Assembly (NCBI GenBank): GCA_010093745.1 | Contig: MU005959.1 | Span: 114,270 to 178,269, forward strand | Length of the DNA: 64,000 bases | From: Piedraia hortae CBS 480.64 | Lineage: Eukaryota | Reading direction: 5' to 3' | Shown here: positions 1 to 64,000 of the stretch, piece after piece | Position numbering within the stretch: the stretch's first letter is position 1 | Layout: each line of letters starts with the position of its first letter | Made by a program: the position numbers and the translations under genes | The notes under the pieces: model-generated | Database searches by the model: none | Told to the model about the DNA's origin: nothing | What the model saw: only the letters and a program-made list of their open reading frames with translations

Positions 1-215
1 AAAGACTGCAGCAGCAAGTTCAGCAAGTGCGTGTGGATAAGGATGAAGTGATTGCGAGTAAAGTCGCAGAGAACGAGAGGTTGCTGCAACAGTTGCAGCA
101 GATGAGGGAAGACGCTCAGGGAGACAAGCGCGCTCCTTTGCAACAAATCGAGTTCTTCCAACGTCAATATGAGAGTCTACAAGAGGAGTTGCGCAAGAAT
201 CAAAGGCCGAACTAG
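1..215 (+). CDS. 3' end of a coiled-coil protein (partial, runs in from the window edge)
   Basis: Q/E/L-rich heptad-like open frame ending at TAG 213-215; no start visible. Confidence 0.45.
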   Translation, partial: RLQQQVQQVRVDKDEVIASKVAENERLLQQLQQMREDAQGDKRAPLQQIEFFQRQYESLQEELRKNQRPN

Positions 216-2306
216 CCGCCGGATGTCAATCTAGAATGATCACAGAACGACCAGCGGGAGCACATGGAAAATTTGTATTTAGAAAGACTCAATGTGTGGT
301 GCACACAGTTGATATTGATCACTTTAGCTGTAGTAGCTGTTGTCATCAACCACCCCCTTCCTTGCCTCCTCGACGACTATCCTATTGATTATCAATCGCT
401 CCCCTTGGCCGTCGTGATCTTGGACTATCATGGACCCCGTTTACTGACACCGACCGATTTTTTCCCCATCTAAGCATCCCAGACCTTGCCATAAGTTAAC
501 AGAGGCGCAGTAAGACTTGGGTCTCGCGGGAAACTCGCATTACCAACAGATACCATCATAAAGTCTGCATCTCCATCTATTTCATTTTTCCACGCATGCT
601 TGGCCAAGTGCTCACTCCTACATCATAAAAGCTTCGCCCATTCTATCGTACTTGCAAAGCCTCTTCCATAGCCACATTATCTTTCAAAAAAGTCGAATAC
701 TCCGATATCATACCCACAGACAGAACCGATCCCAAGAACCCTCGCCAACACCACCTCTTTTGTTCAAGAAGATAACGAGCTCGAGTACTAGGGAAGAAAG
801 AGCCAAGAGGCTATCCAAGATGCACTGACCTGGACCCACGCTTCACAGACCTGCTACCTATCTGCGGGTATGTCAACGAGCTACAGGGAGGACTGAAATT
901 CCAACATGAAACCACCAACGAGGATACGAACAATTAAACCTACGATTAGACGACACGTAAGAGAGGACTATGAAAGACATTTGGCGTCTGCAGCACGAAA
1001 GCTGGCGCTAGGAAGTGAGAGGGTGGACTCCACATTTGAATGCCGCAGCTCGATGACGTCTGCGCCTGAGTCAACTCGTGGCTTACCACTCCATCACCAA
1101 TCTGACCACGGTGAACAGTCTTTCCTAGAAGTTCGGGTACCTAATCGCTGGGCAAACATGGCTATCACAATTTCACAGGCACTCTCGATTCGAATCCTCG
1201 TAAAACTTTCGGCAACCCCTCTCTACCACCCATTGACCAATTACAATAGCCAAGCCAACCCCCGTGCCATTACAAGGTACCTAACTTAGCTGAGCAAGCC
1301 CATTATCTCGAAAGTGTTGTGCAGTTCGCCACGGAGCGATCCGCAGGTGATGACCCACACCCCTGACCAGGGTTCGAGTACTCAAAGAAAATATTCTTGT
1401 AGCTTTAGATACGTGTGTATACTGACACACCTGTGAGGTGCCGCTGCTTATTAGAACAATATATATATATATATATTTGAAATACAGATGAGGCAAAAAG
1501 CTTTGCGTCTCTTGTGACCAAGATTATGGATATATGCGTATCGAGAGTTCTGTTCACCTTCGAGACAATAAAATAGTCACCTCATCTACTTTGAGCCCCA
1601 TGGACCCGCATGCTTCCACAAATGATCAAACATGTAATCACTGGCAAGCATATCCAGTCTCAATAATCCAGACCCATCAACAATGAAATCACGCTTGAGC
1701 AGTAGCGAAGAAATATTGGGTTTGCACAAAACAAAGAGGAGAGTTAGAAAAAAATATTTCTAAACCCGCGTTGGCGACGTTGCTGGGCCAATCAGACGTC
1801 CTAAGAAAACTAGCTGCAGGTGGAACGCGTAACTAAAGCGCATCATGCCAAGTAAACACGTACTTCACTCGCGCAACGAACATTTGAAAACGCAGTTGCT
1901 TATCGGACATCCATTGACGCGTTACAATTTAGACATGATACTCATGCGTTCATTCGACATTTCAGGTCAAATACGCAAACTTGAAACTCTATTTCGCTCA
2001 AATGCAAACTTTTACATGCCCAAATTCTGTCCAATAACGAACACTGTGCATGGCGTAACACATTATAGAGCTCCAGAAGATAATGCATGCCCGAAAAAAG
2101 GTACCTAGGCAACTTTGGTGCCGAAGCTAACCGCAAATCTTGGTCGACGAGTCTTGTACGGTCATCCTCATGCTTTTGAGTTGTCCGTTACACATGCCAC
2201 TAAGTGCCCACGTCGCAGTCAACGAAATCTTCAACAATGCCCTCAACAATACAATATCAATTTCTCCAACGACACATCTAACAACAACCCCTCTAACCCC
2301 CATCCT

Positions 2307-2534
2307 ATGAACGCCTCATCCTCAGGACCCAGCCAACAAGCGCGCACCAAAACCCAAACTCAACCCACGACTCATCAGCTCCAAACCCTTCCGCAACCCA
2401 TGCAAAACTACTTCATCCCCACCGACGAACTAACCTTCGTGGACGTTGACTCGGAATATGATCGCGACCCGCGTGTTTACAAACGTGCGGTGACTCCCAT
2501 CGATGTCGATTTTAAATACGTCGGCAATAAATAA
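2307..2534 (+). CDS. possible small hypothetical protein (MNASSSGPSQQ...VDFKYVGNK)
   Basis: ATG-started tail of ORF 2115..2534, followed by AATAAATAAA; no recognisable homology. Confidence 0.25.
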   Translation: MNASSSGPSQQARTKTQTQPTTHQLQTLPQPMQNYFIPTDELTFVDVDSEYDRDPRVYKRAVTPIDVDFKYVGNK

Positions 2535-4207
2535 ACCAGACCGTGGAAGTTTTCTTTTTAAAGACATGTTAATCGTAACGGTGGTGGTCATCATTCTAGA
2601 GAACGCTTTCATCTTGTTTGTTGCATGGTTTGATTGTGCTTATGCATTGGAGAGTTCGGTTGAGTAAAATAACGTGTGTGGGGTATGATGGTATATATTA
2701 CATACGAGAAGATTCCTACTGATACGTAAATCTGTTCATCGCTCATGAGATAACATCTCCATTTTAACATGATTAGAGTAGTGGACAATTGATCCAGGGC
2801 CTTGCAAAACTTGAGATGCTTCCAATCCTTGCTGCCTCCTCCTAGCGTGTCAAACTGCACAACAATGCGTAAGCCAACCCATCTCAGAACTAGCGTGCAA
2901 AGGCCAAGAGAAAGGCAACAAAAAAAGAGTAGCCTCCCAAACCGCTGTTTATCCATCTCCTCTGATTGCCATCCTTGTTCCACAGGTAACTTGTCTGTGT
3001 ATACCTCCAGGATGAATTACGAGAAGCGCGGCTAACGCAATAGGATCAGCAGGCAGCGTGACTTGGGCATTGGCAGGCTGGTCTTACAGCATTTCTCCCC
3101 CATGGTTTTGAATGAGCATTGGTCCACCTACCCCGACTGCGCCACTGGCCCAATATGATGTCGGGAGGTTGGGGTAATTATACTAAGCAAGGTGCACTGT
3201 GGTCAGCCGAGTATTAGCCGGATCACGTGAACTCACCCGAAGGGGCGGACGGAACCACTTGATTTTATGCTCACGTTAAATCGATGCTCACAAACATGCG
3301 TTTCGTTATATATAGTTGAAGGATTTGTCACGTGATGACCATGAACAAGGTCTCCTCATGTATGCAGTATACATAACTACATACATGTTTACGTCTCAGT
3401 ATACTCGAACTACCAGTTCGTCCCCTTTAACTTATTTGACCACTGGCTGATGTCAGTGCACAAGTGTTGGGGAAAGGGAACAAACACGCAAAGGATATTT
3501 CGGTCGCTATGGCTATGGGAAATAATGGCTTCTGCCTGGTTACGTTCAACTTTTCACTCTATATCACCAGTTGAGATGGATTGGCTGTTGGGTTTTCTTT
3601 TCTGCTGGGGGAGTTATGGTGTTTAGCTTTGTGTACTGCTTTGTGAGGTTTGGAGGTTAAATTACGCTTTTCGATGGCCTGATGGTTCTTATTGTCTAAG
3701 GTGGAAGTCAATGGAGGTTTTCCTTTGGATGTTTGGGCCTGTGACGGAAATATACGCCTACTATGGTCGCCTTTGCTTAGTGTTCAATTCGTGCCTGAAC
3801 GTTTTCGTTTTACGCAAAGAGCCTAGGCTTAAGCGTTAGTCAGATTATATCATCTTAGACATAAAACTTCTAAAAGCACAATTCCTTACAGTACCTTGCT
3901 CGCTTACATTGTCAATGACTCGTTGTTCTTTGTTCGGTAAGAGGAAGAGATCGAGCATCATTATGTCAACACCAAAGTTAACGCGATACACTCTCTACGC
4001 TTGCACATCCCAGACGAAGTCAGAGCTTACAGCAGACAGCTCTACGTAGTTCACGTAACCACGTCAATTCTCATACCTCTTCCCTCATACTGCTTCCATC
4101 AACCCATCCAGCCAGCCCCAAAAGCCCCCCCCCCCCAAAAAAAAGCCCACAGCCCAAAACACCCACCCCATGCCATCAAACCATACAAAAGTAAAAGGGT
4201 ATAACAA

Positions 4208-5278
4208 CTACGACCTCCCCGCCATCATAGACGGATACTTAACATTATCCTTCCCCGGCGGGGGCGGCATAGCTTTAGCCTTTTCCTTCCCCTTCTCCAA
4301 CAACAACGAACTCCTAGCCTCCTCCACCATCTCGACACTATCATGCGCTTCCCTCCCCGCCTTAGCATTAGCCATCCTCAGCTCCTGATCCATATTATCC
4401 AGCGGCTTCGGCTTCCCCCACTGAACCTTAAGGGGCACTCCCTGAACAATCGCGCGGCCCTGACACGCAGCAGCAGCGGCCTCAGCCGCAGGCCGATCAA
4501 CATAATTAATAAACGCGCAGTGCGAGCGATGCGAGCACACGACCGAGCGCAGCGTCCCATATTTCGAGAAGTGAACGCGGAGGGCATGTTCGGGGAGATC
4601 ATCATCAACACCCGTAACAAAGAGTGACGTGATATGCACATCTGCGGGGGGTAGAATATCTTCTGGACGGGGAGCATTACCTCCCTTGCGGGGGGCTACC
4701 CTCCTTACCGGACCGGGGGCTGCTGAGCCTGGGGCGGCTTCTAACGCTAATCTTTCTTCTCGCTTCTTCTTATGGTATGGTTGCGTACTTGCTAGTCGCC
4801 GGAGGAGGTCTCGTGCTTTTTCGTCCGTCTTCTCGTAGCCTTCGAGGCCGCGGCCTTCTTCGATGGCGCGTTCGTGGTTCTGGGCGAAATATTCTCTGTT
4901 GATGGAGCTTTGGGGGCCGGGAGCGACCATTTTTAGGGCTGCGTCACGGATGGCGACGGAAAGACCGAAACTGAGGTCCAGCATGCAGCATTGGCAGGCG
5001 TTTTTGAGGCGCGCGCAGGTGAGGCAAATGCCGGTGCGCTTTTGTCGCGATGTGCGGTCTGCTTTCCATCGGAAGACGGTAAAGGGTCGGGTGCAGAGTT
5101 TGCATTCGGCGCCGTAGTCTTCTTTGAGCATTTGTACGAACGGGTTGTCGGGGAGGCAGCGTTCGCATACCGATGGCCTGGGCGGGTTAGTATCGATGAT
5201 TAGCATGGAATGTAGGGAGGCTTACATGTCGGTCGTCTCCCATCCCGAGCGGTTAATCTCTTGCTTGATCTGCGGCAT
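4208..5278 (-). CDS. SLT11: pre-mRNA splicing factor Slt11/Ecm2/Cwf5 (RBM22 family), 2 exons; intron 5178-5225
   Basis: Spliced N-terminus MPQIKQEINRSGWETTDMPSVCERC; CKLCTRPFTVFRW and CARLKNACQCC zinc motifs; RRM (SLFVTG...CAFINY); GTAAG donor, CTAAC branch, CAG acceptor. Confidence 0.93.
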
Positions 5279-5305
5279 TTTGACGGATCGTGTGAGGTTT
5301 CGTAG

Positions 5306-5362
5306 ATGTGACGAAAGATGTGACGAGAGATGTGACTCTACATGTGATCACCAGGAGGTGAC
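5306..5362. repeat. short imperfect tandem repeat of (GA)TGTGA(C) units in the SLT11/ERG6 divergent promoter
   Basis: gatgtgacgaaa gatgtgacgaga gatgtgactcta catgtgatc ... gtgacg. Confidence 0.6.
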
Positions 5363-5442
5363 GTGTGTCTGTCAAACCCTAAATTACGTCAGGAAACCCT
5401 AATCAGCCAACGGCAGAAATTGTTCTTCCCGACAGGCACCAG

Positions 5443-6570
5443 ATGGCGCTGGAAAGAGAAGACTTTGAGCGCGATGCGGCGTTTCAGCGGGCAATGCATG
5501 GTAAGACTGCCGAGGAGCGGAGGGGGTTTCTGGCAATGATTGGTAAAGACCACGGGGCGCATAAGGAAGCATCGGACCAATACTTTAAGCACTGGGACAA
5601 CAAGACATCGGCCGACGAGACAGATGAGATCCGGCAGGCGCGGCGGGACGAATATGCCACCTTAACCCGCCACTACTACAATCTGGCCACTGATCTATAT
5701 GAGTACGGCTGGTCGCAGTCGTTCCACTTCTGCCGCTTCAGCAAAGGCGAAGCATTCAAGCAAGCTCTCGCCCGGCACGAGCACTACCTCGCACTACGGA
5801 TGGGTATGCACGAGGGCCAGCGCGTGCTGGATGTTGGCTGCGGCGTAGGCGGACCGGCGCGCGAGATCGCCAAGTTCACGGGGGCTTCGATCGTCGGACT
5901 CAACAACAACGACTACCAAATCCAGCGTGCAACAGCATACACGCAGAGAGAAGGCCTAGCCGACCGCGTCAGTTTTGTCAAGGGCGACTTCATGCAAATG
6001 TCGTTTCCCGACAACAGCTTCGATGCCGTGTATGCCATCGAGGCAACAGTCCACGCGCCAAGCCTCGAGGGCGTCTATAGCGAAATCTTCCGTGTGCTGA
6101 AACCTGGCGGCGTATTTGGAGTGTACGAATGGCTCATGACGGCCAAGTACGACAACTCCAACCCGCACCACCGCGAAATCCGGCTGGGAATCGAACAGGG
6201 CGATGGCATCAGCAATATGGAGCGTGTTGACGTTGCTTTGAAGGCCATGGAGGCCGCCGGGTTTATTCTGGAGTCGCACGAGGATCTTGCTGACCGTCCA
6301 GATCCGTTGCCTTGGTACTATCCCCTCTCGGGTAATTTGAAATACATGCAGAGCATCTGGGACTTGCCCACTTTGGTCCGCATGACGCATGTTGGTCGTG
6401 GTCTCCTGGAACGTGTCGTCGGAGTGTTGGAAACGGTTGGTCTCGCGCCAAAGGGCACTCGCAAGACGGCAAACTCGCTTGCCGTAGCTGCTGATTGTCT
6501 GGTTGCAGGTGGGCAGGAGAAATTGTTCACCCCAATGTACCTCATGGTGGGGAGGAAGCCTGTTCATTAA
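5443..6570 (+). CDS. ERG6: sterol 24-C-methyltransferase
   Basis: YEYGWSQSFHF, VLDVGCGVGGP SAM motif, AIEATVHAP, LKPGGVFGVYEW; intronless 375 aa. Confidence 0.97.
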   Translation: MALEREDFERDAAFQRAMHGKTAEERRGFLAMIGKDHGAHKEASDQYFKHWDNKTSADETDEIRQARRDEYATLTRHYYNLATDLYEYGWSQSFHFCRFSKGEAFKQALARHEHYLALRMGMHEGQRVLDVGCGVGGPAREIAKFTGASIVGLNNNDYQIQRATAYTQREGLADRVSFVKGDFMQMSFPDNSFDAVYAIEATVHAPSLEGVYSEIFRVLKPGGVFGVYEWLMTAKYDNSNPHHREIRLGIEQGDGISNMERVDVALKAMEAAGFILESHEDLADRPDPLPWYYPLSGNLKYMQSIWDLPTLVRMTHVGRGLLERVVGVLETVGLAPKGTRKTANSLAVAADCLVAGGQEKLFTPMYLMVGRKPVH

Positions 6571-6689
6571 GTAAATAGCCTAGTAATTATACCGCCTAAT
6601 ATATATCATCCTGGGGCATTAGTAGTTGGCCGGAATTATCCTCTTGTATAACTCCCTCGTAGACACATCACTCCCGTTAGGATGACAGG

Positions 6690-7407
6690 CTACTCAACCT
6701 CCCCAACATCCCCTGCAACACGGTCGCAAAACCCCACCATTCGAACATCCTTCATCGAAATGCCCCGAGGCCGGTGCGTGGTCCAGGTGACGTTGACTTG
6801 ATTGTACACATTACTCCATTCGGGGTGGTGGTTTGTCTTTTCGCATTCGCGCGCGACTTGGGTCATGAAGTTCTGTGAGATTATCAGTCTATGTTTCCCT
6901 CTTTCGTAGCGTCCCTCTTCCATAGGTATCTCTTCTGCATCGGGATCTGTGGTCCTCTGCGTAGTGTTTTTCTCCATCGAAACAAATCTACGTAGGGCCT
7001 TCTGGTTCCTTTCCTTGGGAAATCCCATCGAAACCCATCCCTCTCAGTGCTGAATTTCTACCACAGAGCTATCCCCACGGGTATATCCTATCCATCTCTA
7101 CAGCTATCCCCAAGGAGCCCCGACCCAAACCCCAATCGAGATGAATACTTACCCAAGCCCCCCCAAAATCCCCAAACTTGAACCGCCTCTCCAATCCCGC
7201 TTTCGTACTCGTAAGCGCCCACTTCTTCCCATCCAGAACCTGTTCGATGGACTTCGTGAGCGTCGTAATGTCCTCTTCGGAGGCTTTCTTCGATTTCGCG
7301 ATGAAGAACGGTGGCTCCCCCAAGGTAAAGGCTCGTTGGAGGGGTGGTTTATAGATGGGGAGACTCCTCGTGAGGAAGAGAGCTCTTAATGTTTTCTGCA
7401 TAGACAT
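6690..7407 (-). CDS. pterin-4-alpha-carbinolamine dehydratase, 2 exons; intron 6873-7152
   Basis: Joined exons read LERRFKFGDFGGAW|NFMTQVA...NHHPEWSNVYNQVNVTWTTH, the PCD/PhhB signature; GTAAGT donor, CTGAT branch, CAG acceptor. Confidence 0.9.
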
Positions 7408-7635
7408 TGTTGATGGAGACGGTTCGAATCCACCACGAAGCTAAACAAATCAAACTTTCTTCACAATCGAACTACACACCATTAAAGATGCCAAAGGCTC
7501 TCCCCCATGTTATCACCCCACAAGGAAATACATCCGTGAAATCGATATGTTACGTCTCCTTTTTACTAGGTCATATGCACACCCCCGCCCCCAAACAACC
7601 CCCCTCCCCCCTTTCCCCGTCGGTCGTCCCCCCTC

Positions 7636-8819
7636 CTAAACCCTCAACAACTTCCCCGTATACTCCGCAATTAGCCCCTCGGTAGGAAAACTCATCTCCT
7701 CCAACTTCTGCGCGTACGGGGTCGGGACCTCCGCGCCCGTAATCCTAATAGGCGGAGCATCGAGATGCTGAAACGCATACTCGCATGTCAGTGCGATAAT
7801 CTCCGCTGCGACGCCAAAACTCGGGAATCCCGACTCGACCGCAACAAGATGTCCCGTCTTCTTCACGCTCTTCACAATCGCCTCGACATCAAGAGGTTTG
7901 ACAGAACGGAGGTTAATAACCTCCGCTTCGACACCGTATTTAGATTTGAGCTGGTCGGCCGCCACGAGGGTTTGGCCCACGCAGCGAGAGAGGGTCACCA
8001 TCGTTACGTCCTTTCCCGGACGCTCGATTTTGGCTTTGCCGAACTGTTTTCCTGGGTTAGTTTGGAGGTGTGGGAAGGAAGGGGTTGATAAGGGAGGGGG
8101 AGACGTACAGGGATGGTAAAGTCGTTGCTCTGAGCTTCCGGACTCATGGGAAAGGAGAGGCCGTATAGGAGTTCGTTTTCGAGGACGACGACGGGGTTTG
8201 GGTCACGGATTGCGGATTTGAGGAGACCTTTGGCATCCTCCGAAGACCAGGGCGCCACGACCTTGAGACCCGGGATGGAGCCGTACCAGGCACTATAATC
8301 TTGGGAATGTTGCGCTGCGACGCCGGCTGCGAAGCCGTTGGGACCGCGGAAGGTGACGTTGCAGGGCTGGATTCCGCCGGACATGTAGTGGGTCTTGCCG
8401 GCAGAGTTGATGATCTGATCGATGGCCTGCATGGCAAAGTTGAAGGTCATGAATTCGCAGACAGGGTGTAGTCCAGCCAAGGCGGCGCCGACCATAAGGC
8501 CGGCGAACCCGGACTCGGTGATGGGAGAGTCGATTACGCGTTTCTCGCCGAACCGGTCAAGTAGACCCTTGGTGACTTTGTAGGCTCCATTGTATTGGGC
8601 GACTTCCTCGCCGAGGACAAATACGCGGGAGTCTTTCTCCATTTCCTCCGCCATGGCATCATTCAGTGCTTCGCGGACGGTGACTTCTTTCGTGCCCGCC
8701 GGCGTCGCGTACGCTCGCCATTGCAGCGCAGCCGGTCTTGTCGCTTTGCACTGCTTGAGGAGGGTAGACGGGGCGGGACGGAGTAGTCGGGATGCTGGGC
8801 GCATGAGAGATGCCGCCAT
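7636..8819 (-). CDS. PDB1: pyruvate dehydrogenase E1 beta subunit, 2 exons; intron 8044-8108
   Basis: [39 protein letters not shown]; spliced [12 protein letters not shown]; mitochondrial-type presequence. Confidence 0.97.
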
Positions 8820-9011
8820 TTTGTCGAGGTGGAAGCTTGAGTCCAAGAGCCTTGGATGCAAACTGATCCCAGCAACTAAAGATTCGGCCCGGGCCGGCAG
8901 CCCCACCTGGAAATATTCCGCACACAGATACTGTAGAAAACTTTTTACGTGAATGAACAGCAATGTCTACACAGCATTGGCTATCATCAGTACTGCTAAT
9001 ATATACATCGC

Positions 9012-12000
9012 TCATACCATAGCCTTAATCGCAAACCCAAATAACGAATCCATGCTGACCCAACCCCAACCACTCTTCTCCAAATAACTCCTCACCACAT
9101 CCGCACATATACCAAACCTCTCCCTGTTCATATCCGCCAGGACCTTCCCCTTCTCATCCTTTTCAGGTTTAATTCCTACGGGGCTCGACTTGTCAACGTC
9201 AAACAGTCGCTGAAGGAAGAGCAGCTGATTGTAAAGCGCCTTTTCCGAGTACTCGAACCGCATCTTGCCGCTACAGCCATGTGCGAGGCAGTTTGGTCCC
9301 AGACACCGTCGTCCGTAGACACTCATCTGTCTCGTACGCATGCCGCAGGCCGCGTCATCGCAGACGAGCCATGCATCGTAGTAGCGTGAAGTGTGGCGGC
9401 GGATTTGCGTTTCCAGCTGGGCGGTTAGAGTCAATGTCGACATTTGTTTCTGACATTCTGGCCTAGGACAGGCGAGGCCGTTGCTTGTAAGTACACCTGC
9501 GGGAGTTCCCTGCTCTGCAGACACTGGAGAGAAGAGTCCGCGAAATTCAAAGTGATGTTTACAGCCAAGACAGAGCAAGTTCAGGACCTCGCAGTCTTTG
9601 AAACGGATGTGGTCTGGGATCTGGCTTTCCAGTGATGTGATTTCGTTGCCGCGGTCGGCGCTTCCCGATGCGTTTGATACGCGATACTTCGAAGTGTCCA
9701 GACCCAAACACTCGGCTAAGCGGGTGATGTTTGTGCCGTCAATAGGCGCACAGAGTCGCTCTACTGGAGGTAAGATCTGCTTATGCAGGTAGTAGTCCAC
9801 GTCTGGTATGAGATTACTGTCTTTGGCAAGTACCTCTTCAAGAGGATGGGCGTTTTGGGCAGCTTTTTCGGCTGAGCCGTTGTTCTCGCCGCAGATGATG
9901 AACGCCATCACATCATTGGCTTTGACAGGCTTGCCTCTGGCCATCAGCTTCAATGCAACCTGAACAGAAGGCATGCTGTTGCCGTTGGGGTAATCCTTAG
10001 GCGCCTTGCCAAGCTGCGTGTAGATCGTGTATTTGTGCGCAGGTATACCGTTGTTCCGCATCTTCTTCCCCAGTGCTCTGAGGTGGTCGTGGATTTGACT
10101 GACAACCTTTTCTGGATCCTCCCCAGACAGCAGATAGCTGAGCAGCTCACTACAGTTGTTAGCCATATTCCCCTTTCCTGATCCAGATCAACCCACCTCG
10201 ACGTGTCCTTGGACAACTGGCAATACTCTCTACGCTTCATATCAAGACCCTTGACCTCCATCTTTTGCGTCCACACACCGTCCGTCTCCACCATATTGAT
10301 GGCAGCATACTTCTTCTTCGCATGCAGGAGCAATCTACGGAAGATGTTATCAATCTCAATCTCCAGCAGCTCATACTGCTCATTGACGGCCTTTTTGAAT
10401 TCATTGCCCAGTTTGATGGCGTCCTGGATGTTGTCTTGGTTGGTGTTGACCATGACCGAGTCTGTGTCTCCGTAGATGACACGCAGCGCATGAGCAGACT
10501 CGGCAAGGTCTTTGGTGCTTTGCAGAATTTCTCGACCCTTTGCAGTGGTCAGAGCGGCAAGAGGTCGCGCGTAGAAACGGGATCTGGCGTATCCAAGACA
10601 GCCGTACATGGAGTTGGCCGTCAGCTTCAACGCCTGCTGCTTGACATCCCAAGTCTGGTACTGTTCATCCGAGATGCCTTTACCTTTCATCAGCTTCTTG
10701 ACCTCTCTTCGCCGACTGACCAAGGTGCGAATCAGCCTGGGAAGTATGCCCTTGTTCGTCACATCATCCGGAACATCTGGGATGCGATCCTCTCCCTCCT
10801 TGATATCTCCGCGCTCGACCGTGGTAAAGCAGATGTTGTATTCCTGGATAATGGACGGGTAAAGCGAATTAAAGTCCATGACGAGGACAAACTTATCATA
10901 GAGGCCTTTTTCCGGCTCAAAGACTAGGCCTCCCTTGTACTTGTCTTTTTTCTTGCCGGCGTCCTCTCCATCGTCGGTCGCTTTCTTTGCCGGACCCTTT
11001 CCATACACCTTGTCTGGACAAATATACTTGCCGCGGTGGAACTCATGCAGCAAAATGTATTCGTTCCTCTCTGCTCTTGTGCCGCTCAATGTCCTAGCCC
11101 AGCTGTTCCCAGCAAGGTTGGTGAGGACTTTTGTCAACGGCAGAAGCTGACGTTTGAGAGCGAGGGCTGCTATGAAATACGTATCGGCTTCGCAGAGTCT
11201 GACGTAGTTCATGAGTCCTTCCCGAGTGCTAGCCATGGCCAGAGCCTTGTCATTGTCAATGTCCCGACGCAGGTTGCTGCCTCCGAGATACAACTTGACC
11301 ATCTCGTCAAGACTCCACGATTGACAGCCAGTCATGATGCTCTTGCCCATGTCATTTGCCAAGTCGACCAAAAGACGACCGGCAGCGATGTGACGCTCAA
11401 CAAAGATGCTGGCACCGCCTTTGCCAATGTTCTTGGGCCATTCTGACCGTTTCAATCTGCCAATTCGATGCCATCCGGGAGTCTTGCGATCCCTCATTCG
11501 AGTTAATAGCACATTGAAATCAACATCGTCCAGTCGGTGTCCCAAAATGGCATCGGGATCGTAACGTTGAATAATTGCCAGCATTATTGAGAGCAACGCG
11601 CCTTCGTTCCTTTCAGCTTTGATTTGCCCCCGATGCTTCTCCGCCTCAGCCTTAAAGCCAAGCGGGTATTCGCCGTGCGGACGCATGATGGTGAACGTCC
11701 GACAAGGCAGCTGTTCAGGCGGCCTTGTATCCGTCAGCGAAACGTTCTCGTAAAAACGAAGAGAGGCAACCAAAATCTCATTTTTGTTTTCTTTTGTGTT
11801 CATAGTTGTCCGGATGGCAAGAGACATGAGGGTAAGAGGCGGTGCCTCGAGGTTGTCTGCATCGCCCAGCGTCTCAATGTTGTTTGGTCTGTCGACCAGC
11901 AGCTCAAGCTTACACCAAGAGGCGTTGCTGACGGCGTTGAAGTTGGCATTCTTAATCTTCAGCCAGCAGGGCCCCATGATATTCTTCCACATGACAAACT

Positions 12001-13452
12001 GCTCAAACAAGGCAGTATTTGTGCCAAAGACGTGGGAGAACGTCTCACCCGTAATGTCCATGGGCAAAACTGGCTTGTCGTACGGGTATAGGAGCTTCAA
12101 ATACTCCGCCTCTTTTGGCACATCTGCCATTTCAAAGGCATACTTTCGTGTGCTGGGCTTGATCTTGTGCATGCTGACTCGGTATTTACTCATAAGCCCA
12201 TCGACTTCTTGGTAAACATCGTTCATCTCGATTTCTTCGTCTGCCACCACCCCATGACGCATGCGATGCTCTCGTGGTAAGAAATATAGCTTGCGTAGGA
12301 TGTTGTCTACTTTGACAAAACAGGACACGTAGTCTCCGGTACTGCAATTCTTCACTTTGCCAAAGAGACAGAGGCTGCCGTTGACTTCCGTGTAGTCTGT
12401 CCAGAAGAAGCGTAGTGTTCCGTCGTCCTCTAGGGCATCCTTGGCCGCAATCTTCCCAGGCACGTGGGTGTCGGTAGAGCTGCTCAGGATGTTCAGCTTC
12501 TCAGTCACGTTTGTAATGGCAGAGATGTCAAGGTCGTTCCGCACAGGTGAAGAGCTGCCAGGAGCGGGTATTGCTCTGACAGCTGGGGGCGGAACTGGAC
12601 GGCTTCCTTTGATATTTAGATTGTTCGTCTTGACCGATGCATGGCCCTGAATCTCGGCAACCTCCATCATTTCGTCGTCTACCGTTTCCTCAATCTTAAC
12701 AACGGGCTGTTCTATTGCCTTTGCCAGGGGCGACGAGGGCATCGGCATGTCATCATCTGGCTGCATCATGAATGTATCGTCATCATAGTCCTTATAAGTA
12801 GAAGCCCCCGGCAGAGCTGGTTCTCCATCTCCAGAGTCATTTGCAGCTCTGGTGTCGATGAATGCTTTCTTCTCAGGCGCCGGCGAGAGCACGCGGGTTT
12901 TGCAACGATCACCGCTCTTCACCGGCTTACCAGAGGACAGAGACCGCGAAGGGACATTTGTATTTACTTCATCCAAGATTCCAGCCATAAATTCGTCATC
13001 TTCCTTCAACCTGGCTGGCTTAGGCTTGGCCTTGGGAGCGGCAGCCGCGTTGGCGAAGAACTTGGTGATGCCCTGATTCGCTTTTTCCCGGCGCTCTGCC
13101 TCTTCTTCGCGCTTTCTTTTGGCTGTAACACGTCAGCTTCGTCTTTGGCTACGCTGAATTTCGTACCGGCTTTGCCACGCTTGGGAGAGTCATCTTCGCT
13201 GTCAGTTTCGTCGTAAACGTCCTGTTGATCCTGCCAGTCCTCGCGCCCATCGTCTACGTAACCCTCGCCATTGTCATCAACCACAAAGTCGTCTTGGTCC
13301 AGTCGGCTGCGGACTATCTTCTTGTAACCTTCGTCATCAACTGTCTCGTAGATGTCCTTGGCTTCTTCCACCTGGTAGCTGTCAAACCCAGTCTTTCCCT
13401 TTGCCCTCAGTTCGCGGATTTGTGCCAGCCGTTCTGCGCGAGTCGGCGCCAT
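9012..13452 (-). CDS. POL1: DNA polymerase alpha catalytic subunit, 3 exons; introns 13123-13166 and 10150-10196
   Basis: DDFVVDDNGEGY N-terminal motif; family B motifs DFNSLYPS, KLTANSMYGCLG, YGDTDS; C-terminal Cys zinc finger; both introns restore the frame. Confidence 0.97.
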
Positions 13453-13489
13453 ACTGGGAAGCTGGCGGGGGTGCTCTATCCAAGGGTTG

Positions 13490-13535
13490 CGACGCGCACG
13501 CGTTCTGGCGCGTCGCGCGTCTGATCGCGTATAAA
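13490..13535. promoter_or_regulatory. cluster of MCB-like (ACGCGT/CGCGT) elements upstream of POL1
   Basis: ACGCGT at 13498-13503 plus three further CGCGT cores within 30 bp; POL1 is an established MBF target in yeasts. Confidence 0.6.
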
Positions 13536-13603
13536 GTGCGGGGGCACCCGGACCAATCATCGTCTGAGTCACCACTGTCAGGGCATTGAGTCTTTTTGCA
13601 TTG

Positions 13604-13650
13604 ACAGATTGGCAGATTTGGCAGATTTGGCAGATTTGGCAGATTGACAG
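13604..13650. repeat. 9-bp minisatellite (TTGGCAGAT) x~4
   Basis: acagatt ggcagattt ggcagattt ggcagattt ggcagatt gacag. Confidence 0.9.
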
Positions 13651-13962
13651 ATGATGTTTTGGACTGTCTCAACTTACGTAGTTAGGACTTTCAGCTGGTA
13701 GACTCACACACTGTTGCATACCTAGCGTACCTATTTCGTAGCTACCAACTATACATGAACTAGTCAGCTAGGCATTCTCGTCTTTGCTGCTCAAGAACCC
13801 CCAAGCCTTTCCAGGTACGTGCTGAATAATCCACACCAATAACCATGATCATCCCAATGCTTACGTAAAGATCTGTCCCTGCACAACCGTTTCCCGTTAT
13901 CCGTTGTCGTTGCACCCCACAAAAAAAAAAAAAAAAGATCCGACACAGCAGCTGTCGTAACA

Positions 13963-14883
13963 ATGACAAGCGCGTCAAGCATAAGTCTCACTACAGTCGG
14001 CGCGGTACTGGGGTATTTATACCTCAAGCCGGGGCGACGCAGTTTCGGGTCGCGACTGCTGGCGATCTTACTCGTAGTCGGGACCATCTTCGTCGCTGTC
14101 ATGGACACGCAGCTTTCGCGATTCTACAAGTTCGACCCGGGGGAGCTACATCGTCTCTCACTTTCCGCGCTGGACGCGCACGAAAACAATACAAAAGCTG
14201 TAGTGAGCGCGATCGTGGACGGCCTAAGACGAGACGATTCCCTGCGACCTTATCTCGCGCAAAAGGAAGAGTGGATCCTTAACAATGCTGGAGGTGCCAT
14301 GGGTGCCATGTACATTATTCATGCTAGTGAGTCAATGGACTTTGTTCCTCCCTTGCTTGGACTGACCATTAAGGCATAACCGAGTACCTAATAATTTTCG
14401 GCACAGCAATCGGGACTGAAGGTCATACGGGTCGTCACACGGCGGATGATTACTTTCACATCCTGCACGGGACACAGTACGTTTACTCTCCGACCACGAA
14501 CCCGTATGAGCCAGAGATTTATCGTCCCGGGGATGTGCACCTTCTCCGGAGAGGCGATGTGAAGCAATACTCGATGCGAGATGCCTGCTTTGCGCTTGAG
14601 TACGCCCGCGGGTGGATCCCCGGCATGTTGCCTTTTGGTATGGAGAAATTTCCCCAATCGTTTTGCCAAGACATCACTTCCCTCCCATTCATGCAGGAGA
14701 CTCACAAACCCCAACCCCTCCCAAATCTTGGAGAATCCGCCCACCCATCATTCCGTAAAGTACTAACACAGCACAGGATTCGCCGATACATTCACCAGCA
14801 CGCTGGACATACCGACCCTCCTCTCCACCACTCGCGTAACAGGACGGGAAATGATAGGGAACCTTTTTCTAGGAAAATTCTAG
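13963..14883 (+). CDS. ERG2: C-8 sterol isomerase, 3 exons; introns 14327-14373 and 14638-14776
   Basis: [64 protein letters not shown]; canonical splice sites. Confidence 0.95.
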
Positions 14884-15031
14884 TCGTGAATACCACCCTT
14901 AATGTATATACCTTTCCTTCTAGAATAACCCAACCTATCCTTTCCCCCCGGATAACTATTTTCGTCTCTCCATCGAGTGTACCCCTCCATTCCTCTATCG
15001 TGCACAGCATCCCCCCCTCTGGACTTCCAAA

Positions 15032-16384
15032 TCACATCTCCTTCTCCTTAACACTAAACCTCTCCCCCGGCCAAACCCACCCTCTTATCCTCTTTGCCGC
15101 ACGCTCCTCCTTCACACTTGGCATGGGAAGGTTCTCATCCCTCTGATAATGAAACCGTCTACTCCTCTCTTTCGGAACCGTAACATCCGCCGGACCCTCC
15201 TGGAGGGAGAGATGATACAAATACCAAATCGCCAGTGGGGCGGTCAGCGGAGCATTCAGCGGAGCATCCATCCCAGCGTGATCCTGCCGGGTACCAGCGG
15301 AGTAGTTCACACTCCCCCTCGGTCCGGAAAGACGTGCAGAGCGAACTCCCATACAACCGAATATCGATCCAGAAGAGCCTGAAGTCCGCGAAGCATCCCT
15401 CCCTTTCTCACCCCTCCCTCCCTCCCTCCCCCCCTCCCCAAATCTCACAGCCCCCGCAACATCTAACCCCCCAAACACGCTTCCCCTGTGTGGGAAATTC
15501 CCCCCTCCCCTCCTCAATCTCACAGCCACGGTCTCAACCTCGCTAATCACAAACCCGTACGACGTCCCATGCTGTCTCATAGCATACTGCAGTTCCGCCA
15601 AACCAGCCAAATACCTCCTCTTCTCCGCGTCAGCAGGGGATGAGGGGGAGAACATCCCCGAGTTCCAGGTAAAAAAAGGCTTGACCAACCCTACGAGGAC
15701 GCAGGTGGGTTTGTTTAGGATGTTGAAGTCCCTAGAGGGATGGAGGAGGAGTAGGGATCCTTCGCGCTGGATGGGGATGTTGTGGGGGAGGGTTGCGAGG
15801 ATCGTGGATTGGAGGATCTCTGCAAGATGAGACTCGCTTCGCGGGGTGTATGGCCCGTTTTGGGGTGCAGCAGCCAAGGGGAGGGGAGTTTTCAGCGTTG
15901 GGTTAGGCGGGGGGTTGAAATCCCAGGGACGGATGTTGCGAATGTCGAACCAGAAAGAGCGGGTTTCGGCTTGGGAGGTGGATGGGTTGAGGAGTAGGTT
16001 TATTGTCGGGTTAGGGGCTGTGAGGTGCGTGAGGAGGGTTGGTTGACGGGTGGGTTTGAGGGAGTAGGGTGTCCATCGGGTGGGTTGGGTTCGGGGACGG
16101 ATGCAGCGGTTGGGGAATTGGTAGGTTAGTAGCATGCTTGGGAGGGAAAGGGGGCTTATGGTTCTGAGGGTGGTGGTTGGGGGGGTTGGGTATGACCCTG
16201 AGGAGGTGGTGCATGGGGATGCGCCCGCCGGTGAGTTGTGATGCGATGGACTGTTGGATCTTCGAGGGGGTGTTAAGAGCTGGTCCTGAGCTCGGACTTT
16301 TGGGAGTATGGCTCGGGCTCGGGGAGGTGGAGTGAGATCAGGGGTCCAGCCCCGACGGGTGATATGGTCCGTTGCGGTCGTCAT
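15032..16384 (-). CDS. fungal hypothetical protein (P/S/T-rich N-terminus, globular-looking C-terminal domain)
   Basis: 450-aa ORF with [33 protein letters not shown] and [10 protein letters not shown] motifs that I recall from Pezizomycotina unknown proteins. Confidence 0.7.
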
Positions 16385-16849
16385 TAGAATGCGTATGGGT
16401 AAAAATTGAGACCGGCTCGTAAGGGAAGAGAATGTAAGTTGTAAGGTTGTATGGAGGAGAGGGCGATTTGTAGGAAGGCGATGCCATGGTAACTGCTTCG
16501 GCGCCTATGCATTGCCGCTTCAGAGAATTTTTTGCAGTGACATGCAAGCGCGTGAGTGAGAAGCGCTCGCTTGTATTTGGACAGTGGACACTTTGAAGGT
16601 TGGACAGGCGCTCACGACGGCGCTTAAAGAGTTTGTGCGACGGCTAATCATACATACAAGAGTGGCGTCTTGGCGCCGGAGAATTTAACCGCCCATCTGC
16701 AACCCCATTAGCAAGCCCAACCATAAAACAGGAGATTGAAAGCAGTCAGAAAGAAAATCATCAACACAATGATTCTGTCCCGTCTTGAAACATATTTTTT
16801 TTGATTTGATTTCATCAAGTGCAGGGAATGGAAGATGCTACTTACCAGT

Positions 16850-17872
16850 TCACTTCAACAAGCCATTCCAGCTCGTTTTTCCACTCTTCTGCTCATCTGA
16901 CCTCCCCTTCTCCGTCAGAGTATTACCTCCCTTCTCCAGCAGAGAACCATCCCCCTTCTTTTTAGGCTTCAACTCAAACAACCACGTCGTCCCAAACTGA
17001 AACCTCCTCTCCCTGACAACCTCCATCCCCGTCCTCTCCGCAGCGAGTCTCACCAACTCCCCAATGTCCCTATTAAACCAACACCCATGCACCTCCGCAT
17101 GCCTCTCCGCCGCATTGTCCAGCACATTATTAAGCCACGGCAAATAACTCCTCCCATGCTCCAACAAAAAAACCCTCGCCTCCGGATTCTCCGTATCAAG
17201 ACATCCAACCATATTCTCAAGTAACCTCACCGGCTCAGCCGTCGAGCAAAGCCCCATTGTCTGCAAAATCGTATCGTACTTCCTCCCTCCCGGCGGTGGC
17301 GGCATATCCCCCAACGCGGAGCCCGTCACAAACCTAACCACAAACCCCGGATCAAGATGCTTCTTCTTCCCATGCAAAGCGAGCCATTTCCTCTTACAAA
17401 CCGCCACCATCTGCGGGCTGAGATCGACGAGGGTAAGGGATTTTACCTTCCCGCCTTTAGAGACGTCGTAGTAGCCTAGATTCCGTCCCGTGCCGCAGCT
17501 GACTTCGAGGACGTTGCCCCAGCATCTCTGGGTGAGGTGTTTACGTTTCGCGTTGATGCGCATCAGGACTTCGCTGATGCCGACTTCGGTGTCGAAGTTT
17601 TCTGCTGTATCTTCATACCGTGCTGCGACGTCTTTTTGGGAGGAGAGGTGTTTGATCTCCGGGTTGTGGCATGGTTGGCGGACGAGGTTGTAGAGTTGAG
17701 CGGCGTAGAGGCCGAGACTGAGGGAGAGGAGGGAGAAGACGAAGTGGGCGGGGCGGATGGTAGGGTGTCCAGGAGTCTTGGGCAGTTCCTGTTTCGGGAT
17801 AGGATTTGTTCCGCCGGGTCGAGAGATACCTGACGACCAGCGCAGGCCACGGGATACATGTCGAGTGAGCAT
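16850..17872 (-). CDS. OMS1: mitochondrial SAM-dependent methyltransferase, OMS1-like
   Basis: VLEVSCGTGRN, YDTILQTMGLCS, LLEHGRS, HGCWFNRDI; N-terminal presequence plus TM segment. Confidence 0.8.
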   Translation of the reverse strand: MLTRHVSRGLRWSSGISRPGGTNPIPKQELPKTPGHPTIRPAHFVFSLLSLSLGLYAAQLYNLVRQPCHNPEIKHLSSQKDVAARYEDTAENFDTEVGISEVLMRINAKRKHLTQRCWGNVLEVSCGTGRNLGYYDVSKGGKVKSLTLVDLSPQMVAVCKRKWLALHGKKKHLDPGFVVRFVTGSALGDMPPPPGGRKYDTILQTMGLCSTAEPVRLLENMVGCLDTENPEARVFLLEHGRSYLPWLNNVLDNAAERHAEVHGCWFNRDIGELVRLAAERTGMEVVRERRFQFGTTWLFELKPKKKGDGSLLEKGGNTLTEKGRSDEQKSGKTSWNGLLK

Positions 17873-17975
17873 GGGAGGATGATGACCAACCCTAAGGGTT
17901 TGACTGCTGCAACTCCACCTTTCGGTAGATGGAGGTGGGTTGTAGATAGGCTTGATGGTAGATAGTCGCTTCGCA

Positions 17976-19307
17976 ATGAGTACGCCCTCTTCTATTGTTG
18001 TTGTTGGTTCCGGCGTCTTTGGTCTCAGTACCGCAAAGGCGTTGACTGAGAGGGACGAGTATAAAAACTCGACAATTACCGTGCTGGAACGGCTGGAGTT
18101 CCCAGCTGTGGATGGATCCAGCGTTGATAGCTCCCGTATTGTACGGGCTGATTATGCTGATGAAGCCTACGCTCGACTGATGAACGAGGCTCATCCGATT
18201 TGGCGTGGAGAGTTTGGGGCAGATGGCCGTTACTCGGAAAACGGACTCTGTATAGTTAGTGGTAAAGCCTCCAGTGGGGAAGAGGCGCTATATCTTGAAA
18301 AGGCACTCGAAAGCCTGAGGGACGGTCTCGGTCTGAAGATTGGGAAGAAGGAGGATGGGGATCAAGTAGAGGTACTGGATAGCCCAGAGGATGTAAAGAG
18401 AGCCATGCATGGAATGGGCGGAGACTGCGGCAAACGGGGCTACATCAACTGGACGGCAGGCTGGGCGAACGCTGAAGAAGGCGTTCGACATATGCGTCGA
18501 CTTATTGAAAAGACTGGACGGGTCGAATTTCGTCAAGCAGAAGTCACTCGCCTCGAGTTCAGCAACGGCTTAGTTCAGAAAATATGCCTCGCCAACGGAG
18601 AGCCATTGACAGCGGACCTCTTCATCTTAGCCACCGGGGCTTGGACACCCAAATTGATCGACCTCACCGGCATTGCAACCGCCACTGGTCAATGTCTTGC
18701 TTACATCGAGCTCACCTCCGATGAGCAGGCTCGACTAGGTGACAGTCCAACCTTGCTATGCGAGGACAATGGGATTTACATTCTCCCTCCGCGGAACAAC
18801 ATCTTGAAAATCGCACGTCACGGCTATGGATACGCAAATCCCATTGAGATTCCCCATCCTGAGCTTGAAGGAAAAACGTTGACCGTATCCCTTCCAAGAA
18901 CTACGCAGGATAATCCTGACCTTTCCATTCCGCCCGAGGGCTCAAATGAGCTCCGTGATTACATGGTTAAATGCATGCCGTTCCTGGCGAACCGGCCGTG
19001 GAAACGTACCAGAATCTGCTGGTACACTGACACAAAGCTAGGTGACTTCTTGGTTGACTACCACCCAAAGTACAGCAACCTTTTTGTGGCCACGGCAGGA
19101 AACGGACACGGTTACAAATTCCTGCCGGTCATAGGAGAGCGGATAGTGGACATTATCCAACGCAAAGACAGGGACGAGTTGGGGGCAAAGTTGAGGAAGA
19201 AATGGCGGTGGGGTGGAGCGAGGCCCGATGAGAACCTCGTATGGACCGAGGACTGGAGAGGTGGACAAAAGGGAATGATTCTTGATGATGAACTGGCCAA
19301 AAAGTAG
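17976..19307 (+). CDS. FAD-dependent oxidoreductase (MSOX/L-pipecolate/fructosyl-amine oxidase family)
   Basis: IVVVGSGVFGLSTA Rossmann motif, DSSRIVRADY, RICWYTDT, GNGHGYKFLP. Confidence 0.88.
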   Translation: MSTPSSIVVVGSGVFGLSTAKALTERDEYKNSTITVLERLEFPAVDGSSVDSSRIVRADYADEAYARLMNEAHPIWRGEFGADGRYSENGLCIVSGKASSGEEALYLEKALESLRDGLGLKIGKKEDGDQVEVLDSPEDVKRAMHGMGGDCGKRGYINWTAGWANAEEGVRHMRRLIEKTGRVEFRQAEVTRLEFSNGLVQKICLANGEPLTADLFILATGAWTPKLIDLTGIATATGQCLAYIELTSDEQARLGDSPTLLCEDNGIYILPPRNNILKIARHGYGYANPIEIPHPELEGKTLTVSLPRTTQDNPDLSIPPEGSNELRDYMVKCMPFLANRPWKRTRICWYTDTKLGDFLVDYHPKYSNLFVATAGNGHGYKFLPVIGERIVDIIQRKDRDELGAKLRKKWRWGGARPDENLVWTEDWRGGQKGMILDDELAKK

Positions 19308-19482
19308 ATTGAGAGTTAAATTCAGTGATACTTTACACCCTGGGTATCATACAAAAAGGCCTTAGGAGTACACAATGAGATAAACTTGAACACAAGCTGC
19401 ATAAACGCTTTCTGACAACCATCTGGGTTCTCCGTCGGTGCTACACTCTAGTGTTGGTACACATATTGATGTTGGTACAGTA

Positions 19483-20723
19483 TCAGTAGTCGTCAAACAT
19501 GGTTTCGAGGTCTTCCACTTCAATGTTTTCTGGTGACTCCAAGTTGAACAAGTCCTTGGGGAGCTGTGATCCACGGTTGCCTCTGCATGGCGAAAAGGTA
19601 CTCTGGGGGACAAGAATGGGACTGCAGGGGTTCGACATGGACAATGGCAGCATGGGCCTGTGACTTTCGGGCTGGCCGAAAAGCGTCGCGTCAAAGTCGT
19701 GCTTGTACATGTCATCTGGCTCAGCGGGGGGAAGAAAGGGCTCGGTGCCATCCACCAGTGCAATGTCAGGCTCCAAGCGACGCAGATTTCTCGCCAATTG
19801 CGCCCGTTCGTGGCACTTGTTTGCCGTTTGTCTGAAGTCGTGCTCCTCCCGCTCCAGCGGCGGGCTCCCAACTCGGTGATGTGACATGCTTGACGAGCGT
19901 GACAAGCTGTTTACCGAGCTGCGTGCCGAAAAGTAGGCAGTGGGGGGCGCAGATATATCTTCTTCGTTGTCGTCGTCAAGCTGCGGCGTGCACAGCTCAA
20001 TTTCCGGAGACGGGGACATGACTTCGCGGCTCCGACGGCCCTCCGAGGACTCGTCCTCGACCCCCGATGACGAGGACAACGAGGGTGAAATTGTCGAAGG
20101 TTTGCAGAGCGGCTCTGCATCCACAGGAAGAGGCTGACGAGGCAGGGTGGTGAGGTAGAAATACAGCCTGCGCGGATGCACGAGCGAGAGGTCTTTTGCC
20201 AGCGGACAGGGACTCATTGCTGGCCATGGTCGATTGATATAAGACGTCAGACGCGACGCGATCAATGCCGAAGGATTTGTGGACCTGTAACGAGTCAGCA
20301 GAGCATTTGCGACAGGATGCGATGGACGCACTTTGCGACGGCAGGAATATTCGTGGCCAGAACCTGCGCCAACTGCCTCACAAGCAGCGGTCGGTTGGCG
20401 CGCAGCTCCAGCTGGCGGATGACGGCGACGACGATGTCGTCGTTGATGCCGTCAATGTCAACCGTGTGGCTGGTCATGGCTAGCGGCGACAGTGGTGGCG
20501 ACAGTTCGGCGCCCGCCGTCTGTTGCTTTTCGCTCTTGACGCGGATGGACATGAGATACTGTGACGGCCGGTCGCCATGCGACCGTTTGGCCCGTTTGAG
20601 GTGCGGCTCCTGGTCGGGGCCGATCGCGTGAGAAGGCTGCGACTCGGCACGGCTGCGCTTCGGCGGAGCCACGACGCCCAGCTCAACCAGCGATAGCGAC
20701 TTGCGTCGCGTGTTGTAAGGCAT
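19483..20723 (-). CDS. GDS1-like winged-helix protein, 2 exons; intron 20285-20331
   Basis: MPYNTRRKSLSL start, GINDDIVVAVIRQLE, spliced VAK|STNPSALIASRL, HPRRLYFYLTT, C-terminal SPENIEVEDL. Confidence 0.75.
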
Positions 20724-21349
20724 TGGAGGTAGGAAGGAGCGGACTATTATAATATTATTATGGTGGTGTGCAAAGTCAAGCTGAAGGGGTGAAACGAGAG
20801 CGGGTGGTAGGAGGCGTCGGCGTCATCCCTCGCTTTGCCCCCCTTCCCCCCCCCCCCCCGGGAAAACTAATATATGCAAGCTCCTTGCGGCGTCTGGCCA
20901 ATCGCCAACCGTTATTCGCGCTCCCGTTGGCGTTAACCAATCTGCCCTGTTAATGTTTAAACGTTCACCCGTCATGAGTGGCCGAAGCTAGTAGCCTCGG
21001 TAGCCAATCATTTGCCGTTGAACCAACCAGGCGAGCTTTCACCTCAGCTCTAGAGCTATATGGAAGCTACCAGACATGGACTCCAGTGATGTCAGTCCAC
21101 TCTCTCTTTCTTCCGTAGCAATCGTTGCACAGAAGAACAGGTCTGTTCAATCATTGTCTTTCACCCAACTGTGCCACATCAAACGAGTCTTCTCTGAAAG
21201 GAGATGGCAACATTCGTGATTTGCATCTTTGCACACACGTTCGCTTTTCTTTGCCTTTCACAACTTGCCCGTCTTCAGCAAAGTTCTCATTGTTCTCTCC
21301 CACGCCATGACATGTTATAACGATGCCGCTGGATAGATGGTTTAACTTT

Positions 21350-21933
21350 AGATGACGAGTCAGACGAATCTTATAACGATGATTCCAGCGAAATCACTGC
21401 TTGTGATGTTGGAGTTGAGGATCAAGGCCTTTCTGCCGAGGATTTGAATGAAACACCAGATACAGGAGAGGACGAGATTGAAGAGACTGAGGAACAAGAA
21501 GCAGATTACAGTCCTCTCGACAGCAGAGATGCTTCAGAAGGTCCTGTGCCAAGTTCTCATGATAAAGATGACGAGAACCGTGAGACTAGCAATAACTTGG
21601 ATGCTGGAGACGACCAAGATGACAACTCTACTCCCAGTGAAGATGGTGATGAGGATATATCGCCATCAGATCAGACTCAATATATGCTCGGGAGGTCGAC
21701 GAGGATCACAACTCAGATCCCCAGTCCAGCGAGGATGACGTGAAGGCAAATCAGTTGAATGCTCGAGCTCTTGAGGCCGAATCAAGTGAAAACGTCAATG
21801 ATGATGCCACCGTGAATGAAGACAATCACGGCGAGGCAAGCTTTGACGAAGCTGAGCCTGAAGAGGAGTCTAATGAACAGTGCGCGCTCCATTCTTTATG
21901 TCGTCGATGCCACTAACACCTTTTCACAGGTAA
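21350..21933 (+). pseudogene. highly acidic (D/E-rich) coding sequence with an apparent frameshift near 21670; terminal intron 21880-21929
   Basis: Two D/E-rich frames hand over near 21670; TTAAC...TTAG acceptor-like site at ~21350; GTGCGC...CTAAC...CAG intron followed by TAA; start not identified. Confidence 0.5.
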
Positions 21934-22275
21934 CCACATGAATTCCATCCAACGATCATGTCTTCCAGACAAACTCTCACATGCAGCCAGACTCAAAGAT
22001 GTTTGAAGATCAATGTTTCTAGAACCGATATTCACAATTAATAGATTCTCTGCTCTTACACATGTAATTGCCGCTTGAATACGAACGCCTTGACCGGGAT
22101 ATTGCCGTCTGCCTTGGAATCTAATCGCACTGCATCTCAACCGTTTGAAGTCGGTGTGTTACAACAGATTTAGAATTAGGGATGGCGCATAAACGCATGC
22201 AGCCAATGCAAGATGAATGCAAGATTCAGGACAGCTGCACAACCCAAAAGCCTGCTATATACGACTCTATATCAT

Positions 22276-23226
22276 TCAGTAATTGTAAAAGCCCTTGCCA
22301 GACTTCTTCCCTAGCCAACCAGCATCAACCATCTGTCGCAGACGTACACTGGGGCGGTATTTGCTATCGCCAAGCTGGGTGTGCAGCACCTCCATGATAG
22401 CCAAACACGTGTCGAGGCCAATGAAATCGGCAAGCTGCAGGGGGCCCATTGGCACGTTTGTGCCATTTTTCATGATGCTATCGATATCGCTCTCGCGACC
22501 GACGCCTGTCTCGAGACAGATGATTGCCTCGTTGATATAAGGCATTAGGATGCGGTTGGCAAGGAAACCCGGTGAGTCGGCCGACTGCGATGGGATTTTG
22601 CCCATGCGTTTGCAAAACTCCACCGCGGTTTCGAGCGTTTCCGGGCTCGTTTGCAGGCCTGAGATAATCTCCACCCCCTTCTGCACGGGCACCGGGTTCA
22701 TGAAGTGTGTGCTGACAACCCGGCTTGGCGCGGATAGATCCGTGGGGTCTTCGGTTGTTGCACGAGCTAGCAGCGTGATTGAGATGGAAGATGTGTTGGT
22801 TGCAAGGATCGCATGAGGCGGGCAAATACGTGCTAGCTGGGCAAAGAGGGATTTTTTGAGATCCACAATTTCGGGAACGGCCTCAATGACCATGTCAACG
22901 TCTTTGAGCTCGTCCATTGAAGTGGTCGGATAGAGACGTCCCCGCGTGTCATCCGCTTCGGATTGAGTGATTTTGTTCTTGCCGACATCCTTGGCCAATA
23001 GTTTTTCTGCAAATGATAGACCTTTATCTAGGCTTTTGGAGGAGTTGTCAACCACCGTGACCGGCACTTTGGCCATTCGTGATGCCACCAGGGCTATTCC
23101 CAGACCCATCTGACCTGCCCCCACGACACCGACTTTCTTCACCTCTGCCGCAGCTAGGGAAGAGCTTTGGCTAAAGGCACGTCGGCCGCATTGGGAAAGC
23201 ACCCGCGCACTGCGTAGGCTTTGCAT
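22276..23226 (-). CDS. 3-hydroxybutyryl-CoA dehydrogenase (3-hydroxyacyl-CoA DH family), mitochondrial
   Basis: VGVVGAGQMGLGIA, EAVPE, ATNTSSISI, HFMNPVP, PMGPLQLADFIGLD, LGKKSGKGFY. Confidence 0.93.
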   Translation of the reverse strand: MQSLRSARVLSQCGRRAFSQSSSLAAAEVKKVGVVGAGQMGLGIALVASRMAKVPVTVVDNSSKSLDKGLSFAEKLLAKDVGKNKITQSEADDTRGRLYPTTSMDELKDVDMVIEAVPEIVDLKKSLFAQLARICPPHAILATNTSSISITLLARATTEDPTDLSAPSRVVSTHFMNPVPVQKGVEIISGLQTSPETLETAVEFCKRMGKIPSQSADSPGFLANRILMPYINEAIICLETGVGRESDIDSIMKNGTNVPMGPLQLADFIGLDTCLAIMEVLHTQLGDSKYRPSVRLRQMVDAGWLGKKSGKGFYNY

Positions 23227-23307
23227 TTTGGTGGTACCGAAGAGTCTGAATGCCGAACCGAACTTCGGAGGTTGGACCCTAATTTGGTCAGGGAAGGTTT
23301 GCCGAGT

Positions 23308-23372
23308 CTCGCGTCGGAGTCGCGTCACGACGCGGCGCCCCACGACGCGGCGCCCTAATTACAAGCGCGTCT
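23308..23372. promoter_or_regulatory. MCB-like CGCG cluster with a perfect 15-bp direct duplication upstream of TOF1
   Basis: CACGACGCGGCGCCC at 23326-23340 and 23341-23355; CGCGT at 23310, 23321, 23366. Confidence 0.6.
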
Positions 23373-23387
23373 TTTTGGGTCTTTGAC

Positions 23388-26300
23388 ATGGCTGAGATAT
23401 GGGAGCAAAGTGGAACAGTTGATCCAGAGGTTCGCGCATATGTACAGTCACTGTGCAATGCTGTAGGTGGTAGTTCCACCGTAGACGACACTTATGCTGT
23501 TGGCGACGATGCTCTTGCTGCACTCAATGACATTCTCCGATGGCTCAGGCTTTACGATGAGAAGCTTTCCAGATACGACGTCAAGCGCTGCTTGGCAGAA
23601 GCCAATTTGCTCAAAGGAGATCTTCTTGAAATATTAGCTCTGTGGCCCGAAGAATTGCAGGACAACAAACTCAAAGCCAAGCTTGCGCTATCATGCCTTC
23701 AGCTCATGGTCCCGCTGACCTGGCCTTTGGAACTGGAAGACGAGAAGACGACGGTGAACCATGCAAGACATATGCCCTATCTCCAACTCGCCCAGGTTGG
23801 CTACAAGCGCGCAATACTCCAGTACGAGCATGCAAGCATTTTACGAACGATAGTGCGGATTGGGCTCCCAGCAATGACGGTGGAAAGAAGAGATCGAAGT
23901 GCTCGCGATGAGAGCATAATCAAACTGGTTTTGTACTTGTTTCGAAACATAGCCGTCATCACCCAACCGCAGATGCTGCCTTCTTTGGGAGATGAGAATG
24001 AGATCAGCCGTTCGGCCACCATCGAGGCCTTTGCAGAACAGGATGTATTTAACTTACTCCTGACAATTGGATCTGGAATTGGCGACGAATTTCAGGATCA
24101 GGATGTCATACTACTAGAGATTTTATTCCACCTCGTCAAAGGCGTAGACCCGTCGAAACTCTTCGTGCCAAGTCGACAACTGCAGTCTGATGGGGCGGAA
24201 GAACTCCGATCGTTGATGCGAAAAGAAAAGGCAATGCACCAAGGTTACAACAAGACTGCCCCCAGTCGACACCATCGCTTTGGGACCATGATATGGGTCA
24301 AACGTGATGACACAAAGCTTTCCACTGTATCCGGTCAGCAAGGTCTAGCGGGCCCAGAGGCAACTCTGCAGCAAATGGATGCCAGCAAAAAGTGGAATAA
24401 GCCAAAATACCGTGGCAAAGTGGTTGAGGCCAGTGAGCTCATGGAGTTCGACGTGCCTGTTAATCTTACAGAAAAGGCTCGAGCGCTGCTACGCAATTTT
24501 GTGGCAGATTTCGTAGATTCGTCATTCAATCCTCTCTTCTCCAGTTTGCGCAAGGCCATTGAACGTGAAATGGAGCGTGTGGGTGATACCCATCAACGAC
24601 AATACCTTTACCTCATCCACTGGCTTCTCCGCGCCGAAGCCTCGCGGCGTGAACAAACACCACCATCACAAGGACAGGAAAACGCTTTCACTCACATTGC
24701 AGCTGTTCTGGACCAGGAAACTTTTGTTCTCATCAATCGGCATATGCAAAGGGCGTTGGACGAAAAAGCTTGGCACGACCTCCAAGCAACACTCATGGCC
24801 TTTACTCAAATCCTGCTCACCGTGCAAGCGGTAGCGGCGAGTGGAGACGAGGGCGACGAAGAGATCGCTGAAAACATACAGCAGCGAATCTTCTACGAAG
24901 AGTCCACGCACGACCGCATCGTGCAAATCTTACGCGGCTATTCAAACCAGTCATTCGGCTACCTCGATGCTGTCACAGAATGCGCGCACGTCTTTGTGCG
25001 TATGCTGGAGCGATACAGCAAGCAGAATGTGGACCTTCAAATCCGCAGCAAGCGCCGAGTTCATAAAAAGAAAGCCACCAACAACAACGCGGACCAGCAG
25101 CAGCCCGCCGGTTCAGACGAAGAGCGAGAAGCGCATCAAACTATCAAAGAAAGGCAATTCGATTTTGCCCGCTTCAGTGCGAAGCTAATGTCCCAAGGCT
25201 GCGTCGACACCTTCATCAAACTAACCGGCTACTACAATGAACTCACCCCCGAGCAACTGAAACGCTGCCACCGCTACTTCTACCGCCTAGCCTTTAAACA
25301 CGACCTCGCCCTCCTCCTCTTCCGCGTCGACATCCTCCAACTCTTCTACCGCATGATAAAAAGCCAACAGCCCCTCGGCGGAGACACCTCTCGTGAATGG
25401 GAGCAACTCATCCGCCAAATCTTCCGCCAATGCATCAAATGGCTAACCAAATCTGACGACAACTGGAAAGAAATGTGCATCGTGGAAATGTTATTCAGCA
25501 AAATACCAGGCTACACGCACTATCTCCAAACCGGAGAAGCAAAAGTCATCGAAAAACGCACCCCGCGGGCCCCTGCCCAAGTAGAATTCAAACCCAACGT
25601 CGACGAAGAGCAAAAAATTCCCATAGCTGTTAGCCTCTTACTCGAAAAATCTCAAGACTCTCTCACCTGGTTAAAGAAGGAGCTAAAACAAGCCATCCTT
25701 ACCAAAAGCGAAAGCGGCGCGATGATTTTCCTTGTTCCTGACAACGAAGAGCGGAAATCAGCTCTGTTCAGAAATAAACATCTCCGTCTACTGTTATCAA
25801 CCATAGGAGTCGAGCGTGTGGGTGAGAAAGACGATGCGGATGCGAATTGGATTATTCCTGGAGAGATTTCCGCCGCCAAACTTGAGGGGATTGTGAAAAG
25901 TATTGAAAGAGCAGAATTCGACCCACCTTCGGTCGAGACGGAGGACGTTTTACGGAATCAACGCGCACGCAAGGATGTTGTTTCCTCAACCTCCCCCTCC
26001 CTCTCTGACGATGAAGAGGAGGGACACATGTTTCCCGATAACCTCCCCGACACGTCACAACGACCTACTAAACGCCGGAAGCTGGAGATCAGGACACGTC
26101 ATTCAGTAGAAGAAGAAACAGCGAAAGAGAGGGCTGATGAGAGGAAGAGGAGGGAAAAGGAACGGAGAAGTAGGATTAAATCGGCGCTTTATGTTACCGC
26201 GTCGGATGATGAGGACGATGAGGAGGCTGATAAAGAGTTTTTTAGACTAGAGGAGGAGAGGAGAAAGAGGTATATTAAAGAGATGGGCGCTGCTGCTGCA

Positions 26301-26606
26301 AATACGGTGGCCCAGGAGGACGAAGGAAGTGAGGAGGAGGAGATTGGGGGTAGGGATGCTTCGCGTGTTGTTGGGAGGGTGGAGGCGGGGTTTTTGGTTG
26401 ACGATGATGATAGTGATCATGAGGGAGGGAGTGAGCGGGGGGGTGGGGTGCAGGTGGAGGATGTTGATATGGATGCTGGGTTCGAGAAGACGGCGTCGGT
26501 GGTGGGGGCTGAAGATGGTATGGAGGAAGAGGAGGAAGTGCAGCTCAGGCCGGCGAGGAAGAGGACTAGAGCGGGGTTTTTGGATGATAGTGATGATGAT
26601 GAGTGA
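23388..26606 (+). CDS. TOF1: replication fork protection protein Tof1/Swi1 (Timeless)
   Basis: LQLMVPLTWP, LVLYLFRNIA, SRHHRFGT, QRIFYEE, acidic C-terminus; 1072 aa intronless. Confidence 0.93.
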   Translation: MAEIWEQSGTVDPEVRAYVQSLCNAVGGSSTVDDTYAVGDDALAALNDILRWLRLYDEKLSRYDVKRCLAEANLLKGDLLEILALWPEELQDNKLKAKLALSCLQLMVPLTWPLELEDEKTTVNHARHMPYLQLAQVGYKRAILQYEHASILRTIVRIGLPAMTVERRDRSARDESIIKLVLYLFRNIAVITQPQMLPSLGDENEISRSATIEAFAEQDVFNLLLTIGSGIGDEFQDQDVILLEILFHLVKGVDPSKLFVPSRQLQSDGAEELRSLMRKEKAMHQGYNKTAPSRHHRFGTMIWVKRDDTKLSTVSGQQGLAGPEATLQQMDASKKWNKPKYRGKVVEASELMEFDVPVNLTEKARALLRNFVADFVDSSFNPLFSSLRKAIEREMERVGDTHQRQYLYLIHWLLRAEASRREQTPPSQGQENAFTHIAAVLDQETFVLINRHMQRALDEKAWHDLQATLMAFTQILLTVQAVAASGDEGDEEIAENIQQRIFYEESTHDRIVQILRGYSNQSFGYLDAVTECAHVFVRMLERYSKQNVDLQIRSKRRVHKKKATNNNADQQQPAGSDEEREAHQTIKERQFDFARFSAKLMSQGCVDTFIKLTGYYNELTPEQLKRCHRYFYRLAFKHDLALLLFRVDILQLFYRMIKSQQPLGGDTSREWEQLIRQIFRQCIKWLTKSDDNWKEMCIVEMLFSKIPGYTHYLQTGEAKVIEKRTPRAPAQVEFKPNVDEEQKIPIAVSLLLEKSQDSLTWLKKELKQAILTKSESGAMIFLVPDNEERKSALFRNKHLRLLLSTIGVERVGEKDDADANWIIPGEISAAKLEGIVKSIERAEFDPPSVETEDVLRNQRARKDVVSSTSPSLSDDEEEGHMFPDNLPDTSQRPTKRRKLEIRTRHSVEEETAKERADERKRREKERRSRIKSALYVTASDDEDDEEADKEFFRLEEERRKRYIKEMGAAAANTVAQEDEGSEEEEIGGRDASRVVGRVEAGFLVDDDDSDHEGGSERGGGVQVEDVDMDAGFEKTASVVGAEDGMEEEEEVQLRPARKRTRAGFLDDSDDDE

Positions 26607-27296
26607 GATGATTGTATAAATGTTTACTTCGGGGGGTTGTTGTATGCATGTATACTTATGGTGGGTGGTTAGGACTGGGAGGGGTTGCATTTTCATGCCT
26701 ACGGGCTGGGAATGTATTAAGGTGTCGTGTATTATAACCTTTCCAATCCATGAACCTATCTGCTTGTTAGGCTGGCTGGCAACAAATCTTCAAACACCTT
26801 GAGGTTGGACAGATGACCATCGTCGACCAAATGGTGAGCGAGAAGGTTTTCGCCCTTGTTGTCCGCTGCCAAGACCTACGAGTCAAGTCCGCGTAGTATG
26901 GTGTGTCTTCAAGCTAGCACAGCAAAAGAAAACGAGACGCCTTACTTTGAAAAACTTGTCAGACATGCAGTGTGACCGACTAGAACGTTATATTTGTCAC
27001 AAATCTCACATGAGGTAGACCACCAGGCCGTGGTCCGTGCTTCCCCGCCCAAACCTTCCTTCACGCCAAGCGTCACACTTTACATTTACAGCCTTGATTC
27101 TGTTCATATAGCTCTGCCGTTATGAAGCCTAGGAACAACGCAGAAGTGACGGTCGGGTTGCTCCAGCCAAATATACAAATGCTACAGCAAGCGAGTTATC
27201 TATTATACTTGTCTGCCGATAAAAGCCTGCATTTCCTTCATTCTATCATTGTTCAACCACCTATTCAGTATGCTCTTGACCTTCTTTCACGGTACC

Positions 27297-27947
27297 TTAC
27301 CGAGAAACATTCGTATAGCTTGCTCTGCCAGATCCTTGCTCAATGGTTACTCTGGCGGCTTCTTGCTCGAAATCATACGCGCTCGAGGCATTGCGCCGTC
27401 TTCTCAGAGCCGTAATCGCCCCCTCAGGAATACCGGAGGTGGGCTGGGAATTTAATTGAGTCAAACCGGTCTGTTGTGCACCTTCCACAGTCGAGCCATT
27501 CTGTTGTGCGCCTTCTGTATTGACCTCATTCTGTTCTTCCTGAACCGGATCGCGAGTGATACCATATCTTCTCAAGAAAGGCAGGATCGTCCGGAGCCTA
27601 CGCCCTGCCTCCTCATCAATATCGCCGGAATTCTCTGCGTCGAAATCGGCGCTATGAAGCCCGTGGTGGCAGTATTCTTTGAGAATGGCTTCAATGGCTG
27701 CTTCGGAAACTTCTTTATCGGGGTTGAGCGCCAATACCACAAGAGCGGAGAAGTAAGTATCACTACCATCACCCTTGAGGACGTTAGAGCCTTCCTCCGA
27801 GGATTTCTTATCGTCTCTTTTTCGGTTTCCCCAAAACGTTACAGTTGTGCTTGCAAGGCTACGTGCTGCAACAGAAACCAAGAGCCCAAGCCCAAGTCCA
27901 GCGTAAAGAACTCTGTGGTGCTGCATATGCGTTTTGAAAACGGACAT
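27297..27947 (-). CDS. hypothetical protein with N-terminal hydrophobic/TM segment
   Basis: Open frame of ~216 aa from ATG 27947 (YAGLGLGLLVSVAA; LVVLALNPDKEVSEAAIEAIL); internal TxEGAQQ repeat. Confidence 0.6.
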   Translation of the reverse strand: MSVFKTHMQHHRVLYAGLGLGLLVSVAARSLASTTVTFWGNRKRDDKKSSEEGSNVLKGDGSDTYFSALVVLALNPDKEVSEAAIEAILKEYCHHGLHSADFDAENSGDIDEEAGRRLRTILPFLRRYGITRDPVQEEQNEVNTEGAQQNGSTVEGAQQTGLTQLNSQPTSGIPEGAITALRRRRNASSAYDFEQEAARVTIEQGSGRASYTNVSR

Positions 27948-28367
27948 CTTCTCAACTGATTGATGCTGGTTCCCGCTGGGGTGTGGAAGTTGCGTGAGTT
28001 GTGTCATAAGCCAAGTGCAGTGGTTTAACATAAGCATAGGCTTAAAATGGAAGGTCAGGCTCTCAGGTGAGTTGTAAGCGATGAGTCATGTTATGTGCTC
28101 CGAGAGCTGGACTACACTCCCATTGGTGCGTTTTCCAATGGGAAACACAACGAGTAAGTCGTTTGATAAAGAGAGCCTTATTTCCCAATAGCGCAAGTTC
28201 TTGCGCTTAATCTGACCGATGAGACTTCAAACTTGAAGTCTCCAGTACATGGCTTTGAAAACCCCAACTGGCGAAGGTGATCATCATACAATGCTCTCAG
28301 CCGCTGATATACTGCCTACCTCCACTTTAAGGCTAACAGCGACTCAATAAAAAGGCAAAAAATTGCA

Positions 28368-28811
28368 TTAATGCTCAACCATGCAGTGCAATTCCTTCGG
28401 CAAAACCATCTTTCTCTCCATCAACTCAGCCAAGTTCACTGCCGCCTGCTCATTTCTAGTCCGCGATGTCCAAAACGCTTCATATTCCGCCACGGCGGGT
28501 CCCCAGTCGACCAGTACCTTCTCCAGCCCAGCTATGTTCCGTTCTAAGTCGTTCAAGAGCTTCCTCTCTTCCAGAGCATTATGTTCCACTATTACTTCCA
28601 ACTTATCCAGAATCAGTCCAGCCAACGCAAAGCCAACACTCTCGGTGTTCCAATGTAATTTGAAGAGCTCGCGTGCCTCGTTGGTTATGGTTGTGTCAGA
28701 TATGACGGTGGTGGAGGTGGCGGTAAAGCGCTTTTTTAAGGTGGATGCGTTCGTCCGGAGAGCCGCTAGGCGGACTCGAAGGCTAGCCACGTTGGTGTTG
28801 AGCTCAGACAT
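28368..28811 (-). CDS. orphan small helical protein family, copy 1 (type A)
   Basis: 147 aa; aligns by eye with five neighbours (STLKKRF...EARELFKLHW...GF...AEYE...NLAELME). Confidence 0.75.
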   Translation of the reverse strand: MSELNTNVASLRVRLAALRTNASTLKKRFTATSTTVISDTTITNEARELFKLHWNTESVGFALAGLILDKLEVIVEHNALEERKLLNDLERNIAGLEKVLVDWGPAVAEYEAFWTSRTRNEQAAVNLAELMERKMVLPKELHCMVEH

Positions 28812-29177
28812 TGTGTAAGCTTTGGGTAGGGTGGAGGGTCAGTAATATGTATGCGTGCAGTCTGAATGCAGCGTTGTCGGGGCAGTGAGGGAAAACCGCA
28901 CTGCAAGCTAGTATGAATGCAAGGATAATACTGACTCATCGCCAGCGTGAGTCGTAGCTGGAATGTTCCAGATGGCCTTTACACGTGATCACATAATTTT
29001 GTCTTATGCGGATTGGGAGAAGCCTGATAACCTGGTAGTCTATTCGTCGGAATGCTGGAGACTCCGTAGGACTAAGGAAGGCTACTTATTGTGCGCGCAA
29101 CCTATGAGTTTGCGACGTATACGTCAATTAGTCCCCATTAAGAATAGCATAATTCTGAGCAGCTTTTTCAATGGTCG

Positions 29178-29265
29178 TCCTCATTGGTCTAGTGGTCATG
29201 ATTTCCGCTTGTCACTTCTTGGGTTACGAGCGCGGGAGACCAGGGTTCGATTCCCTGATGGGGAG
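29178..29265 (+). tRNA. tRNA-Asp(GTC), intron 29215-29230
   Basis: TCCTCAT/ATGGGGA acceptor stem, A-box TGGTCTAGTGG, anticodon GTC 29211-29213, B-box GGTTCGATTCC, T6 terminator. Confidence 0.93.
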
Positions 29266-29567
29266 CTTTTTTAAACTCTTGATGTGAATTCCTTGGTACG
29301 AATGCATCCGTGACATTCTCACTCTTTTAACTGAACATTCTACTCTACCAAAACCCTCAAACTACCTCTCAACACGATGCCTAAGGGGTCTCCAATTGAA
29401 GACGTAAAAAGCGTCGATCGGAGAGGGCAATCGGCGATACGAAATATGACAATGCCACATACCTATGTGGCGCTGTTGTATTTCGTACCCTTACCTTAAA
29501 GTTCAACAGCGGCCAAAAACAGAGATAAGAAAGATGTACATCAACCCTTGGGGTTACAAACCATCCC

Positions 29568-30020
29568 TTATGAAAAATCAATCACGCTCTCCATGAGATC
29601 AGCCAAGTTCTAACCCTGCGTAGCATTCTCATATTCAGCCGCAGCGCATGCCAAATAAGTCAGCAACCCTTCCAGAAAGGTCATCAATTCTTCCATGTTG
29701 ACCAAGTGTTCCGCTATGCGCCATTCTTGCAAGTCGAGCCAGGAGGCCGGGAAGCCATCGCCACGGTTGACCGACCTCACTGTGTTACAAACTTCCAATA
29801 ACAACCCCACAACATGCAAATGCCGATCAAAAATCTTAAAAGCTTGGCTCTCATGGCCTCAGTACCTCTCGTGTACCAGGCATGCTCCAGGAGTAACGGT
29901 TGCGTTTAACAAAATGGTGGTGGTAATAGCCGCGAAACGCTATTTCAAGGTGGATAAGGTCGCGTGGATAGCGGTGAGGCGGGTAGAAAGCCCAGCCAAC
30001 CTCGTGTCGATAAAGGACAT
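29568..30020 (-). pseudogene. orphan family copy 2 (type A) with three in-frame stops
   Basis: 151-codon frame MSFIDTRL...STLK*RF...ERY*GHE...ATQG*NLADLMES; TAG 29940-29942, TGA 29859-29861, TAG 29610-29612; no frameshift. Confidence 0.8.
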
Positions 30021-30338
30021 CTTGAGAAAGACACCGTTTGGGAGAGTAAGTAATGTGTGTGTGTGTGTACTCTCGATGCAATGTTGTTGGGACAGTGGTT
30101 GAAAAAAATGCAGAGAAGGCACTTAGTCATTGCGCGAGCTGTAGCTTCCCACACAGAGAGGCCGGCTGAACGATACTCGGAGCATTAAACTCTCAGTAGA
30201 TAATTGTTCCAAGACGTGATCACGCAAATTGTTTCTGACAAATGGGAGGAAGCCTGCTATCGGTTCATGATCACGTGGACGACAAAACCAAAGTAAATCA
30301 TTTGCTCAACGCTTAGCCTTACGATCTACCCCATACGG

Positions 30339-30770
30339 TTAATTCATTTCGCTTTCCATGAGATCAGCCAGGTCCTCCACCGTTTGTTCGATCCGATCCT
30401 GCATGACATCCTCGTATTCAGCCACTATGGCTTCCACGATACCTAGCAGTTCTTCCATCATGTTCTTCCCAAGCTCAACGAGGGTTAAGAAATGCGAAAA
30501 GCGCTCATCTGGCTCGGTCATCGTCCTCTTCGCGCTATAGATACGCAACATTTCTTCCAGCGTAGCTAAAAGGTTACTAATATCCGTAAAGCCCTCCTGC
30601 TCCCCGTCCCATAACATCTCGCGCATCTCTCTTGCTTCGGGAGTTGTCAAATCGACAGCGGGGATGGCGGCGTAGCGCTGCTCCAAGGCGGATATGGTCG
30701 TGTGAATAGCGGCAAAGCGGGCAAAAAGGGTAGCTACCCTGGTGTTAGAATCAGACATCCTATAAGACAT
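30339..30770 (-). CDS. orphan family copy 3 (type B)
   Basis: 143 aa (second ATG at 30758); SALEQRYAAIP...EAREMREMLW...GF...AEYE...DLADLMES. Confidence 0.8.
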   Translation of the reverse strand: MSYRMSDSNTRVATLFARFAAIHTTISALEQRYAAIPAVDLTTPEAREMREMLWDGEQEGFTDISNLLATLEEMLRIYSAKRTMTEPDERFSHFLTLVELGKNMMEELLGIVEAIVAEYEDVMQDRIEQTVEDLADLMESEMN

Positions 30771-30795
30771 CGGGTTGGTGGAGAAGGGTAAGGTA

Positions 30796-30826
30796 TGTGT
30801 GTGTGTGTGTGTATGTGTATATGTGT
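30796..30826. repeat. (TG/CA)n microsatellite upstream of copy 3; related tracts upstream of copies 2 and 5
   Basis: tgtgtgtgtgtgtgtgtatgtgtatatgtgt; similar tracts at ~30054-30068 and ~33604-33629. Confidence 0.85.
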
Positions 30827-31462
30827 ATTCTTTGAAAACAATAATGCTACCCGGCTCGTAATTGCAACTCGCGTTGTGAGCTAGTAGAAATGCAGGGATA
30901 TTACTGGCTTATCGATTGCTTGAGTTGTAGCGCCCGGTACTGAGTATTGACTGCTTTGGTTGACTGTCCCAAATAATCTCCACGCATGGCCATGCAGATC
31001 TTTGGGCGGATGGTAAGAAACCCGTGATCGGCCCGTGATTGTGTTGTCTGTACATCACAATACTGGTAGGCATTTACATCGTGATACTGTGCTAGAAGTT
31101 GATGAGGGCTCATCACAGTATTCCACCCATCCTTCCTGTCAATGTACAGTAGCAGTTTAGCAGGATGAATATGCATAAGATTTTATACAATGGTTCTAGG
31201 AGGACTCTCCAGCTTGACAGGCTGACTTTGTGTTCTTCAGCTAGGCTCAAATTGGCAACGGTCGTGCGCCTTCCGGCAACACGCAATGCAAAACCAACAA
31301 CATGATACATATGTGGATGTTTTCAACTGAAAAGAACTAAATAAATTTTCTTTTGCATTTCAAACATGACTGGCAAGAGCCGGCGACTGTTAATATGGTT
31401 GTAAACACATCGCACCATGCCCGAAGATATAAATATCACTTAAAGCATCTCATTTAATGCAG

Positions 31463-31549
31463 TCCGCATTGGTATAGTGGTCATGGTTTCAGCTTGTAAC
31501 TTGTTGGGTTATAAGTCGGGACACCAGGGTTCGATTTCCCGATCGAGAG
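31463..31549 (+). pseudogene. degenerate tRNA-Asp copy (anticodon position reads GTA)
   Basis: Colinear with the two intact copies including the intron, but acceptor (TCCGCAT/ATCGAGA) and anticodon stems are mispaired. Confidence 0.85.
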
Positions 31550-31667
31550 TTTAATTTTTTAAACGCGTGACGTGAAATTTTAGAAGCCGTAGTGCCCGAG
31601 ACGATCTCACTCTTTGAACGAGACATTCGACTTTACCAAAACTCTCTAGTTACGCCTTAACGCAATG

Positions 31668-32210
31668 TGTCGGAGGGGTGAACCTTCGAGGACTCAAACA
31701 GAACGTAGATCATAGACAAATGTGTGCACTCAACTCTGACCAAAAGTTGGATGTAGATGTCTATCTCTATTTGAGGTAAGGTTCAAAACCCTCTCCACAC
31801 TACCTTAATCCAACCGCATTCGCCAGGACAATATCAGCTAAGACGTGATGTCTGGGTCAAAAGGTGTGTATAACTGTGTACGTATCTACGTGCTGAGAGC
31901 TAATGCAGCGTCCTCCACAGACCCACGGTTGGCCAGACCCTATTTGCCGAGACCACACGATGAAGTGACCTCATCACAGGCGAAAACTCCTCTATGAGGC
32001 AGAAAACCCTGCGAAGCCTCGGGCGTTCTAACTATCACCGATCTACCTCATATGACACAGGGTTCACCGTGCTATCAGCGAACCATCCCTTAAGCATGAA
32101 CGAGACAATGACCCGTCTCAGGGAAAGCTTCCTCTATAGAGGTAAAATCCTGAGAAGTTTCGACTTCTATCTAGGGTTCTGGTCATGGTGAGTGCCACAT
32201 CCTTCTGACA
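31668..32210. mobile_element. solo LTR (543 bp) with 5-bp target-site duplication CAATG
   Basis: TG...CA ends; imperfect terminal inverted repeat TGTCGGAGGGGTG / CATCCTTCTGACA; CAATG at 31663-31667 and 32211-32215; absent from the homologous site of the sister unit (~29375). Confidence 0.85.
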
Positions 32211-32358
32211 CAATGCCTGACGGAGTCTCCAATGTGAGATGTGAAAAAGGGCTGATTGCCTGTCGGTACAGAGTTACATATCCCCTCATCCTAGGGCTCA
32301 ACAGAAGCCCAAAACAGAGACAAGAAAGACGTGCATCAGCTATCAGCGGTACAAATCA

Positions 32359-32850
32359 CTACTTGCGACAAATGAAACAAGTTCTCCATGAGACCAACCA
32401 GGTTCTAAACCTGCATAGCAGGCCATGTTCATCCACGGCGCTTCTCACATCATCCAGTACCTCTTCCAGCAAGGCCATCCAATCTTCCATGTCGATCACG
32501 AGATCCGCCAAGGCCCGTTCTCCTATGTTGAATTTGGGGTTTGGCAAGCTCTCGAAACACGCGAGATTCCTCGCTTTCTCGCTACATAAAGGCAATGACA
32601 ATTCCACGCGGCGCCAATACCGATTAACGCTCTTAAAACCTTGCCTCTCGTAGTCCCAGTATATTTCGCGCATCTCGTGTGCTACCCGTGTGACTGTTGC
32701 GTTAGACAGAAAGGTGGCGGAAATAGCGGTGAAACGCTTTTCCAAGCTGGGTATGATCCAGAGGATATTAAAGAGGCGGGTAGAAAGCTTATCTACACTG
32801 GTGATGATAGCGGCCAATACGAAGAAATGTAGGTCGGGAAAATAATCCAT
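32359..32850 (-). CDS. orphan family copy 4 (type A), altered N-terminus and frameshifted C-terminus
   Basis: 163 aa; LSTRL...SLEKRFTAI...NATVT...EMREIYW...GF; the NLxxLME motif lies in another frame near 32400. Confidence 0.65.
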   Translation of the reverse strand: MDYFPDLHFFVLAAIITSVDKLSTRLFNILWIIPSLEKRFTAISATFLSNATVTRVAHEMREIYWDYERQGFKSVNRYWRRVELSLPLCSEKARNLACFESLPNPKFNIGERALADLVIDMEDWMALLEEVLDDVRSAVDEHGLLCRFRTWLVSWRTCFICRK

Positions 32851-33152
32851 TTTATGTGTGTACTCTCGATGCGGTGTTGTTGGGGCAGTGCTTGATGACG
32901 CCTGGTAAATTGATAAAAATGCAAGGAGATCACTTACTCATCGCTGGCATGAGTTGTAGCTTCCTGCGCGGGACGGTCGAATTAAAGATACGCGGGGCAT
33001 TAAAACTCTCCGCAGAAGACAGTCTTGATACATGATTACGTAGATGGTGTTTGACAAATGAGAAGAAGTTCGCGACCGGCACATAACCGCGTGCGTGGAA
33101 CCCGAAACGGAAAGAAAGTATTTACATCAACGCTTAGGTTACGATCCACTCC

Positions 33153-33569
33153 TTACGACTCATCCATCACGCTCTCAAAGAAATTAACCAGGTCCCTCAC
33201 CGTCTGTTCAATGCGATTCTGCGTAACACCCTCGTATCCAGCCACGATGATTTCCAAGGCATCTAGCAACTCTTTCAAATTGTTCGTCCCAAGCTCAGCC
33301 TCGTCTAAGAAATCCGAACAGTCTTCATCGGGCTCGATCATCGCGTTGTAGATACGCACAATCTGTTCCAAATAGCCCAAAAGGTTATTAATCCCAGTAA
33401 AGCCAGCCTGATCCTCGTCCCAGAGTATCTTGCGCATTTCGCGTGCTCCGCTGGTGGCCAAATCGATGGCGGGGATGGCGAGGTAGCGCTGCTCCAAGGC
33501 AGATCTGGTCGTGCGGAGGGCGGCGAGGTGGGCAAGAACCCTAGCCATCCTGATATTACAATCTGACAT
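33153..33569 (-). CDS. orphan family copy 5 (type B)
   Basis: 138 aa from MSDCNIRM; closest to copy 3 (SALEQRY.AIPA.DL.T..AREMR..LWD..Q.GFT.I.NLL, RIEQTV.DL). Confidence 0.8.
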   Translation of the reverse strand: MSDCNIRMARVLAHLAALRTTRSALEQRYLAIPAIDLATSGAREMRKILWDEDQAGFTGINNLLGYLEQIVRIYNAMIEPDEDCSDFLDEAELGTNNLKELLDALEIIVAGYEGVTQNRIEQTVRDLVNFFESVMDES

Positions 33570-34269
33570 TCTATAAGAATTCGGGTTGGTGGAGAAGGGT
33601 GTTTGTGTGCGTGCGTTCGTGTGTGTGTGCTCTCTGAAAAAATAATACGATGTAACCGGGCCCGTGATTAAGAACCGCCTTGCGATCCAATATAAATCCA
33701 AGCATATCACTGGCTTATCGCTGGAATGGGTGGTAACGCCCTCTTCGGAGCCTTGCAACATTTGGGAGAATATTTAATCCTATATATGGCACGCAGAGCT
33801 CTTCAGCGGATGGTAAGCTGATCAAAGTGCAAGGAGATCACTGACCTATCGCTGGACGAAGTATTGGGTCTCTTCACAGACCTTCGAACATAGTTTCCAC
33901 GCACTATTATGCAGATATTCAAACTGGTGGCAAGGAGCCCGCAATCGGCTCGTAATGTGTGACATATACATCAAAGATCGATGCAGGCTCAACACCGTCG
34001 ACATTATTCATCACCCAATATTTTTTTCTTGCAAACCACAGTAGCAGTTCAGCACAATATATGCAAGGGTGTTCACAATGCGCTCGATACGCCGCACTCC
34101 ACAGTACTATGTTCCCAACTGGTCGAGCTTTATTTCACCCTCAACTGTCCGTCTAAGGGAACATCCCACTTTGCTGACCACTTCTGGCCTCCCAAACTCT
34201 ATTGCAAACACCCATTCAACCATATACCCGAGGATATAAACAAAACTTTAGACATCTACTCTAACGAAG

Positions 34270-34354
34270 TCCTCATTGGTCTAGTGGTCATGATTTCCGC
34301 TTGTCACTTGGGTTATAAGCGCGGGAGACCAGGGTTCGATTCCCTGATGGGGAG
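34270..34354 (+). tRNA. tRNA-Asp(GTC), intron 34307-34319
   Basis: Mature sequence identical to the 29178 copy; anticodon 34303-34305; long T-run terminator. Confidence 0.94.
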
Positions 34355-34622
34355 TTTTTTTTTTTGCCTGTCATATACCCGCTGGGCATGATTGCGCCTG
34401 GACGATTCCACTTTCACAACTGAACATCCTTACCAGATGAATTACCCATCAACGCACCACCTGATGGAGCCTCCACCATAAAACACAAAAATGACCAACC
34501 AACGAGCATGATTGCTTGGCAGCGCACAAACTTCCTCGTCCCAAACTTCCTCACCCAAAAACGAAAACAAAAGAAAAATCAATCATCTCTCAACGGTACA
34601 ATTCATACCCTACGAAAAGTCA

Positions 34623-35009
34623 TCATGTACCTCCATCCATTCCCTCAGTCAGCCCATCCTCCGTAGTCTGATACGCCTCGTACTCCTCCAAAGCATTACC
34701 CACCACGCCTAGAAAGCCCTCCACAATATTCAAGTGCTCTATCGCGATGAGACGAGGGAGGTCCGCACATTCCATACCAACAGAGCGTTCCAACAGAATT
34801 TCCAGCCAGTTGAGGACGAATTCGATGTTCGTGAATTTTTTGAGCTCATCGTCCCAGTACGTGCCCAGAATTTCGCGTGCTTCGGGAGTAACGGTCGCGC
34901 TGAATAGGCCAGCGGCGGGGATGGTGGTGTAGCGATTCTCCAGACGGGATTTGGTCATGTGGAGAGTGGAGAGGCGGGTTGTAAGTGTTTCCATCGTGGG
35001 CTCGGACAT
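34623..35009 (-). CDS. orphan family copy 6 (divergent)
   Basis: 128 aa; LTTRLSTL...SRLENRYTTIP...ATVTPEAREIL..YWD.E...F...EEYE. Confidence 0.75.
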   Translation of the reverse strand: MSEPTMETLTTRLSTLHMTKSRLENRYTTIPAAGLFSATVTPEAREILGTYWDDELKKFTNIEFVLNWLEILLERSVGMECADLPRLIAIEHLNIVEGFLGVVGNALEEYEAYQTTEDGLTEGMDGGT

Positions 35010-35955
35010 TTTGGGAGAGGTTGGGTTTGGGGGGGATTGGAGAAGGGGAATGTTGTTAGGTGAGTGGGCAAACAGTCACGTCACGAGCTAAAGCCTAGGG
35101 TTGGTAATGTGGAACAGAGGCTCGGCGGTGGGGTGGGTGTGGTTTTCTGTTTTGGGATACGAGGGAATGTTCTAGGTATGTAGTTGTAAAGACGCAGGGT
35201 TTTGGGCGGGTGGGAGGAAGCTTGTGAGCTGGTTGCAGATTGATGGGCTAGACGTTGAAAGAATGGAAGGTTTTGGTGCTTATGATTGACGAGGGATACT
35301 CATTGTAAGGTATAGATTCGTGCGGTGGATGGTGATGGCAACACCATAGGCAATAATATATCAGACTCTGTCCCCACAGAATGGACGGAGGATCATAATG
35401 TAAAAAGGTCCGCACAGATATCAATAAGTAATGAGGGCTGCCCTGATAGTCAAACCACATCTCTATTCTCATCACCAGACCTTGTGGTCATTTGCTGCTC
35501 TTGGCATCAGGTTTGTTAGGTGCTAGTTGGGAAGATAAGCGGCGGGAAGATGTCGAAATATTCCTGCACAAAGCAGTTGATCAGAGTTTGGATGAAAACC
35601 TCACCAAACTCTATCTACGATTTGCCAAAAGGATGCTAGAGCCGCGGCACCGTCCAAGCCAGAGCATTACGAAGGTGCACGGAGAGTCTACAAGCCAAGT
35701 GTGCACTGCTAAATGATGGGCCAAAGGCAGGACGAGGAGTAGTCAACGTCGATATTTTGATAGCCAATCATCAGTGAGGGAAAACGGGAGGGCAAATCCT
35801 CACTAAGCCTACAGCTAGACAAGATTTGGATGATGCAATTCTCTTTTCCGACATACTGAAGCCAGGCAACTGTCGTAATTCAGTCATGTTACTATAAAAA
35901 ACCCAGGTATTCGCGATGCCCAATCGTAGCCAAGACCATCGGCATGTCTGTGCAA

Positions 35956-38900
35956 TTACATGTACAAAGAAGCCGTGGCACAGATATCGCGCTTGATGAG
36001 CTCGTGGCATTTCTGCATCTTTGCAAAGAGGCTGGGATCACCGATGATGCGGGCGGCATTGCGGACCTCGCGACAAGTTTCTTCCAGTCGACTCATAACC
36101 CGCACAATGCTACCCTCAGGCACATCGGTCAATTCCGCTATGCGACTAAAAGGCATACCACGCGCCCACTCATAGACTACTTCGACCAGGCCAAAGCGCG
36201 GCTTGCTTGCAAAGTCGTTGCTGTCATCTGCTGACAAGATGACCTGGTGGTAGATTTGCCGCTCATTAACCCTCTCTGACAGGGCTATGATGGTGTCTCG
36301 ACCCTTCTTCAATGCTGGCGTGAGCTGCGGAGTTGAATCCGTTCGCTCCTGGAAGACAAACGCCGACAACAGGGCCACAATTTCTTCGGGCTCATACTCT
36401 GCCAACACGTTCTCCAGTACAAGCTCCGTCAGCACCAGCTCGTCCGCCGAATGAATCTCACAGGCTACTTTGCCCTTTAGCTCAACGCGGGATTGTGCGT
36501 CCACAAATCCAAGCTCTTGCAGAACTCGCACGCGTTGTTCGTAGTCGGGCAGGAGCTGCAAATTTTCGTCTGACATGAGCTGGCGAATGGATTCTATGTG
36601 CTCACGAATCAGCCACACATCATGCTCCATGGCGTAGTGCTTGACGAATCTGGGACAATTGATGCATCTTCTTTCCCCAATGGTCTCTGCGGCTTGCGCT
36701 TGCTCATCCAGCATTTGTCTGATGGACAGGTTCTTCAGGTACCGTCGGTAATCTAGTCCGTCCCACCCAGACCACACCCAGCTGCTTGCACCGCATGCGA
36801 GCCACTTGGACACGGCTTCCGTACGCGCATCGCTGTTAGTCAGGTGCACACCTTGCACGTCAATGGGAATTGAGGTGCACGTCAGTACTTCAATCTCGCT
36901 GACGCGGACACTTGACAATTTGAATTTTACTTCCTCCATGCTCTGTGGCAATGGTTGGAAGTGATGGCGGAGGAAGGGAATGTATGGCAGGGTGTCCGTG
37001 TCGTCTCGCCGAGATTCCTTGTGGCGGATTTCCAAAATCTGCACACTTGCATTCTCGGGACTACCTCTTGTGGCGCCTTCGCGGAGCAATATACCAGCCG
37101 CACGGGCTTGGCCTTCACGCTTGATAACAACCAGTCGTTTTGGCTGGAAAAGACGCCGTCCAACCGGTGTTTTCAGCATGGCCTGGTGAACTTGCTGCAT
37201 ATACGCACTGTAATGTATGCCAGCACGGTGCACTTTCTCAATGTCTGGATCGCATATCCCACATTCCTCACGCTGTACTTTCGCCAAGTCAGCTTCGGAT
37301 AGTTTAATCTGTTGCTCATGTTCTGGGCGCAGAGCCTGCGTAGCATGTTCGGAGAAAGAATGCTTGATCATCTCCTCAATCTTGAGAGCCTCGACGCGCA
37401 GCAAATTCAAAATCATGTTGTATGTCAATCGGAATTGCGAGCGTAGCTTGGTCGGCGTTCCCAGCATCATTTGTCTTAGTCGAGCAACTGGCGGCGCCGC
37501 ATCTGCGCCGGGAGCGACGATGATGACATGACCAACCTTGTCCAAGCCGCGTCTGCCAGCCCGACCTGCCATCTGAGTGTACTCACCGGGCGTCAGATCA
37601 CGAAACTGCTTGGTGTCATATTTGCGGAACCCGGAGAACACAACAGTACGAGTCGGTAGATTCAAGCCCATCGCAAAAGTCTCAGTTGCGAAAAGTACTT
37701 TGACAAGAGTCTTGGCGAAGAGAATTTCCACGCACTCTTTTACAATGGGCAGCAGGCCGCCATGATGCACTGCAATGCCCCTGCTGAGCAACTCACGTAC
37801 ACGACGAATCTGTGGCAATTCGCGGTCATCTTCTTTCAGCCGTGCTAGAGACTTCTCTAGGATCATGTGTATAGCACTTTTCTCAGTTGCGGTGCAAAAG
37901 TCGAGGTTAGAAAGTGCGTTTGCATTTTCTTCCGTCCGCTTTTTCGAGAAAACGAAGATACAGCACGGAAGCAGGTCCTCTTTGCGGAGATGCTGGACCA
38001 AATGGACCCAGATGTTACGATCCTGGGCAGCCGTTGTTCTCCCTCCACCACGCCCGGTGCGTGCAATGTTGCCATGCCCTCGTCCGACTTGAATAGTACC
38101 CCCTCGTTGAGGACCACCTCGTGCTGGCCCTCCGCCTCGAGCCTGGCCACCCCTATTCTGACCACCTCGTGCTCGACCACCACGATTACCACGCCCTGCG
38201 GCCACCGCTCCCTCCTCCTTTTCTTTCGCTTTCTTCTCCGCCTCTATCTGCTTGTCACGGCCGGTGAAGGCTTCGTTGGCCAGCTTCCAACCATTTTCCA
38301 GGAAAGACTTGCTGGCATCAACAATCTTGAACATCTTTTTGCCGGCCCACAGGTAATGCTCCAGCGGGACAGGTCGTTTGGGGGTCGAGATCACGTAAAT
38401 GTCCTTTTTCTTGGTGCGGCCAACCCATGAAGCGAATTCATAGGTGTTTGGCACGGTAGCAGAGAGCAGAATAAGAGTGACGTGCTCAGGCAGCATGATG
38501 ATCACTTCTTCCCACACAACACCTCGCTCAGTGTCATTGACGTAGTGGACTTCATCGAAGATGACAAACTCGACGTCACGGATGAGGTCAGCGCCATGGT
38601 AGAGCATACTTCGCAAGATCTCTGTTGTCATAATGAGGCAGCTAGCTTCTGGCCGGATCTGGACATCGCCTGTCAAGATACCTACATCATCAAACGTGTT
38701 GCGGAAATCTCGAAACTTTTGATTGCTCAGAGCCTTGATGGGAGATGTGTAGATGGCCTTGGTCATGTGTTTTGCTGCCAGGGCGATGGCGTACTCTGCA
38801 ACAACAGTCTTCCCTGCCGATGTATGAGCTGCGACAAAGACTGAATCACCATTCTCTAGGTGATATATGGCTTCCTTTTGGAAGGTATCTGGCTCGAATG

Positions 38901-39792
38901 GCCACTTGCGTGCCATCTCCGGTACAAGTTCGTAGAACTCGTCAAAATTACGATTGACGTCAACCATATGAGCCCATTCACGACCGCCATGCTTGTTCTT
39001 AGCCATCGATAGAGGTGCACGAGGAATCAGTGCGGGAAACTCGATGGGCAGGAGATCATCGATTTCCTCTCCGTCACTCTCTTCCTTTGACTCAGCCGTG
39101 GGCTCAGGCTCTTCTTGTACCAGGTCTGGTACGTCTGATTGCTCCTGAAGCACAGCTTCAACCTCTTTGGCAGACTCATCTTCGGGTTTAGTCCATTGCA
39201 GACCGCGAGAGAACCCTGGTGGGATTTCAAGCAGACCGTCGGGGGCTGCAAAGTCTATGACTCGGTCTAGTTTACTGCCACGAGGGCCGTCTTGACCAGG
39301 TTGAGCAAAAAGCTCTTCCTCGTAAGCCGCTGCTGCCTCAACAGCCTCCAAACCCCCAGGAGCGAATGGGAAAGAGCCAGGTGCACCGCGTACAAAATCA
39401 GCTCGACTGGATGGTTTTCGAAGCAGAGAGGTTGAGTTCTTGGCTGTAGCGCTATTAGCAGGAACGGTGACTTCACGATATCCGATGACACGCCCTTCCA
39501 GACCTTTGCGATTGAAACGTATGATTGTGCGGGACTGAGTGGGAGCCAAAGCGCAAAGTTCGCTATAGTCTGCTAGTAACGGAAATTGCCATCTCTGCTG
39601 CAGTCGATCAAGCCATTCCGGGGAAAAAATTACTGATGGTGTCAGAAAGTCGCTTTCAAGCTTTGCCTTTTTTTCTTGGCGAGATGTTTTGGCACGTTTA
39701 CGCGGGCGTGTTTTATCCAGAAAATCATTGTCATTGTCGAGGTGATTTGACTGTAGCGAGAGTTCTTGCATGCAACTTTCGACTTCCTCCAT
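35956..39792 (-). CDS. SKI2: Ski2 DExH-box RNA helicase (Ski complex)
   Basis: Ski2 N-terminal NSTSLLRKP...FVRG; AHTSAGKT, SPIKALSNQK, DEVH, SAT, QMAGRAGRRG; RG-rich insert; DSHCT ending ASLYM. Confidence 0.96.
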   Translation of the reverse strand: MEEVESCMQELSLQSNHLDNDNDFLDKTRPRKRAKTSRQEKKAKLESDFLTPSVIFSPEWLDRLQQRWQFPLLADYSELCALAPTQSRTIIRFNRKGLEGRVIGYREVTVPANSATAKNSTSLLRKPSSRADFVRGAPGSFPFAPGGLEAVEAAAAYEEELFAQPGQDGPRGSKLDRVIDFAAPDGLLEIPPGFSRGLQWTKPEDESAKEVEAVLQEQSDVPDLVQEEPEPTAESKEESDGEEIDDLLPIEFPALIPRAPLSMAKNKHGGREWAHMVDVNRNFDEFYELVPEMARKWPFEPDTFQKEAIYHLENGDSVFVAAHTSAGKTVVAEYAIALAAKHMTKAIYTSPIKALSNQKFRDFRNTFDDVGILTGDVQIRPEASCLIMTTEILRSMLYHGADLIRDVEFVIFDEVHYVNDTERGVVWEEVIIMLPEHVTLILLSATVPNTYEFASWVGRTKKKDIYVISTPKRPVPLEHYLWAGKKMFKIVDASKSFLENGWKLANEAFTGRDKQIEAEKKAKEKEEGAVAAGRGNRGGRARGGQNRGGQARGGGPARGGPQRGGTIQVGRGHGNIARTGRGGGRTTAAQDRNIWVHLVQHLRKEDLLPCCIFVFSKKRTEENANALSNLDFCTATEKSAIHMILEKSLARLKEDDRELPQIRRVRELLSRGIAVHHGGLLPIVKECVEILFAKTLVKVLFATETFAMGLNLPTRTVVFSGFRKYDTKQFRDLTPGEYTQMAGRAGRRGLDKVGHVIIVAPGADAAPPVARLRQMMLGTPTKLRSQFRLTYNMILNLLRVEALKIEEMIKHSFSEHATQALRPEHEQQIKLSEADLAKVQREECGICDPDIEKVHRAGIHYSAYMQQVHQAMLKTPVGRRLFQPKRLVVIKREGQARAAGILLREGATRGSPENASVQILEIRHKESRRDDTDTLPYIPFLRHHFQPLPQSMEEVKFKLSSVRVSEIEVLTCTSIPIDVQGVHLTNSDARTEAVSKWLACGASSWVWSGWDGLDYRRYLKNLSIRQMLDEQAQAAETIGERRCINCPRFVKHYAMEHDVWLIREHIESIRQLMSDENLQLLPDYEQRVRVLQELGFVDAQSRVELKGKVACEIHSADELVLTELVLENVLAEYEPEEIVALLSAFVFQERTDSTPQLTPALKKGRDTIIALSERVNERQIYHQVILSADDSNDFASKPRFGLVEVVYEWARGMPFSRIAELTDVPEGSIVRVMSRLEETCREVRNAARIIGDPSLFAKMQKCHELIKRDICATASLYM

Positions 39793-41377
39793 GGCAATGG
39801 CCGGCAATAAGCGTAACTTTTATTTTTGGCAAAGAAAACGCGCGCAATCGTTTTGACGATGTGTGCTAGTGTGGCTCGGCCCGTTCCGCTACGAACGACG
39901 TCACGAATTGTATCATGCTTTACGATGTGACAGACATCGTGTGGTACTTTGGGATGCATTTTGAACGGATCTTGGCTTTTGAGGGACACATATTTCCCAA
40001 CAAACCCACGAGTTACCACACCAAAGCTTGTACAGCATGCAAATGTCACGGTAATTCTCACACGCGAGAGAAGCCAGCTATCGATGGTTCACGAGCCCAA
40101 GCCGTAGCAAGTTGTAAACCTCGGCATTATCACGTATTACAGCATGAAGGACCCGTACAGACCAATGTTGTGGCTCTTGGTTCCAGTTTCTATTCACAGT
40201 ACACCATCGCTGACTCTCCCCTGCTCAATTTATGAACATCTAGCATCTAGGGCGTGGGCATTGTACTAGCAGCAGGGAGAAACCCTACATGTCTTTTGAT
40301 GTAGCATAAAGCATAACAATCACAAATGACAAATTCACCAACCGTCCTCACTGTCGCTAGATTTCTTCAGCTGAGATGGACCGAAGAGGCTCCAGACCTG
40401 TTCCACATATATTGCCACCACCAAAACGGGTCTGGAGGAGGCGAGACTGCCACAACTATCATGCTTAAGCATGCAGGCGCAAGGCTTTCCACATCAGGTA
40501 GGTAGGCTTAACGTCACACCAGAGCTGAACGGAAACGAGAGGTAAGCACGTTTGCACCGCCACACTCTTGCAAACAAACCAGATGTGAGACCATAAGCGA
40601 ATTCCGTATCTCCGGAGCCGAGTCCACTCTCGGCACATGTCCCGACTTGACATTTGAATGTCAAGGATCAAAATCTCGATCTTAGCTACTGTTGACGTAC
40701 ATGCCACAAAGAGCACGGAGATATGGGTGGCCCCCAAGGTAACGTCTGCAGAACACGGACCACATCCCTGTGCTTTGGTAGTAGGGGCTAGTTTCGTCCG
40801 AGACAAGACTCGTAACCTGCATGTCTTGTTCTCTCACCAAACCGCGTTGAATAACATGTCTCACAAGGAATGTACAGCGCATCAAAATCAATATTCCATT
40901 TGCACACGTCTCGATCATAGAGACGTCGATTCAAGAGACTGCGGGGTAGACAGAAATAAGTCACGCCTGTATGATGATAAACCCAGATCTCAGTCATGAG
41001 GGGGTTAGCTTACACTCTAACCCCTCTAATTCACACATGCAAAACACTAGAAGATAGGGAGCGGTCGCACCACCACCCATGCAGAGCGTGTTTCTGCACA
41101 TGTCTGCTTTGCATATACATCGAGATCACGGAAGCGCAAGGGACGGGATTGGCTAGGGTTTGGCTTCGCCTTAGTTACCAGTTGCTAGTTGTTTTGCACG
41201 TGCAGAAGAAGGAAAAATGCCTGTCACATGCTGCTGCCCTTCCCTGCGTTGCGCATTGCGCATTATGCAGCATCCAAGCTAACGTGTCCCTGGCGCTGCG
41301 TTGTCGCAAAGATGGATGGATGTGAACTGGTTAGGTGCTACTACACACTGCTGAATGCTACAATAGACATGCAAAAA

Positions 41378-44038
41378 TCACTCTTCTCCAGCGTTCTCAA
41401 TCCTATCTCGTAGCCATCTCAACGTGGCTTCTGTTCCTGTTTCTAAGATCCTGTACGAAGGCACCCGGAACGGGTTGCGTGTGACGTCGAGATCTTTCAA
41501 GCTCAGCAAGCCAAGCTCTGGCGGAAGGCGTTTTAATTCGTTGCCGGCGAGGGATACGATCGTTAGCCCCCTCATTGCTTCGGCTGGGAGAGTGTCGTAT
41601 CGATTGTCTGCCGCTAGGAAGGACGTTATGTTTGTGAAAAACAATTCCCTCACAGCGGGAACTATACCGGTAAGTGCGTTGGCTGTAACATCCAGTGTCT
41701 GGAGCTGCGGAGCATTTAAATGCTTCAAAGGCTCGAGTGATGTGAGCTTGCAGGCTCGAAGACTCAACTCCTCTAGCAGGGGCAATTCCAAATTGCCTTC
41801 CAAGTAGTTTGGGAGAAATGGATTGTGGGAGAGATCCAACCTCCGCAGCCCCGATCCTAAGGAAAGAGAAATGGGTATTGTTGTGAGCTTATTCGAAGTC
41901 AAGCTCAGTGTCGTTACGTCGTGGATTTTCAGGTATTTTCCAAGTTCATTGTCCACGTTTTCCAATCCTTTGGCTGCCAGGTCAAGGGAGCCGTTTTTCA
42001 ACAACCACACCTCCTGCATCTCTTGTTCTTCTTCTTCTTCTTTTATGTCCCCTGCCTCATCTGGCGCCAATCGGTTTTTCAGATCCCGCTTTAATGCTTG
42101 GGTCGTCATAGTAATGAATTTCCTCTCTCGTAGTGGGTTCGCGGACAGATTCAAACTTTCCAGAGCCTCCATCAAACCAATTTCTGGATCTAAAGAGGTA
42201 ATCACATTGCCCGAAAGATTGACATGTCGCAATTTAGACAGTCGTGTGAACCCTCCAGGCAAATCCTGGATTTTATTCTCCCCTGCCGCTAATGTGGTGA
42301 GTTCATGATACCCTGACACATCCGGTAGTGACGTAAGATGGTTGTTCGTCACGTCAAGTGTACGAATTTGGGGTAGCTCCGGTGTAGATGTGAAAGACAA
42401 AGCAGCTAGCGAATTGTTCTGGAGCATAAGATTCTGAAGGGTAATATGACGACCTTGGGCCCCGAGAGGAAAGAGCGATGCTATCAAGGCGTTGGCACTG
42501 GCATCTAGATCTGTCAAAGGCACGCGTTGTAGAGCATCCATTGGGATGGAAGTAAGTTGGTTTGCAGACACATTGAGAACCTTGAGGTCGGAAAGATCAC
42601 CGAGAGAATCTGGGAGAGTCTGGATTCGGTTTGACTGAACATCCAGTATCCTCAATCGGGAAAGATTGCGCAGATCTGCCGAGAGATTCCCTGAAAGATT
42701 GTTGTTTCCAAGGCGTAACTCCTGAAGTGAGGTGATCTGAGTAATGACGCTGAAGCAAGTATTATCCAGCCCATTATGCATTAGGTTGAGATACGTTAGA
42801 TGCTCTAACCGCCGGAGACCGGCAGGTATCGCTGAAAGTCGATTGCTATGCAAGTCGAGCATCTCAAGCCCCGCGAAAATTGGACCGTCTTCCTCTTCAT
42901 CAAACGGCCTATCTGGAAAGGCATCTTCGGGTATAGCTTCTAGCTCATTACCAGCAGCGATGAGCTTGGTCAAATCGACCACTTCCGACCAGACGGCTCC
43001 ACCCTCTTCCATCGCCTTTGCGTTATACATGTGAAGCACAGCATCGGGAAATGTAGTCAAACCCATGGTTGAAATGTTTAGTCTGCCAGTGGCCCACGCA
43101 CTCTTTATGCGGTTACGAACCTGATCCTCTGGCTTGGCTTGATTGAATGGATCTGCTGTCTCATGCACAGATTGTTTCTTTCCCCGTGCTGCCCTGGCTG
43201 CTGCAATTTGCTCTCGAAGAGCAGCAGACGATTTGGTGAAAGAAGCCTCGGATGTCGAATGAGGCTTCGGCGCAGTCGTTGATTTAGTCAAAGGTGCTGG
43301 TTTTTTCGGAGATGTTGGAGATGGTTGAGTCTTCGACGATATTTGGGGTCTTATTGGACGAGACGAAAGAGTTTTTGGAGATTTGGCGACAGGCTTAGCT
43401 TCTTTCACTTTTGAGGCTAACGAGGTTATGCTTCGCTGTGTCTTTGGAGCGGAGTTCAGCCCTGGGGTAAGCTTGGGGGTCTTGGATGGAGATAGAGGAG
43501 GATTCACGCTTTCACCTCCGCCAACGTGGCCGCCGTTGCTGGCATGCCTGCTCATAGCAGAAAGGGGCCGCAAAGGTGAGTCGCTAAAGAAACTAGATGT
43601 TCGTCTATCTTTTGGGGTTGGGGGAACATGCTGCAAGCTTTCTATGGTGCGATCAGAGAGAGAAGGGCGAGGTTTTTTTGAACACTTAGGTCTAGATAGA
43701 TCCGTCACAATCTCCTCGGGTGGATCCTCTTCGTAACCTTGGCGTGAGCTCACCCGGAATGCCTCTAAAGAGCCAAGCTGGTCGTTCTCCTCTTCTCTCA
43801 CGGCGACTACGGGTCGTGAAGGGGGTCGCCGAAGCGTGGACTTGGGATTTTGCGGCGTGGGCAGTGCAATAGAGGATCTCTTGGAGGCATTGGACGAAGT
43901 TGACGGAAGCGGCTTGAATTGAGAGTTTGTCGATTTGGGCTGAGGTTTGGTTTTGAGGTCTGGTGACTGCAGGGTAGCTCTCTTGCTGGGCACAGGTAGA
44001 CGGGATGACGGTCGCGGCAGAGACTTGGACGCGTCCAT
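41378..44038 (-). CDS. leucine-rich repeat protein (LRRC40-like) with S/P/K-rich N-terminus
   Basis: Many LxxLxLxxNxL repeats; RPSLSDRTIESL and SAALREQIAAARA motifs; C-terminal NPFRVP. Confidence 0.88.
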   Translation of the reverse strand: MDASKSLPRPSSRLPVPSKRATLQSPDLKTKPQPKSTNSQFKPLPSTSSNASKRSSIALPTPQNPKSTLRRPPSRPVVAVREEENDQLGSLEAFRVSSRQGYEEDPPEEIVTDLSRPKCSKKPRPSLSDRTIESLQHVPPTPKDRRTSSFFSDSPLRPLSAMSRHASNGGHVGGGESVNPPLSPSKTPKLTPGLNSAPKTQRSITSLASKVKEAKPVAKSPKTLSSRPIRPQISSKTQPSPTSPKKPAPLTKSTTAPKPHSTSEASFTKSSAALREQIAAARAARGKKQSVHETADPFNQAKPEDQVRNRIKSAWATGRLNISTMGLTTFPDAVLHMYNAKAMEEGGAVWSEVVDLTKLIAAGNELEAIPEDAFPDRPFDEEEDGPIFAGLEMLDLHSNRLSAIPAGLRRLEHLTYLNLMHNGLDNTCFSVITQITSLQELRLGNNNLSGNLSADLRNLSRLRILDVQSNRIQTLPDSLGDLSDLKVLNVSANQLTSIPMDALQRVPLTDLDASANALIASLFPLGAQGRHITLQNLMLQNNSLAALSFTSTPELPQIRTLDVTNNHLTSLPDVSGYHELTTLAAGENKIQDLPGGFTRLSKLRHVNLSGNVITSLDPEIGLMEALESLNLSANPLRERKFITMTTQALKRDLKNRLAPDEAGDIKEEEEEQEMQEVWLLKNGSLDLAAKGLENVDNELGKYLKIHDVTTLSLTSNKLTTIPISLSLGSGLRRLDLSHNPFLPNYLEGNLELPLLEELSLRACKLTSLEPLKHLNAPQLQTLDVTANALTGIVPAVRELFFTNITSFLAADNRYDTLPAEAMRGLTIVSLAGNELKRLPPELGLLSLKDLDVTRNPFRVPSYRILETGTEATLRWLRDRIENAGEE

Positions 44039-44187
44039 GGAAGACTCGCGAGCGAGGGACGTGAGAGATGTCGTGCACGCCATGGGCCGGACCGTTAGCT
44101 AGCGCGTCTGCAAAACACGTCATGCAAGACATGCGACCCCACGACAAACACAACACTTTCACACAATTGTTTAACACGCCTACAAAC

Positions 44188-45015
44188 ATGGAGCAATCAA
44201 AAAGCACCGACTCTGCACAGATCCATACATCTGCTCGGTCACCCACACCGCCCGGAGTCGCCACTCCGCCTCCGACAGCAGATGCCAGTGGGAAAACGCG
44301 CGCGGTCGGAGACACGGAACAGGAGCTGCGCGCGCAAATTAGGGATTTAGAGGCAGCATTAAAGGTAGCAAAAACAGCCGCGGCGCACCACAAGTTGCAA
44401 TACAACATGCTGGTGCAGGAGAGCGCGGCGGCTATGGAGCGCATGGCTGTGGAGGCGCGAATGGAACAGTATGAGAACGAGATGATTCACCGGGCGGCGG
44501 CGGCCGCACCTGTTGAGTTCCCCGAAGGTATGATTCCCGTCCAGAGGGATTTGTACCAGCAAATGTGCGAGGAAATTAGGACGCTTCGGCGCGTGTGTGG
44601 CAGCCTAGAGCGAGAGCGCGACCACCGCGGACGAACGATTGCGCGACAGGAGACTGAGATTGCCAGTCTGACGGAGCGAGTGACGCTGATGCGGGAGCGT
44701 ATCCGCGATCGCGGGCTGAAGGGGCGAAGCAGGGCGGGGACTGAGGCCGACCGGCCGTTTGCGGCGCTGTTGCAGGCGTCGGAGATGGTAAGCCGGCGCA
44801 TGGCGGGTCGACGTGGTCACACTCGGGGCATCCACAGCATGTCGAGTCTGCCGTCAACACCCGCGCGGGTATATCGTCCGTTCGTACCAGCAACCGCGCC
44901 GGCCCGCCCGCGTCATGATGAGGCGTCGGAGGACACGGTATCTAATTCGGACGGCGAGAGCGAGGCGGAAACTGACATTCTGGAAGGGAGCAGGGTGAGA
45001 CAAGCGAGACGGTAG
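44188..45015 (+). CDS. fungal coiled-coil hypothetical protein
   Basis: AAHHKLQYNML, ERMAVE, ALLQASE, RGHTRG..SMSSLPSTP motifs; 275 aa from MEQSKS. Confidence 0.75.
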   Translation: MEQSKSTDSAQIHTSARSPTPPGVATPPPTADASGKTRAVGDTEQELRAQIRDLEAALKVAKTAAAHHKLQYNMLVQESAAAMERMAVEARMEQYENEMIHRAAAAAPVEFPEGMIPVQRDLYQQMCEEIRTLRRVCGSLERERDHRGRTIARQETEIASLTERVTLMRERIRDRGLKGRSRAGTEADRPFAALLQASEMVSRRMAGRRGHTRGIHSMSSLPSTPARVYRPFVPATAPARPRHDEASEDTVSNSDGESEAETDILEGSRVRQARR

Positions 45016-45708
45016 CGCTGCGGCTAGGCCCGAAGTGGACATTGCGAGCGTTTCATTGCTTATTGGAATGAGCCGCTATCTGCCGAACATCTGATTAGAT
45101 GCGCCCCAGGTAGGCGCCACACGATGTTCGCGCCCGTCTGCGCCATGACATCACTAGGGGGGGCTCGCTCCCGGTCGCAGCTACGCGGCCCCCCGTCCGA
45201 CTTGATTTTCAGAGTTTGTGTGGCACAGCGCAGGCGCCTGCCGTGGGGGGGCTGCAAAGGAGCGCGCCAATCTCGCTCCACTCCCTGTGACTCCCCAACT
45301 GCTGATGTTCCCTGCCACAATCCCCCTCCCCAGGTGGCAAGCTAATCGTCAGCGCACATCCCACGTGTATATGGGCTCGGAGAGCTGCGCTACTGCAACG
45401 TGGCCCACGGCGGAAAAGGGACGCGCGTTCGCCAAAGGCACTGCTCACCCGATCAGCCTCTTGGCCCCTCCTTCAGGCGGCTAGACGACCACTGCCAATA
45501 CGCACCCCTACTTTCTTTTCTGGGATTAGCGCCTCCCTGACTGGAATGACAACTTGTCGTGGAATGAGGCAATGCCTACCCTCTGATTAATGCACTCCGA
45601 GAAAAAAAACCTTAGATCTGCGCCCCTGTCCTTACATCACCCATCACAGTCTATATCTCTATACATTTCTCTATCCCACATGTCTCTACCTCACCTTTGC
45701 ACGCGGCA

Positions 45709-46737
45709 ATGCTCCCTACCCCTCCGCCTTCTCCCATCAACGAACCTGCTTCCTCACTTGGCCTCGTCCTTGCCAATCGCTTTCAGTTGACTGAGGTACT
45801 TGGGGTTGGTGCATATGGCACAGTGTACCGGGCTCATGACATCCGCTCAGGCGCACGCTACGCCGTAAAGGCACTGCCCAAGTCGGATGATCCCCGACAT
45901 CACAAGTTTCTACAGCGGGAATTGGCTCTACACCATGCAGCAAGCTCACATCCTCACGTTGCCTCGCTTCTGCACGTTGTCGACAGTCCAGACACCATCT
46001 ATGCTGTGGTTGAATACTGTGATGGAGGCGACCTCTTCACCCAAATCACCAGTCACGGGAAGTACGTTGGTGACGATGCACGTGCTCGCAACATCTTCCT
46101 TCAGATCTTAGATGCTGTTGCTCACTGCCATTCTCGGGGCATTTACCATCGCGATCTCAAACCAGAAAATATCCTCGTTTGCGAGGAGGGCTGGATAGTC
46201 AAACTGGCCGACTTTGGGCTTGCAACGCAGGACAATGTCACCAGCGATTTTGGTTGCGGTTCTACCTTTTACATGTCTCCCGAGTGCCAACAGACTAACC
46301 CTCCACCGAACTCTGCCTACGCATCAGCGCCAAATGATGTTTGGGCTCTTGGCGTAATTCTGGTCAATCTAACCTGCGGACGAAACCCATGGAAACGAGC
46401 ATCACCAACCGACAGTACCTTTCGCGAGTTCATGCGGGACCCCAACTTCCTCTCTACCATTCTACCTATCTCTAAGGAACTCAACTACATTCTCAAACTC
46501 ATTTTCGATTTGAACCCAAGCCGGCGCATCGGTCTCGCGGAACTTCGCAGCCTAGTTGCTCGCACACCTCATCTCACTCGGCCCGCGACTCCGCCAACAC
46601 CTTCCTACTCACCAGTTCAGCCGCCCATGGTAAAGCCTGGGCCGTTGGACGTCTCCTCGTCATGGATTCGATGCCGGCCAGCCTTTGCCAAGTGGCCCGC
46701 CTCTGGCCATGGTTGGGCCCATGTGCCCGCATTTTGA
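45709..46737 (+). CDS. Ran1/Pat1-like Ser/Thr kinase
   Basis: MLPTPPPSP start, GVGAYG, YHRDLKPEN, DFG, CGSTFYMSPE, NDVWALG, CGRNPW. Confidence 0.92.
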   Translation: MLPTPPPSPINEPASSLGLVLANRFQLTEVLGVGAYGTVYRAHDIRSGARYAVKALPKSDDPRHHKFLQRELALHHAASSHPHVASLLHVVDSPDTIYAVVEYCDGGDLFTQITSHGKYVGDDARARNIFLQILDAVAHCHSRGIYHRDLKPENILVCEEGWIVKLADFGLATQDNVTSDFGCGSTFYMSPECQQTNPPPNSAYASAPNDVWALGVILVNLTCGRNPWKRASPTDSTFREFMRDPNFLSTILPISKELNYILKLIFDLNPSRRIGLAELRSLVARTPHLTRPATPPTPSYSPVQPPMVKPGPLDVSSSWIRCRPAFAKWPASGHGWAHVPAF

Positions 46738-48646
46738 CCAAGTTTTTTATTCACGCGGTATGACTTATTGGGAATTAGATTGTTATGAAACAGGCACGCG
46801 ACGGAAGATACCCCCTGGGAGGCTACGGAATTGTTCATTGTGTTTGACAGCGTTCGTATTTTGGTCTTTCTTTCCAATTCGACTGGAAAGCCTTTTTGGT
46901 CTCTGGCCCATAATAATTGGATCCCCCTCCATGGTCTGAGAATTGTCGCAAGGTTCGACGGCACACTAAGTTCCCCGGTGTAAATTAAACAAGCGTTGCC
47001 CGTTGAGTCGGTAATGCAGGTCGATTGATTAACTCGACAACCAACCACGAGGGGATCCCGGTTTTACTTGACTCAGTCATCACATGTACATTGACAGCTG
47101 TTCACACATCCATTCTCCTCTTCCGATAGGTTCCATAGCAGCGGCAGAAACTTGCATGCTTGTCGCATGTTGCATGTTACACACCAATGAGATTCAATCA
47201 ATAATGCGTGGGCTGACTGTCTTACTGCTGTTTATGTACGACCCATACGCAGTGAACACATAAACTGTTGCCATATACACTCCCGTTGATGAGTGGCGTT
47301 AAGCCTTCCGGCTGAACAGGGTAATTCAACACACGTTTTGTTTTGTTTCTTCGTCTCCACCAACTGGTTCGTTGTTCAACCGCTGAATTTTGGGTGTGGC
47401 AATCTAATTAAATTCCCGTTTTCTTCCAACGACCGTGCAAGCAACAAGGTTCGATGGACCCCTCCCATTCTCCGCCGTTCTAGATGATTTGCTTTAACCT
47501 CCCCCGAAGCGCGCGCTTCATGATACCCGGCAGGAGACAGGCGCTTCCCCGCGTTCAAAGGGCGATTTTTGATTGCCGGTATTATGGATCAGGATAATAA
47601 TTATCGTGTCCGTCTCCACCTTTCTGAGCCATGTTTCGGCTCTAACCCCAGGGAGTCTGTTTAATTTTTTTTTTTTTCTCAGCCAGCAGCAGGCTGTAAA
47701 ATGCACCACTTGTCACGCCATTCAACAAATGGATGGCCAAGCAGTAAGCAAAGCATCATAACTATTACTTGTGGCGCTGCGCCATGGGTTACGTGTCACA
47801 GCATAATAACGTGCGTCGGACAAACGACAGCGCGTTCCCTAGCCTTGCCAGTTGCCGCTGGTGATGTGGCTAGTGGCTTGTCGGCTTGGTCACCGCGTGG
47901 CAAGGCTTTTTCCCCACCCCCTGTAGTGTCGTGCGACTCTCCCGCGCAACTGAAAAGTAAAGTTTGGAGCGGTCCTCTTCCGCCACGGTGGCGCTGCCGA
48001 TAACCGATCGTCTGGCTGGCTCCCGAAACGCCAGGCTCGGTCCTTTCTAACCAGTCAAAGGCCAACGTCGACTTGTGACTTTACTTTCTGCGCCATGCTA
48101 TCCGTATTGAAAACGTTCAGGAGGACCGTTGGGGGAGGCGTATGAATTTGTTTTAGTTTGGAAATTAGGAAAGCCAACCCTCTCCTGCAGCCTCGTGTTC
48201 CTTCGATGTGATTGTTGATTTGGCGGTGGCAGATGTATTCAGCCTGATCGACACGTGGATCTGATAGTCATACATGATGATCGATTGTAGGATGCAGCCT
48301 TACATTGTCATGTGGATCGTTATCTTTTACCTCTTGTCTGATCCTTTTGTCAAGATCTTTGCGAGAATCGTCAATTCACAGTGAATTCATGTACAGTGGG
48401 GATCCTGCAGGTCAATACCTCATGAGCAGTTTTCGCGGGAAATATGCAATCCACTTCAATGGCCCCATGGCTGCACGAGGGGCGAAAGAAGAAATGAAAG
48501 CCAAATGCAATAAGTAGACCAGAACAGGAGGTAGTTATGCAGACACCGGTCTAAGTGACTGCGAGATTCAGTTCAATCTCGAAAATGGAAATCGCAAGAT
48601 GATCCGGAAGAACATCCTTTAAAGCTTCATTGCGTATGTACAGGTA

Positions 48647-50698
48647 TCAAACTGCCCGCCTTGGCACTCCTATAGTCTGCATAGCGATGAACCCCTTCCT
48701 GCCATTCATCTCGCTAGTATGAGGGCTCTCGGGGCTTACAAAAGGATGATGCAGTGCATCATTCGGCTGTATTCTCCGAAGCGGGTCCAGCTGAAGACAC
48801 TTTTCGAGAAGATCCACAAATGCAATATGGTCTCTCATATCTCGTGGACTCAAGCCTTTCGCATTGCCTTCGAGACGAGCCTTCAGCCCCTTGCCTGCAG
48901 CGGTTTTGTCGAAATACACCGGCCGAGGTACGAGGTTGCCTGTTATGCGATCCCTTTCTTGGGCGTAAAATTGACCGTCTATGTCAAAATATCGATCTGC
49001 CAGAGTCGAACGTTTGAGCATGCGCATGGGAATCTTGCCACGGCATTCCTGCATCACACGCAACATCTGGTTGTTATCAGCGCCCGTGAAGAGGATGCGG
49101 CCCGTGTACAGCTCGTATAGGGTGCAGCCCACAGACCACATGTCCAGCGCGTGATTCAATGGCATGCCGAGTATAACCTCTGGCGCGCGATAGAAGCGAG
49201 ATACTAGGTAGGGCGTTACCTCGGCGTCGTCTGAAAACGTTGCCGTGCCCAAATCGCAAACTTTGAGTAGGTCGCGTTTCTCACTCACCAACAGGTTATC
49301 GGGCTTCAGGTCGGCATGCAGAATCTTGCACTTTTGCAAATGTTCAAGGGCCTTGAACGTTTGCTGTGCATACACGCGAATCGCATTGAGGTTTAGCCCT
49401 ACGTTGCGGCCGAATTTCTTCAATACCTCCCGCAAATCGGCGCTCAACGCTTCGAACACAATACACAAATGTCCCTTGTGCTGGAAACGTCGCAGTAGCC
49501 TAATTATGTGTTTCTTGTCTTCGGGGTCCTTCTCGTTTAGAAGCCGCAGAAAGTCCATTTCCTTTTGACCCGCCTTGAACATCGTGTCGTTATTCGCCGC
49601 AATCTTGATGGCTACCTCCTGGTCCGTTTCCTCGTCCAGCGCCCGTACCACCGTGGCGAATGTGCCCTTTCCAACCTGTTGCTGTACAACGTACCTACCA
49701 TCTAACCGCTCTTTCTGGATGATGCGCAGATGGCCGTCCGGATAGTCCCAGTTGTCAATGAGGCTCTGGTCCAACGTCTTGCCAACAACGCGCGCAGCAG
49801 GAGTTGCGGCAAACATGTCATCATCGTCATCCTCGGCAAACATGTCGAAATCCTTGGCTGGTTGATGCTCTTGCTTATCCGTGTTAGTGGGCCGGCGATC
49901 CTCTTGCATATCCATATTGGGGTTGTAATCAGCGGCAGACGGTCCATCATCAACGGATTGCTCCGGCTGACGTCGGTTAGCTAGCTCCTCGTCATCATTC
50001 ACTGTAAATGCTGGAGTCACTACGAGCGAACGGGGAGTAGTTACGGAAGGCGGAGCGCTGTCTTGCGGCGTGACCGGTGACAGGATGCTGCCAGCAATCG
50101 TCTGAACAAGCAGTGGCTGTCCACTGAGCTTGGCAGCAAGCTCTTCACGACGCTTTCGACGTAGCTGAATCTCCTCCTCTTCTGAAAGCTTTGGCGTTGC
50201 GTCTTCAGTCTCATGCTCGTCTGCCTGGTCAGTGGTCGGCTCTGGAGGTTTTGAAGCGTCTTTTGGCTCCGCGGCTTCTGGATTTTCTGCGGCCTTTGCA
50301 GTCTTGCTAAGGTCTGAGGGTTCAGGCTGGCGGCCATGTCGAAACGGAGAACGGCTACGGTCACGGTCTCTGACCCTTCCTGCGGGGTCATCTTCGTAGC
50401 GAGATCGAAACCGGCGTGCGTCTGGGGCATCCTTTGCCGGATAGTGGTCGTCCTCGCGCCTCCTCTTCACCGCCCTATCGGCTCTAAAGGGAGAGCGCGA
50501 GCGCGAGCGACTGTAGGCTCTACTAACGGTGCCGTCGCGGGGAAGCCGCCCGGTCGAGTAAAGCGGGGCATAAGATGAAAAGCCATAATGGCGTCTGGTG
50601 GACGAGTTAACTCTACCGTCTCTTGCGCGCATAGTGTGCCTAATTGCCTTCTCCTCGGCTCCGCTGAGCGTCATTCCCTTGTGGCCGACGTTCGCCAA
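48647..50698 (-). CDS. PRP4: Prp4 splicing kinase (CMGC); start uncertain (ATG 50674 or an upstream exon)
   Basis: RS-rich N-terminus, DNWD..DG, LREVLKKFGRNVGLNL, HADLKPDN, CDLG, TPYLVSRFYRAPE. Confidence 0.92.
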   Translation of the reverse strand: MANVGHKGMTLSGAEEKAIRHTMRARDGRVNSSTRRHYGFSSYAPLYSTGRLPRDGTVSRAYSRSRSRSPFRADRAVKRRREDDHYPAKDAPDARRFRSRYEDDPAGRVRDRDRSRSPFRHGRQPEPSDLSKTAKAAENPEAAEPKDASKPPEPTTDQADEHETEDATPKLSEEEEIQLRRKRREELAAKLSGQPLLVQTIAGSILSPVTPQDSAPPSVTTPRSLVVTPAFTVNDDEELANRRQPEQSVDDGPSAADYNPNMDMQEDRRPTNTDKQEHQPAKDFDMFAEDDDDDMFAATPAARVVGKTLDQSLIDNWDYPDGHLRIIQKERLDGRYVVQQQVGKGTFATVVRALDEETDQEVAIKIAANNDTMFKAGQKEMDFLRLLNEKDPEDKKHIIRLLRRFQHKGHLCIVFEALSADLREVLKKFGRNVGLNLNAIRVYAQQTFKALEHLQKCKILHADLKPDNLLVSEKRDLLKVCDLGTATFSDDAEVTPYLVSRFYRAPEVILGMPLNHALDMWSVGCTLYELYTGRILFTGADNNQMLRVMQECRGKIPMRMLKRSTLADRYFDIDGQFYAQERDRITGNLVPRPVYFDKTAAGKGLKARLEGNAKGLSPRDMRDHIAFVDLLEKCLQLDPLRRIQPNDALHHPFVSPESPHTSEMNGRKGFIAMQTIGVPRRAV

Positions 50699-51701
50699 AG
50701 AGTCTGTGAGAGAAGTTCACGGTGCGTTAGCAAACGGTTCTGTAGCGCTCCAACTGCCTTTTACTTTGGCGGAAACTCTCACAAGACTTGATTACGACCG
50801 GCGGGAGGCGGCGTTGGTGATAAATTGTTGTTGGGAGTGAGTTTGTCGTTGATCTGTCACGAATGTGCTAGTCCCGATTTGGCATCTGCCACTCCTCTTC
50901 CCCACATGCCAGACGAATCCCTTCCCTTCGCGCGAATAACCAATATACCATGGCAAACTGAACTCTCGAACGTAATGGGGTCTGCCGCGCCAGAGTTGGG
51001 GTCCCCTTACACTCCTCCAACAACTCTGCGTATGTTTTGCAGGGACAGAAGGTCAAGAACTCCTACGCCCGTCTTCGCATCAAGAGAAGCGTGCTACTTG
51101 GCCCCAAAAGCCAGTTTCCGGACTTTTTGTATGTTACGGGATTGGGCAGGACGTCTGTGTCTGGCTGCAAACCTTTAAGTTGCGACCCCGAAGTGGAACC
51201 AAAGTGTATCCGCATGAACGTACCTCTGGATCATCAGATTGTCTGTTCCGTCTTCTCCGAGTGTCGTAACAATTTCCCGTCTAAAGACTTGTTCCTTTAA
51301 CGATTGTATCCAACCTCTTGGAATTTTCTCGCAAAACCTCCTTGGCACAAGCAATTTTGATATTTCTAAGTAAGCTAACTTCTCCCCCATAAGATTGGTG
51401 CCTTGCTGTCTGCCTGGAGAATCCCTTCTGCCATCTCTCGCGCATGCATGAGCAGGGACGGACCATAGTTTGGTGATTCAGTCTGCAAGATTACGCTCCT
51501 GTTCCGCTCTGTACCACTCCTGTAATTGGAAAAAGCACCCTTCAAGTGGGTTTATCTGTATACTAATGTATCTTCTGACGACTACATAAGAGATGGCACT
51601 TCTGCACCCCAGCAAGGTGTGCTGCTCACGCAGCCGCTGCTTACCTGTCTCAGGTTGCCTTAAACCGTTCCAAATGCCTGCATGATGAGCTGAGATGTGT
51701 C

Positions 51702-52211
51702 CTAATCCAACGGACACTCGTCAAACTGTACGAATAATGACTCTTGCTCTATACTGGCTCCCACGAAATCAGGTCTCTCGTGGTCGACGACATGAATGCC
51801 TTTTTGGGGGGCTCTAAATGAGTACCCAAATCTGTGCAGCCAAATACAGGCCGCTCCGATGCTTATCGTTTGGTCCTCTTGTTCAGCCTCCAACAGCGCC
51901 TCCTCCACACGAACCACGGTGTCAGTGCTATTGAGGTAATTCCCTATGGCCTGTGTCAGTCCATGTGCTGTTAGTTTGTCACTCTTCTCGCCGTTGTGCT
52001 CTCGAATCATCGGCTTATTATCCTTATCCTTGAGGAGAGACGACACCTGGGAATGCGCGCCCTGGCGGTCAATGGGAGATTTCTCTTCCTGTAAACCAGC
52101 CGTCAGCCCAACTTTGCAAAGACGCTGCAAAGGAGCTCCGGCGATTATAATGCATCGCAACCTGCATTGACAGTTCGATACGGCCACGCTTTGGGGCTCT
52201 AAGCTGCGCAT
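51702..52211 (-). mobile_element. degenerate IS630/Tc1-like DNA transposase fragment
   Basis: TISIGAACIWLHRFGY...KGIHVVDHERPD resembles the HTH-linker motif (TA.RWL..LG....KGVY.DGHER.DVV) I recall from fungal DDE_3-type transposases; flanking frames broken. Confidence 0.55.
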
Positions 52212-52499
52212 TCAGGAAGACCAATACCGCGAAGTGCCTGCGCTTCGTTTGCGAATTCAGGCCTTTAAACGCCACAGAAATCCTCGTTATATACAATAAT
52301 AAATCAGTTTGAAGTGCTATTTGGGTCCCCCAAGAGTCCACGAGCACTACTCTCGTTATGTATCAGCACTGATTTTCAGGTCCATAATCCCACAAGAACA
52401 CTTACCACCAGCGCCCCTCGTGCTCCCCTAGGCGTCATCTTCGTACATTTCAAAGTACAGCATACGACGTATGGTCCCCTAGAAATCCTGGATTATCGT

Positions 52500-53600
52500 T
52501 AGCAAGGACCTTGGTAGCTGGAGTTTTGACTTGCCATCCCTACGGTTTCGTGCGCTCTGTTATCGTTGAGTTTCTTCATTTCCATCAGAATTTCGGCCTG
52601 CTGCTGACGCAGGCCGGTGATCTCCAGCAGACACGGTGCCAAAGTCGGTTGGGCATTCTGCGACCTGAGCCCGACCGGTAAGGAAATCCGCCCCAGGCTG
52701 CGCAAACTCTCTGCTGACCATTGTCAATGCCGTTTAGGGCTCGTTGCCAGTCAGCATCTAGCTGTCCGTTGCTGCCATGTAAACTGCGTACTGGAAGATC
52801 ATCTCGCACATACGCTGGGAACGAATTTGTGCCGTTGTACTTGTTTTTGAGATTGATACCACCGAGCGATTGGAGAGTGTACGTGTTACCTTCATGGCAA
52901 GACCTAGCCAGGCCGAGTGCCTGGGGTTTAGGGTAGCTCTGCCGTTTCCTGTTGATGCAGCCTGTATGATGCTTGCCGCGTAGTCGGCGCGGCTAATGGC
53001 GGTGGTGTGAGCAATCTCGTGTGCGTTTTCGACCTCTCTAAAAGCTTGCCGAAGTGCATCCAGAGCCGGGATGCCGTCTCCCACTTGCTTAGGGTCTCTT
53101 CTAGGGTCTCGTCCAGTGTCGTCAAGTTCTCTGGGAGACGCCTGACATGTTGCGTGGAAAAGGCCGCCAGCTGGGACAACCAGAGCTGCTTCAGCAGCAG
53201 AGAGAGGAATTGTTCGGCGTCCGCTGGGGTCACAACAGGCAAGGAGAAGGCGAGATCCAAACGGATTGCGGCGGCTCAGGCGTCTGCAACGAAGTTGCTG
53301 TAATGATAGCGCAGCTCATGGACGTGCGGAAGCTGGACGCTTCCGTTCTCGTCGGTGGGCCAGCGTGAAAGACGGATGATGAGTGCCTCCGCCCCAAAGT
53401 CCAGTACCGAAGGACTGACCCAAGGCCAGGTGCCCTGCTGAAGGACCGCAATAGTACCGAGGGGACGAAGGAAGCGGGCAGGCAGGCGTCTGGGATGGCC
53501 CGTAAAGATGTAGCCGTCGAGTCGGTCGAACAGGGCAGTATCTCGGAGAGGGCGGGTTTCAGGCCGAGGGAGCCACCACGGACAAACCGACACTCCATCT
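52500..53600 (-). pseudogene. interrupted ORF of unknown origin (in-frame TGA at 53276-53278 and later frameshifts)
   Basis: ORFs 53276..53593 and 52928..53260 are in the same frame across one stop, then hand over to 52758..53084; GC-rich, coding-like. Confidence 0.4.
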
Positions 53601-53930
53601 TCCCCAGAGCGAGGTCAAAGACCCGGGAGAAGGTTGCGAGAATATCTATGTATCCCGCCGGCTTGAAACCGCGGAGACATGGACAAAATCGCCCCCGAGC
53701 TCAGAAAGAACAATAGGAGGTGTAGGAGTAGCAGGGCGGCGGAAGAGAAAGAGCGGTTGCCGGGGGTGAGGCTGACGACCTTGGCAGTCACCACCTGCTC
53801 CATCATTGCGCAGGTTCAACATTTGCATGTTCTTCATTATGTGAACATGCATTTCACGTAGTCGTCACAGTTTGCCTGTGGGTGTGCTTGTGAGGTATCG
53901 CGCAACTCCAGGATTATTCCTTGTTTTATT

Positions 53931-54280
53931 TGTTGGAAGATAGTTGTTGCGTAGCGTAATCGTTCTGAAGATTAAGTTTTTACAAAGTTGTATTTTCTGA
54001 TGTTCAGTAGCGAGCTTATATACAAGTAGCTTCTCTGTTCAGACAGTCTCAAATATCATTCCATTGCCCAACTGTCCTCTTTATTATGCTCTTTGAGCAT
54101 TTTGCTATACATGTCAGGGTACGTGTTGGAACTATGTTGTCGCGCGAGGAGATGACTCTAGGCGCGCTACCTCTACTACGGAGATCACGGACCCTGTCGG
54201 CATTAGCCGTGACAATACAGGATTTTTCTTTGTATAGTCTTTGTTATCAGGCCGAGGTATGGCACTGATACTTTTCAACA
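53931..54280. mobile_element. probable solo LTR (350 bp, TGTTG...CAACA ends)
   Basis: TGTTGGAAGA / CTTTTCAACA inverted ends; TATATAAG on the minus strand at ~54016-54023; AT-rich; flanks TTATT/GCATT match only 3 of 5. Confidence 0.5.
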
Positions 54281-57044
54281 GCATTATTGACGTTCGTGCA
54301 ATGGAAAGAAGGAGTCTTCAGCGAATCCTCTGCACAGAAGGAGATGACACGAGGACCAATTTAATGTCCTCCCCCTTCAGGATCTTGCATCCAGATCCCC
54401 ATTTGATTTTCTTCGACATTGTTCCTGGAGTGGTACTGGCTTCGATCCTATCAATTGGCGAACGACCAGTTGGGGGCATTTTGATAGGTTGTTCATCGTC
54501 TTCCCTATCGGTGGAAGACACTGAGACGCATGTGCATCGAAACGACCGTTCGATGATCTGACATACTTTTCCCTCTTGGAATTCTTTGGTTGCCCGGCTG
54601 GCAACCTGAATAAGTTTGGTGTACTCCATTGAGGTGGCAGATCTGATACCCCTGACGTATATTCTTCCTGCGTGTAGGAGCTGTAAGACTTGTACGGGTT
54701 GTTGAAACTTCCATCCAGTGGCTGGCAACTAGGTGTACAGCTGGTCAAGTTGAACTCTCCGTTTTATGGAAGCTTGCATGATCCCACACCATTAGACATT
54801 CTTCCCCATCGGGTCCCACCTTCGGTTGCATATCCTTGTGTAGTTGCTAGCCCATTAGGTAACTAATACAAGTCATCTTTTAGCGTGCAGGGCTGCCGAC
54901 AGTTGTCGGTGTACTTTTCCCAACGTTGCTTGCACCATGGAAGATCAAGAATGCCTTGGCACCATCTTCGTTCGCCCTTATTGGATGCAAAAACCAAACC
55001 AAATATCACTGCAACAATCTGGGCGAGCACTCTGATAATTCCATAATCCCCGCTGGACGTGCGTAAGAGATAGCTCAAAAACTTTTGAATAGATGAGTAA
55101 CTCCTTCCAGACCTCAACGAGTGACTGACTTGGGTCACAGGGCCAGTGAGATTGCGCTAGACTTGAAGAGCATGCAATCGGTGATACCACTGGGCTTTCT
55201 CTCATGCGATGCCTGAGACATCAAATGTGTGTGCGAGATAAGATCGCGAAAATTGAGTTTCCCTCTGTGGACCCACTACTGTTCAGGCCGCACTCGCGAA
55301 ACTCATACGCTAGCTTGACCTCATTGCAGGGGAAAACTCTTCTTTGAAATAGAAACCTCCTTCAACTTGCACGGCTGTCATGAGCCTTGCAGACTTCGAG
55401 GCATCGGGCATCGACTATATAACCGGGCCCATCCAGAGCTCATCGTGCTCCTCGTCAGGGTCTCGCACCCCTTAGATCACAGCTGACTTTTAAGATGGTT
55501 CAGCCGCCTCTCTTTCGCGCGCATGGTACGATATACAGAGAGGATGCAGGGAAGAGGCGGATAAATCGGTCTTGAAGTGCGATGGCTTGAGCCAAGACGC
55601 TAGCTTACCCTAAAGAATGCGCACTGAAAAACTCAGCGAGTTTTTTCAACGCATCATTAATCCTCAGCACCAGAACATTTTTGCTGGGAAGAATTTTCAT
55701 CTAGGCATGTGCAGCAAATTTAGGAGGATGAATGGATGCGCACGGATTTCCAAGAAGTGCTGAAAAAGCTCGATGCTCTTGGCTCTCAATACTGCAGAAG
55801 GAGATCTCATCATCTGAAGGGCAGCACTGCTGAAGCAGGGTTCGGACCCTGGTAAACCAGCTAAGCAATTTCCTGCCATAATGACACGACTGTCGGGGGC
55901 AGACGAGAGAATTGCTATGGTCACAGATGACACGACGTACGAGCCAATCCGCGAGAAGAAATTCCCATATCCTGCTCCGCTAGGGGTGTGGGAACATATG
56001 AACGAAGTATCTAACTCGAAAAGATTGAAAAAAGGTCAAGTCGTCACACGACGGAAAGACTATTTATGACGCAGAGCAAGAATGCCCCTCAATTAACCTG
56101 CGGCATATCATGAGCAAGGACAGCCATACCGAGCATCGGTGGAAGTAGTCGGTCGCCACCGATGCTCAGCTGCTCGCACAACCAGTGGGGCAACACAACA
56201 ATGGCGTTATTACGTCCAGTCTGGACGTGGCCAATGGGCAGCCTGTCTTTCCCTCCAACATCGACCAGCCAACCTCCGTCCTTATAAGAGGACAGGGCCC
56301 ACCTGATGGAAGGTTAGCACAATTGACGAAGGAGAATGGAACTTCATGAACTCCGACCTATGGGATGTACTGGTAGGAGACGAACGATGAACATTTTGCG
56401 ACAATGCTTGTCAGCACGGCGCGGGAGTGTATGTCGAATAGCCGGAAGGCTACAGATATGGTGATCTTGTATGCAAACCGAATCAGGCCCTATACGGCCT
56501 CTAGTAGTCACCACACCTAGGGTACCACGAGTTGTCCAAATTCCTGCACACGATGGGTTTTACTTCTCCGATATGGGTACCTGGACAGTAAAATCCCAAC
56601 TCCGAACGTCCCTGTGCGCCGGGCCCAAATTCGTCCACTTACTTAGGTGGCAGCGGACTTCATCCTCCCTTTGTACCGGATTCGCACCTGCATCAAGAGG
56701 GAAACCTCTTTGATGTGGAGAACGGATTCGAGCCCATCAATGGGCTCGATGACAGTGAAGGCGTTAAGAGCGAGGGGGGAAGATGTCCAAGTATTCGTAC
56801 CGATAATGGCTGCAGGATTGTCCAAATCAACCGATTCCACTGATGCCGTGGACTACCAGCCTTTGGGCGGGGATATCACGCATCTGCCTGACAACCTGCT
56901 GGAAATACTTCGTGGTCCGTCATCAATGGACGGCGTATACCCACGCGCGAAGAGGAAGGCGAACGCGCCCTAGCTATCTTGGTCGATGTCGTGCACCCAG
57001 ACCTGATGATGATCGTCGTCAATGACAAGTCTGCGTATCTGGTT

Positions 57045-57800
57045 GGCACTCTTCCAGCCGACTTCGCTTCGACATGCCCATCGTTTTCTTCGATCTTTCT
57101 TTACGCGAGCTGTCCTGGAGACTTTGGCCGCGTGGACTACAATCTACGCTCACTCTCGCGGTGCCGGTGCCCTCAGGAATCAACCCTGGACAGACGTTAC
57201 TGCTGCAGAGCTGAAGGTCTGGCTGGCTATGGTGATTTACATGTCGGTCTTTCGCCAGAATCGGTCGGACAGACGAGTTCTGGACGCGCAACGGCCTCAT
57301 ATCACTGCATCGAATTACGAAATGTATGAGCAATCACCGATTCATGCAAATAAAACGATTCCTGCATTGCTCCCCAGACACAACACCAAATCTACCCAGG
57401 AACGGGTTTTACGAGAAGCTACAGCCAATAGCGTGGATGCTTCTGAAGGAGTTTCAGAGAGAATTGACACCGGCAAACGAGGTATCCATCGATGGATGTA
57501 TGGCTTTGTTTGCGGGTTTTTCATCCAATAAGGTCATGATCCGAGGGGAATAAGTAACATTTGGGTTTTATGTTCCCGTACTCTGTAATGCAAGCTATCT
57601 ATATTTGTGTTCGAAACTTCAAGGATGATCTCACGCACAATATATTGGAGGCAGCTTACGGCAGGGAGTGCAATCCACCGCCTTCGATTATGTCGTAGCT
57701 AGGCAAGAGATTGCACGGTCTTCTCTCGAATTTTCAAATGCTTCATTTCGTGTTTTTCCAGATGTACTGTGACAACCTGCTCAGCAATGCCAACGTCTGT
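57045..57800 (+). mobile_element. degenerate piggyBac-like (DDE_Tnp_1_7) transposase
   Basis: FFTRAVLETLAAWTTIYA, WTDVTAAELKVWLAMVIYM, MSNHRFMQIKRFLH, EVSIDGCM..F.G, later MYCDNLLS; stops and frameshifts. Confidence 0.8.
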
Positions 57801-58074
57801 GATTGAATCGATGAACAACAGGCTACAGAAGGAGTTCTGAATTCAGAAATTCCTAACATGTCCTCGATGGGGTTTAAACAATAGGTCATTGCACATTTAG
57901 TGACAGCTGCACGATCGAGACTGTCATGCCGGGTGACGGAACGTTCCGATCAACAAGCCACACCACCACGAACGACGCGCCACACATGCCCCACCACCAC
58001 GACGGACACTGATAAGGAAATAGGAAAATATATCAACCGCATCCCCTCTCCTCCCACACCAACATCCATCCACA

Positions 58075-58683
58075 ATGGTGGTCAAGATCTACGTAACCTA
58101 CAACGAAGTGCACAAGCTGTGCCAGGAGGGAGCGGCGCAAATCCTTTCCAAGTTCTCGCCGAACCTGATGATCGCGATTGGCGGGGGCGGGTACGTTCCG
58201 GCGCGCATCTTGCGTTCCTTCCTCAAGCAACCCGGGTCTTCCAACATTCCCATCCAGGCCATTGGCCTTTCTCTTTACGAAAGTCTCGGGCAGGAAGAGG
58301 ACAAGGTCGAGACGCCAGGGACTCAAGTGAAGCGGACGCAGTGGCTCGATCTGCGATCCTTGGAGATGGCGAACTTGATTGGCAAGAACGTGCTTATCGT
58401 GGATGAGGTCGACGACACTCGCACGACGCTGGAATATGCTGTGCGCGAGCTGGAAAAGGATGTTGCGACTGCTGCCCAAGATGCGGGGCGCACGCAAGAG
58501 GAAACAAAGTTCTTCGTCTTTGTGCTGCATAACAAGGATAAGCAAAAAAAGGGCCATCTGCCGGATAAGATGATGAAGGAGGGGAGGTACCTCGCTGCAC
58601 GGACTATAGGGGACGAGTGGATCAATTACCCGTGGGAGGCCATAGATATTGACGAACATGATCGGCTTGCCCGCGAGGGCTGA
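58075..58683 (+). CDS. XPT1: xanthine/hypoxanthine-guanine phosphoribosyltransferase (Xpt1/Hpt1 type)
   Basis: IAIGGGGYVPARILR, RTQW, VLIVDEVDDTRTTL PRPP motif, WINYPWE. Confidence 0.92.
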   Translation: MVVKIYVTYNEVHKLCQEGAAQILSKFSPNLMIAIGGGGYVPARILRSFLKQPGSSNIPIQAIGLSLYESLGQEEDKVETPGTQVKRTQWLDLRSLEMANLIGKNVLIVDEVDDTRTTLEYAVRELEKDVATAAQDAGRTQEETKFFVFVLHNKDKQKKGHLPDKMMKEGRYLAARTIGDEWINYPWEAIDIDEHDRLAREG

Positions 58684-58802
58684 TATGATGGGACGATTAA
58701 CTACAGATAGATAATTCAAAAGATGAAAGCGCCTGTCAATCCCGGGTATCACCCCAAACGCCTTGCTTCCCCTCTAAATTCGTATAGGTAGTTCGTATTG
58801 GC

Positions 58803-60011
58803 TCATCCTATGACTTCGCCCTCTTCGGGGACGGATGAGCCGGGCGTGGGCGCAGCTTCGCCGTTCACGGGCGCGCTTTCACCGTTTACGGCCTCGGCGG
58901 ACCCGGCATTGCCGTCCTGCACACGGATCTTCTCTTCCACGTGCATAGCATCGCCATTGGTGCGCAGCGTGGAATCCGGTGTGGCATCTGTGCGACGCCG
59001 TTTGACCCCATCTTCAAGGGGCGATGACTTGCCGCTGACGGGCCCATCATGATGCCCTCGCTTGCGGGAGCTGGCGGGAGGTGTGTATGGCCCGCGCGTG
59101 GGATCTGCCACGGAAGTGGAACTGTCCATATTGTCGAGCAGAGTGGACAGCCGTGAGAAGGAAGGAACGGAGCCCTCGAAGCGGTGGAGATCAGCGCCCT
59201 TGAGGCGATGGGGAGCAGCGTGGTATACGTCGCACATGTACTTGACAGCCCAGCGCAGCGTCTTGATGTCTACCCGATGTGGTTGCCACCACGGGTGGCC
59301 GTCTTTATCTGGCAGTGATTTCTCGCAATGCAGACAGGCAGCGTACAGCCCCGCAGCAGCGATTGTGTGGCTGCCCAGGAGGAGGCACAATGGCGTCTTT
59401 ACAGTCCCGGCGTAAAAGGCACAAGCCGCGTGACGCAGGTCCCGGTCCCGCTCGATGCCGCACGCCTCCATCATGGCCTGCAGCTGATTATGCGGTGAGC
59501 CGATGAGGAGATCGAAGCAGAGCGTCTCGAGTAGGGCGTCTTCATTGTCCAGGACGCACTCGGCCCAGTGCCACCAGTCGTGACTCTGGTCGTCATAGGT
59601 AATTTCCATGTTTTGGTGGGCGGCGCAAAAAAAGGCGCTGGCAAGAACTTGCAACTTCCTACAGCTCTCCTCAACCTTGGTGGCCAGAAACAACGCAGTG
59701 GCGCCAATCTCGTATGGGCTCAGTGCGCGCTCGCCGTTGACCCTGCGCTTCAGACTTTTGCGCATGAGAAATCTGTGGAAGAAGGTGGTAGCTGTGGTGA
59801 TGGTAGAGACTGGCAGTTGCGCGATGATCCCGGCCTGAATGATGAACTGCACGCATTTTGCTCGGGTATCTAGCTCGTCGACCTGCCGCATTCCATCCCG
59901 GATCGAGGGAGCCTGCGCCAGTTCGGCCTCGGTAAATCGCCACTGCTCTTCTGCATCGTCAAGTACACTTCGGGGACTCTTCTGAGGGTATCGTCGGTAA
60001 GCGTCGTCCAT
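58803..60011 (-). CDS. transcriptional cyclin (cyclin T/K, Pch1-like)
   Basis: QWRFTEAEL..APSI.DGM, TFFHRF, ATALFLATKVEE, LLETLCFDL. Confidence 0.88.
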   Translation of the reverse strand: MDDAYRRYPQKSPRSVLDDAEEQWRFTEAELAQAPSIRDGMRQVDELDTRAKCVQFIIQAGIIAQLPVSTITTATTFFHRFLMRKSLKRRVNGERALSPYEIGATALFLATKVEESCRKLQVLASAFFCAAHQNMEITYDDQSHDWWHWAECVLDNEDALLETLCFDLLIGSPHNQLQAMMEACGIERDRDLRHAACAFYAGTVKTPLCLLLGSHTIAAAGLYAACLHCEKSLPDKDGHPWWQPHRVDIKTLRWAVKYMCDVYHAAPHRLKGADLHRFEGSVPSFSRLSTLLDNMDSSTSVADPTRGPYTPPASSRKRGHHDGPVSGKSSPLEDGVKRRRTDATPDSTLRTNGDAMHVEEKIRVQDGNAGSAEAVNGESAPVNGEAAPTPGSSVPEEGEVIG

Positions 60012-60190
60012 GTGCTGGTGTGGAGGATGATCTGACCGTTGGCGCGGGCGTGCAGTGTATTGCAGCGCCAAAGCCCGATGCGGCTAGCTTGGCAAAGCTA
60101 GGCAATGCGCAGCGCGGACGCTAACCTCTTCTCCGTTAGCGTCCGCCGGAAGATTGGGACGACGGTTGGCTGTAAGTCGCGCATGGTGCC

Positions 60191-60998
60191 ATGATTCCCA
60201 GGTTGAAACTGCCCAAGTTCTCGCAATCAGCCTCGTGGCAGCACGTTCGAGGCAAAAAGACCGTCGCGCACAAGTCCACGGTTCCCGTACGTTTACGAAA
60301 AGATGTCCGGGCATTCGGAAAGAAGGGTAGGTAGTTTGGACGGACATAGGCCAATCGATAACGCTTTCCCAGGCACCATCGTGCCCATCTCACCAGGGCT
60401 TATGCGCAACAGATGGTTCCCCACTGGCACAGCCGAGTACCTGACGCAGCAGGAGATTAAGCACATAATCGTGAACAAAATCCCCGTCCACCGCAACAAC
60501 ACGTTTGGCATAGAGGAAAAGCCCATTCCCGTGGTAGAGTCCGTAAAGACCAACACAGCAGAGTTGAGAGAAGCAAGCATGTTCCAGAAAACCGACAAGG
60601 CGCCGATACAGATGACGCCAGAGCGGACTGTCCAGCTGCTGGACAAATGTCTACCTGAAAACGGCATGAAGTTTTTCCGACAGGTCGTCTTCGAGGAGGA
60701 TCCTCTAAAACATTTACAAGGAGCAGGAACACTGGACCTGCTGAAAGCCCGAGCAATACGGAAAGAAGCAGTGATATTCGATGCCGTTACCACCGCCGAT
60801 GTGTTTGCAGCAGTCAAAAAGGCCATGGCCGACAACGAAGAGGCCGCGCTGGCTATGTCTTTTGTGGAGAAGCTCACATTTGTTGGTAGCGAAGAAGCAG
60901 ACAAAGTCAAGCGGGTAGGAGATTACATGGTGGAGATGAAGCTCAAAGATTCGGACGAGACGGTGCGAAAGAAGGTGTGCGTTGTGGCGCAGGAATGA
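60191..60998 (+). CDS. mitochondrial ribosomal protein bL9m-like, 2 exons; intron 60327-60372
   Basis: Spliced VRGKK...VRLRKDVRAFGKK|GTIVPISPGLMRNRWFP matches the Ribosomal_L9 N-domain pattern; GTAGGT donor, CAG acceptor. Confidence 0.8.
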
Positions 60999-61065
60999 GG
61001 TGTAGCTGTATCTATATTTAGCAATCTATGCGGGGGAGACGGACCGCCGCCAACCCACCACCAAG

Positions 61066-62787
61066 ATGAAAGCTGTCGTGGCCGTTCTGGGCGTTGTCGT
61101 AGCTGCCGTTTCGGCAAAAGATGAGGGTCCAAAGCTGCGCGGCGTGAGTCCGGAGTGTTTGTTTTCCCTTGTATTCTCCCAAAAATGACACTTGGCTGAT
61201 GCAGGAAAAGTTTCCAAGTTCTATCAGGACACCGATGGCTTCACTTGTATCTCCAACCCGTCGCTGCGAATCCCGGCATCGCGTATCAACGATGATTTTT
61301 GCGACTGTCCCGATGGCTCCGATGAGCCCGGCACCGCTGCCTGTGCACACCTTTTGCCCTGGACGCCTCACACACCGGCCGACGCGACCAAGGTAAACAC
61401 AACGCTCGCGCTGCCGGGCTTCTACTGCGAGAACAAGGGCCACATACCCGCCCATGTACCATTCACGAGCGTCAACGATGGCGTCTGCGACTACGACGTA
61501 TGCTGCGACGGTAGCGAGGAGTGGCAGGGCGTTGGCGGCGTGCGATGCGAGAACCGCTGCGAACAAATTGGTCGCGAATGGCGGAAGCAGGATGAACTGC
61601 GACGGCAAAGCCTCGACCGGGCTCAGGCGCGGCGGAAGCAGCTGATCGAAGACGCCGGCCGCCTGCGCAAGGAGGTTGAGGATCGGATCCGCACTATTGA
61701 AACAGAAATCAGCGCCGGCGAAGTCAAGGTCAAGGATCTGGAGGCTGAACTGGCGAGCGTAGAGAAAAAAGAGAGGGCGCGGGCGAGTGGAAAGAGGTCA
61801 AGGGTCACAGTCCTTGCTGGTCTTGCAAAGCAGCGCACAGAGGAGCTTCGCAATGCTCTTTTGAGTGTCGTCCAAGAGCGCGACGCTGCACAGTCCCGTC
61901 TACGGGAGCTGGAGTCTCTCCTTACCACATTCAAGGAGGAATACAATCCCAACTTCAATGACGAGGGCGTCAAACGCGCGGTGCGAGCGTGGGAAGACTA
62001 TGCTGCGCGTGACAAAGGCAGCGAGTTCGCATCCTCTATAGATCAGGTCACGCGTCCAGACAAGGAAAACGGTCTCGACTGGGCGGAATACGAACAGGAC
62101 GACGAGCCTGAAGCAGGTAGCGTCCGCCACTACGCACTACTATCCCACGTCCCCATCGTTGGCGCCTTTCTCGATGAGAGCCTCTATTCCCTACGTCTCT
62201 GGGCCATATCCAACGGTCTCGTAGCGAGTCCATCCACCTCCACCTCCACCTCTGGAACGGATGAATCACCACTCGTTCGCGAAGCCAAGAACCGCCTTAA
62301 CTCCGCACAACAAGACCTGAACACGCAAAAGTCCTCCCTCGAAACGCACCGCAACGATCTCTCAGCAGGCCACTACGGCGAGAACGACATCTTCCGTGCA
62401 CTCAAAGGCACCTGCGTGTCCACCGACTCGGGAGAATATACCTACGAGCTGTGCTTCATGGAGCACACGACACAAAAACCAAAAAAGGGCGGCGGACACG
62501 TCAATATGGGCAACTATGTCCGCCTCGAAACGGTCACAGTCGACGAAGATCTACCAGCCGATGGAAAAGGTCTGGGATCAGGAGAGCGCATAGCCATGAA
62601 ATTTGAAAATGGCCAGCATTGCTGGAATGGACCCAGTAGGTCGACAACCGCGATACTTGCGTGTGCAGAACAGAACGAGCTTTGGAAGGTCAGAGAGGAG
62701 GAGAAGTGCGTTTACAGGCTAGAGGTCGGTACGCCTGCTGCTTGTGAAGAGCCAGTCTCGCAAGATGCGGTAAAGGATGAGCTGTAG
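61066..62787 (+). CDS. GTB1: glucosidase II beta subunit, 2 exons; intron 61157-61210
   Basis: Signal peptide, RGVSPE|FSKFY, INDDFCDCPDGSDEPGTAAC, MRH domain (YTYELCF...CWNGPSR), C-terminal KDEL. Confidence 0.95.
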
Positions 62788-63151
62788 GCTTGTTTTTAAA
62801 CAGTGTGTGCTGTGATAGACTGCTGCTTTGACGGATTTTTTAGGATGTATGAGACTGACAGACTCGTTCCTGAGAAGTTATAGTGACCATCTCAATTGCA
62901 CTCGAAGTTAACCAATGCAAGCGCACACACACTCAAAAAAAAAATTTCCTTTCCAACCTGCCGGCGCGGTCCGATTCGTCTCGATTCACTTTCCATCTGA
63001 ACCAGAACTCGAACGTCGATCAATTATCATGTCCATAGTCTCCTCGATAGACCCACCGAATCCTCTCTGCAGCCAAAAAAATAAAAATAAAATAAGACTA
63101 GACCCAACATACCCAACCCCACTACTCCCTCCCCAAACCAAAAAAAAAAAA

Positions 63152-63240
63152 TGGACACTATGGGAATTGAACCCATGACCTTTCACAGTCACACATTTAA
63201 CAAATGCGAAGCGAAAATCATACCCCTAGACCAAGTGCCC
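63152..63240 (-). tRNA. tRNA-Ala(CGC) with ~17-nt intron
   Basis: GGGCACT/AGTGTCC acceptor with G3:U70, TTCGC-TT-CGC-A anticodon arm, GGTTCAATTCC B-box, long T-run terminator. Confidence 0.92.
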
Positions 63241-63377
63241 TTGTTCTTATCATAATGTCCAACCAACCAATACATATCCATAGCTCATGCGGGGTATAGC
63301 CGAAGATCGCCCGACTGAACTTTATCAACCTTTGCCGTCTCTATCAGAAGTACTGCTGATTCAGAACCGAGTTCAAT

Positions 63378-64000
63378 ATGAACTCGACACACATCACGCG
63401 CACGTTCGCGCTCGAGAGGACAATACATCTACACGGCAGACTCTGTACTCGAGGATTCAGTTACTCAGCCGCGCTCGCCGCTGCGGCGAAGAAACCTTGG
63501 TATCAGCGTTTGAAGGATAGTTTTTTGCCGCGGTGGAGGGAGGCGGAGGAAGAGAAAGTTGCGAACCAGCTGCCGCAGCGAGAGGAGGAAGAGGAAGAGA
63601 GTGTTGTTACTGTGACGGATTCGGCGTGGACGCTGCGCAAGGGCTCGGGTGGGAGGAGGTGGAGATATCTCAATCCCGCGGAGGAGGGGGAGTATACACC
63701 CTCGTCGAACTGGGATGGGTTGGAGAGGATCCCCATTGGGGGTGGGAGGGTTTTTGAGGAGACTGAGAGGGATGCTTTGCGGTATAGTGGGTTTGTGCCA
63801 AAGGAGGCGAAAATTGAGGATCAGCAGTGGGTTAAGTTGATGCATCATGTTGTTGTTGAGGCATTTTTGATGCAGAGGAATGGGGTGTTGGAGAAGTTGT
63901 GTAATCACCGGACGGGAAAGGCGATGACGAGGCATGGGGCAATTGTTTTGAGGGATGGGCAGTTGGATGTTGCGATCTCGGATGATGTGGTTTCGTCGGT
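63378..64000 (+). CDS. probable mitochondrial ribosomal protein mL50-like (partial, runs off the window)
   Basis: Open frame from ATG 63378 (MNSTHITRTF..., presequence-like) with YTPSSNWDGLERI motif; not in the ORF track, apparently because no stop is reached. Confidence 0.55.
   Translation, partial: MNSTHITRTFALERTIHLHGRLCTRGFSYSAALAAAAKKPWYQRLKDSFLPRWREAEEEKVANQLPQREEEEEESVVTVTDSAWTLRKGSGGRRWRYLNPAEEGEYTPSSNWDGLERIPIGGGRVFEETERDALRYSGFVPKEAKIEDQQWVKLMHHVVVEAFLMQRNGVLEKLCNHRTGKAMTRHGAIVLRDGQLDVAISDDVVSS

Follow-up and report, generated by a model that had tools for sequence, protein, structure and literature searches.

In S. cerevisiae, the fast-evolving YPR071W/YLR036C family comprises five orphan paralogues that are reported to have no homologues beyond the genus and no known function, and all five copies adjoin tRNA genes or Ty LTRs (PMC2675101; 10.64898/2026.08.24.746667). 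Gordon, Byrne and Wolfe (2009, PMC2675101) placed 34% of yeast gene-gain sites next to tRNA genes. The Piedraia array at positions 28368-35009 of a 64 kb window (the whole stretch of DNA that was analysed) is similar in that fast-evolving orphan paralogues adjoin tRNA genes, but differs in that the five yeast genes are spread across four chromosomes, whereas here the copies lie in one tandem array with the tRNA gene inside the repeat. No yeast proteins were among the matches of the profile search described below. With a probability of roughly 0.7, the array represents a taxonomically restricted, Dothideomycete (Mycosphaerellales/Capnodiales type) family of small (128-147 aa), acidic, soluble, self-associating three-helix-bundle proteins that evolves by gene birth and death.

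When the five open copies were used as tblastn queries, six related stretches were detected in the 64 kb window, all on the minus strand, with cross-matches between copies at E 1e-5 to 1e-49 and nothing below E 0.06 elsewhere in the window. Three tRNA-Asp(GTC) copies lie among these six paralogues (128-150 aa), on the plus strand. A reading of the DNA from its letters and open reading frames (the sequence-only reading) had proposed this tandem arrangement and these orientations, and both were confirmed. It had also placed the array in a housekeeping neighbourhood, and the neighbouring genes were identified as DNA polymerase alpha, sterol methyltransferase, TIMELESS, 3-hydroxyacyl-CoA dehydrogenase, and SKI2. 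The shared protein pattern that it described proved to be real, with nine invariant columns in the family alignment, including a W and the R of R[FY], as did the strong divergence of the copies (pairwise identity of 23-38%, with B1/B2 at 60% as the exception). Of its A, B, and C classes, the pair B1+B2 was the only supported grouping in the tree (97/95); A1 could not be clearly assigned to the A type (52/38 for A1/A2/A3), and the link between A2 and A3 was provided by homology of their flanking DNA rather than by the tree.

Four copies are intact and were read as open frames on the minus strand: A1 (28368-28811, 147 aa, annotated protein P0003), B1 (30339-30770, 143 aa, annotated protein P0001), B2 (33153-33569, 138 aa; 131 aa in the database model, which begins at MARVL), and C (34623-35009, 128 aa, annotated protein P0004), which lacks the C-terminal acidic helix motif. 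The first-ATG open reading frame of B2 encodes 202 aa, of which the homologous part starts at 33569. GC3 of the intact copies was 0.60-0.65. The pseudogene A2 (29568-30020, minus strand, 150 codons) carries three in-frame stops (TAG at codon 27, TGA at codon 54, and TAG at codon 137) and no frameshifts, in agreement with the stops reported earlier. A3 (32359-32850, minus strand), previously taken to be intact, is a decayed copy: TTG occupies the family's start-codon position, and a 1-nt deletion near the 3' end, within the conserved AEYE motif, places the last ~20 codons out of frame. Its 163-codon frame is open by chance, and A3 was absent from the annotated proteins recovered by profile search.

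Substitution patterns were compared among the copies, as the sequence-only reading had suggested. All six pairs of intact copies (A1, B1, B2, C) showed dN/dS values of 0.49-0.69 (0.52 for B1-B2), and seven of the nine pairs that include A2 or A3 showed values of 0.74-1.43; the two others, A2-C (0.46) and A3-C (0.51), had a saturated dS of ~1.5. A3 gave 0.51-1.43 against the other copies, with the highest value for A2-A3 (1.43). These ratios are rough for all pairs but B1-B2 and A2-A3, since dS was near saturation in the others. The latter two pairs arose in the same duplication, yet nucleotide distance was 0.31 for B1-B2 and 0.51 for A2-A3. In a neutral simulation, a frame had a probability of 0.25 of staying open at 0.13 substitutions per site; at 0.4 substitutions per site the probability fell to 0.035, which indicated that four open copies were not to be expected by chance. 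A1, B1, B2, and C behave as real genes whose frames are maintained by moderate purifying selection.

That the array is non-functional DNA, i.e. six decaying relics of a duplicated segment whose open frames and structural models reflect the chance effects of a helix-friendly composition, is highly improbable. Of the six copies, A2 and A3 are clearly dead, the frame of A3 shows that a long frame can be open by chance, and no run holding these sequences is recorded as RNA. However, the joint neutral probability of the four open frames would be about 0.25 x 0.25 x 0.035 x 0.035, and the smaller divergence of B1-B2 than of the equally old A2-A3, the dN/dS below 1 in every intact pair, and the GC3 of the intact copies all argue against mere decay. 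Contigs from sequencing runs pointed in the same direction. Run X1 is DNA; run X2, from another study, is labelled 'RNA?', which is a guess of the tool, and it is probably an RNA run. Contigs of X2 matched gene bodies, covering A1 (28312-28704, no differences), A2 (29518-30252, no differences, stops included), B1 (30380-30783, with a 51-nt in-frame skip), and C (34631-35035, no differences) and not the spacers, through which the DNA contigs of X1 continue. The stops of A2 are present in two runs. Neither transcript starts nor strand can be read from the contigs of the two runs. The ratio of a high-copy repeat to the genes was about equal in X2 and X1, so that X2 fits DNA as well.

The moderate dN/dS values also bear on the proposal that the array is a genetic-conflict locus, such as a spore-killer poison-antidote driver or an allorecognition or defence system, in which interacting toxin and antidote paralogues would turn over in an arms race. 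A tandem family of orphan genes that diverge fast and include pseudogenes would suit such a locus, and some fungal drivers are small orphan proteins. Pervasive positive selection was, however, not seen among the intact copies, and this proposal is considered very unlikely.

Homology searches returned no described family. Pfam-A hmmscan of the five open copies gave nothing above threshold, in line with the earlier remark that no domain could be recognised, and at E <= 1 at most four sub-threshold matches per protein, to unrelated DUF or phage models. WTF, HET, HeLo, HeLo-like, and NACHT models were not matched at E <= 1 by any of the five copies, on which basis membership of the HET, HeLo, HeLo-like, and NACHT families was rejected; for a conflict locus the missing WTF, HET, HeLo, and NACHT matches count as a further difficulty. 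A word-based search with B1 retrieved only B1 itself, two metagenome scans yielded no relative, and an Atlas feature search was blank for A1 and B1. An HMM profile of the five copies, a search proposed by the sequence-only reading, gave six matches at E <= 0.001 among 1,835,955,588 representatives, three of which were the window's own proteins and three low-complexity repeats. Less weight attaches to this lack of homologues because close relatives are missing: the nearest sequenced ones are distant and Mycosphaerellales-like, as the best non-self matches of the SKI2 N-terminus were 62-64% identical, and the searches covered Pfam, database representatives, and metagenomes rather than fungal genome DNA.

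Distant database relatives would also be expected if these proteins were small coiled-coil subunits from an ordinary conserved family, very diverged and locally amplified; their orphan status would then reflect a failure of detection due to fast evolution and few close relatives. Short helical proteins quickly lose detectable similarity, and paralogues within this one genome are already at 23-38% identity. Against this explanation, the profile found nothing beyond the window's own proteins and repeats in 1.84 billion representatives, its best match among PDB sequences (E 0.004) was to designed coiled coils, and neither a specific structural neighbour nor an Atlas match was obtained. It is regarded as improbable, and the array, with two of its six strongly diverged tandem copies now pseudogenes, is, on the sequences available, a taxonomically restricted birth-and-death family, as had been proposed.

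The tRNA-Asp copies shed light on the history of the array. Genes 1 (29178-29265) and 3 (34270-34354), both on the plus strand and with an intron, satisfied the tRNA covariance model at 46.2 and 46.5 bits (RF00005 gathering score 29). Their exons are identical, as claimed for the mature tRNAs, and their introns differ by two substitutions and a 3-nt indel. ARAGORN (bacterial mode) read gene 3 as Asp(gtc) and, because of the intron, misread gene 1 as Gly. The middle copy (31463-31550, plus strand), earlier called a pseudogene, indeed differs from gene 3 by 11 mismatches plus gaps, including changes in the acceptor and T-arm and an anticodon change from GTC to GTA, and had no Rfam match even at E <= 1. 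The sequence on its 5' side is homologous to the 5' flank of gene 3 (repeat family D11), and that on its 3' side to the 3' flank of gene 1 (D14).

Repeat units recur with a period of ~2.8 kb, and units 1 and 2 share 67-77% DNA identity. Judged from these homologies, a ~2.8 kb unit consisting of tRNA-Asp, A, and B was copied in the most recent duplication. The array probably grew in two or more rounds of tandem duplication with the tRNA-Asp gene and its flanks within the repeat, most likely through unequal crossing-over between two tRNA-Asp-containing repeats, which would have left the middle tRNA redundant and free to decay later. An insertion of a high-copy repeat of about 540 bp (31668-32207), present in unit 2 only, breaks the homology between the units; its word depth reached 1539-2608 against 12-47 alongside in both X1 and X2, and a search for a terminal inverted repeat found none. 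A TAG at one homologous position is common to A2 and A3; the A copy was already truncated by the time of the last duplication, leaving two descendants that are both pseudogenes now. Since this shared stop predates the duplication and both A copies within A-B units are dead, the amplified unit did not carry A and B as an intact pair. Intact B genes beside dead A copies could be viewed as antidote-only relics of a conflict system, but truncation of A before the A-B unit was duplicated argues against such a system.

A 62-nt element (repeat family D3) with a TGAGTCA core lies on the minus strand upstream of A1 (28897-28958), where it is 76% identical to the reference copy upstream of B1 (30870-30931), although the coding sequences of A1 and B1 are only 54% identical at the nucleotide level. 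Further minus-strand copies precede A3 (32899-32960, 73%) and B2 (33676-33737, 73%), and a second, weaker element lies upstream of B2 (33807-33868, 61%). Transcription may be driven by this element, whose core is of the bZIP type (AP-1/Gcn4-like); that the family has a stress-type regulatory role is a tentative and unlikely extension.

AlphaFold2 models, predicted from a five-sequence alignment, showed three long helices in both B1 (pLDDT 81, pTM 0.68; residues 3-35, 44-81, and 89-142) and A1 (pLDDT 84, pTM 0.77; residues 2-38, 44-76, and 83-115, plus two short C-terminal helices), consistent with the helical character noted from the sequences. The predicted fold of B1 and A1 is an antiparallel three-helix bundle. 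Foldseek, the follow-up proposed with AlphaFold, returned generic or designed helical bundles only (best E 0.015). The top VIA score (Z 14) was judged common for helical models, the tool itself describing Z under about 13 as common. No HeLo or four-helix-bundle executioner chain was among the matches listed by the fold searches; a plant resistosome chain (Z 9.2, rmsd 8.8) fell within the generic helical background. The four intact copies have a pI of 4.3-5.8 and a GRAVY of -0.12 to -0.23, with a highest 19-residue Kyte-Doolittle mean of 0.82-1.43, and hydropathy indicated neither a transmembrane segment nor a signal peptide-like N-terminus. The latter agrees with the sequence-only reading; both absences weigh against a conflict locus.

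A model of the A1+B1 complex reached an ipSAE of 0.64, against 0.00 for the best control, with a partner pLDDT of at least 78 and at least 84% of contacts in agreement between runs; the mark it reached was attained by 51 of 78 solved complexes and by two of 108 mismatched pairs. The model was made without alignments and would look the same for a heterodimer as for an ancestral homodimer. Four of the nine invariant columns of A1 fall in the modelled interface, which comprises ~44 of 147 residues, so that no enrichment was apparent. The predicted contact would suit interacting toxin and antidote paralogues, but plain dimerisation of paralogues is equally compatible with it. The more specific proposal of a new type of selfish or self/non-self locus, in which a soluble three-helix-bundle killer and protector form a heterodimer, crossing-over at tRNA-Asp drives turnover, and antidote-only and dead remnants are left behind, is very improbable, a shade more so than genetic conflict in general. 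If true, it would constitute a spore-killer or incompatibility system unrelated to wtf, Spok, or HET, and drive or toxicity would raise the importance of the locus greatly. Within the preferred reading of a self-associating, lineage-restricted family, the proteins are most likely non-enzymatic binding modules that would pair as homo- or heterodimeric helical bundles via helices 2 and 3.

The wtf genes encode membrane proteins with multiple transmembrane passes, produced from two start sites. They resemble the Piedraia array in being multi-copy, fast-diverging, lineage-specific, accompanied by pseudogenes, and located beside repeated Pol III genes or LTR-type repeats, but the array's proteins are soluble and acidic and have no hydrophobic segment. 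Membership of the wtf family was rejected, as there was no Pfam WTF match at E <= 1 and no transmembrane segment. In topology and helix lengths, the models match generic antiparallel three-helix coiled-coil bundles such as the designed sc-apCC3 (PDB 9rgv/9rgz) and the scaffold-dimerisation domain of TBK1 (6nt9), with Foldseek TM-scores of 0.76-0.78 (target side) and VIA alignments of Z 13.6 (rmsd 1.6, 96 residues) and Z 14.0 (rmsd 1.9, 112 residues). At 8-23% identity, this likeness applies to the fold only and function is not transferable. The protein family itself is undescribed, having no homologue, Pfam model, or specific structural neighbour, and would, if the predicted pairing of paralogues is true, provide a small model for the divergence of duplicated self-associating proteins. 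The locus is of value as a compact, datable example of how genes arise and die: intact genes are combined with a pair of pseudogenes that was truncated first and duplicated afterwards, a redundant tRNA whose decay ran at about the neutral rate, and a cis-element better preserved than coding sequence. Its kind is already familiar, since tandem families that are confined to one lineage, evolve fast, and adjoin tRNA genes are known from yeast.

A tblastn search of the whole window with the five open copies of the short helical protein identified six related stretches, all on the minus strand and situated between TIMELESS and SKI2: A1 (28368-28811), A2 (29568-30020), B1 (30339-30770), A3 (32359-32850), B2 (33153-33569), and C (34623-35009). 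Three tRNA-Asp copies were interleaved with them on the plus strand. The first (29178-29265) and third (34270-34354) each matched RF00005 with 46 bits and differed from one another only in the intron (two substitutions and a 3-nt indel), so that their mature tRNAs are identical. The middle copy (31463-31550) is dead, with 11 mismatches as well as gaps and an anticodon changed from GTC to GTA, and had no Rfam match even at E <= 1. The interleaved six-copy map proposed in the sequence-only reading, including its two identical mature tRNAs, was thereby confirmed. An unrelated tRNA gene was present at 63152-63240 on the minus strand (Ser, anticodon gct, ARAGORN; Rfam, 47 bits).

The housekeeping character that had been proposed for the neighbourhood was borne out by the other large open reading frames of the window, which encode DNA polymerase alpha, sterol methyltransferase, TIMELESS, 3-hydroxyacyl-CoA dehydrogenase, and an FAD oxidoreductase, and by the 1278-aa frame of SKI2 (35956-39792). 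The best non-self matches of the N-terminal 300 residues of SKI2 were 62-64% identical (Elasticomyces, Zasmidium, Teratosphaeriaceae, Hortaea, Dothistroma, and similar genera), indicating that the protein collection contains no close relative of the source fungus; judged by sequence, the latter appears to be a Dothideomycete of the Mycosphaerellales/Capnodiales type. A minus-strand frame adjoining the array (27297-28037; 246 aa, 216 aa in the database model) had no Pfam match and matched only itself in the database. The stretch separating TIMELESS from SKI2 (27.3-35 kb) thus contains, over its full length, lineage-specific genes together with tRNA-Asp. Family copies outside the window were sought only among annotated proteins.

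The earlier reading had recognised no domain in these proteins, and database searches agreed with it. No Pfam match above threshold was found for the family proteins, and a word-based search with B1 returned only B1 itself. When 1.84 billion representatives were searched exhaustively with a profile, six matches were obtained at E <= 0.001, namely A1, B2, and C of the window and three low-complexity repeats, and thus no outside relative. Single-protein scans of metagenome contigs yielded 128 (B1) and 121 (C) pattern matches, none of which was confirmed as a relative. For B1 and A1, the ESM Atlas gave no usable feature match, and its structure matches were unrelated bacterial helical proteins. 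With a pI of 4.3-5.8, the proteins are acidic, and they contain no hydrophobic segment. In AF2 models based on the five-sequence alignment, B1 was predicted to fold into three long antiparallel helices (pLDDT 81, pTM 0.68), as was A1, with two short C-terminal helices in addition (pLDDT 84, pTM 0.77). A profile search of PDB sequences retrieved only designed coiled coils (E 0.004-0.007), followed by noise (PDCD10 and Atg17, E 0.3-0.4); Foldseek found nothing in the PDB at E <= 0.001, and fold searches returned generic or designed helical bundles and nothing else. A model of an A1+B1 complex passed the complex test (ipSAE 0.64 versus 0.00 for the best control; partner pLDDT at least 78; runs agreeing in at least 84% of contacts), whose mark 51 of 78 solved complexes attained, as did 2 of 108 mismatched pairs. 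This predicted complex supports self-association of family members, heterodimers and homodimers not being separable by the test. The paralogue alignment contained nine invariant columns, and these residues were not enriched at the modelled interface (4/9). A literature search of main texts returned nothing published on a family of this sort in Dothideomycetes and a parallel in yeast alone. These predicted helical-bundle proteins constitute a new orphan family, belonging to an evolutionary type that is already familiar.

Direct repeats with a period of approximately 2.8 kb (A2 to A3, 2795; B1 to B2, 2811-2820; middle to third tRNA, 2807) defined two copies of a unit composed of tRNA-Asp, A, and B, which were 67% identical across 2099 aligned bases. 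Spacing between the first and middle tRNA was shorter (2285) because an insertion of approximately 540 bp (31668-32207), which follows the dead middle tRNA at a distance of about 120 bp, occurs only in unit 2 and is absent from its homologue in unit 1. Word depth across this insertion was 1539-2608, versus 12-47 alongside (roughly 100-fold), in both sequencing runs, which identifies it as a high-copy repeat of the source genome. It may be a SINE, a MITE, or a solo LTR; the window contained no further copy, and no convincing terminal inverted repeats were found in it. The dead middle tRNA has a 5' flank matching that of the third tRNA (direct-repeat family D11, 79%) and a 3' flank matching that of the first (D14, 75%), the joint that would be expected of unequal crossing-over between two tRNA-Asp-bearing repeats. 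Since homology also links the sequences flanking each of the three tRNAs with one another, and likewise those upstream of each of the six genes, older rounds of duplication must have preceded this one. Distances accumulated since the last duplication agreed, with dS values of 0.50 (B1-B2) and 0.38 (A2-A3) and approximately 0.44 in non-coding sequence. RIP was rejected as a source of stops and divergence: the TpA/ApT ratio in 28-36 kb (0.66-0.82) was not above that of the rest of the window, and units 1 and 2 differed by 379 transitions and 321 transversions, without an excess of C-to-T changes.

Decay affected more copies than had been noted. The stops attributed to A2 are present (TAG at codon 27, TGA at codon 54, and TAG at codon 137, with no frameshift), but A3 has decayed as well: its family start codon is TTG, and the last ~20 codons are out of frame owing to a 1-nt deletion within the conserved AEYE motif. 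Read in the frame of the family, its sequence includes a TAG homologous in position to the third stop of A2, so duplication of the A-B unit involved an A gene that had previously been truncated or had died. Pairwise identity among the copies was 23-38%, except for B1/B2 (60%). The proposed A/B grouping held in part: in a maximum-likelihood tree, B1+B2 was the sole supported group (97/95), whereas grouping of A1, A2, and A3 was weak (52/38). By location in the array, A1 corresponds to B1 and B2, each immediately preceding a tRNA along the plus strand, while C corresponds to A2 and A3. Strong divergence, decay of A2 and A3, and repeated duplication support the birth-and-death interpretation.

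Constraint differed between intact and decayed copies. All six pairs of intact copies (A1, B1, B2, C) showed dN/dS ratios of 0.49-0.69, versus 0.74-1.43 in seven of the nine pairs containing A2 or A3 (A2-A3, 1.43); the exceptions, A2-C (0.46) and A3-C (0.51), have a saturated dS of ~1.5. Although both pairs stem from one event, B1-B2 had accumulated 0.31 substitutions per site and A2-A3 0.51. In a neutral simulation, an open frame survived 0.13 substitutions per site with a probability of 0.25 and 0.4 substitutions per site with a probability of 0.035, so that chance would not be expected to leave four frames open. Annotated proteins exist for A1, B1, B2, and C (497,646-bp contig) and not for A3.

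Contigs from a second sequencing run of the same organism, from another study, covered A1 (28312-28704), A2 (29518-30252), B1 (30380-30783), and C (34631-35035) with no differences in any of them, and were absent from the spacers, through which contigs of the first, DNA run were continuous. Missing coverage, which in the second run affected A3, B2, and the spacers and in the first run 28000-29236, was not counted as evidence. These contigs probably represent transcription, including that of the A2 pseudogene. However, the 'RNA?' label of the run is a guess, no run for this stretch is recorded as RNA, and the similar repeat-to-gene depth ratio of the two runs fits DNA too. In this second run, B1 lacked 51 nt (30539-30589; depth 47), an in-frame loss of 17 codons of helix 2 with 2-nt microhomology at the joint. 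A spliceosomal intron was rejected, as GT..AG or GC..AG ends fitted at no allowed shift on either strand; a deletion allele, unusual RNA processing, or an artefact could each account for the skip.

Each gene carries a 62-nt element 86-165 nt upstream of its start codon, which was 76% identical between A1 and B1, as compared with 54% for their coding sequences. Its core, TGAGTCA in A1, TGAGTAA in A3, and TGACTAA in A2 (degenerate in B1 and B2), resembles Gcn4/AP-1-type bZIP sites; regulation through this element is a lead only. Further upstream of A1 and A2, a near-perfect palindrome, ACGTGATCACGT, was observed (28990-29010, 30215-30235, and 30262-30275), with CACGTG inside the A1 version; A3 and B1 are preceded by degenerate forms of it. 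The palindrome might represent a second cis-element common to these genes. Short (CA)n/(TG)n microsatellites precede the start codons of B1 (30790-30815), B2 (33600-33640), and A2 (30050-30068) by 20-60 nt, and reads of the first run seem cut at 30784-30833.

While the array itself is as the sequence-only reading observed it, its assignment to a genetic-conflict system drew no positive support and is improbable. The parallel drawn with wtf fails on the features tested: in contrast to wtf, the Piedraia proteins have neither membrane segments nor a family match. The closest published parallel found is the yeast YPR071W/YLR036C family, which comprises five orphan, highly diverged paralogues that all adjoin tRNA genes or LTRs and whose function is not known (PMC2675101; bioRxiv 10.64898/2026.08.24.746667). 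Compared with that family, as described there, the Piedraia copies differ in forming a single tandem array in which the tRNA is carried inside the repeat.
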